Shown here piece after piece: positions 1 through 64,000 of a stretch of 64,000 nucleotides of DNA. The number at the start of each line of letters is the position of its first letter. The stretch's first letter is position 1. This stretch comes from Glaucostegus cemiculus (Eukaryota): positions 22,134,001 through 22,198,000 of the forward strand of contig CDPCPM010000114.1 in assembly GCA_976551045.1 (NCBI GenBank), read 5' to 3'. The notes beneath the pieces are model-generated. The model was given only the letters and a program-made list of their open reading frames with translations, was not told where the DNA came from and did not search any database. The position numbers and the translations under genes were made by a program.

Positions 1-592
1 AGTACTACAGTGACTACCAGAGAAGGTTGTGGTCATAAATTGCTGTGCTATTTGCTTTATGACAGAAAGTAAGTCGTCTTTATAGTGCTACTCAATGGGA
101 ATCTATTGCTATTAACAGAGGAGGTCTGTATTATTTTATTGCACTCATATAGCAAGATCAAATGAATGCAAGATTCAAACCACTACACTCCACTGTAAAT
201 CTTACATTACCAAAACATAGCCACATTATATGGTTCTAATAATTTTGTTCTGGAGTTAGGGTTTCAATTGCTTTACTATTTACACACTATTTACAAAAGC
301 AAATGATATGGGGCTAGTGCAGGAAACTATAGCCAGTCATTATCTTATTGAATGGTGGAGCACAAGCAGCTGAATGGCTTACTCCTGCTTCTATTTCTTA
401 TGCTTGTTTAAGACTCAGTGAGTTTTCTGGTCTGTAACTACACCTTTTAAAGAACAAGCAAAAATAGTGCCTTATTAACATAAAAAATATACAGATCTTC
501 TGAATCTGAAATAATAAATTGCAACTTCCTTGTAAAATAAACAGAATTCCTTTTATTATAATTCATCAAAAATGTCAATTAAGTCTCCTTAC

Positions 593-622
593 CTGAAGAA
601 TGGCATCTAATGTTATATTTTG
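593..622 (-). CDS. KPNA3: Importin alpha (karyopherin alpha 3), coding exon 4 (QNITLDAILQ); gene continues left of the window
   Basis: 30-bp exon with AG acceptor (623-624) and GT donor (591-592), phase 0. Matches recalled human KPNA3 QNVTLEAILQ. Confidence 0.9.
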
Positions 623-940
623 CTAGAAAGAAAATTAAAACCAAAATTAGATGATGCATTATTAGAAATATTATTTGGAGTGTTTATAAATCTATGCATG
701 AGATGTCAGAATTCAGAGCACACAGTATGATACACTGCCCATGCCAGATATTCCCAAATCTTCCTTAAAGTATTTCCCCTTCCAGATTTACCAGCTGTTG
801 ATGTACTGTAACAGAATGTTTCATATTATATCCCCTGAAATACCAACTATTTATGATGTTGTTAAACAAACCTCATCATTCCCCAGGAATCCAATAGTTC
901 AAATCAAACTACTTTGGCCAACTATGTTTGAAAGAACACA

Positions 941-2150
941 CCATAAGAGTCATAGAGCAATACACAACAGATACAGGCCCTTCAATCTAAAGTGTCCATG
1001 CCAACCACGGTGCCCACCCAGCTAGTCCCAATTTCCTGCGTTCAGCCCATATCACTCTAAACCCCGCCCCTTCATTTACCTATCCAAGGACTTCTTAAAT
1101 GATACCATTGTATCTGCTTCAACCACTTCCTCTGGCAGCCCATTCCATATGCTCACCACTCTCTGTGTGGAAAAAGTTGCCCCTCCGATCCTTTTTAACC
1201 CTTTCCCCTCTCACTCTAAACCTATGTCCCCTAGTTTTAGACTCCCCTACCTTGGGGAAAAGACTGTTATCATCCACCTTCTCTACGCCTCTCATAATTT
1301 TAAACACTTCTATAGGGTTGCCCCTCATTCTCCTAAGTTCCAAGGAATAAAGACCTAGCCTGGCCAATCTTTCCCTATAACTCAGGCCCTCTGATCCTGG
1401 CAACATCCTCGTAAATCTTCTCTGCACTCCTTCCAATTTAACCACACCTTTCCTATAATGGGGTGACCAAAACTGTACACAGTTCTCCAAGTGTGGCCTC
1501 ACCAACAACTTATACAACTGCAACATAATGTCCCAATGCTTATACTCAGTGCCCTGACTGATGAAGGCCAGCATGCTAAACACTTTTTTCACCACCATGT
1601 CTACCTGTGACGCCACTTTCAATGAACTATGTACTTGTACTCCTAAGTCCCTCTGTTCCATAACACTCCCTAGTGCCCTACCACTCATAGTATAAGTCCT
1701 ACACTGGTCTGACTTTCCAAAATGCATCACCTCACACTTATCTGTATTGAAATCCATTTGCCACTCCTCGGCCCACTTCCCTAATTGATCAAGATCCCGC
1801 TGTAATCTACGATAACCTTCTTCACTATCAACACCTCCTAATTTAGAGTCATCCGCAAACTTACTGATCATGCCCTGTGCATTTACATCCAAATCATTTA
1901 TATAAATAACAAATAACAAGGGTCCTAACACCGACCCCTGGGGCACACCACTAGTCACCAACATCCATTCCGAGAAGCAACCTTCAACCACTACCCTCTG
2001 TTTCCTACCTCCGAGCCAATCTTGAATCCACCTAACAAGTTCTCCCTGGATTCCATGGGACCTAACCTTCCAGACCAGCCTACCATGTGGGACCTTGTCG
2101 AAGGCCTTGCTAAAGTTCAGACAACATCCAATGCCCTACCCTCATTTATC
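941..2150 (-). mobile_element. CR1-type LINE, 5'-truncated (RT C-terminal part plus 3' UTR)
   Basis: ORF 1119-1991 with SGVPQGSVLGPLLF, KFADD, LVRPHLE motifs. Confidence 0.93.
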
Positions 2151-4336
2151 TTTTTGGGTACACCAGAATAACAGCAAAAAAAAACTGAACATGTTGGAAA
2201 TCTTAAATAAGAACAGAAAATACTGAAAATACTCAGGAGGTCATGCAGCATCTTGGAGGACAAAATCAGGGTTGAATGCAATGACCTTTCAGGACATAAG
2301 AATCTTGGTGACTAATTTAATAATCAACATATCTTTCAATTTAAAAAAATCCTAAAAGTAGTGAAATAGCACAAAAACAGAAGACATACAAGATTAACAT
2401 AACATTAATACATATCATTATGCTAATACTTTAATGTACAATTTCTTTTGTAAATATAGTTTGTTATTATTGAGTTGATTCATACTACAAGTGCTGGGCC
2501 TGTAGCTGTTGAAAGCTAATAAAAGATGTTTTGATTTATGTCAATGTCTGGAAAACCTGCACAAAGTAAAATAGTTAATTTATTCAAGTCCACTGAACAT
2601 TCTACTTGCACATATCTCAAAATTTTCTGCAATAAGATTGAGGAGAACTGCCAATTTGCTTCAGTAAGTGCATTCTTATTATGAAGGTAAGTTTAGCAAT
2701 TCTACTATATCAATAATAACTTTAATGCTACTTTAATTTGCAGATTAGATACCAAAGGCTTAATCCAAACATAATCCATGTCATTTACATGAATGATTTA
2801 CAGTAGTGTGCTGGGAGACAATTACATCACTCAGTCCTTGGAGAAGCCCAACGTTTGAGTAGTTAACCATAGAGAAGAAATCACTCTTTGAGTAACAACA
2901 GTCGGGAGACAAAATAAACACCCATTCTGCACCTTTGCATGGTAGAATGGTAAGACAAGTGACAGAAGGCATAGAGTTGAGTTACAAAGTTCAAATTAAA
3001 TTTTGGGGAATAAGGTAATTGCCATTAGCCCATATTAAGTTAAAATCTGTTGTGATGGAAATTAAATCTGTGTCATCTGCTGTGCAGCTCTGGAAATACC
3101 ATGCTTACATGCAGAACTAAGTGCTCCACTTGGGAAAGCCTGGTATATGGCCTAAAGGTAACAATTCCAAGCAGTTTATGGTGTTCATCTACCTATTTAA
3201 TTCCATTGTCAGAATACTTCAGCACAATATCTTTTTCACAAAAAGCTCCTACAGCAGGGTTTGTCAGCTCCAGGAGGTAAGATGAATTTAGCACAACAAA
3301 TAAACAGTGTTAAATGTTTCCTCACTGTACTTAGACTGAGCCATTAATAAATCCAGAATGAGAGAGAAATGTAATAAATAACCATGTTATGTGAAATTGA
3401 ATCAGGCAAAGCAAATCATTAAAGAAAATCTTACTTTTTGTCTTAATTTACTCTCCAAAAAAAATCAGTTATCATCTGCAACTGAATTCATCTGTTCCAA
3501 TTTATCAGGCATCTTTATAAATACAAATTCAAGTCACAAAATCAAATAAAATAAATTTGGCCAAAATGCTGCAAAACAATAATTTACATCCACCTCAAAT
3601 CAAGTGAATTTTTATTTGTTTTCAGACTTTTTTTTAGGGATAGGGGCTAAGTTTAGGGCCAGGAGACCACATTTGTGAAGTTAAGCTAGTCATGTGTAAA
3701 GTTAGTAAGGGATTTGCTTGCTTTAAGTTCATGTCTGGTCATCTTGGTTAAAGATGACCATTATACTTCTGCAATAAAAAGCCAAGAGAAGATTTTGCAA
3801 AAATCAAATCTAAGAGCGGCACAATTTTGTGATTGCATGAGTTTGAATCTTCCACTTTAGTAAATGTCACAATGACATGGTGATTTGTTTCATTGTAAAA
3901 GAATGTTCCTGTGGCTGTTTAACAAAATGGCATTAGAGAAAATCATAAGACAATGTACACAAGTCACAACAAAAATTATTTGCAAAATTCTAGAGTTTTC
4001 AGTTTTTAAACTTATGATTGAGCTTGCTTCATATCCTAAACTTCAATACATGTTTCACATACAAAATGTAGTGTCACCTCCAATCACAACCGCAAAATTT
4101 TGCTACCATGTCATCTTGGAAATACTTGTTGAATTGTATTGAGGAAGAGTACTTTGCACTGCGTATCACTCTGATCAAGTGCAGATGATTAAACCAACCT
4201 GGATCTTGCTAACAAACAAATTACTATTTTAAAGTTTACTGTACAATAATTAAATGGAAGGCTTTTCCAGCCATAAATGCCTTAATTTGTGTTCATCTGA
4301 TTAGAAAACTATTTATAAAAATGGTATTTATACTTA

Positions 4337-4537
<201 letters not shown>

Positions 4538-7500
4538 TCACTGCTCAGTTTCACATTGAGCAACAGAAAGACAACTTTTAAAATATGTAATTTTGACAAA
4601 ATTGAAATTAGAATCAAACCAAAAATATCATTTTTCTCCTGGACAACAAAAAGTAGGTAGAATTAAGTGGGATTCAATGGTGATACAAAATTTTGTTGAA
4701 CAACACAATTGTGATCCATGTAGGTAGAGCATACGGCACTCTCATATTTAACAAACCATATCTTCAAGATCACAGGCCAGATTTTCCAGGGTTCACCCCA
4801 TCTTGTATCCAAATCTGCAAATTACAGAAGTTTTATCAACTGTCCCAATATATTGGCTTAGTGATAACCTTTCCATCTCAAAATAAAATGAGTTCAAGCT
4901 CCACATAAGGAACTGCATACACAATCTAAATGGACACTTCATTCAAGAAACCAGCCTGATTGATGTAACGAAATAGAAAGCGTAAGTATTAATAAGCACA
5001 TCAAGGGGAAGCAAAGATTGCAAAGGTACAGGGGACTATTTACCAGCAACAGTTGGATATGCAAAGACAAGCAAATGGTAGAATTACCAAGTTGTTTTGT
5101 GAGCCCTGGATCATCAGAAAGAGGTGCAAAGGAGGAAGGGGTGCCTGATTTAGAGAACAGTACAAGAAACATAGGTGACTGAAATCTCCCAAGTAGCACA
5201 AGGTGAATCAGGAAGAAAGGCAGAAAAACCTGAAAGATTCCAGCTCTGATAACATCTACATAATAGCACTGTTCAAATAGAGTAAGGAGTTTTCGCTGGT
5301 GTTTTCAAAGGACACCAGAACTGGATAAAGTCACAACAGATGAGAAAGTAATAAGAAATTACTCTTGCATCTTAACTATGCAAATGATGAATTAATAATT
5401 TGTACATTGATTTGTTTTTTCACAAAATGGATCCATTTAATTTTTAAACTTAAATATTTAAGGCTACTTATTTGAAACATACTCCTAGTGCATTACAGTT
5501 ATATGACATGTAAACTACCATACCCAAGTGGAAAAAAATTTCATGCCCAAATTATTTAGCTTTAGGTTCTTCATTTGTTGAAAATTACTTCTGAAAAGAT
5601 ACTCTTGAAATGCTCCTTACAACATATTTACTGCAGCTGTCTGTAGCTGTGACACCTTACTCTGTACTGTTATTGTTTTTACCTGTACTACATCAATGCA
5701 CTCTGTACTAACTCAATGTAATTGCACTGTGTAATGAATTGACCTGTAAGATCGGTATGCAAGACAAGTTTTTCACTGTACCTCGGTACAAGTGACAATA
5801 ATAAACCAATACCAATAATTGAATGGGTTGAAAATCATTAAGTGGGTCCAAATGATTCCTGCAAATGCTTGTTGTCCTTGTTAAATTAGGAACAGTCAAT
5901 ATCCATCCCTAGTTCCCTTGAGAAGATCTGTCAGCCTTCTCACTACCACTGCATATTGTGGTTCAATGCAACAGCAGGAGTGTGGAATGACGGGAATGCA
6001 CTATAAAAAACTGGCGTAGACCCAATGGGCTGAAGAGCCTCCTTTTGTGCTGTGACAATGCTATAACACAAGAATACAACCTGAGCATGCAGCAAGAATC
6101 AAGATGACTCTGAGTCACATGGATCCAGGACAATCTGGTCTGTGAAAGCACATGGTGGAGGGACAGTGGGACTTCAATTGGATTTTTACCACAATCTGAC
6201 TGATATTAGCTTTTATTTTGCTGTGATGTTGCCATTGCTCTTTGACTAGTAGTTCAGTAACAGATGACATCATACTATCACATCTGCACAGAACTTCTGA
6301 AACTTCATTTAAAATGCCTTCTACAAATGAGTTGATTTACATTGTACATCACTGTAATGTAAACAAAAAATTCTGGAAACACTCAGAACTGCCACCTGAA
6401 GTGGTAACCATTTTTCGTTTAACAGATGTTGCCTGACTTGCTGAGTTTTGAAGTATTTTCTGCTTTTCGGATTTCCAACATCTGCAGCATTTTTAAAATT
6501 TTCATTTATTGTAAATAACTTCTTAATTATGGAATCCTATTGGCTCAGTGTTTATAATGAAATGACAATTAATTCTCAAATGGATGACTTGCTCAGTCAC
6601 AATCCTAGAGTTTTATATTTAATGACCTTATAGACCTTACTTGATTAAATTGATTATCTCCAGCATCCAGCAAAGTTGCATTCCATTTTGTGCAGAGCCA
6701 ATCAAGCAATCTTTTCAGATTTGAAACAAGAATAAATTTAATCTGCACTATACTTCCTACTTACCTGCCAAAACAAATTTCTTTGAACTATATACCCATG
6801 TTATCTTGTAGTACTGCTCATTGAACCACAAAACATAGAAATCTAACCAGGTGGCAAATGGATTACATTACTAGATCTAGCTTGATTAAAAACCTTCCCA
6901 GTCCCTAAAATATAGAATTCGTATAAATTTTACTGTGGGTTTATTGCCTCCAATAGCAGGCTCTGACCATTGACAAATCAACTCAACATCTGCTCTCAAG
7001 TTAACATGAAAGCAATCAAACTAGTTCAGGTCCATTTACACAGCAGAATAGAATGATCTATGCCAGCATTCTTATTTCAATAATCAGTTATGCACATGCA
7101 TACCTCTTCATACCCAAATGATTAAATGCAATCAGATAATGTCCATTTAGTCCAACTTTTTAAAATCTTCCAAAGATTAAGAACAAGTTTGGTTTACAGA
7201 ACCTAATATTAAGACAGAGTTGGTGAGATAACCTTATATTTGTTTACTGCAGATCTTGAAAGACCAGCACCTATGTTTTAGAAAATTCTCATTGGAACAG
7301 CACAATCTTATTTTGCTATGAGTCTATCATTATGCCACCAGAGAAAGAACATCAGATTCAGGGGAATAAGTCAGAAGAGGTTTTACACAGTCTAGTAGGC
7401 AATGGAAACTGAACACAAATGGAAAAATCACCTTGTTAAAAGATTGCACCCACACGAGTCTAGTTAGTTAGTCTAGTCGAGTCTAGTCTAGCAAGGTTTA

Positions 7501-10500
7501 TGGTTGTCGGTGAGGGGGAGGAATGGTATGCAGGGAAATCCCATTAGTAATTACATGGTAATGCATACTGCCAAGTCTACAAGTGTGGCCTCTAAAGACA
7601 GGATTGCATTTCGTCACATTCCAGTGCTCACAATCTGTCCTGCACAAGGATTAATTATTCAGATATTGGAATGGCACTCAGCCAATTCCAATTAAACCAT
7701 TGAAGCTGGGGGTATGTTTTAAAAACTAAATCATATCTTGACTGCCCTGCAAAAAGACTATAAAAGAATGCCAGTCAGATTGCCACAGCTTTAGTATAGA
7801 GACATGAAGTGAATATAACCAGGAAGAGGGTAAGCACATATTACTGATTGCATAGACAGTGACACTGAGCTTTTACAGGCATGCTGAGTGATGGCATTAT
7901 CAACTAGTGTAATACAGATAGTATGAGTTTGCAAAATAAGTCTACTCAGATAAATAGCAGATTGGAACCTGGGCAGTTAACAGTTTGCTTTCAGACGTGC
8001 ATTCACCAATACGACCCCAAGATAAAAACAGAGAATGCTGGAAACTTCCTGCTGGATCCTGCAAGTCATGCGGGATATATGGAGAAGAAACAAGGTTAAT
8101 GTTAACGTTTCAGGTCAATAACTTTTTGCCAGAAGTTAATAGTACATTGTAGTATTGGTCTGCTAACCAAAAGCACATGGAAATCTAAACCTGCACTTCC
8201 AACAATACTTTTTAAGCTAGTACATCAGGATTTTTCATATTCCCAATAGCCAACCATCAATATGACATCAAATTGTCCCATTTTTGTCACACATTTGTCA
8301 CACTATAACACTTAGCTAAGATGTTCCCAGATTAGTAGGAAGAAACAGAGAAATGGAGTGGGTCACCGGCTTTTCTAGTTCATTGCTATTTTTAGGTTGA
8401 GGTTGGGAATATATAACTTCATACTTACTCTAATACTACTGTCATGACAAACAGAAAACAAAAGAACTTGGGAATCTGTGGTACAGCACTATAAACAACT
8501 GTGAAAGCTGTCCTACTGTCATAAAAAAAACCCAACCAACTAAAAGTAATGCATTTTACAGCAAGTACTGCGATCATTGATCCTTAAACTATTTTTCCCA
8601 CTCCCTACCTATATGCCTAAACAATAAAATAACTTTTTCTTCCTTCCCTCAGTGTAATGAATCATATAAACTCAAAAATAGGAGAAGCTTCCCCACTTAC
8701 AAAATTTACATACACAAGCATTCACTTTTAAAGGGAGACCATGAGGAAAGAAATTGTAGGGCTTATTAACTCACTTTCATTATCACTACTACTTGGTCTT
8801 AAACATGCTAGGGTAGGAATTGATGTATATTATATGCACTGATTGTGCACTTCAGTAATCTTTTTTCAAAAATTGAGCATGATATATATACATTGCTGCA
8901 TCATAACAGTTAGGGAAAGATAATAATGCCCTTCCAATGTCACCCACATTCTCAATAAATCTGTACTCTACGCTATTAACACCTATGGCACAACTACATC
9001 AGACACATATGGCCAAATTTTGGAAACGTAGATTATCTGTCAATTTCTTATGATCCACTGGGAAGGCTGCAGAGTATACTATCTACAAAATAGAAAGCAG
9101 TAACTCACCAAGACTGACCTAACAACACCATCCAAATTCACGACTTGTATTATCAAGAACGACTGGGGCAGCAGGGGCATGGGAATATCATCACTCTAAG
9201 CCCCATTCCAAGTTGCACACTGTTTTGAAATGTATCAATGCTCTTTTGCTGTCATTTGGTCCAAATCATGGAATTGTCTCCCCAAAGGTATTGCACAAAT
9301 CTCTTCAAAAGGAGGACAGCAAGAGTTTAAGGTGTCAGCCCACCATCACCTTTTCGCGAGCAATTAGGAATGGGAAGCCTTGTCAGTGAGACGGAGATGC
9401 CAAGAAATTAATAATAAAAAACAACTGTATGACAAGTTAAACAAGAGACAGAAGAGATTCTACTAAAAAATCTTTATAATGTCTGACCCATACCAGGCTA
9501 GGTAATTAACAGTAGATACTGCCTGAATAAATTTATAGTGTCCATACCATAATTATTACCACATTGTGGATATGACTGTGGATTCAACACAAGGTGCACG
9601 GCAATCATCTTTTTGCATGGGCTGGTATCACCAAGAAACAAAATAATAGCACATTATGTTCCATAACAAAAAGGGAAGTGGTGCTTATAAAGAAAGTTAA
9701 GAAGGGTAAGGGGGTCATGAAAAATCACTCACAGACAGGATTAAGGAAAATCCAAAAGACATTCTGGAAGTATACTAAGGGCAAAAGAATAATCAGGGAA
9801 AAAGTAGGACCAATTAGAAACAACACGGACTACCTGTAAATGGAGACAGAGGTAAAGGTGGAGTTCTAAATAAATACTCTGCAGGAAACATTTCCTCATA
9901 TCAGAAGCAGATAAAACTTGAGAACATAGATTTAGTGTAAGTGGGAAGAGACTCAGAGGGGACTGTCTTTACCCAGAGAGTGGCAAGTACCTGGAATGTG
10001 CTGCCTGAGAGTGGTTGAAGCTGGATAGCTAAGAGCATTTAAGAAGTGTCAAGATGAGCACTTGAATCACTTAGGCATAGAAGGCGATGGACCAAGTGCT
10101 GGGAAATAGGGTTAACAGGAAGGATGCCCACTGGTCAGTGTGAATGAGTTGGACTGAATAGCTTGTTTCTATGCTGTGTAATTCTATAACAGAGTTCAAA
10201 CGGTTAACTTATCAGGGCAGTTTATTACAATACAAACTTAATTTGTATTCCCTTGAATTTAAAAAGTTAAGAGATGACCTAAATCAAGATGTTTCAACTA
10301 ACAGGATTTGTGCAGAATAAGTACAATGAAATAATTCAATCTGGTAAGGAATCCAAAGGACACAATGATCACTACTGATGGGCAGATCTTCAGCTCTAAA
10401 GTTCTCTCCATAAACCTCACTTCTCTTACCTCCTTTAACGGGAACAATTTTAAAATTAAAGCAAAAATTGAACGGCTGGAGGAGCTCAGCAAGTCGAGCT

Positions 10501-13500
10501 GCACTTGTGAAGGCAAAGGGATAATTGATATTTCAAGTCGAGACCCTGAGTTTTTCCAGCAGTTTGTTTTTTGCTCCAGATTATGGCGTCTGCAGTCTCT
10601 TGTATCTCAATCTTAAAGTTAGAGCTAGGCTGAATGAAGGAGGAAACATTTTTCCACTAGAAAAGTATATAAAATCTGGCATATTCTCTCCCAAAAACTG
10701 TGGTTAATGGTATATGCATCAATTGATATGTTCAAGACTCGAGATCAATGGGCTTCCGGTGGCGTTAAGGAACTTGGATCATGGATTAGTGGAGCCGAGG
10801 CACTGATCAGCTATGATCTAACTGAATACTTGTTTGCATTCCTGTATTTCAACACAAGTCAGCAGTCTGAGACAGGCCACAGAGATGGGTGCTGGCATTT
10901 ACTGAGAAAAGGCATAGCAGATCTTGGCTAAAGCTAGGTATCAAAAAGCAAAATTCACAGGATACCTTCACAACAAAGTAGTTACTGCAAATCTGAGATA
11001 GTACACTGGAGGATTCTAGTGTACATCATGCACCGATCTGGATAGTTAGATTCCAGGCTCAGTTCTGCCATTGTAACAAGCATTTAAAGATCAGGTTTGC
11101 CAATGGAATTACAGGAGGAGGATAATTCCCAGTCATTCTTACAACACGATTAAAACATGTTATCTATGACCTTCATGAAATGCACAAACTTTAAGGGGGC
11201 TTGACAAGGAAAAGGTGAAGAGGATATTTCTCTCCTGAAGGAATACAGGAGGCAAAGTTTCAGAATAAAGGGGTCCCACTTAAAGCAGAGATGATAAAGA
11301 GGAATTTCTTTGCTCAGAGGATTGTGAATTTTTGCAATTCTCTACCTCAGAGAGCTGCGTGGCTGAATCAATAAATATATTCAAGATTGGGACAATTTTT
11401 GGTAAATCAAAGTATATGAATACAGGCAGTAAAGCAGAGCCAAGGCCCAGATCAGAATAGCCATGATATTATTAAGTAGCAAAGAAGTCTCCAGGCCCAT
11501 ATAATTTCCTGGTGTTCTGCATGAGCACTCAGATCAGAGTCAAAAAATTGGAAATTCAAGTCCCACTTCTGACACTTCAGCTCAAAGTAAAAATTGGCAT
11601 TCCACTGTGTTGTGTGCTGTCAATGTTGTCAATTTAGTAAATAACACATTAAGTCAAGTCCAAATTAGTTACATTGATGCATGTATTTTTTATTGTTCAA
11701 AAGACTCTGACGTTGCAGGCTGAGATAGTGTTTATTCTCCAAAACACTCCAACTTTAACTCCCAGAGTGGCACTCCAGGTCATTATATAGGGCAATTAAA
11801 AGTCACACACATCAATGATTCTGGGACATACATAGTCCAAATTTGGTAAAGATGGCAAATTTTGTTCCCTGAAGAAAATTAGAGAAATTCAATTTTTTAA
11901 AATTACAATCAGTTGATTACATTGATGCAATTAGTGACACCAGCTTTCTATTTCAGATTTGTTTAACTATTTGGATGAAGACTCTTCAGTTGCCACAACA
12001 GGATTTAAAGTAATGCCACCAACATAAGACCAGGCCAATAAATTTTCCTTCAGCTAATTCCAAAAACAGATAATCAAGTCTACTACTACACTACTTCTTG
12101 TGGCAAGATTCCCAGTGCAAAATTAGCAATCAAATTTCCTATGTGTCAGTAACTTAAGAAAATTGACTGTAAAGCAATTAGGAGATCATAAAAGGCAATT
12201 TATAGATGCCAGTTCATTCATTCTTGCTTGTAGTGTATGATAGAAATGTGGGAGGTTCTTCCATGCCTCTTAGCTGTGTTGGAAAAATGTACTGCAAAAA
12301 GTGCATGTAAGATAGACTGGTACATCCATAACATAGGAATTTCCTTGTGTTGGTAACATCACAAGCCTTTGGGAACATAATTTCTTTATTTCATATTTGA
12401 GACGTGGATGTCACTGAGAGCCAGTATTTAAAGTCCATCCCTAACCACTCTAAAGAAGATGTTGATGATGCCCACTTTAACTACCAGAGTCCTCGGGTTA
12501 CAAGTACTTCCACAAATCTCTTAGGCAGTGTGTTCCAGGATTTTGATGCAACAATACTGAAAGAAGTTCAATGTATATACAAGTCAGGATGCTGTGTAAC
12601 TCAAGGGTCCTTTCAGGTGGTGGTGTTTTCATGTGGCTGATGTCCTTGATCTTCTTGTTGGGATGGTTACAAGGTGCTGTCAATCTGGATGAAATTAATC
12701 ATGTTTAATTTCCTCCATCCTCTCTCCTTTTAGACATTCATTGATTTATTCAATTTTGCTCCTCTTCCTGTCAACCTAAGCAAAAGAAATACACCTTCCC
12801 TATAAAGTCAACCATACTTTACGTTGGCAAGGATGGGGCTAGAATTTAAAGTCTTCAATTATTGTGTTATTTCTACCTTGACAGTTTCGAAAACTTAACA
12901 AAATCCTAAATTTGTCAAAACAAAAACTGGCATTAATTGGCTGAAAAAAGCTACTTTGAATCTAATTTAAAGGACTAAATATTGAAGATCAATATAGTCA
13001 CATCAAAAAACATTAACCTCCGCTTCTCAAACTCAAAAGGTTATTTCATTGGCTCTTCCAAGGAAGTATTATGGTCTGTTGAGTTAGCTATTACATGGAC
13101 ACCATAGTGGACATAACACATTCTGTGTTGAGTTCACCCATGTCCTGGCAACATATACTCTCAATCAAAACCAGACATTCAGATTCTTTCTTCATTGCTG
13201 TTTGAGACATCATTGTTCACAAACAGATTGTAATGTTTCCATTAGTTACCACAGTGACCTCAACCAATGAAGTACTTTTAAATTGCTTTGGGACTTAATT
13301 CAGCTGTGAAGATTGTTACATAAATCCGCTCTTGTTTTAATTAAAATTTAACATTCTTGTGAGCAGATACCAGGACCCACATTTCAATTGCCAAAAGCTC
13401 TAAGTTCTAGTGGCTACTATTCAGCAGGTACTTTCCTGCTGTCATCACACAGTCACTTCAGGGCTCTCCACGCAGGCTGTGGTCATGGTAAATTCTGCAG

Positions 13501-15169
13501 CGATAGGAGGCAAAGAGATTTATTTCAGGAGGCACACTTTCTAGTTAACACATGACAAAAAAAACATTTATCAATAAACTTAAACCACCCCAACAACTCC
13601 AATATCAAACACTTCTCATTCAAATCTCTTCAGATCAACAAAGTATCAGAGATAAACATTACCTTCTAGCCTTTCCTAATTCTCTAACCTGTCTATTCTG
13701 CACTTTACCGAAGGTACTAAGGTCCTGGAAAACCAACACACTCGATCACTTCCTTTGCTACTGCTCATCAGTGGAACAATGCTCCTGATTAGTTATCCAC
13801 AGACAAAAGAAACGTTGGAGAAAGAGTGTAAATCTTTATATTGAGCCAAAAGCAAGGTTTACCTGCAAAAGTGCAAAATAGTATCAAAAACTTCAAACTG
13901 ATAGAGTCTGACCCAGAAACAGCAAAGTGTCAATCAATGCTCCTCACCTCTAATCTGATTCATAACAGATACCTTGCTCTGGACTGCAAAATCTAAAATT
14001 GCAATCTCTCCCCAACTATAGCCTACTATATCTTCATCCAATAGGTTATTAAAATAGCTGTTTAAACTTCATTCTATCATTTCCAAATCCATTCTATCAT
14101 TTCCAGTCCAACATCATTTTTGGCAAACGTGTCAGTGCTCACTCTGTTGAGCTTCCTTTTCAGCTGAGTATAAATCAGTTTTAGATGCTGATGAAAGGGC
14201 AATTACTGCACATTCACATTTGCATCTCCAGAAAACAGTTGACTGCAATGTACTCACTCATCAGAACCACATCTTAAATGTGCACAATTAGCATGACTAT
14301 ATACCTGGAGACTAATTGAATAATGTAAATTGTCCATGACAAATAACATATTATTTAGCAACAACTTGTATTTTATCTGACAACTATATATAGAAAAAAA
14401 GTTTTACATTTATTCAGTCAAATTGAGTCAAGGATATGGAGGCATCCTTGAAATGGTTGAAATTAAGCCATTGGCTAACAGAAGTCAATGTCAATCTACG
14501 AGACGAAGATGAGGGTTTATGTGGTCATGGTAAGTTCTGCAGCAATAGAGGCAAAGAGATTTCAGGAGGCACACTTTCCAGTTAGAAGACGGGCAGAATT
14601 CTGAAGCACCTGAAGTTTGCTGAGATTTAAGTGATGGAGTCTAGCCAGGAGTACATTGAAATACAGAGATACCATGATCTGGACCCCAGCATCTAAAATT
14701 GCAATCTCTCCCCAACTATAGCCTACTACATCCTCATTGAATAGGTTATTAAACCTAGAAGTAACAACATTGTGGATGAAGGTTTGAAGATAAAAGCACT
14801 ACACTAAATGGAAATCATATGCTGGGACTCTAATGTCAACTCAAAATGATGCACTGACATCCAATCAGAAGTAGACAGATAGAAAAAAACTCAGATATAA
14901 TCTGCCAAAGCTTCATGCAGATATGGAAGATTTGAGCTTCTAGGTACTTGAGAGATAAGCCACTAGATTTGTAAAGGATTTATGTACACCACTTATCAGT
15001 ATTTTATGTTGGCCTGCTACCAATAAAAAGACATATACACCTGACACTTAAGTGTTTATTACTGCAAACAAGCAGCCTATTCTCAATCATCAGTAATGTG
15101 ATGCAAACCTTGGTTGACAGTGCTATCAAGAGGTGCTTATTCACCAATAACCTACTCACCAACACATGA

Positions 15170-16130
15170 TTTAGGTTTCAACAGGACCTCCCAGCTCAGA
15201 TCACATCACAGCTCTGACCCAAGAGCTGAACTCTAGAGGTGTGGATGACTTGCCCTTGACATCAAGGCAGCATTTGACTGAGTGTGGCACCAAGGTGCCT
15301 GGTAAAACTTAAGATAATGAGCATCAAAAGGAAAACACTCAAATGGCTAGAGTCATAGTTCACACAAAGGAAGATGGAGGTCGATCATCCCTTCTACATA
15401 ACATCATTGAAGGAACTCCTCAGAGTGATGGCCTAGACAGAAGCAGCTGAAAATGGTTCAATCATAAGGTCAGAAGTGATCATAAGTTCTTCACCGACAA
15501 TTGCTCAGTATTTTATGTTGGTCTGCTACCAATAAAAATCCATTCACCATTCCTCAGCTAATGAAGCAGTCTGTGCCTGCATGCTGCAAAACCTAGAGAC
15601 ATTCAGGCATGGACAAGTAACATTCACAGCATCTCCAACAAGAGAGAGTCCAATCACCTACCCTCAACATTCAATGGCATTACCATTGCTAAAGCCCACC
15701 CCCCCACCACCACAGCCACTTAAATACCATGGCAACAAGAGCAGGTCAGAAGCTGGGTATCCTGAGACGACTGAGTCTCCAGCCAACATCCCAAGGCCGC
15801 TACAGGGCACAAACCTGGCGGGTGACACAATACTTTCCACCTGCCTAGGAGAGTGCAATGCCAATAACTCTCAAGAAGCTCAACATCACCCAGGACAAAG
15901 CAGCCCACCTGATTGGCATAACCACAAACTACCCTAAACATTCATTCCCTCCACCACTGACACACATTGACTGCAGTATATACCATCCTGATTTGGAAAT
16001 ATGTCATCCATCTTTCATCAGCATTGGATTTAAATCCTGAAACTCCATACCCAACAGTAATGTGGGAGTACCTTCACCAGAAGGACTGCAATGGTTCAAG
16101 AAGGCGACTCACTATCACTACCTGCTCGGC
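15170..16130 (+). mobile_element. Old degenerate LINE (CR1/L2 group)
   Basis: Remnant RT-like text (TLKKLNITQDKAAHLIG); also matches ~40450-40800. Confidence 0.65.
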
Positions 16131-16798
16131 AGCAATGACTTAATCATCAAAGCTCAAATACCAAAAATTAAAATTCCAATAAAATAAGATTCAAATCAAC
16201 TAAAACTTCAATAATTTAGCACCCTTGGGATCCTGGAAAACATGGACTACTGCTGGTGACTGTACACTAATCGGCCAGCAATAATTGTTGCTCTAACCTC
16301 AAAGCACTCCTCCCAGTCCAAAGGTTTGAGTGGTCCAATCTGAAATCTTACCTTGGGGCAAAGATATTGCTGCTTTATATATTAAAATTTATGCCTGCCT
16401 GTTAGGTCAATCTCTGGCTCAGTTAACCCTGTGATGCTTTTGACTGATCCAAACATTTCTAAACACTGCTGCAACACTCACAGCAGAAACATCTTACACT
16501 TGCGGTTTAGTAGTTTCTTCTTACTGGTTAGATAGGAGTCAATACAAACTCGCACTAAATCTGTTACATACATTAAATAGGGATTTGTCCATTATCAGGC
16601 AACTAAGAGGAAATTTAATAAAAATGTTGAAAATTAACAATGCGTTTCAATGTATAAGAAGAAACCTTACACTTGCAGGAAGTCAATAACTTGTGGACAC
16701 AGTAATTTTCAAAATGTAATTGAATACTCAGTAGTAATGTAATAAAAAAAAGAAAAATACGTGGATTGGAATTAATTGGTTAGCTCTTTCAAAGATCT

Positions 16799-17208
16799 CT
16801 ATAACTTTTTTTTTAATTCAGAGAAACGGAGCTGACGACATCATATTGTTCTATTTCTATTGAAAATTTTAGCCCAGTTTTTTTTTCCTTGTTTTGTTTT
16901 TTTTTTCTTTTTTAAAATTTATTTTTGGTTTAAGTTACTCTATATTATGATGATTTTTTTTATTGATTTGGTTTTTTTGGGGTTTTTTTCTCTAATTATA
17001 TAACAAATCTTTTTCTTTTCTATCTTTTACATTACACTTATGAACCGAGATTGTTGGAACTTTCTTTTATATATATCATACTTTATTGCTTTTTTTTATG
17101 ATTACCTACGATTGTTACTTGATATTTCTATAATACATGTGTAAACATTGTTGTTATATATCTTAACCTGTATTGATTTGTCATCAATAAAAAAGATTGA
17201 AAAAGAAA
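16799..17208 (+). mobile_element. 5'-truncated L1/Tx1-type 3' UTR insertion
   Basis: 17-bp TSD AGCTCTTTCAAAGATCT (16782-16798 and 17209-17225); T-rich body ending in AATAAA and an A-rich tail. Confidence 0.8.
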
Positions 17209-17272
17209 AGCTCTTTCAAAGATCTTGCACAGCCGAAATGTGCTAAATATCTTCCAGGCGGTACAACTCTAA

Positions 17273-18391
17273 GTAATGAAGATGGCGGCGCACCTGGTTG
17301 CAGCGGCCTCTCCCAGGTCTGTAGTCCTTGTCTTTTTTTGTTAGTCTTCTAGTGTTTTTCTGTGTTTTTTTCTTGTGTGTTCTTTGTTCTTGATGTTTGT
17401 GTGCCGTTTTATGGAGTCGTTGTCGGTACTGTCGGCTCCGACGGCTCGTCAGAGCTCATCGGAGGCGGCAGCGTCTTGAAGGCCCGGGAGCCTCGCGGTG
17501 GCGTCGGGATGCGGGCGGTGAGGGGGCTGCTTGGGCCGGAGGTGGTCGGCCTGCGGGGCTCGAGGCTGTCGGACTGCGGGGCCGGAATTCGGGGCCGGAG
17601 GCCGTCGGACTGCGGGGCCGGAATTCGGGGCCGGAGGCCGTCGGACTGCGGGGCCGGAATTCGGGGCCGGAGGCCGTCGGACTGCGGGGCCGGAATTCGG
17701 GGCCGGAGGCCGTCGGACTGCGGGGCCGGAATTCGGGGCCGGAGGCCGTCGGACTGCGGGGCCGGAATTCGGGGCCGGAGGCCGTCGGACTGCGGGGCCG
17801 GAATTCGGGGCCGGAGGCCGTCGGACTGCGGCGCCGGAATTCGGGGCCGGAGGCCGTCGGACTGCGTGGTCGGAATTCGGGGCCGGAGGCCGTCGGACTG
17901 CGGAGCTGGAATTCGGGGCCGGAGGTCGTCGGACTGCGGAGTCGGAGGCGAAGGAGCCGGGGGTCGTCGGCCTGCGGGGCCGGAGGTGGTCGGACTGTCG
18001 GACTGTGGCCGGAGGTTGTTGATGGTCTGTGGGCCCTGAGGTTGTAGGACTGCGGGGGTTGGAGGTGGTCGTCGGTGCGGGGTGAGGCAGGGGGGCTGTT
18101 AATGTTTTGATGTTTTTGTCCAGGTGTCCTTTATTGTCTTTGATGTCTTTTGCACATGTATACGTGTAAGTGAAAATCGATAAATTGATCCTGAATTTAA
18201 GTTCAATCCCCTTAGTTTTTAAGGTGTAATGATCTGTACTATGCATTCTGCCAAGTGTGTATGTGTCTCTCTGTTGGTTGTTATGTTATTTTTGTATGGG
18301 ACGAGCACCTGAGGAGGACGGTATATCGCTCCTCTGCATACTTTGTATGTATGTGGTTGTGACGATAAAACTGATTCTGATTCTGATTCTG
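17273..18391 (+). mobile_element. Non-autonomous retroposon with a Rex1/Babar-type LINE 3' tail and internal GC-rich VNTR
   Basis: 8-bp TSD AACTCTAA (17265-17272 and 18392-18399); (ATTCTG)n tail; last ~135 bp match the LINE 3' UTR at ~62418-62548. Confidence 0.85.
17571..17940. repeat. 36-bp GC-rich minisatellite, about 10 copies
   Basis: Unit GGACTGCGGGGCCGGAATTCGGGGCCGGAGGCCGTC; first seven copies identical, later ones diverge. Confidence 0.97.
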
Positions 18392-18733
18392 AACTCTAAA
18401 GGTATACCTTTAAACTGATGTACATACTTCTGTCTCAACAGCAATTGTCTTCAATGGACGCCATCATATACAACGTTAAAACTGAAGCAAAATATAGTGA
18501 CAGAACAATGTCCACAACAGCTTACTAGCTGAGGTATGATACAGGTGAAAGCAGCAGGGTGGTGGTGAAAAACATGGGGCAATAGGGAAGACTAAAGGAT
18601 CTACAGTCTACACTGTGAGAAACACAGCACCCAACAGGTTCACTGGAGTGATGTGTCAACTGGTTACACACTAAAAGCACTGAAGGCACAAATAACAATG
18701 ATAGAGCACAGATCTCCATTAAAATGCAATTAC

Positions 18734-18778
18734 CTTTCTTAGTTCCACTGTGACTTCATTTCTGTGCCTTCTCATAGT
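18734..18778 (-). CDS. KPNA3: KPNA3 coding exon 2 (TMRRHRNEVTVELRK)
   Basis: 45-bp exon, ttacag acceptor and gtaatt donor; IBB motif. Confidence 0.95.
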
Positions 18779-20234
18779 CTGTAACAGAAGAGGGATTGCC
18801 CAGAATTAATCAACTTTCTCAACAAAGTAGTAAACATTCAATGGCACTTCTCACTAACAAATCATTTTCACACACATTGCACTGGCAAAGTTAAATACTG
18901 CCCACCTTAAAATACATACACACAGATCTACCATTTAATTAGACTGTTGATAATCTGCAGGGAAAAAGGCCCTTCTGCCCATTGAGGCCATGCAGACGAT
19001 CAACCATCCATTTGCACTTATTCTACAGTAATCCCATTTTTAATTCTTCCCACATTCCCATCAACTTTCCCTAGATTCTACCACTCACCTACATACTAGG
19101 AGCCAATTTAGTGGCCAAATAACCAACCAAACCCATGTCGTTAGGGCGTGGGAGGAAACCAGAGCATCTGTGGGGGTGGGGGTCAGGGATGGTAACCCAT
19201 GTGATTACTAAGTAGACAGGCAAACTCCACACAACTCGATTGGCTGTGCCACCCAAAACACCTTAACTATACTTAACCTCATTCTGCAACCCTTAATCCC
19301 GAACAAAAATCAGTTACGAAATTTTCAAAAGGCCTTCCCCTGAAGTTATTTTTGGAATAGAGTTTCAGATTTCCTCTTTATTCTGTGTGAACTGCTTCTT
19401 GAAATTATATCTCAACCACTTCTAAGCGTGCATCCTCCTGCTCTGGACTACGCTACAAGTGGAAATAGTTTCCTGCTACACACCTGTAAATGTGTTTATC
19501 CCCAATCTATTGTACCTGATCATTCTGATTTGCTGTCTTTGCCAGGGCAACATACTCTAACAGAAAGCAACACTGAACATGTTTCAGACCTTTTGCCACT
19601 GCAAGCAGCAACTCCTTTTTTTTAAAAAACACAAACCCAAACCTGTTTATTTTTACAAACTGTGATTGGCAAAGGGTTACAAACATCTTGGCTGCTGCAT
19701 GACTTATGATAGTTTTGTTTTATGCGAAAAACAAAACTATTGCTTTATGAGAAAAGAACCATCATCTTCTGTAATGCACGTGGCATTATTCTACTCAGAG
19801 TGAATAGTGCCCCTTGATGCTGTAAAGTAAACAAACCCTTGTTTGGTCAGGGAAATATCAATCGGAAAGCACTCCTCATGTTGGATCCAGGCAAGAAGCA
19901 CATGGTAATCTTTTAATTAAGTTTGTTTTGCCTACAAAAAAAGTAACATCTGTACAAGATCAGACACCATTTTTCATATGTTCATTAGGATGTGTCATGA
20001 TAAATCTGATCTTTTTACTTACAGAATTAGCAGCTGTAATTGTGCACAAAATGAACATTTAATTCATATAGAGTACAATTCAAGTGAAAAATAGTCCACT
20101 GATGAGCTTGTGCGGTCAACTTGCTCAAGCAGCCTCACCTAATTATTCTGTGTTCAAGAATTTTAGTATTTCCTTATGTCTTATCATCTGTGTCAGATAA
20201 GTCATGGAGTAGAAACTACATGCTACATTCACCT

Positions 20235-20345
20235 TTATTATGTTCAGCATTTTAAGTCCAATAAAGGTAAATGTCGCATGCAGTTGCTAATCCACGACTT
20301 ATGCGACACAGATGATAATTGGACTTAAAATGCTGAACATAATAA
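20235..20345. repeat. 111-bp hairpin with perfect 28-bp inverted arms (MITE-like)
   Basis: 20235-20262 is the exact reverse complement of 20318-20345; inner stem TGTCGCAT/ATGCGACA. Confidence 0.9.
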
Positions 20346-20469
20346 GTTAACAAAAGTTCTGTGCAACAAATGTCAATTACAATACGACTACACTGAGGAA
20401 ATTTTTTAATGTCCAAATGTGACAAACATGGATATACTATTATCCGGCTCAAGAGAGGGAGCAAGTTTA

Positions 20470-21600
20470 TCAGAGGGGTGGGGGGGGCACAGGGGGGCCG
20501 GGGAGGGTGGCTGGGGGAGATGCGGGGGGCAGGTGGGGGGGAGGGGAGACACAGGTAGGAGGACGGTGACAGGACGGGGATTTGGGAGCATTGGAGGGGG
20601 AATGGAGGGGTGGAGTAGGAGTGGGGAGTGAGTGGATGGGGTAGGGTTGGGGGTGAGGTAGGAGTGTGGGGATGAGGGGTATGGTAGTGCTAGAGGTGAT
20701 GGGGTGGGAATGGGTGGGGGCCTGGTACTGGGGGGAGAGGAGAGGAGGAGAGAAGGGAGGGGTCCGTTGGGGGAGACAGTGGGGGAGGTTTGGTAGAGAG
20801 ATTGCGGGTGAGGGGGGTGAATGGGGGGGAGAGGATTGGGGGCAGGTGAGGGGATGGTGTAGGGGGTGGGTGAGATCAGGNNNNNNNNNNNNNNNNNNNN
20901 NNNNNNNNNNNNNNNNNNNNNNNNNNNNNNNNNNNNNNNNNNNNNNNNNNNNNNNNNNNNNNNNNNNNNNNNNNNNNNNNNNNNNNNNNNNNNNNNNNNN
21001 NNNNNNNNNNNNNNNNNNNNNNNNNNNNNNNNNNNNNNNNNNNNNNNNNNNNNNNNNNNNNNNNNNNNNNNNNNNNNNNNNNNNNNNNNNNNNNNNNNNN
21101 NNNNNNNNNNNNNNNNNNNNNNNNNNNNNNNNNNNNNNNNNNNNNNNNNNNNNNNNNNNNNNNNNNNNNNNNNNNNNNNNNNNNNNNNNNNNNNNNNNNN
21201 NNNNNNNNNNNNNNNNNNNNNNNNNNNNNNNNNNNNNNNNNNNNNNNNNNNNNNNNNNNNNNNNNNNNNNNNNNNNNNNNNNNNNNNNNNNNNNNNNNNN
21301 NNNNNNNNNNNNNNNNNNNNNNNNNNNNNNNNNNNNNNNNNNNNNNNNNNNNNNNNNNNNNNNNNNNNNNNNTGGTGGAAGAGGTGGGGAGAGGGAATGG
21401 GAGAGGTGGAGAGAGGGAATGGGAGAGGGAATGGGAGAGGTGGGGAGAGGGAATGGGAGAGGTGGGGAGAGGGAATGGGAGAGGTGGGGAGAGGGAATGG
21501 GAGAGGTGGGGAGAGGGAATGGGAGAGGTGGGGAGAGGGAATGGGAGAGGTGGGGAGAGGGAATGGGAGAGGTGGGGAGAGGGAATGGGAGAGGGGATGG
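20470..21600 (+). repeat. G-rich low-complexity tract and 22-bp tandem repeat flanking an N gap (20881-21372)
   Basis: Unit GGGAGAGGGAATGGGAGAGGTG, about 10 copies right of the gap; dense G-runs left of it. Confidence 0.92.
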
Positions 21601-21941
21601 GACAGGCTGCCGAGGGAGGGGTTAAGTGCGGCGGCCACGGTGCGCCTGCTGTCGCGCCCCCACCTCGCCCTGGCCCCCGCTCCACGGGCGCCGCCAGCCC
21701 CGGGCCGGGCCGGGCCGAGCCTCCGGCCCAGGCGCCTGCGGCTCCGGGCGTCGGCCGCCAAACCCGATCATGGCGGGAGGCGCCGGGCTCCTGCGCTGCG
21801 GCCTGTCCGGGGCCGCCGTCCACGCTCCTGGGTCACGGCGGCCGGCGACGGCGCCCAGCCCGCCGCAGGCCTCAGGCCTCGCCGGCCCACCCAACGTCAT
21901 AGGCCGCCGGCCCAACTGCAGCCTCACCCGCGGCTGCTCAC

Positions 21942-22010
21942 CTCCACATCGCGGCCCTTGTTCTTGAAGCTTTTGATGCGGTGATTCTCAGCGGCGCTGC
22001 TGTCGGCCAT
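21942..22010 (-). CDS. KPNA3: KPNA3 coding exon 1 (MADSSAAENHRIKSFKNKGRDVE)
   Basis: ATG at 22010-22008 in a CpG island, 69 bp, gtgag donor. ENHRIKSFKNKGRDVE matches the recalled KPNA3 N-terminus. Confidence 0.95.
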
Positions 22011-22059
22011 CGCGCTGCTCAGCTCCGCCCGCCACCCAGGAAACGAGAGAATGTTCCAC

Positions 22060-22311
22060 AAGCGGAGGTACCGGCGGCTGCCAGCAGGCGGCGGCAACCC
22101 GCCCTCGGCTTACCGGCAGCCGCCAGCAGAGGGCGATAACCTCGGGCTTGAAATGCCCGTCCCTGCCACCAGAGGGCGGTAGGAGGCGGGACGCCGGGGG
22201 CGAGACCAGGTCTCGGCAGAGCGGCGGGCGACCAATGGAAGCTGTAATACCGCCTCTCGCCACCGGGGGGTGGGGTTGTGGAGCAATTGTGCTGTGACCA
22301 GCAGGGAGCGA
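22060..22311 (+). promoter_or_regulatory. Array of five CTCF-like motifs, same orientation
   Basis: Cores at 22081 (CCAGCAGGCGGCG), 22123 (CCAGCAGAGGGCG), 22166 (CCACCAGAGGGCG), 22260 (CCACCGGGGGGTG) and 22298 (CCAGCAGGGAGCG). Confidence 0.65.
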
Positions 22312-22676
22312 CTGGAACACCGGGCAACCACAACAAAAGCGGCTGCAATGCCGGGAGCTGCAGGGGTGGAGAATCTGTGGTACCCGCAATTACAGAAGCT
22401 TTTGTCACCTGATGAACGATCCTCACTCAAGTCGCCTTGGGAACAAATAGAAGCTACTCCATGCAGTGAATAACCAAAACAAACATATAAGCATGGTTAT
22501 TGAATTCACTGAAAGCATGTTTCCGGGAAGGCTGCAAGGTTCCTGAAGAGGAGGAGCAGTTCGGTGCTAACCCTGGCGTGTTCCGTCTTGTGGTGATCTG
22601 AGAAGGGGGCGAGTGTGTCGGCGGTGGGATGGGGGGAGTTGGGCAGTGCGTGAAGGCAGTGCATAGAGGCGCAGGG

Positions 22677-22850
22677 ATGGGCGAGGAGGAGCCGCTGCTG
22701 AGCCCGGCAGCTCTGTACTCGCTGCTGCTGTGCTCCGCTCAGGTGCCCCTGGCTTGCGCGCTGTCGTTGTACTTCGGGCAGCGATGTTCTCCACTGGACC
22801 GGGCGCTCCTGGCCTGGCTCTGCTATGACTGCATCGTGCACTTTACCCTG
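22677..22850 (+). CDS. EBPL: EBP-like protein (EXPERA family), coding exon 1 (MGEEEPLL...WLCYDCIVHFTL)
   Basis: 174 bp ending at a gtaagt donor; WLCYDxxVHFxL motif. An in-frame upstream ATG at 22629 is an alternative start. Confidence 0.9.
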
Positions 22851-23314
22851 GTAAGTTGTTCTGCCTCAGTGTAAGGCGGCTAAAGTGCCCTTTTTTTGCC
22901 TCGCATCCCTTAAGGTAATTTGCTGTTTGGGGGATATTTTCCCGCGTGTAAGAAAGATGGGTTAGAAACAAGGCACATGAAGAATCCTCACCACTGCATC
23001 TATGTAGATGGGAATAGGTTTCATTTTACAAAGCGGGTTTTGTAACCTCGGAATTTCGAGAGAAGTGAAGCACATCTGAATACACGTACTGTTATAACGC
23101 AGCAGATGTGACCAGGACCCGCAATATATAGTCTGTTTTAATGATCTGAAGGAGAAACATCAACTCGGAGACACGGCTCTTCCAAAAATAAGGTACACTC
23201 AGAGCTATGTAGTGCCAAGTTCCCTCGGTATTTCACTGTCACACTCCTGTGCTCAAGTCACTAGAGTGGGACCATCCCACAAGCGGCTGACTTTCAGTGA
23301 AAAGGCTAAATTTG

Positions 23315-23835
23315 TAAATTGATTTATTATTGTCACATGTACCAAGGTACAGTGAAAAAATTTGTTTTGCATGTCATCCATAGAGATCATTTCATCACAT
23401 CAGTACATCAAGGTAGTACAAGGGAAAACAATAACAGAATAAAGTGTTATGGTTACAGAGAAAGTGTGGTGCAGGTAGGCAAGTTCATAACGAGGTAGAT
23501 TGTGAGGTCAAGAGTCCATTCTTACATTACTGGAGGACTGTTCAATGGTCTTATAACAGTGGGATAGTAGCTGTCTTTGAACCTGGTGGTACGTGCTTTC
23601 AGGCTTTTGTATCTTCTAGGAAGGGGTGGGGGGGGGAGAGAGAATGTCTCGGGTGGGTGGGGTCTTTGATTATGTTGGCTGCTTCACCAAGGCAGCAAGA
23701 AGTGTAGGCAGATTCCATGGAGGGATGGCTGTTTTCCGTGATGTGCTGAGCTGTGTCCACAACTCTGCAGTTTCTTACAGTCTAGGGCAGAGCAGCTGCC
23801 GTACCAAGCATGATGCATCTGGATAGGATGCTTTC
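23315..23835 (-). mobile_element. Rex1/Babar-type LINE 3' fragment
   Basis: AWYGSCSALDCKKLQ motif on the minus strand; 3' UTR resembles 5690-5815. Confidence 0.75.
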
Positions 23836-24836
23836 TAGGCAGACACTGAAGCTGAACTCTGTATAAGACATCTTTGCTCCTGTGCTCAATCACTATTTGA
23901 AATAATACTCCGCCTTTCTGTTTTCCTAGTAAAGGGGGGAACTTCACTTTTGTCCATGTTAGGTTTCATCTTCCATGGATTTGCCCACTCATCCAACTTG
24001 TCTAAGTCACTGTGAGTCTCTGCATCCTCCTCATAACTTTAAATCCCAAGCATTTTCATTTCATCAGCAAATTTAGACATACAGGCTGGCTCCAGGTTAC
24101 AAAGACCCAACTGATGGACACCCGCACATATGAACAAGCTCCTGTAATATTACTCAAAGGTCCATTGCTCCCTCATCCATTGATGTACATTCTGAGTGGC
24201 TGGGCTCCTGCAGTACTCAACTAGTTGACATTAGCTAGTCCAAGAAGACCCATTTATTCCTGCTCTTTGTTTTATATCTGTCAACTGCTCTTCAGTCCAT
24301 GCCAGTATTCTAACCCTAATGGCATACAAGGATGTCAGTAAGCAAATTGAAGCTGACAAGCAACATCACTGAAATATGATAGTGCAATGACATTAATGAA
24401 ATGATATTCATGGTGAATAAACTTACTTAAAGAGGGCTATCAAATCTACATATGCTAATTATAGTTAAACATATTTAGTACTTTTTTACATTTATGTGTT
24501 TACAGCAAATTAATTTAGTTCTCTTTCTTGAATGTGGGTATAGTAATGTTTAGTATATTTGAACAGGAAACTGTGGAATGAGTTGTTTTTTGTAGTTGAG
24601 CAAGATGTAAATATTACAACATATTAAAGGTACTTTTCCCTGTTATCCATTGAGGTTATTATCAGTTAATTAATTATGATGCTGTCTCCAGGAACTAGTG
24701 AAAGATAATGTTTAAGATTGGACCTAATCTTGCTCACCTGCTTCTTGAGAAGATCAGAGTGACATGAAATGTATTGGAATGTCTTAACTCACTTTGCAAC
24801 AAGTAAAATTAATGTTACTTTTGTATTGTATTGCAG

Positions 24837-24906
24837 GAAGGTCCATTTGTTTACATGTCCTTGACAGGGACTGTGGATCAATCCGATAACATTCTTGCTT
24901 TTCTGT
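24837..24906 (+). CDS. EBPL: EBPL coding exon 2 (EGPFVYMSLTGTVDQSDNILAFL + first base of W)
   Basis: 70 bp, ttgcag acceptor and gtaagt donor; frame-compatible with exons 1 and 3. Confidence 0.93.
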
Positions 24907-25860
24907 GTAAGTTCTCGATTGGAAATTACTGGTCAGCAAAATAAGCTTGATCTCACCAAGACAGTGGAATCTGTAGGATCTTTTGTGTTTTACAAAGAGA
25001 AGTAACAGAGCAGACCAATCAACAGAACACCTTTTGTTGCAAACATTAAATTAATAGCAGTGCCTGATACAACAATGTATCAAACATCGCCATGTGGTAA
25101 TCTCTAGTTTTATGTACACTTACACATATACACTGCTTTCTCTGTATTTTTCTGAAAAAAGTAATCAACCAGTTGCCTATATCTTGTACTACAATCAATT
25201 CACTATTTACGTCAATGTGTAATTGGAAGTTCAACCAACTGTGAATTCATTTGATCCGTGTTCACTGAACTCGTCATCTTCAACCAATGATAATCCCTGT
25301 GGATCAGGTTTCCATCTCTGTGCAACACACAAAATACTAGAGGAACTCAACAGATCAGGTAGTATCTCTGGACGGAAATGGACAGTCGACGTTTCGGATC
25401 AAGATCCTTCATCTTGCGATGTTATCTCCTCTGACTCTGCTTTTCTGCATCTAATCTGCTGCGATGGTTTCCAGTCTGCCTCACTGCCTCCTACACAGTA
25501 TCAGGTCCAGACCTAATGCAACATCCTTCATAGCATCTTCAGATTTTTGGAACTGCTTCTACAATGCAAATGCAGAGGTAGCTCTATCAACAGAACAACC
25601 TGTATTGAAGCAGTGAACTCTCAGTTAATGTCAGTACCTGGTACAACAATGTATCACAAATCATGATACACTCAGTTCATAAAGGCACACTTACATTTAC
25701 ATTTACATTCACTACACAGGCTAATCTGACTGCTGCCTCCAGCATTTTCCACCTGTATATTAAACCATTTTTCTCCTGCCCAGTAACACCTTGTTATGTT
25801 TCACTCACAGCGAATGTGTCATTGGTGTGTCTGCACATGCGTAGGTTGATGCAGGTATAA

Positions 25861-26049
<189 letters not shown>

Positions 26050-26934
26050 TAAGATCAGAATGTTACTCATTTTACAAAATGTCTAAGCTGTAACAGCTCA
26101 GTGGATGGAAAAACTCGTCAAAATTCACATTGATTTGCTTTTTCTGCACTTTGCAGTTATAAAAAAATTCTATTGTGGACAAATCCATTTTAAAATACTT
26201 AGTTCTGTCTCTCACAGATTTCCTTTGGTTCTGTCCCTTTTCTCTTTGGTCTGTGAAAGCATCAACCTATTTAAAAGCCATCTAGATAAGTACATGGATA
26301 GGAGAGGTTTGGAGGACTACGGGCCAGACACGGGCAAATGGGACTAGCTCGCTGGGCAAAACAGTCGGCATGGATGAGTTGGGCCAAAGGGCCTGTTTCC
26401 GTGCTGTATGACTCTATGACTCTCTTCAGGACCATGGTGCTGAGGGTACTGGCCTATCTCATTCTTTGTACGTTGAACTGCTCTTCAAGCTAGTAAAATG
26501 CAGTTTGACCAAGGAAGTTGATGAATCGTGGAAGACAACATTCACACAGCAGACTTCAATGGGAGGTGAACAACAGAGTTGAATGAAAGCACCAAAGAAC
26601 CCCCTATATCGGTATAATTACAGATCCAGCCAAGTACTGTTTTGATATTTATGGCTCAATTTCCATTGAGAAGTGTTTTTATCTGTTAAACCAGTGACAG
26701 AACATTGACTAATACTCTACATCCCCTGCTCTGTGATGTTCCCTTCACCCTCCAGAATAGTAAGATGAAACATAACACTCCTTTTGCCCTTACTGGAAAT
26801 TACATGAATGTAATCACCTTCAAAAGAATCTGTTGGTGAATGGCTCATGTCAGAACATAAGAGTAGATATCAGATCTTTCAATAATTAAAAGCAAAGGAA
26901 CACTTTTGCCCCTGGTTAACCATTGATTATAATA

Positions 26935-27156
26935 ATCTCCTGTCCAGTAACAGCCTTGTTATGTTTCACTAACAGTGAATGTGTCATTTGTGTGTCTGCA
27001 CATGTGTGGGTTGAAGCAGGTATAATTCCAGGTATGGATTCTACTACTGGGTTTACCATCTATGTGCTTCTAGGACAAGAGTATGGAAAAGCAGATGAAA
27101 GGTGGCTTTATTCAGATCTTACCATTGTATCGTTAGAAATTCTTACACTGGTGATG
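26935..27156 (+). pseudogene. Partial duplicate of EBPL intron 2 end plus 5' part of exon 3 (pseudo-exon)
   Basis: Colinear with ~25771-25990; translates [26 protein letters not shown]; acceptor AG retained at 27072-27073. Confidence 0.85.
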
Positions 27157-27878
27157 GTAACAGTGGTACATGCCTGACATTTACTATGCAAAAGAACTGT
27201 ACATTTATTTCCAGCCGATATGCACAACATGGATTACCTTTAATAGTATAACCAAACACCGTGTGGTTATTCTGTTTAAAGAAAATGCAGTGAAAGGTTA
27301 AAATAGAAAAAAGACATAGGTGAATATGTGTCATACTCCAGCATTTGGCTCATTAAATTTTCAGATTGATAGATAATCTTTTGGCTGCTTTGGAACATTC
27401 AGCAACATTTCTGTGGGTGCCAGCTGCAAATGGTGTAGGCTGAGAATGTAAACTAAGAATCTCTGAAAAGCAGCAAGATTCCCAATTCCTTCATCAAGCA
27501 GGAATTCTTGAAGCGCTCAGCAGGTCAGGCAGCAGTGGGGGTGGGGGGGAAGGAGAGGGTGGAGGGAGAGGAGAATCAGAACCAATAATTAAGGTTGATT
27601 ATTTTTCTACATTTCACCAGGACTAGAGGAGCTTAAGGGACAAACAGATTTTATGCAAATACGAAGCCAGGCAGCTTGCATTTCCAAGCAGCAGAAATGT
27701 AAGATGTCTGTGGTATCTCAGAACCTTGCCTTCCATTCTTTTCCTCTTCCTGCACCACTTCACCTCCTCATCCAACTGAAATGTTAGTTCTGTCTCCAGA
27801 GATTTCTTCCATTCCACTGTTTTTCTCTTTCCATTTTTCAGTGCATCTTGTTTTCTTCATATGTTGCTAAGTAAATAA

Positions 27879-28145
<267 letters not shown>

Positions 28146-29719
28146 ATGATAATTCTGCCAATACATCCAGGAGGAAATGGATCCTCTCAATGTTTTATGT
28201 TTAAGAAAATTTCATAGAATTCCATCAAAAATACTTGATTTCATTTACATTCAATTTATATATTGTTTTACAGTTGGATAAAAGTTCAGTTCAATTACAT
28301 CATTCACAAGCAATATTTTCTCTTTTTAATATAAATATGAACTATATCCTGAGAAATCATGAAGTTATTGTCAAATGCTAAGAATGGACTTGCATTTATG
28401 TGGACCTTTTGCAGCCTCTGAATATCCTAAAGCAGTTTACATCCAACAAAGTCCCTTCAAAGGGCAATGAAATGTAACAATTAAAAGAGCGACATGTTCA
28501 TTAGCTGCATCCTGATTGCTTTGTTGAGCAGTCAGGATGTGATGTAGGCAACAGTGGCTTTAGACCTGATGGATAGTTCATTAGTTCATAAAATGATGAA
28601 GACCCTTATGCCAAGTAGCAAGTATTAGAGTTCCCTTTTAATTTTTCCACACTGTTGTATTTTTAACTATCCATTTGGTTTTAATCTTTAAAATGTCTAT
28701 TATAACAACATCTGTACTTCAACATTAGTTAACTGAATGTAGAATTAAAGGTGTTATATGATACATATATTTTCACTTTTTTTTAAATGCTAAAACTACA
28801 AGATTTAGTTGTGTGTCCCAAAACATAAACTTTAGTTTCATTGTATTGAAGGAGGAAGCTTCATTGGGTTTATTACTATTAAACTTCTTTGGTCTTCATT
28901 CTACCTCCCAGACTGTTTCACTTCAAAGAAAATGTTTAAATGCATGATCTACTGTTGGAATTATCCCATCCGTGTACTGGTATGAAGAGTTTATCACAGG
29001 TCAGTGTTTTCCCCACCCATGTTGATTCTTCTTGTTTTGCTGATTAATGTGATGTAGAGGCATCCAGGGGAGCCCAATTCATTGGTATGTAATAGCAACT
29101 ATTGTGTAAGAATTGATTATTGAAGTTATCTTTGCAAATTTGTTCAATGAAGTTCAAAATATTTCAATGTTATAATCTTAGATTTATCGCACATATTAAG
29201 ACATGTACTTTATAATCTAGCCCATAAATATTGCTCAACTGTTTTCACAGTTTGATTGTTGGCTTGTTTGAATACATGAATCTACCTCCCAAATTTTTTT
29301 AAATTTGGTCACAAGAAGTGAACGATGCTGGCACTTATGGTCCACCTCTATTTGTCCATAAACTGAGGAGTTAAAAGTCAACCACATTGGTGGGTGTGGA
29401 GTCACATGTAGGCCAGACAAGGATGACAGAAATTCTTTCCTGAAGGACATTGGTAAACCAGATGGGGTTTACAATGATCTAAAAGTCTCATGGTTACTGA
29501 TACCAGTTTACTTTAATTCCCATATGTTTAATTACTCAAATTTAAACTCCTCAGTGGTTGGATTTAAAATCATGCCTCTGGCTGCTATCAAATTAATGCC
29601 ACATTATTGCAGTCTCTCATGAAGTTTTGATTAGTCTGGTGATTAAATGTTGATCAACTCAAATTGAGATGCAGTTTTAATGTACTGTAGTACTGCTATT
29701 GTTCATCTAACAAAGAATT

Positions 29720-30372
29720 ATGTACGTCTTGTTAGCCTTCATTAGCTGGGGAATTGAGTTCAAGGGCAGGGAGGTAATGTTGCAGTTCTGTAAGACTTTG
29801 GTTAGACCACACTTGGAATACAGTGTTCATTTCTGGTCACCACATTATAGGAAAGATGTGGAAGCTTTGGAGAACGTGCAGAGATTTACCAGGATGCTTC
29901 CTGGATTGGAGAATATGTCTTATGAGAAGAGGCTGAGCGAATTAGAGTGCAACTCTCTTTGGAGCGACAGAGGATGAGAGGCAACTTGATAGAGACATAT
30001 AAGATTATGAAAGGCATAGACAGAGTGGACAGCCAGCACCTTTTCCCCAGGGCAGTAATGGCCAGTGCTAGAGGTCATCTGCTTAAGGTGTGTGGAAACA
30101 AGTTCAGGGGAGATGTCAGAGGTAGGGTTTTTATTTATTTGGGTTTTTTTCACACAGAGTTGTAGTGCCTGGAATGCACTTCCAGGGGTGGTGGTTGGGG
30201 CCAGTATGATAGGGTCATTAAAGAGACTCTTAGACACATGGATGAAAAAAATAGAGGGTTATGGGAGGTGAAGTAGAGAGGGAGATAGATTTAATGTGGA
30301 TAAGGTTTATATAAGTCAGCACAACATTGTGAGCCAAAGGGCCCATATTGTGCTGTACTGTTCTATGTTCTA
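29720..30372 (+). mobile_element. CR1-type LINE 3' fragment
   Basis: LVRPHLEYSVHFWSPHYRKD, MRGNLIETYKIMKG motifs and 3' tail. Confidence 0.9.
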
Positions 30373-30869
30373 ACTATTTAGATGAGCATCAACCTGGGTT
30401 TGATGCCAAGAACATATCAAACCACCTTTCTGCTTTAGGAGTATATAACGATATACGTTTCAAAAGTGGAATAGTTTGGACTATTGCTGAAAAAGAAAGG
30501 TCTCTGTTTATCTGTAGTCTTACAATTTATGCAACCTTGCAGGTTCATTAATTAGGAAAAGTCTGAACCACTTTTATCATATTTCAGAGATTGGTAATGT
30601 TATTTTAGGTTGTAAATGTGCTGAGGGGTGGGTTATGATAATAGTATTCATGGGATAGCAACTTCATTAATTCTAAGTACATGCATTATTTAATGCTTTA
30701 TTTATGGTGGAGCACTACGTGGTACATTGGCGTATTCCTGCAAACATAGAACCATAATTATACGTTAAAAAAAATTCAAAAACCTGCAGATGTTGAACAC
30801 CTAAGTAAAACAGAAAATGCTAGAAAAATTCAGCAGGTAAGGCAGCATCTGTGAAAAGGCAACAGGAAT

Positions 30870-32420
30870 AAGCCAGTTAACTACAGGCCACTGAGCCTTA
30901 CATCAATGGGAGGGAAATTATTAAAGAGAATTCTAAGGGATAGGACTTGTTAACATTTGGAAAGGCAGGGGCTCACCAAGGATAGTCAGCATGGCTTTGT
31001 GTGGGGGAAATCCTGTCCCATTAATTTGATTGAGCTTTTGTGGAGGTAACTAAGAAAATTGAAGGCAGGGTAACAGACATTGTCTACATAGATTTTGGGA
31101 AGGCATCTGACAAAAGTTCTGCATAGTAAAGTGGTCCAGAAGGTTTAAGGTGCATGTGATCCAAGGTGAGCTGGCTAATTAGATCCCAAATTGGGTTGGT
31201 GATAAGAGGCGGAGGGTCATGGTGGAAGTATGCCTTTCGATAGGAAACCTGAGACCAGTGATGTACCAGAGGGATCAGTGCTGGGACCCTTGTTTGTGAT
31301 GTATATTGTTATTGTAAATGTAGGAAGGATGATTGGGAACTTTGCAGGTGACATGAAAACCGGTGATGTTGTGGATAGCAAGGAAGGTTGTCTGACAAGA
31401 TATAGATCCAATGGAAAGTTGGGTGGAGTGTTGCAGATGGAATTTAATCCTGACAGGTGCAAAGTGATGCATTTTAGGAAGTCAAATAGGGGTGGGACAT
31501 AAACAGTAAATGGTAGGGCATTAAGGAATGTTGATGAAAGGAGGAACCTTGAGGTTCAATTCCAGAGTTCCCTAAAAATGACAACGCAGGTAGATATAGA
31601 ACAGAGAATAGTACAGCCCAGGAATAGGCCCTTTGGCTAATGTCTGTGCCAAACACAATGCTGAATTAAACTAAATCTCTTATGTCTGTACGTGATCCAT
31701 ACCCCCCCTCCCCATTCACTACATATTCATGTGTCTAACAGCCTCTTAAATGCCACTATCGTATCTGCTTCCACTACTACCCTTGGCAGCCTTTTCTATA
31801 ACGGTGAAGGAGGAATATTGCATGCTTGCCTTCAAAAGTCAGGGCATAGAATATAAAAGTTGGGAGGTTATTTTGCAACTTTTCAAAACATGAGTTAGAC
31901 TGTACTTGGAGTTTAGTGTGCCATTCTGATCGCCACACTGTAGGAAGGATGTGGTCACATCAGAGAGAGTGCAAAGGAGATTAACCAGAATGTTGCCTGG
32001 ATTGGAGGACTTTACTCGCGGGTAGAGATTGGATAGTCTGGGATTGTTTTCCCTGGAGTGAAGAAGGCTGAACGATGATATTATAAGAGCCATAGATAGG
32101 GTAGATAGTCAGAACCAGGTGGGGTATCAAAAACAAAAGGGCATAATTTAAGGTGAGAGAAAGAAATTTTAAAGGGAATTTAAGGAAAAAGGTTTTTTTT
32201 TTACACCCTGAGTGGTTGATATCTGGAACACACTGCCAAAGGAAGTGGTGGCATCAGATACAATCACTACACTTAAATTTAAGAAACATTTAGACAGAGA
32301 CTTGAAAAGGCAAGGCATTAAAGGATATAGATCTAATGCAGGCAAAGGGGATTACAATAGATGGGCAAAAAGGTTGGCATGGACATGGTGGGCCAAAGAA
32401 CCCACTATTACTCTATAGAA
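30870..32420 (+). mobile_element. Degenerate CR1-type LINE, interrupted by an antisense LINE 3' end (~31597-31795)
   Basis: VPEGSVLGPLF and MEFNPDRCKVMHF remnants. Confidence 0.85.
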
Positions 32421-32679
32421 CGCTATGAATGCTTATGCTGAGCAAGGCATTACTTTTAACATACAACATACACCTTGATTTTCAGTGTGGGTGCAGTGAT
32501 TGTACATTTGCAAAACCTGCAGTTTAATGGGAGAATTGAACATTTTCCACATTGTTACTATGCCACATGTTCTGTGCTCAGTCGCTGATTGTGCTAAGGG
32601 TTATCTGTTCACTCTATCAATCCTTTCCTTTTCTGAAACAACTTGACAGTGCTCTCAAGTGGCACTTCATCACCAACCT

Positions 32680-33905
32680 ACTTGCCCTGCCTGATAGGGG
32701 TTTTGCCAGGTCCATTCACCACTCCGCACGAGACCTCATCACAACCTTGATCCAAACATGAACCAGAGGGCTGAATTTCAGAGGTGAGGCGAGGATGACT
32801 GCCCTTTTGCATCAAGGAAGCATTTGATCTCGGGTGATATCAAGGATTCCTGGTGAATCTGAAGACAATGGGCATCAGAGGGAAAACACTCTAATGGCTG
32901 GAGTCAGACCTCATAGGAAGAAAGATGGTTGTAGCTGTTTGAGTTCAATCATCCCAGCCCTAGGACATCACCTCAGAGCAGGACAATATGTCAGGATCAA
33001 TTATCTTCAGCAGCTTCCTCAGTCACAAGGTCAGAGGTGGGGATGTTTGACAGCGATTGCGCAGTGTTCTATTCCATTCACAACTCCTCGGCAAACAAAG
33101 CAGCCCGTGCCTGCACGCAATAAGACATTGGTAACATTCAGACATGGCCTGATAAGTGGCCAGTAACATTTGTTTCATGAAAGTGCAAAGCAATGACCAT
33201 CTCCAACAAAAGAGAGTCTAATCACCCATCCTTGTAAGACCATACCAAGTCACCCACCACTGACATCCTGGATATCGCCATTTACCAGAAATTCATGTGA
33301 ATTTGCACATAAATACTGTCAGCAGTCAGAGGGTGGGTACCCTCTAGTGAATGACCAGCCTCTTGACACCTTGAAGCCTTCTCCCATCTTCTCCCATTCT
33401 AATTAACCAGTGTCCTGATGCAGGGTCTCTTTTCAAAATATCGACAATTCCTTCTCCCCAATCCTAGACACACAGATGCTGCTTAACCTGCTGATTCCCT
33501 CCAGCAGTTTGTTCTATGCTCTTTCCCATCATCTACAAGGCACATATGATGGAAAACACTCCACTTTCCCAGATGAATGCAGATCCAACAACACTCTAGA
33601 AGCCTGACACCATTCAGAATAAAGCAACCCACTGAGTGGTACCATTCTAACCTTCATTTCCTCCATCACCAGCACACTATGGCTGCAGTGTGTACCATCT
33701 GCAAAATACACTGCTGTGACTCACCTAGCTATTCTGACAGCACTTCTCAAGCCTACAAACTCTACCACCAAGATGGATATAGGCTTCAGGCACTTGAGGA
33801 CAACTCCACCTACATGATCACCTCCAAGATGCATGCAATCTCGACTTGGAAATGAATCATTGCTTGCTCTAAATCTGGAATTCCTGCTCCAACAGCATCC
33901 TGGGA
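32680..33905 (+). mobile_element. Old degenerate LINE (CR1/L2 group); same family as ~15170-16130
   Basis: Clear similarity between the two loci, e.g. ccaagagctgaactctagaggtg vs ccagagggctgaatttcagaggtg. Confidence 0.65.
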
Positions 33906-33964
33906 GTAAGTTATAGAGTCATACAGCACAGAAACAGGCCCTTTGGCCCAGCGGGTCCATGCCT

Positions 33965-35507
33965 TCTTCAAAAGGGCATCAATCATACTGGTGCCCAAGA
34001 AGAGCAGGGTGAGCTGCCCCAATGACTATCACCCGGTAGCACTCACATCTACTGTGATGAACTGCTTTGAGAGGTTGGTCATTGCTAGAATTAACTCCTG
34101 CCTGAGTAAGGAACGGGACCCACTGCAATTTGCCCACCTCCACAACAGGTCTGCAGCAGATGCAATCTCCCTGGCTCTTCCCTCGGCTTTCTGGCACCTA
34201 GACAACAGCAAAACATGTGTCAGGCTGCTGTTCATTGATTACAGCTCGGTGTTCAACACCATTGTCTGCTCAGTACTAATCAACAATCTTCAAAACCTGG
34301 GCCTCTCTACCTCCCTCTGTAACTGGATCCTTGACTTTCTTCACAAGATAATGGAGCAGAAGCAGGCCACTCGGCCCATCGAGTCTGCTCCAAAGGGAAG
34401 GGAGGGTGGGGAAATAAGAGGGAAAAAGAGGATGAAAAAGAATGAGAAAAAAAACTATTCTCCATATCCCTTGACACCTCGACCAATTAGATATCTATCT
34501 ATTTCCTTCTTGAATATCCTCTTTTCAGGAGACCACAGTGAGGACTGGTAAATAACATCTCCTCTTCTCTGACAATTAACACAGATGCACCTCAAGGATG
34601 CGTGCTTAGCCCACTGCTCTACTCTCTCTACACTCATTACTGTGTGGCTGGGCACAGCTCAAGCACCATCTATAAATTCGCCAATGACACGACTGTTGTT
34701 GGCAGAATCTCAGATGGCGACAGGAGTGAGATAGATTGGCTGGTTGAGTGGTATCACAACAACAACCTCACACTCAATGTCAGCAAGACCAAGGAATTGA
34801 TTGTGGACTTCAGGAAGGGGAAGTTGGGAGAACACACACCAGTCCTCATTGAGGGGTCAGCGGTGGAAAGGCTGAGCAGCTTCAAGTTCCTGGGCGTCAA
34901 CATCTCAGAGGATCTCTCCTGGGCCCAAAATGTTGATGCAGTTACAAAGAAGGTACGCCAATGGCTCTGCTCCATTAGGAGCTTGAGGACACTTGGTACG
35001 TTACCAAAGACTCTTGTAAATTTCTATAGATGTACAGTGGAGACTATCCTAACTGGTTGCATCACTGCCTGGTATGGAGGCTCCAATGTGCAGGACTGAA
35101 AGAAACTGAAGAGGGTTATAGACTCAGCCAGCTCCATCTTGGGCACAACCTCTTCCACCCCCCCCCCCCCCCCCAAACTATCAAGGACATCTTCAAGACG
35201 CAGTGCCTCAAGAAGGCAGCATCCATCATTAAGAACCCTCACCATCCGGGACATACCCTCTTCTCATTACCACCATCGGGAGGAGGTACAGGAGCTTGAA
35301 GACTCGCACTCAATGTTTCAGGAACAGTTTTATCCCCCTCCACCATCAGATTTCTGAATGGTCCATTAACTCTACCTTGTTATTCCTCTTTTGCAGTATT
35401 TTATTTATTTTTTGTAACTTATAGTAATTTTTATGCATTGAACTGTACTACTGCCGCAAAACAACAAATTTCATGATGTATGTTAGTGATAATAAATCTG
35501 ATTCTGA
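33965..35507 (+). mobile_element. Rex1/Babar-type LINE, 5'-truncated
   Basis: NDYHPVALTS, LLFIDYSSVFNTI, LSPLLYSLYT, KFANDT, KTKELIVDFR motifs; ATTCTG tail. Confidence 0.9.
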
Positions 35508-37409
35508 TATCCATTCAAGCTGGTCCCATTTGCCAGTGTTTGGCCCATAACCTTCTAAACCTTTCCTATCCATGTACCTGTCCAACTGTTTTTTTTAAAG
35601 TTGTTATCATACCTGCCTCAACCACTTCCTCTGGCAGCTCATTCCACATACATACCACCCTTTGTGTAGAAAAAAGTTGCCCTTCAAGTTACTATTAAAT
35701 CTTTCTCCTCTCAAGAACTTCATTAGAAGGACTTCAGCAGTTCAGGAAGGTGGCTCACCACCAACTTCACAATGGCAATAAGGAATTGGCAATTGGCAAT
35801 TCCTTGGCAGCAATGCTCAGACCCCCCCAATAAATAAATAATTATAAAAATAATATTTTCTGTAAAATAATCATGAATGATTGAATGATTATTCATTGAC
35901 TTAAACAAATTAGGTGAAATTGGCAACATTTATGTCACAGATCTGATTTCAGTAAAGGCATATATAAATGATATAGACTCAAATGTAGGGTTTCTAATTA
36001 AGAAGTTTGCCATTGATACCTAAATTGGCAATGTTTTTGATAGTAGGAATTAAAGTAAGCTACAGGAAGATATCAACCTACTGGTTAGCTGGGGGCCAAC
36101 AGAGTAATGTGAGGCGAGGTATCTGGGAAGATGAAACAAGGTGAGGGAATGCGATGACGTACAGTCAGAATCTTTTCCCCAGGGTAGAAATGTCAAATAT
36201 TGGAGGCATTAATTTAAAGTGAAAGGAGGAAAGTTTTTTTTAAAACAGAGAGTGGTAGGTGCCTATAATGGGCTGCCGGGGGTAATGGTGGAAGCAGATA
36301 GTGGTGATAGTGGGTGTTTACAAGGCTTTTTGATAGGCAAATGGATATGCAGAGAATGGAAGGATATGGATCATGTACAGGCAGAAGAGTTTTACTTTGA
36401 TTTGCAGTTTGGGCTGAAGGGCCTATTCCTGGGCTGTACTGTTCTATAATAAATGATAGAATAGTACAAAGTACATCAAGTTTATGAGCAGAGGGATCTT
36501 CACCTGAATGACCATTTGAAAGTTGTACACAGGGTTTCAACCCAAAATGTTGACAATTCCTTTCCTCCCACAGATGCTGCTCGATTTGCTGACTTCCTCC
36601 AGCAGATTGTTTGTTCCTCCAGATTCCAGCATCTGCAGTCATGTGACAATATTGAGTGTATCATCCGAGGGCTCTAAACTTAAGTCAAGACTTTAGGTTC
36701 TATCTGGCAATAAATATCTGTGAGGACCATCACTATTGGGAGATTATACTGTATCAACCTACGCTTCAAGGATAAGTTTACTTCACTACTTTAGTTGAGA
36801 GAGAGAGGTCTAGCTGCCAATGATCAATATTTCAAGCAGAGGGTCCCTCCTCCCAACTAATGAGAAGATACTTCCAGCTAACGAAGCAGTTTAAACACAG
36901 TTTATTTTATTTTAAGCAAGACATGTTTAATTCTAATAACTAATTTTTAACAATGATTTTTAACTTACAAAGGATTTCCAAACACAAGTATAATGCTTAC
37001 ATACCAACAAGCTGCAGACGAACAAGTAGTCCATTGCAAAAACCAAAGGCTGGGGAATGAATACTGGGTCTTCTTTCTGTAACCCCTTCTCATTGTCATT
37101 TCCCTACCCTGCCTGCTTTCTAATGTTTATACTGTTTTTTCACTTAGTTGTCATCATTGGCATGTGATGTTTTTTCAACCACATTTTCAGGCCAAGTGTC
37201 TGGAGTGTTATAATTAAGTAAATGTGGATCCCATTGTTCTCTTGTTTATGTTAAATGGCTGAGCAGGGAATATTGGTTAGAAGTTTAACTTCACAAACAA
37301 GAAACATCTTGAGCCTTGGACAATTTCTGCTGTTTTTGCAAAAGGGATTTTAGTTTGACCTTTGGATAGGTCCTGCTGCTGTGCTAAAAAGCTGAGGTTC
37401 GCAATAAGC

Positions 37410-38200
37410 CTGTTGGGGGCCTGGAAGTGAATATCCATCACATTCACCACCATATCCACCTGTGCTGCCTTGGACATGTGCCAAGATCCCTCTGTTCCTC
37501 AATATTCCATGGCCTTACTTACATAGTCCTATCCTTATCAGCCCTCCCAAAGTGCATCACCTCACACTAAATTCAATCTGCCTTTGCTCCATCCTACAGC
37601 CTAAGACTATAATACTCACTATTAGCAATAACCCCAATTTTGGTGTCATCTGCAAACTTGCTAATCACACCTCTTACATTCACATCCAAATCATTACTGC
37701 ATAATAAGCATACTAACAAACAATAAGGGTCCCAGCACTGATCCCTGTGGCACACCACTGGTCACAGGTTTCCGATTACAATGCAAACCTTTACTATCAC
37801 TCTCAAGCTCCTACCGCCAAATCAGTTTTGGATCCAATTTGTCAGTTTGCCCTGGATCGCATGGGTCCTCATCTTTTGGACAAGCCTCCCATATGGGACC
37901 TTGATGAAGTCACGTAGACTGTATTAAGCAACTGCCCTAATCATTTTGTTACGCCTCTGAAAATTCATTCAAATGGTCAGACAGGATCTCCCCCGAATAA
38001 AACATGCTTATTATCTTTGATTAACCCCTGCCCTTCCAAGTGTAGATTAATCCCATCCCTAGGATTTTTCCCCCAATGACTTCCCTAGCAGTTAGACTCA
38101 CTGGCCTGTAATTACCCAGTATATCCCTGACCTTCTTAATTAAGAGTACTATGCTTACTGTTCTCTATTCACCAGCAGTCTCTTGTGTACCCCAAGAGCT
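37410..38200 (-). mobile_element. Degenerate CR1-type LINE fragment
   Basis: Reverse complement contains gtgccacagggatcagtgctgggaccc (VPQGSVLGP). Confidence 0.8.
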
Positions 38201-38299
38201 GGGCAATGGCAATAGCCTCAGGTTTTTGGCCAGCATAGATACAATGGACCGAATGGCCTGCACCTGGGCAGTACTGATTTACCAATTCCTTAGACAAGG

Positions 38300-38790
38300 G
38301 GCCTTGGGACGTCTCTCCAGACTCCGCATCGATCAGCGGTACAACTCTGGGGACAAGCAGCGACCGGCCCGGGGACCTACCCTCACGGTGAGTGCCGAGC
38401 GCTGGATGAATCGATGCGAGCCTCAGTCGGCGGGCCGGCTCCGCCCTGATGGAACGTTGCCCGGGAGGGGAGGCGTCCGGCGGCGCGCGGCGGCGATCTT
38501 GTCCAGGAAATGCTCGGTAATGCGGCCTCTCTCTTTCCTTGCACTCGCCCAGTAAAATATAACGTTAGATATGATTGTTGTGGTGACAATTTGCCGAGAT
38601 AACTATTTTGTGATGACCTTTCAACCCCAGCCCTCATGTTTGGAGGAACGTCACAAGACGAGTCCCGGGAGGAGGCAGGGAGCTGAGCCCAGCTCCGGAA
38701 TCGCGTCGCAGTCTTCACCGTTTAAGTGCCGCTGGTGCTGCCAGTTGGCTTTGCTTTCCGTGTTGAATTAACTTCACGAGTCATATTCTT
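38300..38790 (+). promoter_or_regulatory. CpG island, probable RCBTB1 promoter and non-coding first exon
   Basis: Isolated CpG-rich block 3.5-4 kb upstream of the ATG exon; candidate donors ACG|GTGAGT (38387/38388) and TCG|GTAATG (38516/38517). Confidence 0.6.
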
Positions 38791-39039
38791 GTTGGTTTTA
38801 CACTTGTAGGTTGTGACCGAATCAGTTACTGTTGAGAAATAGATATAAAAATGAAGCTGAACCTGCACGAAGTGCAGAAGCTTATTGTGTGATTCCTGTT
38901 AACCTTTATCTCAGACTTGCTGGTTTACAATTTGCAGTTGTTACTGAAGTCAACAGTGGCAGTCTTTCAGATCTGGGTGGAATGGAGAGTGCGTTGTGGC
39001 ATTGTCGCTTATTATAAGCATATGCTTTGGTAAATGAAC

Positions 39040-39890
39040 CAACATTCGCATCTTCTCCCAGGCCACATACCTCGGGCCCCCTTTAAATCTTTACCCCGTC
39101 ACCCTAAACCTATACCCTCTAGTTTTAGACTCCCCTATCCTAGGCAAAGGACTGTGACCATCCACCTTATTTATGGCCTTCGTGATCTTATAAGCCTCTA
39201 TAAGGCCACCTCTCAGCTTCCTTCATTCCAGGGAAAATAGCCTATCCAATCTTTCCTTATTAACTCAAACCTTCCAGTCCCAGACCATCTTTGTGAATCT
39301 TTTCTGCAACCTCTCTAGTTTAATCACATCCTTCCAATAGTATGGCGACCAGACCAGCACACTAAATTCCAGGTACAGGCTCACAACCGTGACATGATGT
39401 CTGTACTCGATGCCCCATCTTATGAAGGCAAGCATGCCATATTCCTTTTTCACCACCTTGTCTACTTGTGTTGTCGCTTTCAGGGACCTGTGTACTTGTA
39501 CACCTGGGATCTCTTTGTTCTACAGTGATCCCCAGGGCCCTGTCATTTATTGTGTAAGTCCTGCCCTGGTTTAACTTCCCAAAATGCATCACTTTACACT
39601 TGTCTGAGTTAAATTCCATGTGCCATTTCTTTGTCTGCTTTCCCAGTTGACCTAGATCCTTTGTAACCTTTGATAACCTTCTTCATTACCCACCACACCA
39701 CCAAATTTGGTGTCATCCACTAACTTGCCAATCATGCTATATACATTCTCATCCAAATCATTATTACATATGACAAACAACAGAGGACCCAGCACCAATC
39801 CCTCCCTCTGGTCACAGGACTCCAATCTGAAAAATAACTCACCACTACCACCCTCTGACTCCTTCCACCAAGCCAAATTTGTATCCAATA
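39040..39890 (-). mobile_element. Degenerate CR1-type LINE fragment
   Basis: MEFNSDKCKVMHFG and VLGPLLFVI motifs. Confidence 0.85.
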
Positions 39891-42281
39891 GTGGAGTCCA
39901 TAGGGATGGAAAAGGCAGGTAACTTTTGTACCATGGACATTTCAGGTAATGACCATCTATGACAAGACAGTATTAGACCACCTACCTTTAATATTCTGTG
40001 TCATCGCCATGACTGACACATCCATAATGGCAGGCAGTGGGGTGGGGGTTGATGTGGTCACCATTGTCCACAGGTTCATCTGGACCAGCCACACTAATAT
40101 GGTAGCTTTCAGAGTAGGTCAGAGGTTGGGTGAGCTGCAGGAATAATTTAACAATACCTTTCTACTATCTTTAAGGCACATGTCAGGAATGTGAAGGAAT
40201 ACAGGTGATCCCTACATCACAGGGAGGTTGCTTTTCTAGACCATGGTCTGTATTGCAATTTTCCATAACGTGATTTGTGGATGCCTCAAGAAATGAGAGT
40301 TGAGAAATAAATACACTTTGTGTTTGTTTACAATATATTACATAAATTTGGTGAGAGTGAATTTTTATTCTATATCTCAGATTTTTAAGTAGTGATTTAT
40401 GGTTTCTGTAAGGGTGAATGTCTGTTACCTGAACTGCTGTAATGTGGGGGTTGCCTGTATTCTGCTCTTTCCTGGATGAGTGCAACAACAGCTCTCAAGA
40501 AGCTTGATACCATTTGGCTCAAAGCTGCCTGCTTGTTTGGTACTACGTTCATCACCCTAAACAATTCATCCTCTCCACCATCAGTACACAGTGGCTGCAG
40601 TGTGTACCATCTACAAAGTGCACTGCAGTTACTCACCTTGATTACTCTGATGGGACCTCCCAAACCCACAATGTCTACAGCCAAGAAGGGCAAGGCCAGG
40701 AAGCAGGTGGGAACAGCATCACCACCTGAAAGGGCTTGAAGATGCGCATCTTCCTAACTTAGAAATACATCACCATTCCTTCATCGTCACTAGGTTTAAA
40801 TCCTTATTCAGAAGAAGAACCATTTGTATCTTGCATACCCTCATTTACAAAGGTGCAGTTCTGTTAGGATGCCATCTAATGAACTGCCTTTGCTGAAATA
40901 ATAATGGCCAATCAAAGGTGCACACTTTTTTACCTATTTATTTTTGGGATATGGGCATCACTGCCAGGGCCACTGTTTATTGCTCATACCCAGTTTATCC
41001 TTGAGAAGGTGGTGGTGAGCTATGTCTTTGAACCCCTGAGCCCTTCCTGTGAATGTGTTCCCACAATGTTGTTGAGTAAGGGTGGGGAAATTAAACCAGT
41101 CTGAAATGGTGAAATTGTAATTGCTGTATACACATTGCATTGTGTTTGTGACATGTCTGCTATAAAGGTCCTGGTACTAAGGCACACAGAGGTGGAATCA
41201 GGTCATTGCAGTCAGCAGGCCAGGCCAGAAGTAATGAAACTCACTGCAGATTCCAAGACCTATGAGGATCTAGAGTTAAGATACTGTGGGCAGTGAGGGT
41301 TGCTTGTTGTAAGTACATCATTGCAAGCTGTGACGGAAGAGACATTCATCCACTGCCAGTACTTGGTTGCATTATTACATATGATCTATTTGTTCCAACA
41401 TTTCCCACTATATTCTTATTCGTATATATCTTCATCTGTATGTTATTTGAACATATTAGAGTTTAATAGTGGTAAAGTTAATGTTGCCATTTGTTTTGAC
41501 CCTTCCAATCTGTTTGCCTCACTTTACCATCGTGTGTTACATCTCCCCCCTGTGGAATTTTCAGTAATATAGTTTGTGATGTATTTATTCTGGAAGACCT
41601 TTATTGTGTTTAAAAGTTCTGACATTGAACTAATGTCCTCAAGGCTCTGCAACTACTCTGAGGAAAATACCCAAAGCTTTAAATGAAGATTATTTTAACA
41701 CGAGAACAGTAACTTTCATAAACATGTCAGCTCCATTTTCAGAGGTTCTGAGACCAAACCTGTCAACAACCCTGATTCATGCAATTATCTATGGTACCTG
41801 AAAGACTCCTACTGATTTTGTCAATAATTTAATATGTCTTTCTGGTTGAAATTTAATATGTTTGCCTCACTGGAGTGCTTTAGGGTATTTCAACTTCTTT
41901 CTAAACTTGTTTTTATAATCTTGTCAAATGCTATCTCAACATTACTGTGTATTGTTATAGCTTATTGCAACAAAAACTTTGCTACAAAAATTTTTATTGC
42001 CTTGTTTAATAACATAATTCAAGGTGTTTCATGAGCTTTAATGCAGCACTTGAAAACTATTTCTATTGAAATACTAATAATGGGCTTTGTTATAGTTTTG
42101 CACTTTTAAAATATTGTTACTTTGATTAACTGGGTTCTGCAGGGTCAGATTTATTATGATTGTAATTTTTTTCCCCCTCAATGCTTGAAGCAGCACCAAT
42201 CAAAGATTAATTTCTCCTCTCTCTCTTCCAGGTATCGTATTGTATCAGGAAGGAAATGTGACTGGATGATTATGTTAATAG

Positions 42282-42452
<171 letters not shown>

Positions 42453-42703
42453 TAATGTAGAATACAAAGGTAACTGGCTCCCCACCTGTGTTCGTGCCTT
42501 GACTCATTCCAGAATCTCCCAGTCTCTTGTCAGCCATTTGCCTCATTGGGCCTCTTAATTAGTTTGTGGAAGATATCCAAAACCCAGCAGACCTAACCTG
42601 GACGGCTAACATTACGATAAGTTTGTGGTTCCGTTGTTTAGTCTCATCAGCTGTTTGTTCCAGATCTTTTGAAAGAAACGAACGTTGTAATGTTTTATTA
42701 ATG

Positions 42704-42859
42704 CAGGCAGTCCTCATGTTACAACAGGGTTCTGTTCCTCAGAACTGTTCATAACAGTGCGTGGGAACTGGGTGTGTGGCCACATTTCCAACTTGCAAAC
42801 TGTTAAGGTTATGAACTGTTCACAGGAATAGAAACCTGCCATAACCTGGGGAGGACCTG
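42704..42859. mobile_element. Tigger/pogo-like MITE (palindromic)
   Basis: Imperfect ~50-bp TIRs starting CAGG; right end CCTG followed by TA. Confidence 0.7.
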
Positions 42860-44334
42860 TAATACTCCTCTCCCTTACAGTCTTCTTCTCCACTCAAGTG
42901 CTTAGGCTCACTACTTCTGCCCCAGTCTTAACTGATGCAGGTTCAGTAAAGAAATTTCCCTGTGTACATGCTGGAAAACCTCTGGAGTTCATGCTCCACA
43001 GTTGGATTTAACGATGAGTCTAGTGTCAGGGTGCAATAGTCCTGTCAGTGGCAGTAAACTGTGCGGGTCATCAACATTTGTGTGCGTTTCCATGTGAGTC
43101 CTAGACTTATGGTTACAGAGGTAAATGCCATATGGAACAGCCTGATGTTTAGTGGAAGATTTAGCCCAATGTTTCTTTGAATTACTTAGCTCAATTTGAG
43201 TTGCATGTCTCATTTGCCTCTGTCTCTTTCACTCCATTTATGCCTTTGTTTCTGGGTTAATCATTAACTTTCCTATCATGTTTTACAAAGGACTTGCAAC
43301 TCAGAAACAAACAATTCAGCTCAACACATCTTTCTGACGTTTATGTTCACGTGAATTTGCTTCCACTTGCATCCTCTTGTCTAGCTTTGAGAAAGAGAAA
43401 ATGTTAGGAAAGAGTATCAGCCAGCATTTGTGGAGAGTGAAGTGGTTGATGTTTCAGGCCAGGCAGCGAGCAACCTTGTTTCAGACCATTCATCAGAACT
43501 AAGGAAGGTTAGAGAAGTGACTGGTTCTAAGCTGCAGGGAGAGGAAAGAACAAGAGAGGTCTGTGAGATGAGGACACAAGTGGATGTTGTTGGGACTGAG
43601 AAGAAACAAAACATGGGTTTAGTAAATGCGTAAATCAGAATAGCACTATGAATGGTGGAAATTGTTAAACTTTGAATACTAAATGTATTGTATTCCCAGT
43701 CTTTGTTTGTTCATAAGAAGCAGGAGCAGGTGTTGGCGATAAAGCTCCTTTGAGCCTGCTCCACTATTGGCCAAGATCATGGCTGAGCTTTCAGAGCTCT
43801 GCCTTTGTGCCCCATCCCCATAACCCTCAGTTCTAATTTCCATAAATCTGTTGATATCTGTTTTGAATGAATTCAGTGACTGAACCTCCACAGCCCTCTG
43901 AGGTAGTGAATTCCGAAGATTCATTACGCTCTGTGTGAAGAACTGTGTCCTTATCTCAGTCCTAAATGGCTTACACTTTTATTTTGAGACTTCTAGCTCT
44001 AGGGATGGAAGTAGGTACTTCCATCCCTACTTCTACTGTATTGAGCCATTAAGCATTCAGTTTGTCTCAATGAGGTCACCTCTCTTTTTGTTGCACTCTT
44101 ACAGCAAATAGATATTTTATTATAGATAGGGAGACCAAAATTAAACACAATCCTCCAGGTATGAACTCGCCAAGGCTCTGTGTAACTGTAGGAAGACATT
44201 TTTATTCTTGTGCAGACCCTCACTGGGTTACAGACAGGTTTTATTTTTTACAGACATCCAATTTTGCCCATGTCGGAAAATACACAAAATCCTTCAAAAC
44301 GGTAATCATACCTCCACAATATTTTAATGAATGG

Positions 44335-45223
44335 TGCTGAATGTGAATAAGCCACTGGAGACTGAAGCTGGTAAATGTAAAAGGTCTTTATTTAGCACAA
44401 GCTGGAGAATCTTTCTCTCCTCTCCTTCCCCTTTCCTGACACTGCAGTAGATTGAGGTTTTATACTTTTCTAACGCAAAGATAACAATCAGTGATTAAGA
44501 ACAATTTCAATGTTTATAATTACCTACGTTAAGAATGTGGACAGGCAACTTTGCAGAATTACATACTTAGAATGGGAGCACTTTCCAACTAACAGGAAAC
44601 CTTTGATTATTCAATACTGGTAGTTTGTCCAAGGGGTTCTGAGCACAAACCCCAGACACACAAAATATTCTATTTTTGTTACAGTGTTGAGGGAGAGCTC
44701 TCTGGATATACAAAATGGTAGAATTTCAATTGACAAAATAGACATGTCCTAAACTGTGTACTATGTGGCAGCGATATGTCTTTAATGATGTGTTAATACA
44801 GGAGTTGGCTACCTAATGTCTTCCCTGATCTCATCACGGGTTTCAATAAAGGCCAATTAACATGAACATTTATTTAGTGTCCTTCCTTGCCTGGTTATAA
44901 TAGTACAGAATGAGGATGTCCCACATTCAATTACTGGTTTCAATGATCTTGAAGTATCAGTGGATATTACATTGTTTAATAAAATATATCATTGCATAAG
45001 TATCAATATGAGTGATGACAGTGTCAGTTTCCAAAGCAAGTCTCTTAAGTGGCCTCCCACAGTGAAGCTGGAAGCTTGTGCTCTTAAGAGAGGATGGTGC
45101 TGATTACAGCAGGGAGGTTATATGTAAACAGTTTTTTTTGAAGACTGGTTCTAATTTGAATTAACTAGCTACTCCCCTATTCCATAACTACTGAAGATGT
45201 CCCATAACTAATAATCCCTAAGA
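44335..45223 (-). mobile_element. Candidate solo LTR nested in a Tigger-like element (~44213-45443)
   Basis: AATGG on both flanks; minus-strand TATAAAA (~44457-44463) about 70 bp upstream of AATAAA (~44387-44392); one terminus lacks the perfect TG/CA. Confidence 0.45.
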
Positions 45224-45459
45224 AATGGCAACAAAAGCACAATCCATTTCCATTTTGTAAAACTTAGACTGATAAGAAAGAATAATTACTAAAAGTGGGG
45301 AGAGAGAGGAAACTAGTTATGCCATGTATAGGAAATAACATACATATGTACTTTGGACTTTTGAATGTAGCAATATTTATGGGTGCCTGTTTGTAGGTAT
45401 GGGTAGCCATAAGTTGGGCATTGGTAACCCAGGGAGGACCTGTACTCAAATCCTCTTGC

Positions 45460-46570
45460 AATAATGGCCAACATTTCATCTGTCTTTCTAATTGTTGCTA
45501 TACCAGCATGTTAACTTTCAGTGACTCATACAAGGATGCCCACATTTCTTTGAGTATCAATATTTTTCAGTCTCTCACCATTTAAAAAGTACTTGGCATT
45601 TCTGTTTTTCTACTGAAGTGGATAATCTCTTATTTTTCCACATTATACTCCAGCAGTCATGTTGTTGCCCAGTAACTTAGGTTTTCTATATCCCCTTGAA
45701 GCCTCTTCATCACTACTCACATTCACACTTAGCTTCATGTAATCAAGAAGCTTAGCAACGATAAATTATTGATATAGATCAGGAATAGTTGGGGTCCAAG
45801 TACTGATTCCTGAAACACCCTTTAGTCACAGCCTGCCAATGGAAGAAGGACCTGTTATTCCTACTGTTTGTTTCCTATCTGTTGACCAGCTGTCAATCCA
45901 CATTAGTCCATTATCCCCAGATCCATTTGCTCTAACCTTTTTCACCAATCTTCTATGCGACGCCTTATCAAAAGCCTTCTATAAGTACCACATCTACTTG
46001 CTCACCCTGATCTACTCTATTAGAAATTGTAGATTAGTCAAACTTGATTTCACTTTTATAAATCTATATTGACTTTCCTTAATCAATTTATTTCTAAGTG
46101 CATTGATATTGTTGATTATAGATTCCAGCTTTTTCCCAACTATTGGTGTCAAGCTAGTATGTTGGTAGCTCCCAGTTTGCTGACACCCTCCTTTGTTAAA
46201 TAATGTGGTGACATTTGCAACCCTCCAATCTGCAGAAACCATTCCAGAATGTGCAGAATTTTGGAAGGTGTTCTTTTCTATAGCCACAGTTTAAATCTGT
46301 GGGATTTGCGTCACCAGGTCATTGAGATTTGTCCTTGCTCCCCATTATAAATTTTCCCATATCAGACAATAAGATGCACACACTTTCTCTTGCTAGTCTT
46401 TTCCTTTATGCTACCTATTAAAGCCCTTACAGTCTGTTTATTAATGGCTAGTTTACTCTCATATCCTGTCTTTTCTTGTGTTATCAATTTCTTGATTGTC
46501 CTATCCTGAATTCTAAAACGCTCCCACTCATCAGGCTTACTGTTCTCTTTTGAAACCTTTTAAGCCTTTT
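45460..46570 (-). mobile_element. Degenerate CR1-type LINE fragment; probable continuation at ~43710-44210
   Basis: DWRVANVTTLFNKGG...SLTPIVGKKLE remnants. Confidence 0.75.
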
Positions 46571-46842
46571 CCATCTCAAAACCTTAGAGTAAAGGCATTC
46601 TACTTGGTATCCATGTTGCTGCCTGTTTGATTACATTCCCCAACTCCATATGTTCTAACTGTAGTTGTTCTACCAGAACCATACATGAGCTTCCAACCAA
46701 GTCATGCATCATCTGGACTCGGAAGCATATTGCTATTCCATAATCAACACTAGATTAAATAATTTTAAGTATGAAACAACATCTTGAAGATTTCTTGAAT
46801 TCTAAATATACCATGCATATTTTGTTACCTTAACAGTTAACC

Positions 46843-49065
46843 ATAGTACAGTACATACAGTACAATACAGGCCCTACAGCCCACCATGTTGTGCCGTCCT
46901 TCAAACCACACCTCACTATCTAACCCTTACCTCCCACATATCCCTCTATCCCACATTCCTCCATTTGTCTATCCAACAATCTCTTGAACCTGTCAAACGT
47001 ATCTGCCTCCACCATCACCCCAGGCAGCACATTCCATGCACCAACCACTGTCTGGGTGAAAAACCTCCCTCTGACATCTCCCCTGAACTTCCCACCCATA
47101 ACCTTAAAGCCATGCCCTCTTGTCTTGAGCATTGGTGCCTTGAGAAAGAGCCGCTGGCTGCCCATCTATTCCTTTCAATATTTTATACACCTCTATCATG
47201 TCTCCTCTCATCCTCCTCCTCTCCAATGAGTAAAGCCCTAGCACTTTAAGCCTCTCATCATATTCCATACTCTAATCCAGGCAGCATCCTGGTAAATCTC
47301 CTCTGTACCCTCTCCAATGCCTCTATATCCTTCCTATAATGAGGCGACCAGAACTGAACGCAGTACTCCAAGTGTGGTCTAACCAGAGTTTTGTAGAGCT
47401 GCATCATTACTTCACGGCTCTTAAACTCGATCCCACAACTTATGAAAGCTAACATCCCATAGGCTTTCTTAAATGCCCTATCCACCTGTGAGGCAACTTT
47501 CAGTGAACTGTGGATATGAACCCCCAGATCCCTCTGCTCCTCTACACTGCCAAGTACCTTGCCATTTACCTCGTACTCTGCCCTGGAGTTTGTCCTTCCA
47601 AAGTGTACCACCTCGCACTTCTCCGGATTGAACTCCATCTGCCACTTATCTGCCCAGCTGTGCATCCTATCAATATCTCTCTGTAACCTCCGACAGCCCT
47701 CCACACTATCCACCACACCGCCAATCTTAGTGTTATCTGCAAACTTACTAACGCAGCCTTCCACCCCTTCATCTAAGTCATCTATAAATAAAACAAAAAG
47801 TAGAGGTCCCAGAACCGATCCCTGCAGAACACCACTAGTCACAGCCCTCCAATCCGAGGTCACTCCCTCCACCACAACCTTCTGCTTTCTACAGGCAAGC
47901 CAATTCCTAATCCACATGGCCAAGCTTCCCTGGACCCCTTGACCTCTGACCTTCTGAAGAAGCCTACCATGAGGAACCTTAACAAACACTTTACTAAAAT
48001 CCATGTAGACCACATCCACTGCACTACCCTCATCAATCTTCCTTGTCACCTCCTCAAAGAATTCTGTCTGGCTTCTGAGGCAAGATCTTCCCTTCACAGA
48101 GCCATGCTGGCTGTCCCTAATCAGTCCATGATTCTCTAGGTGTTCATAGATCCTATCCCTTAGAATCCTTCCTAACAGCTTATCCACCACAGACGTGAGA
48201 CTCACCGGTCTGTAATTCCCTGGACTATCCCTACTACCTTTTTTGAGAAAGGGGACAACATTCGCCACCCTTTAATCCTCCGGTACCATCCCTGTGGACA
48301 ACGAGGACTCAAAGATCCTTAGCAGCGGTTCAACAATCTCCTCCCTCGCCTCTCAAAGCAGCCTGGGGAATATTCCATCAGGCCCCAGAGACTTATCCAT
48401 CTTGATATTATTTAACAACTTCAACACATTCTCTCTCTTGATGTCTACATACTCAAAAACATTACCCTTACCAGCGCTCTCTACTGCGTCATCAAGACCC
48501 CTCTCCTTGGTGAATACCGAAGAGAGGTATTCACTGAGAACTTCCCCCACTTCTACCACCTCCAGGCACATCCTCCCACCTTTGTCTTTAATCGGATCTA
48601 CCCTTACCCTAGCCATCCTTCTGCCCTTCACGTACGTGAAAAAAGCCTTGGGATTCTCCTTAACCCTACTAGTCAATGCCTTTTCATTTCCCCTTCTAGC
48701 TCTCCTCAGCCCTTTCCTAAGCTCCTTCCTTGCTACGCTATATTCCTCGCGAGCCCTGTCTGAGTCTTGTTGCTTACACCTTATGAATGGTGCCTTCTTC
48801 TTCCTAACCAGTCGTTCCACCTCTCTCGTCACCCACAGTTCCTTTATCCTGCCACTCCTTATCTGCCTCACCAGGACATATTTATCCCTAACAACCTGTA
48901 AAAGATCCCTGAACATCGCCCACATCTCCATAGTACATTTCCCTTCAAAAAGGACATCCCAATTTACACTCCCAAGTTCTCTCCTTATAGCCTCATAATT
49001 TGCTCTTCCCCAATTAAGTATCTTCCTGTCCTCTCTGCACCTATCCCTGTCCATGACAATTTTGA
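46843..49065 (-). mobile_element. CR1-type LINE ORF2 fragment, relatively young
   Basis: ORFs 48353-49096 and 47258-48268 (GNYRPVSLTS, QGSVLGP, KFADN, LVRPHLEYC) followed by the 3' UTR. Confidence 0.95.
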
Positions 49066-49164
49066 ACCCTTCAAATATTTCAATATGATTGATCAAATGT
49101 GACCTTCCTTTTTGGAATTACTATTAACTCTTCAGCTAAGGATTCATAATATTTTCTAATGCTT

Positions 49165-51225
49165 CACAAGCAGAAGTAGGCCATTCAGTCCATTAAGTCT
49201 GCTCCAAAGGGAAGGAAATGTGGGGTGGTGGGGGGAGACTGATTCTAATCCCAAATTCTGGCTTTATCTCTATATCCCTTGATAGCTTGACTAATTAGAT
49301 AACTGTCTATCTCCTCCTTAAACACCTCCAATGAACTGGCCTCCACTGCTTTCTGTGGCAAGGAATTCCATAAATTCACCACCTTCTGGCTAAAGAAATT
49401 TCTCCTCATCTCTGTTTTAAACCTGTACCCTCTAATTCTAAGTTTGAGCCCTCTGGTCCTGGACTCCCCACCAAGGGAAACAGCTTGGCCACATCTACTC
49501 TGTCCAGTCCTTTCAATATTTTAAATGTTTCTATGAGGTCCCCTCTCATTCTTCTGTACTCCAGTGAGTACAGTCCAAGTGCCGACAGACACTCATCATA
49601 CACAAGCCCTTTCATCCCAGGAATCATCCTCATGAATCTCTTCTGAACCCTCTCCAACATCAACCCATCCTTCCTAAGATATGGGGCCCAAAACTGTACA
49701 TAGTATTCCAAATGAGGCCTCACCAGTGCCCCATATAGCCTCATCAACACTTCCTTGCTTTTATACATTATACCCCTCAAAATAAATGCCAACATAGCAT
49801 TCGCTTTCTTTGCCACCGATCCGACCTGGTGGTTAACCTTTAGGTTATCCTGTACGAGTACCCCCTAGTCCCTTTGTACTTCTGTACTTTAAATTTCTTC
49901 TCCTTCTAGATAATAGTCTGCCTGTTTATGTTTCCGAAGTGTACAACTGAACATTTCTCAACATTAAATCTCATCTGCCATTTCCTCCCCCATTCCCCTA
50001 GACTATCTAAGTCTCTCTGCAACTTTCCTGTCTCTTCAATACTCTCCACTCCTCCACCTATCTTAGTGTCATCCACAAACTTGGCCACAAAACCATTTAC
50101 TCCATCATCTAAATCGTTAATGTACAGAGTAAAAAGAAGGGGCCCCAACACCAACCTGTGCGGAACACCACAAGTAACCAGCAGCCAAGCAGAACAGGAT
50201 CCTTTTATTCCCACCCTCTGCTTTCTGCCAACCAACCAACGCTCCACCCATTCTGTTATCCTACCTGTTGTTCCATGATCTCTCATCTTATTAATTAGTC
50301 TTTTGTGAGGCACCTTGTCGAATGCCTTCTGAAAATCTAAATACACAACATCTATCACCTCTCCCTTATCTACCCTACCTGAGATTTCTTCAAAAAACTC
50401 CAATAAGTTGGTCAGGCAGGATCTTCCCTTCACGAAACCATGTTGGCTTGGACCTATCTTGCCTTGCACCTCGAGGTATTCCATAACCTCGTCCTTGAGG
50501 ATTGATTCTAATAACTTTCCCACCACTGACGTAAGGCTGATAGGTCTGTAATTTCCTTTATGCTGCCTCCCACCTTTCTTATACAGTGGAACTACATTTG
50601 TGACCCTCCAGTCCTCTGGAACCATGCCGGAGTCTATTGATTCCTGAAAAATGATCACCAATGCCTCCACTATCTCTAAAGCCACTTCCTTCAGTACCCA
50701 GGGATGTACCTCATCCGGTCCTGGAGACTTATCAGTCTTTAGTCAATTTAGCTTCCCCAACACCTTCTCTCTAGTAATCTTAACTGAACTCAGTTCCATC
50801 CCTTGAGACCCTTGATTAACTGGTATATTGCTGATGTCTTCCACCGTGAAGACCGATGCAAAATACTGAGTTAGCATCTCCACCATCTCTTTATCATCTA
50901 TTATAATCTCTCCCACACCATCATCTATTGGTCCTGTATCAACCCCCGTCTCTCTTTTACTCCTTATATATTTAAAAAAACTCTTAGTATCCTTTTGAGT
51001 ATTTTCTGCCAACTTCTTTTCATAATTCCTCTTTTCTTTCCTAATGACCTTGTTAGCATTTGTAGGTTTTTAAAAGTTTCCCAGTCTTTTGTTTTCCCAC
51101 TACTTTTTGTTTCCTTGTATGCCCTCCCTTTTGCTCTTATTTTAGCCTTCGCCTCTCTCATCCACATTTGTGTCTTATTTCCATTTAAAACTACCTTTTT
51201 TCTTAGAACATATCCATCCTGCATT
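49165..51225 (-). mobile_element. Second CR1-type LINE (different subfamily) directly adjacent
   Basis: Frameshifted ORFs 50743-51012, 49906-50685 and 49406-49816 with RT motifs (YLDFQKAFDKVPH). Confidence 0.95.
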
Positions 51226-51457
51226 TACGATTCTGCTAGACCTCTTTCTAATGAATTTTTATATATTTTTAATACATGCAGTTACAGTTCTCCACACCTG
51301 GGTTTTCTCCTCGCCTATATTTGGTTGGTTTATTAATTTGGGAAATTTGCTTTTGTTGGAGAAAAAGGTGTTTACCCAGACTGCTTAGAGAAGATGAAAG
51401 TGTTCTGTAACCCGAATGGTGTATGTTTACAAGTAGCTCACAGTCTCGCATTGCTAA

Positions 51458-51658
<201 letters not shown>

Positions 51659-52104
51659 TGATGAGGGCGCCTTCCGAAAAGCCAGTGTTTAATGTCTACC
51701 CATAACTATGCTTGAGATAGTGGTTGTCAGCTATTACCTTAACCTTCCATAATGCTGATGAATACAGAATTCCAAGATTTTAATCCAGTAATGATAATGA
51801 AAAAGCAGTATGTTTCCCAGTCCAGATGAGTCATTGGTGGGGAGCTTATGAGTGGTGCTGTTCCCATCAGCCTGTTAGTTGTCCATTTAGCTGGTAGAAA
51901 TTGTCAGAAGAAACCTTGGTAAGTTGCTATAGAACTTCTTGTAGATGTTACCGCTGCAATTATAGAATGCCAGTGGTCAAGGGAGTGAATGCTTTTAGGT
52001 GATGCCTGGGATATCAATCAAGTGGGCTGGGCTATCCTTGATGGTGTAGTGCTTGTGCAAGTTGTAGTTATCCAAGGAAACGGAAAATAGTAGTTTCATA
52101 CAAT

Positions 52105-52335
52105 AGGGTGGCATGTAGTATAGCGGTTAGCGTAACACCATTATAGAGCCAGCGCTCGGGTTTCAATTGACACCACTGCCTGTAAAGAGTTTGTACGTTC
52201 TCCGCGTGACTGCATGGGTTTCCTCTGGGTGCTCCGGTTTCCTCCCACATTTCTGGGTTAGTAGGTTAACATGGGTGTAATTGGGTGGCACGGGCTTGTT
52301 GGGCCGGAAGGGCTTGTTACCGTGCTGTCTAAACA
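52105..52335 (+). mobile_element. tRNA-derived V-SINE
   Basis: A/B-box-like head, V-domain core GGGTTTCCTCTGGGTGCTCCGGTTTCCTCCCACA. Confidence 0.8.
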
Positions 52336-53801
52336 AAGTTTAAAGAAGGACTTGCTGCAGCATTTCATAGAGCAATTTAGAGTCAACCAAGTTGCTGTGG
52401 GCTTAGAGTTATATAGGAGACAGACTGGGGAAGGACAATGGATTTTCTCAACAATGTTAGTGAACCAGGTAGCTTTTTCAGAGAATAGATTACTTTCCAG
52501 TACTACTGATGTGAAGGGGCACTGTTGTGTCATCTCTGAGATCTTGATTCAAATACTCCACCAGAATGAACCAAAGGCTGTGCTGGTGCTTTGAAAGCAG
52601 TGTTGAATTTCATCATCGAAATCCTATTCCATCAAGAGGTCGCTCCCAAGATGTGGGATAAGGCTTATGTTTTTCAGGGTCTCACCGCAAATCTTTATTG
52701 TCAGAGGGCCTTGTGGTACATTTGGTAGAGGGCCTTTCCGTTGTCGATGTTGTATTTAAGGCTCATGTTAAACTTCAATGGCTAAGTTGAGCAAGCAGAT
52801 CGTTTGCATGTCCAACACCAGACTTCCAAAACAAACACTCTAGAGCCAGTCCCTGGGTTATGTAAGGGTTCCATTCCAGAGAAATGTCTGTAAGCCATTT
52901 TCTCTGTAAGTCAGAAACATCCATTTTCTATAGTAACCTATAGTGTATTGCTCTACATACTCTTGCTATAATTCTTCATTTCATTTGTTACGAAGTACCT
53001 TACTATAGGCAAATATCCCTTTAAGATGAGACATTGTGTGTGTGTGCAACGTATTACGTCAACAGAAGATAAGACTAACGTGATGACGTCATTACAAGAG
53101 AGAAAAAAGATAGGAGAGAGAGACAGACAGACAGAGAGAAAGAAGAAGGGGAGACGGCAGCCTGTTTTGTTTCTGTCGATGGATGAAGGACAGTAACTGT
53201 GTTTGTCACTAAAATCCGTGGATGGATTTCTGGAGTAGTCCAGTGGAGTTCACTTTGTCGGTAACCTGTAGAAGGACACAGGTGTTTGCGTGAACAACCA
53301 CATTTTGGATGCTCTTCAGAGTGGCAGATACTGTGGAACAAAGTGGCGGAATTCACTTTGCTGCTAACCTGTAGAAGAACACAGGTATTTACATGGACAG
53401 TCACGATCAAGGAGTTTTCAGGGTGAGAAAGTCACTATCGAGTAAGCCCTGAAGTGTCGTTTGAGTTTCGAGTGGAACATTCGGATTTCGTGATTCCTCT
53501 CTAATCTCTCTCTATATCTATGTTTTGTCTTCGGTGGACAGTGCTTGTGAAGAAGCCTTTATTCGTGTTTCATCTTACAGCTTATTGAACTGAACTTTAA
53601 GAACTAATTCCTGAACTTTGAGTTTAGGAACTTGCCGCACACACATGACGAGTAGTTTTGGGGTTATAGTTTAAGATTCTAACATCTTATTGTGTACTAA
53701 TATACTAACTTTTTATTCTTATTTTACGTATTATCGGATGTAGTTTTAACACTGAAGTATGAATTGGTGTGCTTCTTTTGTTGCTGGTTTCGTAACAAAA
53801 T

Positions 53802-53819
53802 TGGGGGCTCGTCCGGGAT
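53802..53819 (+). other. tRNA-Pro primer binding site
   Basis: TGGGGGCTCGTCCGGGAT, the canonical 18-nt tRNA-Pro PBS, 4 nt after the LTR-terminal CA. Confidence 0.92.
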
Positions 53820-53977
53820 CTTCCCAAGATTAATGCGTGTCGTTCTGGGATCCAGTCCAAAGCTTGATTAGGGTGGCTTGCAGTCAAACTTAAGACTGGT
53901 GCTGGAGGTCTGAGTTTGGACATTGGGGTTGGTCCAATAAATTTTCTTAATTGGCGTGTGTGTGGAAACCAGTAGCA

Positions 53978-54532
53978 ATGGAGGTGTTTATGAAAAAACC
54001 CACCCCAAATGGATTGCAGAGAATGAAGAAGTCTGAATTATTAATTCTTGCTGCAGAGCTAAAACTTACGACAGTAACACAATCTATGAAGAATGCAGAT
54101 ATCCAGAGAATAATAGCTGGTCATTATGTGAAGATGCAAGTGTTTGAAGAGGGAGTAGTAAAACAATTTCCTGGCAGTGAACAAATGATTTCTGATGCCC
54201 AAATTCAGTTAGCAAAGATAGAGGCTGAACGAGAGCAAAGGAGACTGGAATCTGAACGAGAGCAAAGGAGACTGGAATCTGAACGAGAGCAAAGGAGACT
54301 AGAATCTGAACGAGAGCAAAGGAAGCTAGAATCTGAACGAGAGCAAAGGAAGCTAGAATCTGAACGAGAGCAAATGAAGCTAGAATCTGAAGCAGAACAA
54401 AGAAAGGTAGATGCTGAGTTAGAAAGGGACCGATTGAAATTTGAAGCTCAGGCAGAGGAAAAGAGATTGGAATTGAGGAGGATGGAGCTGGAAAATAAAG
54501 AGAGGAATCACGAAATCCGAATGTTCCACTAG
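53978..54532 (+). CDS. Truncated gag-like ORF with coiled-coil 9-aa repeats (ESEREQRRL), stopping inside the inverted LTR arm
   Basis: Starts 158 bp after the PBS; N-terminal KKSELLILA motif and Glu/Arg coiled coil resemble Gmr1-like Gypsy Gag (recalled). 27-bp tandem unit at ~54221-54410. Confidence 0.7.
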   Translation: MEVFMKKPTPNGLQRMKKSELLILAAELKLTTVTQSMKNADIQRIIAGHYVKMQVFEEGVVKQFPGSEQMISDAQIQLAKIEAEREQRRLESEREQRRLESEREQRRLESEREQRKLESEREQRKLESEREQMKLESEAEQRKVDAELERDRLKFEAQAEEKRLELRRMELENKERNHEIRMFH

Positions 54533-55204
54533 AAACTCAAACGACACTTCAGGGCTTACTCGATAGTGACTTTCTCGCCCTGAAAACTCCTTGATCGTGA
54601 CTGTCCATGCAAATACCTGTGTTCTTCTACAGGTTAGCAGCAAAGTGAATTCCGTCACTTTGTTCCACAGTATCTGCCACTCTGAAGAGCATCCAAAATG
54701 TGGTTGTTCACGCAAACACCTGTGTCCTTCTACAGGTTACCGACAAAGTGAACTCCACTGGACTACTCCAGAAATCCATCCACGGATTTTAGTGACAAAC
54801 ACAGTTACTGTCCTTCATCCATCGTCAGAAACAAAACAGGCTGCCGTCTCTCCTTCTTCTTTCTCTCCGCCTGTCTGTCTGTCCGTCTCTCCTATCTTTT
54901 TTTCTCTCTTGTAATGACCTCATCACGTTAGTCTTATCTTCTGTTGACGTAATACGTTGCACACACACACACAATGTCCCATCTTAAAGGGATATTTGCC
55001 TATAGTAAGGTACTTCGTAACACATTGAACAATCACCCTAACACTACCCATAATTTAACTAATGGTATATATAGCATATCTAATCATTAATTAGAAATAT
55101 TTTATGATTATTATCTTGAAAAATACTTTAAAAATGCCTGGGAAAATTTATGTAAAGTTAGATTTCTGTAAGTCGGGTCATTTGCAACTCAGGGAACCCC
55201 TGTG

Positions 55205-55330
55205 TTCTGATGCTGGTCATGGGAAGAGATTACCAGTCAGAAGAGGAAAAGCTTCAAAGATGTACTCCAGACACAACGCATCTTGGGAATCTCTGGCCCA
55301 TGACCACTCAAAGTGGAGAAGGGTCAGTTC
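55205..55330 (+). mobile_element. RTE-type LINE 3' remnant
   Basis: Degenerate QKRKSFKDVL and SWESLAHDHSKWRR motifs. Confidence 0.55.
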
Positions 55331-56667
55331 TCTATTGGAGCCACATTCAACATAAACAGTTTCTGTACTTTAAAAAAAGATTTTATGTCATTTAAACTTC
55401 CATTCTCCCAGAAATAACTATGTGTACTGCCTTTTGCTACTTTGAATAATAAATCAGTGCACAACCACAATATTCTGAAGCTTTAGGTAGGGCCTTAGAT
55501 GGTATGTATTTTTTTTTTGGTGGAAGTGATGGAGAAGTGATGTTGAGTTGAGGGAGAAACTTAAGAGCTAAATATACATTTAACAAAGTGTCTTGGATTC
55601 TGCATTGCATCATTTCTCTGAACAGAACAAACAGTGCAGTTCATTGCTGTACCAGCCCTGGATCTTGTTCTTATAAAATGTTGGGAAGGAGCCTTTTGCT
55701 GACTATTAACACATACGGTTTATTGGGAATGACATCTGGATCTGTAGCCAGTTAATTTCCTTTAAAGTTCAAGGTGGAATCTTGCAATTTTGAGTCATCA
55801 AACTATGGAACCATTCAAAGTCAGCACTGTGTATAAAATGGCCCACTGGAGGATTTGATTTAGTTAATCTGTAACTTACTGTTGAAAACTGATTCATTAA
55901 TGTGGTCTGTTGGTTCCAATCCTTGTGTCAATGCATGGGCACAGTCACTTCATCTCACAGTCACTTTGTCCTAGAGTCGTATGGTTTCATAGCTTTTTTT
56001 CTCTTGTGTCCAAGCACAAAGGGAGTCATTTTGTTTTAATGTTGGATCCATAAGGTGATGTCAGGAATGGAAAATGGGATTTTTCAGTCTGTGAAAAATT
56101 CTATTCACTGTACAGGTTGGCTCCATGAATCTATCCATTATTGTTTATAGTACTTCACCATTTCCTTCAGATATTCCTTTCTGCCCCCACCTAATAAAAG
56201 TTTAAAAAAAAATACAATTGCACAATTTTTATTTTGCTACCAACATTGTGAGTACTTAGGGAGAAGGAATGGCTGTATAGCACCAATTATTTAAAAGCAA
56301 AATGCAGCAGATGCTGGAAATCTAAAATAAAGTCAAAGATGCTGGAAGTATTAGTAGATCAGACAGCATCTGATGAAAGGTCATTGACTTGAACCTGTTT
56401 CTCTCTCTCCACATAATGCTACCTGACCTGATGAGTGATCTCTGTTTTATCTTGGGACCAATCATTGATCCATATGGGATTACACATGCTCTCTTAAACT
56501 CAAGCAGACAAAAGACCCATCTGTCTCCAAAAGCTGACTTAGCTAATTGTCATGCGGATTATAAAAGATCTGGATTTTCAGACAGGTTGAGGATCTGTAG
56601 CTATCATCTATGGGTAGTTTTTGGAGCATGTCAGTCACTTTGTCATAAACCCTGTTACTGTTTGCAG

Positions 56668-56834
56668 ATGGAGAGACCTATTCCTGGGGCCTCAACAGCA
56701 GCTGCCAACTGGGAAATGGAACAACTGGTCCTAGCTCATTGCCTTTCCTCGTTTCCAGCATGTTCTATAATAAGAAAGTAGTGGAAGTAGCTTGTGGCTC
56801 CTGTCATTCTATGATTCTCACAACAGAGGGAGAG
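56668..56834 (+). CDS. RCBTB1: RCBTB1 coding exon 3 (DGETYSWGLNSSCQLGNGTT...VEVACGSCHSMILTTEGE)
   Basis: 167 bp with AG/GT, phase-compatible; RCC1 repeat. Confidence 0.9.
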
Positions 56835-58487
56835 GTGAGAGGTGACTTTCTTGTTTTGGAGTGACAACATTGTATTTTTGTTTGTTTCATAATATAACTT
56901 TATCTACATTGGTCATACACTTTGTAGCTTAAAAATCAACCATAATGAAATGACAAATCTAATGTATTATGTTTTGTATTTCATAAAGGTTGAAATGAAA
57001 AACTCAGTGAGCTTTAACAAAATTTCCTTTATCAGTATTTTTCATATAATCAAATGGAACTGAGGGAGGTCATTCGCCTTATTGTGCCAGTACTTGCTCT
57101 TTGAAAGAACTGTCTTTTTCTTTTCAGATGTATGTTCAGATCCTTATTGTATCTAGTTTCATGATTCTTGCAGGCAGCAAATTCCAGATCAGAATGACTT
57201 GTCACGTAAATGAGAACAACATTGTAGATTAACATACTTCTGATGATCAAGGAAGCAAAATTCAGAATAAAAAGATAGTGAAGACAATAAATGACTTTTG
57301 AGATAGACTTGCAGCCTATTGAGTGATTGGAGGCAATTCTTAATTAATATCTGGTGGGATCCTGGCTAATTCAGGTTGGCTGTCTATTTAATGGTGAATA
57401 AAACTGAGCACAGTAATACTGATTTGCAACTCAAACCCATCCATTTTCCTCCAAAGGTTGCTTACCAGCTTACACATGTCTGACCTACACAGCAGCAGAT
57501 ATGGTAGTATTCAATCCTCCCAAGGTTGTAAGGAAAAGTAAGGGCACTTTAACCATTTGGCCACAACTATAGTTTCAGCACTGGGCACCACTCTTAGGAA
57601 AATAGCAAAAGTATTAGGGTGCAGAAGGGATTTGCTAAAGTAATTCTAGGGATGAGGCTCATCAATTATCTGAATTTAGTGTAGAAGCTGGGATTGATCT
57701 CCTTGGAACAGCAGAGGTTAAGAAGAGACGCGAGAGGGAAATGGACAGTTGATGTTTCAGGTGTAGACCCTTCATCTGGACTGAGAGAGTAGAATGGAAA
57801 ATGATCAGTGTGAAGGGGTGAGGGGAAGGGGTGGGGCAAGAGCTGGTAAGTGATAGGTAGATCCAAGTGAGAAGGAGTGATTGGCAGATGGAGTTAGGTG
57901 GGGGGAGGGAAGGTTGGAAATAGTGACAGAGGCAACAAAAGGCTGCAGGTGATGGAGTCTGATAAGAAAGGAAGGTGGAGCATGGAACCGTGGTTGAGAA
58001 GAGATCTGATAGAGATATTTACAATTATGAAGAGTATTGACTGAATGGATGGAGAGAAATTTTTCCCATTGGCAAATGAGTCAATAACCAAGGAACATTT
58101 AATGAAGGTGATTGACAAAAGATTTAAAAGTGACATGAGGAACTTTTAAGTCACTAGAATGATAGCCAGAGGTAGTTGTGGAGGCAGATCCAAATGTAGT
58201 GTTCAAAAAGGTGCTGGATAAGTAACAAAAAGAAAACTATGTACAGGGCTTTGGGAAGAGGGTGAGAGAATGAGACCAAATAGATTGCTTTTACAAAGTC
58301 CAGTATAGATTTGATGGGCTGAAGGTTCTCTTTCCATGCTGTAATGATTCTGAGAGTTATTTTCCATAAGTTGGACCATTCAGTATTTGGAAGATTAGAT
58401 CCTCAGAATCAGGAGCATTTTACATGTGGCAATTTCTGTTCCAAGACAGACTTTGTCGAGTTAATTGCATTTTATACTTGGCTGTAG

Positions 58488-58721
<234 letters not shown>

Positions 58722-58879
58722 TGATCCAGCATGCTAGCTGGTGTTCATTGTAATTTTGCTTATGTTACTGGAAGGTTAATAAGGGTAGAGCGATTCACAG
58801 TGCTATGAAAATTTACCACATCAGTCTTGGGTTTCACACTGGTATTGAGTAAGGAGGGTGAAACTAGTATTGATTTCAG

Positions 58880-59080
58880 CAGCAGAGTGGTGCAACTGGC
58901 AGAGCTGCTGTCTCACAGCTCCAGTGGTCCATGTTCAATCCTGACCTTGGGTGCTGTCTGTGTGAAGTTTGAACGCTCTCACTGTGACTGTGGGTTTTCT
59001 CTGGGAGCTCCAGTTTCTTCCCACCTCCCACCCAATGCTAATTGCCCCTCTTGTGGGTTTGTGGTGGAGTCTGAGGGGCA
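58880..59080 (+). mobile_element. tRNA-derived V-SINE (HE1-like); another copy on the minus strand at ~18960-19250
   Basis: GTTCAATCC B box followed by a degenerate V-domain core. Confidence 0.75.
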
Positions 59081-60817
59081 TTCAAAAGTACTTCCCCGGT
59101 TGTAAGGCCCTTGGGTTGTTCTAGGGTCATGAAAGGTACTGTGTAAATGCAAGTCTTTATTTTGGAATTAATTAAAGGATCCTGATTACTTTAAGTGTGA
59201 AACTTAAACAGTTTGCCTTTGAAACCTCAATTATAATTTCCCATTACATTAAAGAGTTTTGCATTGTGGACCAGTGATTAATATTTTGTAGCAATGTCTC
59301 TGTAGATTGCAGTGTGATGTCAACCCTAAATCCATTTGAAAGGTGAGAGCTCCCTCCTGAACTTCTTAGACTTGTGTCTTAATGTAAAGAGAGAACCCAA
59401 CTCCTGTCCACTTCGTAAACTGGCTGTCTAAATACAGCGAGACCCTTTGTTGCTAAGATTTGTTTGGTGTTTTGCCATTAAAATAACTTTAGTTTCTGGC
59501 TGTGCATTCAACTCTGCCAGTGTTGACTACTGGAGTTTGAGAGAGATGGGATCAACTCTTACTTGACAACTTCAGTTCATATTATGAATGATGCTTTGGT
59601 GCAACATCGAAGGAAATTCTTCACCATCCTGCCCATCATTCATCCTTAAGCCAGGACTGCCAAACAGATTAACTGGCCATTTAGCTAATTTCCTTCTTCT
59701 GACCATTATCTTTGCCTACAAGTCAACATTATTTGCATTTTAAAAGCTCCCCTAGAGACATGAAAGATATTTCTTCTCTCTATAGAAATCAGTTTGTAAT
59801 CTGATTTCAAGTATGATTGAACAAAATGTATTTAGTGGTATTTTATCCCCTTTCTGAATCATGTATTCAGTATTTTCTTTGTGGAATTAATACAAATATT
59901 CAAAAGGAAAGGAAAGAAATCAGTTTGTGTGCCACTTGTGGAATTGTGGTCAGAACCTTGCATCAGTCTTGTAACCATTTCAATTTCAACTGCGCAATCA
60001 CTGTCAATGAGCCCTGTGATGAGCAGTAGGAAACTATGTGTCTTCCACTCAGTTTTATTGAGGGGGATTTATTCATTGTTTGAATAGTTAGTTATGGCTG
60101 TGTGGAGTTTGGAGAACAGAAGAAGGTTTTATCCTTGGAGCAGAGAAAATTAAAGAGACATATGGTAGTGGTAGGTAGGGAGAATCTGTTTCCACTGCCA
60201 CAAAGTTCAATTAGCAGAAGGCACGTTTAATGTACACTTAGTCTTTGTTATTCACAAAGGAGAGGGGCACAGACTTCCTGCAGGTAACAAAAATAGTGTA
60301 TACCGCTAAGGCTACTGACAATGATGCTAAGGCTGCAATGACGTTGAGCATCTATTCCTTAATGATATTAAAAACTTCTGTGTAAGTTTCAGCTTTCATG
60401 TTTCAATTTGTTAAACCAAACTGAAACTTGCAAGTACTCTGGGCTCTGGCTCCAGCCATACCCTACCCACGTTCCAGGTATTCCCAACCCTGGCCTCAAC
60501 GCCTGCTCCGGCTGCACACGGACAATTGATATTTCACTGCTTGGAAGCACGAGACGTCAAATGCAATTCATCTCGTGCCAAATGGGATATCACAGTAGAG
60601 GGCTCTGAGGAACACTTGCCAACACTCCCAGTAATGCACAACTGAATGCAGATACATGGATCTGCGGACAGTGTAATTGACAGGAGCCAGGGAGACTTCT
60701 TTTAATGCAGTAATTCACATTACCTTGTCTAGAAGCATGGTGGAAGCAGATTCAGTCGTGACTTTCAAAAGGGAACTGGATAGATACTTGGGGGGAGGAG
60801 AGGGAATGCAACATTAA

Positions 60818-61093
<276 letters not shown>

Positions 61094-62009
61094 TAACTTT
61101 TCCTCCAAGTGGCATGACCTGAATTTTAAGTTGTTCTGTTTAGTTGCATGAAGTGAAAAAGTTTTAAAATCATTTAGAAGCTTTTTTTAAAGAACATTTG
61201 TGATCCATTCAACCTTGCTTTATACACTGGTTTACAACCTAGCAGCTTTGGTGCAATTAATCCGTGCAGCCTGGTTTTGTTATGCTTAAATGATGCCATA
61301 GGTTGAAAGTATTTGGGTTTTGAATTGTGTGTTTATTTTCTCTTTAATCCCTTGGTATAATACAAGTTAATCAGCTCTAGATGCACACTTGTCCTTTTTA
61401 TTTAATTTCCCTATGGTTTTAAACTTTATGAGTGAATTTTAAAAAAAGCCTAAGTTGGCTCATTGTTCTTTCAGAGACGGCATTATGTACGTGTGGGGAC
61501 AGGATGATGCGTCATTGACTAAATTCAAATGTGAACTGCATAATAAAAAAAATTGTTTTGAAATGAATAACTGCTGGATTTTTTAAGAAATGACATTTTT
61601 GTTGTGCTTTTTCATGGCAAATACGTTTTAACAAATTCCTTGCAGTTACATTGTGATCACAAAGTATTTTTAAGAGTGTTATGTACTATTATCTAGGATA
61701 TGTGGCACATAAACAGCTCAGTTCGTCCAACCAGTCTGTGCCAGAGTTTGTTCTGCATGAGCTTTCCTTTCTCGTCTAAGTCTATCCACGTGACCCTGTA
61801 TTCCCTTCTCTCGCAGCCTCCCCATAAATGCTTCAGTACTGTTCAACAGCTCCCCAAGCTGTCCAGTTCCACCTTCTCACTACCTTTGTGTACAGCATTT
61901 TCTTCTGAATTCCCTATTAACCTGTGGTACAACTTTTTATGGTCAGTGTATATTTGTACTCTGAGGTCCCTTTGTTTCTCTACCCCACCTAGATTTGCAT
62001 CTTCCAAGT

Positions 62010-62548
62010 AATGTGACCTTCCTATCCCTCCAGAAGATAGTTAAGGCTGCGGAGTGGATCATAGGTGTCTCGCTTCCATCCCTCGCAGACATATACAAAG
62101 ACCGTTGTGTGAGGAAGACCAAAAGCATAATGGCCGACCCCTCTCACCCCTCCCACCACCTCTTCACAATTTTGCCATCAGGGAGGAGGCTTAAATGTAT
62201 CAGGGCAAGAACGTCCAGGCTGAACAAAAGCTTCTTTCCGCAAGCCATAAGAACTGCAAACTCTCTCATCCCTCCATCTTCCTTTGTTAACACTAGGAGA
62301 TGCTAGGTGCACAGAAATGCACCAGCACTCCAAATGCCTGGCACCAGCCCGTTCACTTTAAGATATATTTATGTAAGAACTAATGGGTAATGTTTTGTAC
62401 TGTGTATTTTTGTACTGTGTATGTGTCTCTCTGTTGGTTGTTATGTTATTCTTTTCTATGAGACGTGTTCCTGTGGAGGACGATATCTCGCTCCTATGCG
62501 TACCATGTATGTATATGGTTGTGACAATAAAACTGATTCTGATTCTGA
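62010..62548 (+). mobile_element. Rex1/Babar-type LINE 3' end
   Basis: DPSHPSHHLFTILPSGRR...RTSRLNKSFFPQAIR C-terminus, then AATAAA and an (ATTCTG)n tail. Confidence 0.9.
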
Positions 62549-64000
62549 AAATGTACTACCTGTATATTTGCCCATTTTGCAAATTTATTCATCCATTCAT
62601 TATTTTTTGTAGTCCTCCTCATTGATCTTTTCTTCTAAACCAACCCCGCCCCCACACCACCCCACTAAATAATAATGGTATCTTCACAAATTTAGAAATT
62701 GCATTTTGAGTTCTAGAGTCTAAATTGTTAATGTAAATTGTGCACAGCAGTAATCTCAACACTGCTGCATTGTGAAGTTTACTCCTTTTACTCCCAGTTG
62801 CTGATTTCTGTCTTGAAGTCAGGTAGTGATTCGTTCTGCTGCCAGTCTCCTGACTCTGTGTTATCTGACCTTATTCATTAGTCTATTATACACCTAACTT
62901 GAAAACACCTTGAATGTGTAGATAAATTATATCTACAGCATTAGCATTGACTGCTCTATCTGGACCTCTTCAAATAGTTTATTAACATTGGTTATGTAGG
63001 ATCTTCCCCTTTCAAATCCATGCTGATGTTCATCATTATACTTTTTGTTCTAAATGTTCTTGCCTTTAATAGGAATTCCCTTTGTAACCAGGGATAGTAC
63101 ACTATAAAGCCTTGAACATCTTCTGTACTGTTTGTTAAGTAGATGTTACTTTAGCTATCCACTAGTACTCTGACAGTGCAGTCTTTTCAAAAAACATTGT
63201 TGAATATATCTCCAGTAGCTCTTCTCCAGATTCTTTTAACATGCACAGACATCATTCTTTTAAAATCCCAATGAAACCACTAAAAGTACTTGTCTATCAA
63301 TTATTTGCCTAAAGGTCATTAAACACCACTGCAATATTCTGAGTTTCTGTCTGAAAATGTATCCTCTGGCAATTTAAGTATCATTCTGATTAAGTGTTTT
63401 AATTTAAGGTTGATGTGTTGACCATTGACCAGTTAATGATTACATTGGCTGATGCTTTTTTCCTTATGTTTGCTAAGTGACTTCCTCCCATCTGCATAGG
63501 TTTAGTCCTTTCCTAGAAAGTGATGGAATTGAAGATAATTGTTTTACAATTTTGTAGCAGGTTTAGTTTCCAAAACGGAGGCTTGCTTAGTTTTTTTTTC
63601 CATCCTGAACACCCCCACCGCCCCCCCAAGAGGTGGTGGTACAGTACATTTTTGTGTGCTTTTGAAATGGTTTCTGCAATTTTTACTCTATCTCAAGGTA
63701 TTCTTAGAGTCATAGAATTGTCCAGCACAGAAACAGGCCCTTCAGCCCAACTCATCCATGTCTATCCACACTAATGCCATTTGCCCATATTAGGCCCCTA
63801 TCACTCTTTTCTTAACTGTGTACCCGTATAAATGCCTTTTAAATGTTGTAGCTGTATCTGCATCTACCACTTCCACTGGCTGCTCATTCCATATAACCAT
63901 CACACTGTGCGTGGAAAAACTTGCCCCTCAGATCTCTTTTAAAAATTCTCCCCTTAAACTGTGTCCTCTAGTTTTAGACTCCCCCATCCAATGGAAAAGA

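Follow-up and report, generated by a model that had tools for sequence, protein, structure and literature searches.

A probable many-copy family of non-autonomous retroposons with two Rex1/Babar-type LINE ends and a GC-rich minisatellite body in Glaucostegus cemiculus

The insertion described here is probably one of many copies of a non-autonomous retroposon family in which two Rex1/Babar-type LINE ends enclose a GC-rich minisatellite body, a reading to which a probability of about 0.68 is assigned. The element would have kept the first ~130 nt of a LINE, which include the start codon and a promoter-like terminal module, and its final ~170 nt, made up of the 3′ UTR and a microsatellite tail, while the endonuclease and RT coding region would have been lost. 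The space between the ends would have been taken by a GC-rich minisatellite that is absent from known LINE sequences and in which a 36-bp unit seems to have expanded recently. Judging from LINE biology, transcription by RNA polymerase II would start at the terminal module; an autonomous Rex1 relative would supply the protein that binds the 3′ UTR of this transcript in trans, the 8-bp duplication at the borders would stem from target-primed reverse transcription, and slippage would drive the length of the VNTR. The clade name Rex1/Babar is presumed from protein motifs.

Results

Borders and setting of the insertion

Within the 64,000-nt stretch of DNA analysed here (the window), the same 8-mer stands on both sides of 1,119 bp and forms an 8-bp target-site duplication (TSD), as the earlier note on this DNA had reported; an 8-mer repeat falls by chance into a 38-bp interval ~1.1 kb upstream in 0.08% of 20,000 random draws. 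The insert consists, in order, of a head, a CpG-rich VNTR with a 36-bp unit, a Rex1/Babar-type 3′ UTR and (ATTCTG)3, and the presence of both a TSD and a simple-repeat tail fits insertion by target-primed reverse transcription. It sits in intron 2 of an importin-alpha gene, in antisense orientation; the gene was recognised by the match of exon 1 to importin alpha and is taken here to be KPNA3. The features are as follows.

17265..17272 (+), 5′ copy of the TSD, by 8-mer match
17273..17278 (+), six bases before the conserved motif, by their sequence either the 5′ end of the family or untemplated
17279..17314 (+), putative Rex1 5′-terminal module of 36 nt, a YY1-like motif including the start codon (17282) and then a second conserved block
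17282..17410 (+), T-rich putative remnant of the first ~43 Rex1 codons, the best window match of the N-terminal profile
17411..17537 (+), GC-rich left body, free of Rex1 similarity and weakly like the right body
17538..17958 (+), CpG-rich VNTR with about 11 copies of a 36-bp unit, in which 13 bp are added to a 23-bp monomer
17959..18098 (+), degenerate repeats of 23-39 bp built on the VNTR monomer; their score against the 36-bp unit is reached in 0 of 300 shuffles
18099..18219 (+), T-rich linker, not alignable to the upstream 3′ UTR of the 62-kb LINE (261 of 300 shuffles as high)
18220..18391 (+), Rex1-type 3′ UTR ending in (ATTCTG)3, by similarity to the 62-kb LINE
18392..18399 (+), 3′ copy of the TSD, by 8-mer match
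18734..18778 (-), host gene exon 2, 334 bp from the element, which lies antisense in the next intron
62025..62548 (+), 5′-truncated Rex1/Babar-type LINE of ~530 bp, C-terminal 80 codons and 3′ UTR

The distance and orientation thus agree with the ~340 bp, antisense to exon 2 of the presumed KPNA3, that the note had given. The proposal of the note that the element adds a new CpG island near the gene may hold, but any effect on the host gene is probably small. A canonical polyadenylation hexamer is present within the element at 18130-18135 (-), in the sense direction of the host gene, and the gene's own CpG island is located at ~21.6-22.9 kb.

The 5′ terminus

The head motif is found at 17279-17289, where the earlier note had placed it, and its 9-mer core occurs once in the window without mismatch. 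The same motif, composed of the YY1-like block, eight variable bases and a second GC-rich block, is present at seven of 16 fish Rex1 loci, which are DNA of other fishes in metagenome contigs, and sits there upstream of the endonuclease region; of the other nine loci, five lack upstream DNA, two have only the second (3′) block and two appear to be 5′-truncated. In locus L002, 28 of the 36 bases of the module are shared with the element, where the module can be folded as a small hairpin. The start codon lies within the terminal motif at L001:427, L002:36, L005:691, L009:63, L013:346, L014:2539 and L016:2754. These seven loci were chosen by eye with the motif already in mind, yet its position is independent of that choice, since it precedes a conserved Tyr-x-Arg motif by 105-143 nt and is in frame with it in six of the seven. 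A matrix built from six of the loci, with one near-duplicate dropped and the element excluded, ranks 17279 first among 127,928 positions with 41.5 bits, the runner-up reaching 12.6, and leave-one-out scores range from 11.6 to 39.4 bits. An alignment of two copies from one fish Rex1 family begins at the motif itself, so that the motif marks the LINE terminus.

The protein comparison leads to the same site. N-terminally complete proteins of this LINE type were gathered and 30 of the 120 listed were aligned; a Met-Ala-Ala start is found in 34 of 119 Rex1 proteins. A profile of 32 Met-Ala-Ala N-termini has its best match in the window at 17282, with an E-value of 2e-4 with the composition correction off and 0.089 at the next site. 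By this match the ATG at 17282 is the Rex1 start codon, and the ORF remnant in this copy runs into a stop after 20 codons. The Ala at codon 2 is encoded by GCG in six of the seven loci versus 16 of 159 Ala codons in the ORF bodies, an excess which argues that the motif is probably constrained at the nucleic-acid level too. The 5′ hairpin across both blocks is a lead only: its covariation score is 0.247 against 0.143 +/- 0.026 (0 of 500 shuffles as high), with three pairs changed on both sides against 1.7 (77 of 500 shuffles), for nine related sequences from which the structure itself was derived.

On sequence grounds, the head is thus the Rex1 LINE's own 5′ terminus together with its first codons, the match being at the level of the clade. 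The YY1 label that the note had given to the motif is plausible and YY1 may bind here, but these bases also surround the start codon of Rex1. Mammalian L1s open with a YY1 site that has this core, according to the accessible text of PMC5381506. The 30-base head has no match in viral or metagenome contigs, and protein scans for Rex1 in viral contigs gave none; a degenerate search with the head returned no viral and three bacterial matches, none of which extends past the motif, and these were set aside as chance. As an observation in its own right, fish Rex1-type LINEs appear to be nearly devoid of a 5′ UTR, with the start codon within the first few bases, inside the YY1-like motif and a possible hairpin; no description of this was found in the accessible parts of the literature examined.

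The GC-rich body

The array contains nine full 36-bp units (17597-17920), six of which are identical and which together show five differences in 324 bp. A 35-bp and a 38-bp imperfect unit add to these and TRF counts 11.9 copies, so that the "ten" repeats of the earlier note are a fair description. The array is embedded in degenerate 23-29-bp repeats from 17538 to 18098, and the score between the left and the right body is reached in two of 300 shuffles. Since the right part is decayed VNTR monomer and the left part weakly resembles the right, the body can be read as an old minisatellite whose 36-bp unit has expanded recently.

Several other origins of the body were considered and rejected. The segment 17411-18098 has no similarity to the Rex1 LINE proteins, which rules out a remnant of the Rex1 ORF. 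A derivation from the CpG island of the host gene is no better than chance (85 of 300 shuffles score as high), and a duplication relating the T-rich stretches is weak (9 of 300). As protein, the body gives one repeat-driven DUF hit in Pfam and none above 0.86 in Atlas. No similarity was detected between the body and the 62-kb LINE, whose 3′ UTR is complete and free of such a GC-rich repeat. All 23 Met-Ala-Ala proteins that could be scored have their next conserved motif at residue 38-45 and their endonuclease at 115-129, a spacing into which a repeat ahead of the endonuclease would not fit, and this favours acquisition of the body.

The 3′ end and its LINE relatives

Positions 18220-18386 match 62381-62548 with 83.4% identity over 169 bp (E 9e-45), including ~35 identical bases in a row, a slightly longer run than the 30 noted earlier, and the (ATTCTG)n end is confirmed as three copies at 18374-18391. 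Sequence similarity marks both ends of the element as LINE-derived. The 80 codons of the 62-kb LINE match 3,173 LINE proteins at E 0.001, and its full-length relatives encode an endonuclease, RVT_1 (RT) and PF09004 in one ORF. The claim in the note that the element was mobilised by this LINE is too strong: being truncated, the 62-kb copy cannot be the driver and is a relative of the presumed one, and the 17% divergence in the 3′ UTR suggests that the two are sister families. Around the 62-kb LINE, no TSD was found. Both tails are compatible with the predicted 3′ stem-loops, with compensatory change in 0 of 32 pairs between these two sequences.

Two more decayed Rex1-type LINE fragments of other families are present in the window at 33967-35508 (+) and ~23300-23850 (-), the former of which likewise closes with an ATTCTG-type tail. 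For another Rex1-type LINE of the window, the closest named protein is from a ray, at 70%, as would suit a cartilaginous fish.

Coding capacity and promoter type

No protein-coding capacity was found in the element, in line with its earlier description as non-autonomous and free of RT sequence. Searches by tblastn gave weak hits from one of 270 and nine of 386 LINE proteins, none better than E 0.004, and there was no in-frame enzyme domain among these matches. The equally early view that the head is not of tRNA origin also holds: the element contains no detectable tRNA and no A or B box, and has no Rfam match under E 1 and none to a known ribozyme family. Runs of T7, T5 and T7 occur within 100 nt, and together with the absence of A and B boxes they make Pol III transcription unlikely. 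The small-RNA head with a Pol III promoter that characterises SINEs is lacking.

Copy number and age

Two public sequencing runs from one sample, which may be that from which the window itself derives, were used, and their contigs, which are short, were compared with the 5′ side only (16300-17532). Position 17451 is covered by 64-69 separate contigs, and second letters, mostly at 9-60%, occur at 18 sites among those listed between 17326 and 17486, which contradicts the single-copy deletion that the earlier note had held open. The summed contig depth is 14,000-51,000 over 17266-17532 against 2.4 on the flank, where the latter value is one contig and most of the unique flank, as well as 17224-17265, has no contig cover; the sum is not a copy number, as overlap of short contigs may inflate it up to an estimated ~30-fold, and the copies would accordingly number from hundreds to tens of thousands. 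The left body is covered as deeply as the head, and the contigs continue into the repeat unit at 17530, so that head and left body are many-copy. The depth does not drop at 17410, where LINE homology ends, and most heads therefore continue into the GC-rich body. The runs contain 72-74% of the sampled words of the element; this exceeds the 61-68% that head plus VNTR could supply and indicates that some tail-side words are present too, which may come from LINE copies. On the reading preferred here, head, body and tail would be linked in other copies as well. No RNA data set is among those listed as sharing words with the element, which has no bearing on its expression.

This copy carries the minority letter at three of the 18 listed sites, one of them a CpG decay. 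The nine VNTR units show decay at one of 45 CpG sites and the CpG o/e is 1.14 in the element against 0.29 in the window, which bears out the little CpG decay noted before; by this measure, the element is young relative to the window background. The molecular clock of elasmobranchs is slow, and this, with homogenisation of the array, precludes a date for the insertion.

Neighbouring features of the window

Only 40 bp upstream of the element, at 16782-17225, a T-rich insertion of 410 bp is bounded by a 17-bp target-site duplication; it is presumably the 3′ end of an L1/Tx1-type LINE, and contigs are several times deeper here than over the head of the element. The segment 52986-55021 combines an LTR (~810 bp), a sequence resembling a primer-binding site and a gag-like ORF of 184 codons, which includes a 27-bp repeat and for which no Pfam family was found. 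It is closed by an inverted partial LTR copy (96.6% over 527 bp) in place of a direct copy, and is flanked in its entirety by a 4-bp duplication, as though it had integrated as a unit. The segments 25772-25993 and 26936-27157 form an 87% identical duplication including an exon of the gene divergent from the presumed KPNA3, which we take to be EBPL-like. Thirteen bases at 38338-38350, in another CpG-rich stretch (38300-38750), repeat, probably by chance, a sequence that reaches from immediately 5′ of the element's target site into the site. An assembly gap of 492 Ns (20881-21372) lies between G-rich repeats just downstream of exon 1 of the host gene.

Discussion

Four alternatives to a many-copy family with two LINE ends and an acquired body were weighed. 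In a pure internal deletion, the parent elasmobranch Rex1 would itself carry the GC-rich body in its 5′ region or 3′ UTR, and the result would still be a bipartite family with nothing acquired. Tandem and low-complexity repeats are frequent in LINE UTRs, according to the accessible text of PMC5381506, and the comparison set includes no full-length elasmobranch Rex1, the two named shark and ray Rex1-type proteins both being partial; the lack of room in all the scorable Met-Ala-Ala proteins and the body-free 3′ UTR of the 62-kb LINE nevertheless make this rather unlikely. An improbable course of events is a local chimera, with a high-copy head plus body joined to a Rex1 tail only here or rarely by template switch. 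The tail diverges from the window LINE as described, the linker matches nothing compared, and the contig comparison concerns the 5′ side; against this, a single TSD encloses the whole, both ends come from one LINE clade, and the word share implies that tail-side words are present.

The SVA-like architecture proposed in the earlier note, with an independently recruited YY1 promoter head and only the LINE tail borrowed, is very improbable and already largely refuted. The 36-bp unit does fall within the 35-50-bp range of SVA (accessible text of PMC5753468), the body matches no LINE sequence compared, and the YY1 motif is shared with the L1s mentioned above, but the Rex1 similarity extends beyond the YY1 9-mer through the second block and the first codons, and the element has no SINE-, ERV- or hexamer-derived parts and no poly(A). 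Scarcely credible, finally, is a deleted LINE that exists only once and in which a minisatellite arose locally; in its favour, no second head was found in the 64-kb window, yet dozens of distinct variant contigs cover the head and left body and run into the repeat unit.

The preferred reading, a many-copy family with two LINE ends, places the element next to the bipartite ORF-less LINEs RIME, NARTc, Bov-A, RTESINE1/2 and RTE-N2_Lch, which in the accessible text of PMC5786205 likewise have both ends of a LINE, no ORF and a presumed Pol II transcript moved in trans. Like theirs, its head stems from a LINE 5′ terminus, and its tail comes from the 3′ terminus of that clade (83% over 169 bp). It differs from them in its Rex1-type parent, outside RTE, Ingi, Vingi and R2, in the ~690-bp non-LINE minisatellite body and in the lack of a match to a known ribozyme family. 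With the Rex1/Babar LINEs it shares the 5′ terminal motif with the start codon and the conserved 3′ UTR with a short oligonucleotide repeat behind it (accessible text of PMC6274825), whereas it lacks their endonuclease and RT. SVA, LAVA, PVA and FVA are also non-coding, CpG-rich and LINE-dependent with a central GC-rich VNTR of 35-50-bp units, as far as the accessible text of PMC5753468 goes; SVA, however, is mobilised by L1 and contains hexamer, Alu- and HERVK-derived parts, whereas the element has both ends from a LINE, a microsatellite tail and no 5′ hexamer array in a tandem repeat scan. The likeness would thus be one of analogy only, with a VNTR in the middle and no homology expected. Rex1 can move other RNAs, as indicated by the sea anemone tRNA SINE with a Rex1 tail, SINE2-5_NV (accessible text of PMC3747384). 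The elasmobranch SINEs HE1, SacSINE1 and the CmiSINEs borrow a LINE 3′ end as the element does (accessible text of PMC5499810); but these and SINE2-5_NV have tRNA heads with A and B boxes, and the shark ones have CR1/L2-type partners, neither of which applies to the element (accessible text of PMC3747384 and PMC5499810).

In the accessible text of Kojima 2018 (PMC5786205), ORF-less bipartite LINEs are reported only for RTE, Ingi, Vingi and R2, and the supplementary text file of that paper does not contain "Rex". A 2020 hagfish paper treats RTE cases only in its accessible text (PMC7245038), and the accessible parts of PMC6274825, PMC4455052 and bioRxiv 10.64898/2026.10.27.761883 do not describe such an element. 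No non-autonomous Rex1 derivative was found in the literature searched, which mostly excluded subscription journals and Repbase Reports. Measured against published descriptions, the element would be a bipartite non-autonomous LINE of a known kind, but with a VNTR body and a parent clade that is not among the listed sources. Skate and ray assemblies are rich in GC-rich repeats of similar build, and an automatic consensus of the element therefore probably exists somewhere.

A further-reaching view can be offered only tentatively. The family may be still active and undescribed, and Rex1 would then be the fifth LINE clade with ORF-less bipartite parasites, and one without a known 5′ ribozyme; the ~36-nt module, with a YY1-like site over the start codon and a hairpin, might act as a self-sufficient promoter, and the length-variable CpG-rich VNTR might have been acquired independently, scattering polymorphic CpG islands through the elasmobranch genome and converging on SVA.

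The accessible text of Kojima 2018 leaves open whether the restriction to four clades reflects sampling bias or a transcriptional need such as a 5′ ribozyme (PMC5786205), and a many-copy Rex1 case bears directly on this question. It also offers a ~36-nt candidate promoter and an example, from outside the primates, of a retroposon with a VNTR. Elements of this sort would also add false CpG islands and spurious repeat ORFs to annotated genomes.

Follow-up and report, generated by a model that had tools for sequence, protein, structure and literature searches.

A Gypsy-derived element with two inverted left LTR ends in an intron of an RCC1-repeat gene of Glaucostegus cemiculus

Layout of the element

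The window analyzed here is a 64-kb stretch of Glaucostegus cemiculus DNA, and all coordinates are counted from its first nucleotide. The element of interest sits in sense orientation inside an intron of a gene with RCC1 repeats, which we take to be RCBTB1/2-like. The exons that flank it are consecutive and in phase. The features of the locus are as follows.

51482–51632, plus strand: upstream host exon, RCC1 repeat
51633–56667, plus strand: host intron, 5,035 bp, GT...AG, with matching reading phase across it (splicing inferred from the sequence)
52982–52985: left CATT copy of the probable target-site duplication (TSD)
52986–53797, plus strand: complete 812-bp LTR with TG...CA ends and a 9-bp terminal inverted repeat
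52986–52994 and 53789–53797: the two halves of the terminal repeat of the LTR
52986–53502, plus strand: left arm of the inverted repeat, LTR nt 1–517
53245–53404, plus strand: two diverged 57-nt copies within the LTR, 103 nt apart and 81–85% alike, present in both arms
53802–53819, plus strand: 18-nt primer-binding site (PBS), 4 nt 3′ of the LTR
53978–54532, plus strand: gag frame of 184 codons, from the ATG at 53978 to the stop at 54530–54532
54228–54416, plus strand: 27-nt tandem repeat in gag, ∼7 copies of a 9-residue coiled-coil unit
54499–54523: junction zone, with a hexamer (54499–54504) and inferred imperfect gag/LTR homology to ∼54523
54499–55022, minus strand: right arm, 524 bp, inverted copy of LTR nt 1–517 with its TG end outward
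55023–55026: right CATT copy of the probable TSD
56668–56834, plus strand: downstream host exon, RCC1 repeat

Read directly from the sequence, the element occupies 52986–55022, that is, the 2,037 bp between the CATT copies. From 5′ to 3′, the order is CATT, the 812-bp LTR, a 4-nt spacer, the 18-nt PBS, a leader, 521 nt of gag, the inverted arm, and CATT again. An LTR with TG...CA ends followed by a PBS is the arrangement seen in LTR retrotransposons. Most of this agrees with a first-pass annotation of the same DNA: the total length of 2,037 bp is confirmed, the limits proposed for the LTR (812 bp, 52986–53797) are exact by sequence, the reported ∼520 bp of gag correspond to the 521 nt found before the junction, CATT is present in direct orientation on both flanks, and the AGAGAG noted at the junction (54499–54504) mirrors 53497–53502. 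The annotation also described the DNA from 54499 as the inverted first 517 bp of the LTR. It is indeed the reverse complement of 52986–53502, but the right arm is 524 bp long. The LTR nucleotides represented in both arms (1–517) would all belong to U3. The PBS at 53802–53819 is presumably of the tRNA-Pro type. As consulted, three publications (PMC7240061, PMC3562510, PMC12853362) settle neither the use of two U3 ends nor the identity of the tRNA, and the latter two yielded no printed tRNA sequence.

Several components of an intact LTR retrotransposon were sought and not found. Self-comparison of the sequence reveals no two direct LTRs, the second copy being partial and inverted. There is no polypurine tract (PPT) before a sense 3′ LTR, and none of the purine runs listed precedes the start of a sense LTR. 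The LTR lacks AATAAA in the sense orientation. No pol was detected in the element or in the window, and within the 64-kb window there are no further copies of the LTR end, the PBS, or gag, no Rfam families, and no tRNA genes.

Family assignment from the gag fragment

Searched against Pfam, the element's own frame yields no family. However, residues 1–92 match a 445-aa protein of the sawfish Pristis pectinata with 60% identity (E = 6e-25), and three more proteins of this species, found among 22 candidates, match the same residues. These sawfish proteins are the closest relatives of the gag N terminus (60–64% identity). The best match bears a SCAN domain and a zinc knuckle, and SCAN is present in 6 of the 12 relatives scanned. 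The gag fragment at this locus stops short of capsid/SCAN, and the SCAN region of the element itself is absent. A SCAN-bearing gag combined with the domain order PR-IN-RT-RH identifies Gmr1-like Gypsy elements, which are abundant in fish (10.1101/2025.03.03.638093, PMC4131045). Because its gag is kin to SCAN-bearing gags, the element is, to judge from sequence similarity, a derivative of a Gmr1-like Ty3/Gypsy family.

The gag frame continues through the junction, and its final codons come from the inverted arm. A truncated gag protein of 184 aa could be produced from it. Four start forms of the fused protein were looked up in a collection of 15 billion proteins, in which the host is poorly covered, and none (0/4) was present. 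This absence carries little weight, since the searches brought up no exact member of the family either, the best identity being the 60–64% given above. The homolog search returned 1 match among 385 longer candidates, the search with the whole frame returned 2 coiled-coil look-alikes among 8,000 candidates, and a representative library gave 31 matches to the gag frame. The fused tail is absent from the 13 of these 31 that were compared and from the relative designated P0002; the other 18, and P0036, lay outside the comparison.

Ends of the element and the target site

The LTR starts with TGTTACGAA and ends with TTCGTAACA, a perfect 9-bp inverted repeat, and its last 9 bases are the same for an ordinary U5 end and for an inverted U3 end. 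An exact TG end is present on both sides of the element. The ends read TGTTA, the target context is TCATTG, and the duplication of CATT does not extend to 5 bp. Two random 4-mers taken from the 4-kb flank are identical in 0.56% of cases, and CATT accounts for 0.9% of the 4-mers. Because a chance match is this infrequent, the CATT pair is probably a real 4-bp duplication made by an integrase. It would be evidence that an integrase acted at this site, though not necessarily on the 2-kb unit. No paralogous empty site was found in the window, in that neither 1.5-kb flank matches elsewhere in it up to the insertion point.

Since both types of end read alike, the TSD does not discriminate between integration of a cDNA with two U3 ends, a rearrangement, and an inverted dimer. 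This bears on the central proposal of the first-pass annotation, that a fold-back Gypsy element had apparently been integrated as one unit. A Gypsy derivative with two inverted left ends and a probable 4-bp TSD is what remains of that proposal; given the shared 9-bp ends, integration as a unit does not follow.

Differences between the arms

When aligned using blastn, the right arm is 96.6% identical to the left over 527 columns. The differences consist of 10 substitutions in 517 aligned columns (1.9%) and three insertions in the right arm relative to the left (2, 1, and 4 nt), and they show no significant clustering (P = 0.20 and 0.11). Both arms retain 15 intact CpGs. Among the substitutions, a single one is a simple CpG transition, and another transition falls within a two-base microsatellite change. 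The observed/expected CpG ratio is 0.74–0.75 in the arms, compared with 0.29 in the window and 0.28–0.31 in three old LINE fragments. The probability of at most one CpG transition among 10 substitutions is 0.42, 0.19, 0.03, and 0.006 at CpG rate ratios of 3, 5, 10, and 15, respectively, values that span an assumed range and may not be the host's own ratio.

A switch on one template predicts arms that are identical at birth; to account for the differences, there must have been two templates, or the insertion must be old. The differences between the arms, together with the CpGs that are kept, weakly favor two sibling source copies rather than decay in place, and an old event with a single template is a possible alternative to two siblings as the source of the divergence.

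The junction between gag and the inverted arm

The AGAGAG is a putative microhomology; hexamers that gag or its leader has in common with the reversed LTR begin at 130 of 674 positions. Beyond the AGAGAG, translation of the inverted arm in the frame of gag gives NHEIRM, where the closest relatives have QHELQM or QHDLQM. The score of this hexapeptide is reached by 57, 54, and 296 of the 127,966 hexapeptides of the window for relatives P0002, P0006, and P0008, respectively, and by 2,213 of 127,966 for P0031. Among 1,590 hexapeptides derived from the LTR, three reach the score for P0002, with the site itself counted. In this scoring, the best offset was allowed within a 40-residue zone, and the length of six residues was picked after the match had been seen; using a window of eight residues instead of six, the figure is ∼0.4%. 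The extended homology is supported by three of seven relatives (two named sawfish proteins among them, and all close kin, hence not independent), weakly by one, and not by the remaining three. Alignment using tblastn extends to 54523 for P0008 and ends at 54370 for P0002. On the gag side of the junction there is no homology (8/30 bases match in register, and 6–13/30 over 11 offsets). The multiple alignment was left out of the junction analysis, as it misplaced the repeat region.

These comparisons suggest that gag and the reversed LTR may be alike for up to ∼25 nt (54499–54523), with the LTR sequence kept. The homology at the junction may exceed six bases, and it may be a hotspot of the family. 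Retention of the LTR sequence at the joint would suit an LTR-bearing strand that primed on the gag plus strand. Alternatively, the match past the hexamer could result from later conversion between the arms.

Origin of the element

The reading that we tentatively prefer is that the element arose once from a Gmr1-like Gypsy family, as a replication-dead cDNA-stage product of two sibling templates that the integrase of the family then inserted. One particle would have packaged two slightly different family RNAs. Plus-strand DNA, starting at the U3 end, would have stalled near LTR nt 520, and the stalled strand would have paired with the gag plus strand at the imperfect inverted homology of up to ∼25 nt. 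Synthesis over the joint would then yield a duplex of 2 kb, bounded on either side by a TG...CA U3 end, both ends being set by the point at which plus-strand synthesis starts, and the integrase would have inserted this duplex at CATT in the intron of the RCC1-repeat gene. The exact stop at LTR nt 1 needs no extra step, because the template ends there. The mechanism put forward in the first-pass annotation (a switch, followed by integration of a cDNA with two U3 ends) is possible. Older work on Ty1 and on retroviruses deals with inverted dimers and with end specificity. Ty1 integrase has been reported to insert foreign DNA that has only TG...CA ends, leaving a normal TSD (PMC2939329), and because it needs only these ends, two left ends are a plausible substrate for an integrase. 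In the literature covered, which includes few subscription journals, we found no report of an integrated two-U3 cDNA or of a TSD-flanked LTR element with two left ends, and no direct precedent for two-donor integration. Closer cases may be listed in Supplemental Table S2 of PMC5932611.

Other histories could lead to the same structure. It is possible, if on the unlikely side, that an ordinary LTR-gag-pol-LTR element inserted at CATT and that host replication or break repair subsequently rearranged it. LTR nt 1–517 would have been copied in reverse from the element's own LTR or an ectopic one, with one joint at the gag junction homology and the other at the 9-bp terminal repeat, and pol and the 3′ LTR would have been lost. 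The TSD would be kept in such an event, since a U5 end and an inverted U3 end have their last 9 bases in common, and an ectopic sibling template accounts for the differences between the arms. In aberrant HIV proviruses, host polymerases have used short homologies to add viral sequence of either strand (PMC5041404), and recombination is the tentative explanation given for a guppy ERV in which one LTR is inverted (PMC5210030). However, later rearrangement requires two switches, one of them precisely at the terminal repeat. If the template was the element's own 5′ LTR, copying could equally have entered the left host flank, yet it stopped short of it, and the arms should have been identical at birth. 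We consider it unlikely that the element is instead a collapsed inverted dimer, that is, two sibling elements placed tail-to-tail at one target (because the second inserted into the TSD left by the first, or because two cDNAs each donated a U3 end to a single integration) whose center was lost by asymmetric deletion. Such a dimer would cover the TSD on the outer flanks, the two U3 ends, and the unequal arms together. Inverted tandems of LTR elements with the target motif in their junction are described in Drosophila (PMC5932611), and long palindromes in mouse often rearrange and lose their central symmetry (PMC8701086). Yet insertion twice at the same site is rare without strong target specificity, and the deletions in the mouse palindromes are mostly small (PMC8701086), whereas here the bulk of both elements would have been deleted, with 1,513 bp retained on the left and 524 bp on the right.

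The remaining explanations carry much less weight. Two oppositely oriented insertions, independent but close together, with the host DNA between them deleted afterwards, would agree with the arm differences by providing two templates, and nearby inverted repeats are known to promote deletion. The CATT pair would then be due to chance or to a shared preference, and the low chance identity of 4-mers in the flanks (0.56%) is part of why we regard this history as very improbable. Still less probable is a self-propagating, nonautonomous family with two U3 ends, moved in trans by enzymes of the parent or by a Ginger-type transposase. The ends do match the TGTNR pattern common to Gypsy and Ginger, and a 4-bp TSD is also found in Ginger (PMC2836005), but the element lacks a direct R, a PPT ahead of a sense U3, and an internal complementary region of the DIRS type. 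Arms copied by retrotransposition should be homogenized, or at least should not keep two variants. The null results for the fused protein (0/4 forms in the collection, and no relative with the fused tail) also speak against such a family, within the poor coverage of the host. Finally, an artifact of assembly or library construction (a fold-back chimera or a mis-join) is scarcely credible. Long inverted repeats are difficult to sequence, but a fold-back chimera would have identical arms that run into mirrored flank. In this element, substitutions account for most of the differences between the arms, the right arm ends precisely at the LTR terminus and is followed by CATT and unique DNA, and the flanking exons retain their order and phase.

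Comparison with known elements

The element shares its TG...CA LTR, PBS, and gag N terminus with Gmr1-like Ty3/Gypsy elements. It differs from them in lacking a direct 3′ LTR, a PPT, capsid/SCAN, and pol, and its right end is an inverted partial LTR. Compared with any LTR class, TRIM and LARD included, neither direct LTRs nor a PPT were found. DIRS elements have inverted terminal repeats, an internal complementary region, and a tyrosine recombinase, and they produce no TSD. Membership in this group was rejected: internal matches to the termini are limited to the 9-bp LTR repeat, the gag is of Gypsy type, and the flanks resemble a TSD.

TGTNR termini, inverted repeats, and a probable 4-bp TSD are shared with Ginger1 and Ginger2; the termini and the duplication are also Gypsy traits and hence not specific. 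The element has no integrase or transposase, its repeat is 517 bp compared with 40–270 bp in Ginger, and its target is neither of those recorded for Ginger (CCGG/CCGT or RTATAY) (PMC2836005). Assignment to Ginger was therefore rejected, given that there is only a gag fragment, arms of 517 bp, and another target. The TIRs of Ginger1 have been hypothesized to come from two oppositely oriented LTRs, and the path from LTR element to DNA transposon was called unclear (PMC2836005). That hypothesis invokes another insertion, located upstream of the original 3′ LTR (PMC2836005), whereas the element described here has two left ends. The locus nonetheless displays in nature opposed LTR ends of the kind that the Ginger1 hypothesis envisages, without an integrase.

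Opposed LTRs of the same family at one locus, with the potential to form a hairpin, occur in Rover of Drosophila, EVADE of Arabidopsis, and the guppy PrERV-1 (in which the 5′ LTR is inverted). All three keep whole elements or LTRs; the element at this locus has lost its center, one of its LTRs is partial, and a single TSD brackets the unit. LTR elements with inverted LTRs are thus already on record, and for the TSD-flanked form with two left ends no precedent was found in the accessible literature. The inversion circles formed by autointegration in Ty1 and SISYPHUS are also particle-stage products with inverted parts, but in those circles integrase has joined LTR termini to form the inner junctions (PMC7197481). 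Autointegration was ruled out for the element, as its inner junction lies inside the LTR, at nt 517, rather than at an LTR terminus.

If the element was integrated as it stands, it would be natural evidence that, in the germ line of a vertebrate, a Gypsy integrase can insert a two-left-end cDNA, and it would represent the intermediate type called for by the hypothesis for the origin of Ginger1 (PMC2836005). Should it instead be the outcome of one subsequent rearrangement, it would be a curiosity of little wider importance. LTR finders that require direct repeats would overlook such elements.

Capacity for propagation and hairpin formation

Reverse transcription of LTR elements requires direct R at both ends of the RNA and a PPT before a sense U3. 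Further copying by the LTR route is ruled against because the element has no direct R, no PPT-U3, and no pol, and self-propagation by reverse transcription would thus be unlikely. The element is most likely single and dead. The suggestion in the first-pass annotation that recurrence of the junction at other loci would mark a self-propagating class finds no support, direct R and PPT-U3 both being missing. A simpler meaning of a recurrent junction would be that switching had taken place more than once, independently, at a homology built into gag and the LTR.

Such switching raises a broader scenario, which we consider quite unlikely, in which a family with built-in inverted LTR/gag homology repeatedly yields derivatives with two left ends that are integrated with a normal TSD, so that conversion from LTR to TIR form would be recurrent. 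If true, there would be a recurrent class of elements that are made of LTRs but shaped like TIR transposons, along with hairpin sources directed against the family. Because Gmr1-like elements place integrase before RT, a switch further downstream would enclose IN without RT; inverted ends around gag-PR-IN are the anatomy of a Ginger-type transposon. This would provide a concrete route for an LTR-to-TIR transition that has been published as an idea but not observed.

In a predicted fold of the whole element, 510 of the 517 arm bases are paired. Read-through RNA from the host gene would carry both arms and, according to this model, form an LTR stem of ∼510 bp. The likeliest activity of the element would be passive, as a possible source of small RNA or a possible editing substrate directed against its own family. 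LTR hairpins that arise from tandem or nested insertions have been discussed as silencing triggers in the case of EVADE (PMC11624286). A close analogy may be Mu killer of maize, in which both termini derive from one end, the left, of the parent element MuDR, in inverted orientation and beside host transcription (PMC3440606). A hairpin RNA has been proposed for Mu killer, although the same paper disputes that read-through is the silencing transcript. Mu killer is descended from a DNA transposon, and its duplicated part is coding sequence, whereas the stem of the element described here would consist of LTR sequence. The trait of two inverted ends from the same side within a transcribed region is, as far as the sequence indicates, present in the element, and by analogy its location in a transcribed intron makes it a candidate for a Mu killer-like source of hairpin RNA in an animal.

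LTR and host gene

Four bases (53798-53801) separate the end of the complete 812-bp left LTR (52986-53797, +) from the primer binding site of the Gypsy-derived element, a spacer longer than the 1-3 bases that are usual for this gap. A motif search over the whole LTR found neither AATAAA nor ATTAAA on its sense strand; the antisense strand carries AATAAA twice, at 53558 and 53712. The element sits in sense orientation inside one intron of an RCC1-repeat gene, probably RCBTB1/2-like, with these exons:

51482-51632, +, RCC1-repeat gene exon
56668-56834, +, RCC1-repeat gene exon
about 58560, +, RCC1-repeat gene exon
about 60920, +, RCC1-repeat gene exon

The sawfish Gmr1-like gag proteins related to that of the element (P0005, P0006, P0036, and P0002) carry annotations that make them host proteins, whether calponin-homology, involucrin-like, or uncharacterized, and three of the four are short gag fragments (170-242 aa).

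Other repeats in the window

Matches to Pfam RVT_1 mark four old LINE-type reverse transcriptase fragments:

1119-2135, -, LINE reverse transcriptase fragment
33910-35099, +, LINE reverse transcriptase fragment
47258-48271, -, LINE reverse transcriptase fragment
49906-50742, -, LINE reverse transcriptase fragment

Three of these have a CpG observed/expected of ~0.3 and served as the decay control in the CpG comparison with the element's arms.

A tandem repeat with a 36-nt unit occupies 17472-18018; on both strands, several of its reading frames are open. Two overlapping inverted repeats at 20181-20345 (59 and 45 nt, 84%-86% complementarity, loops of 20-21 nt) look hairpin- or MITE-like. Within 20400-24000, G-rich repeats with a 22-nt unit (21355-21650) are followed by the GC-richest 2 kb of the window (0.51), and this region is possibly a promoter region.
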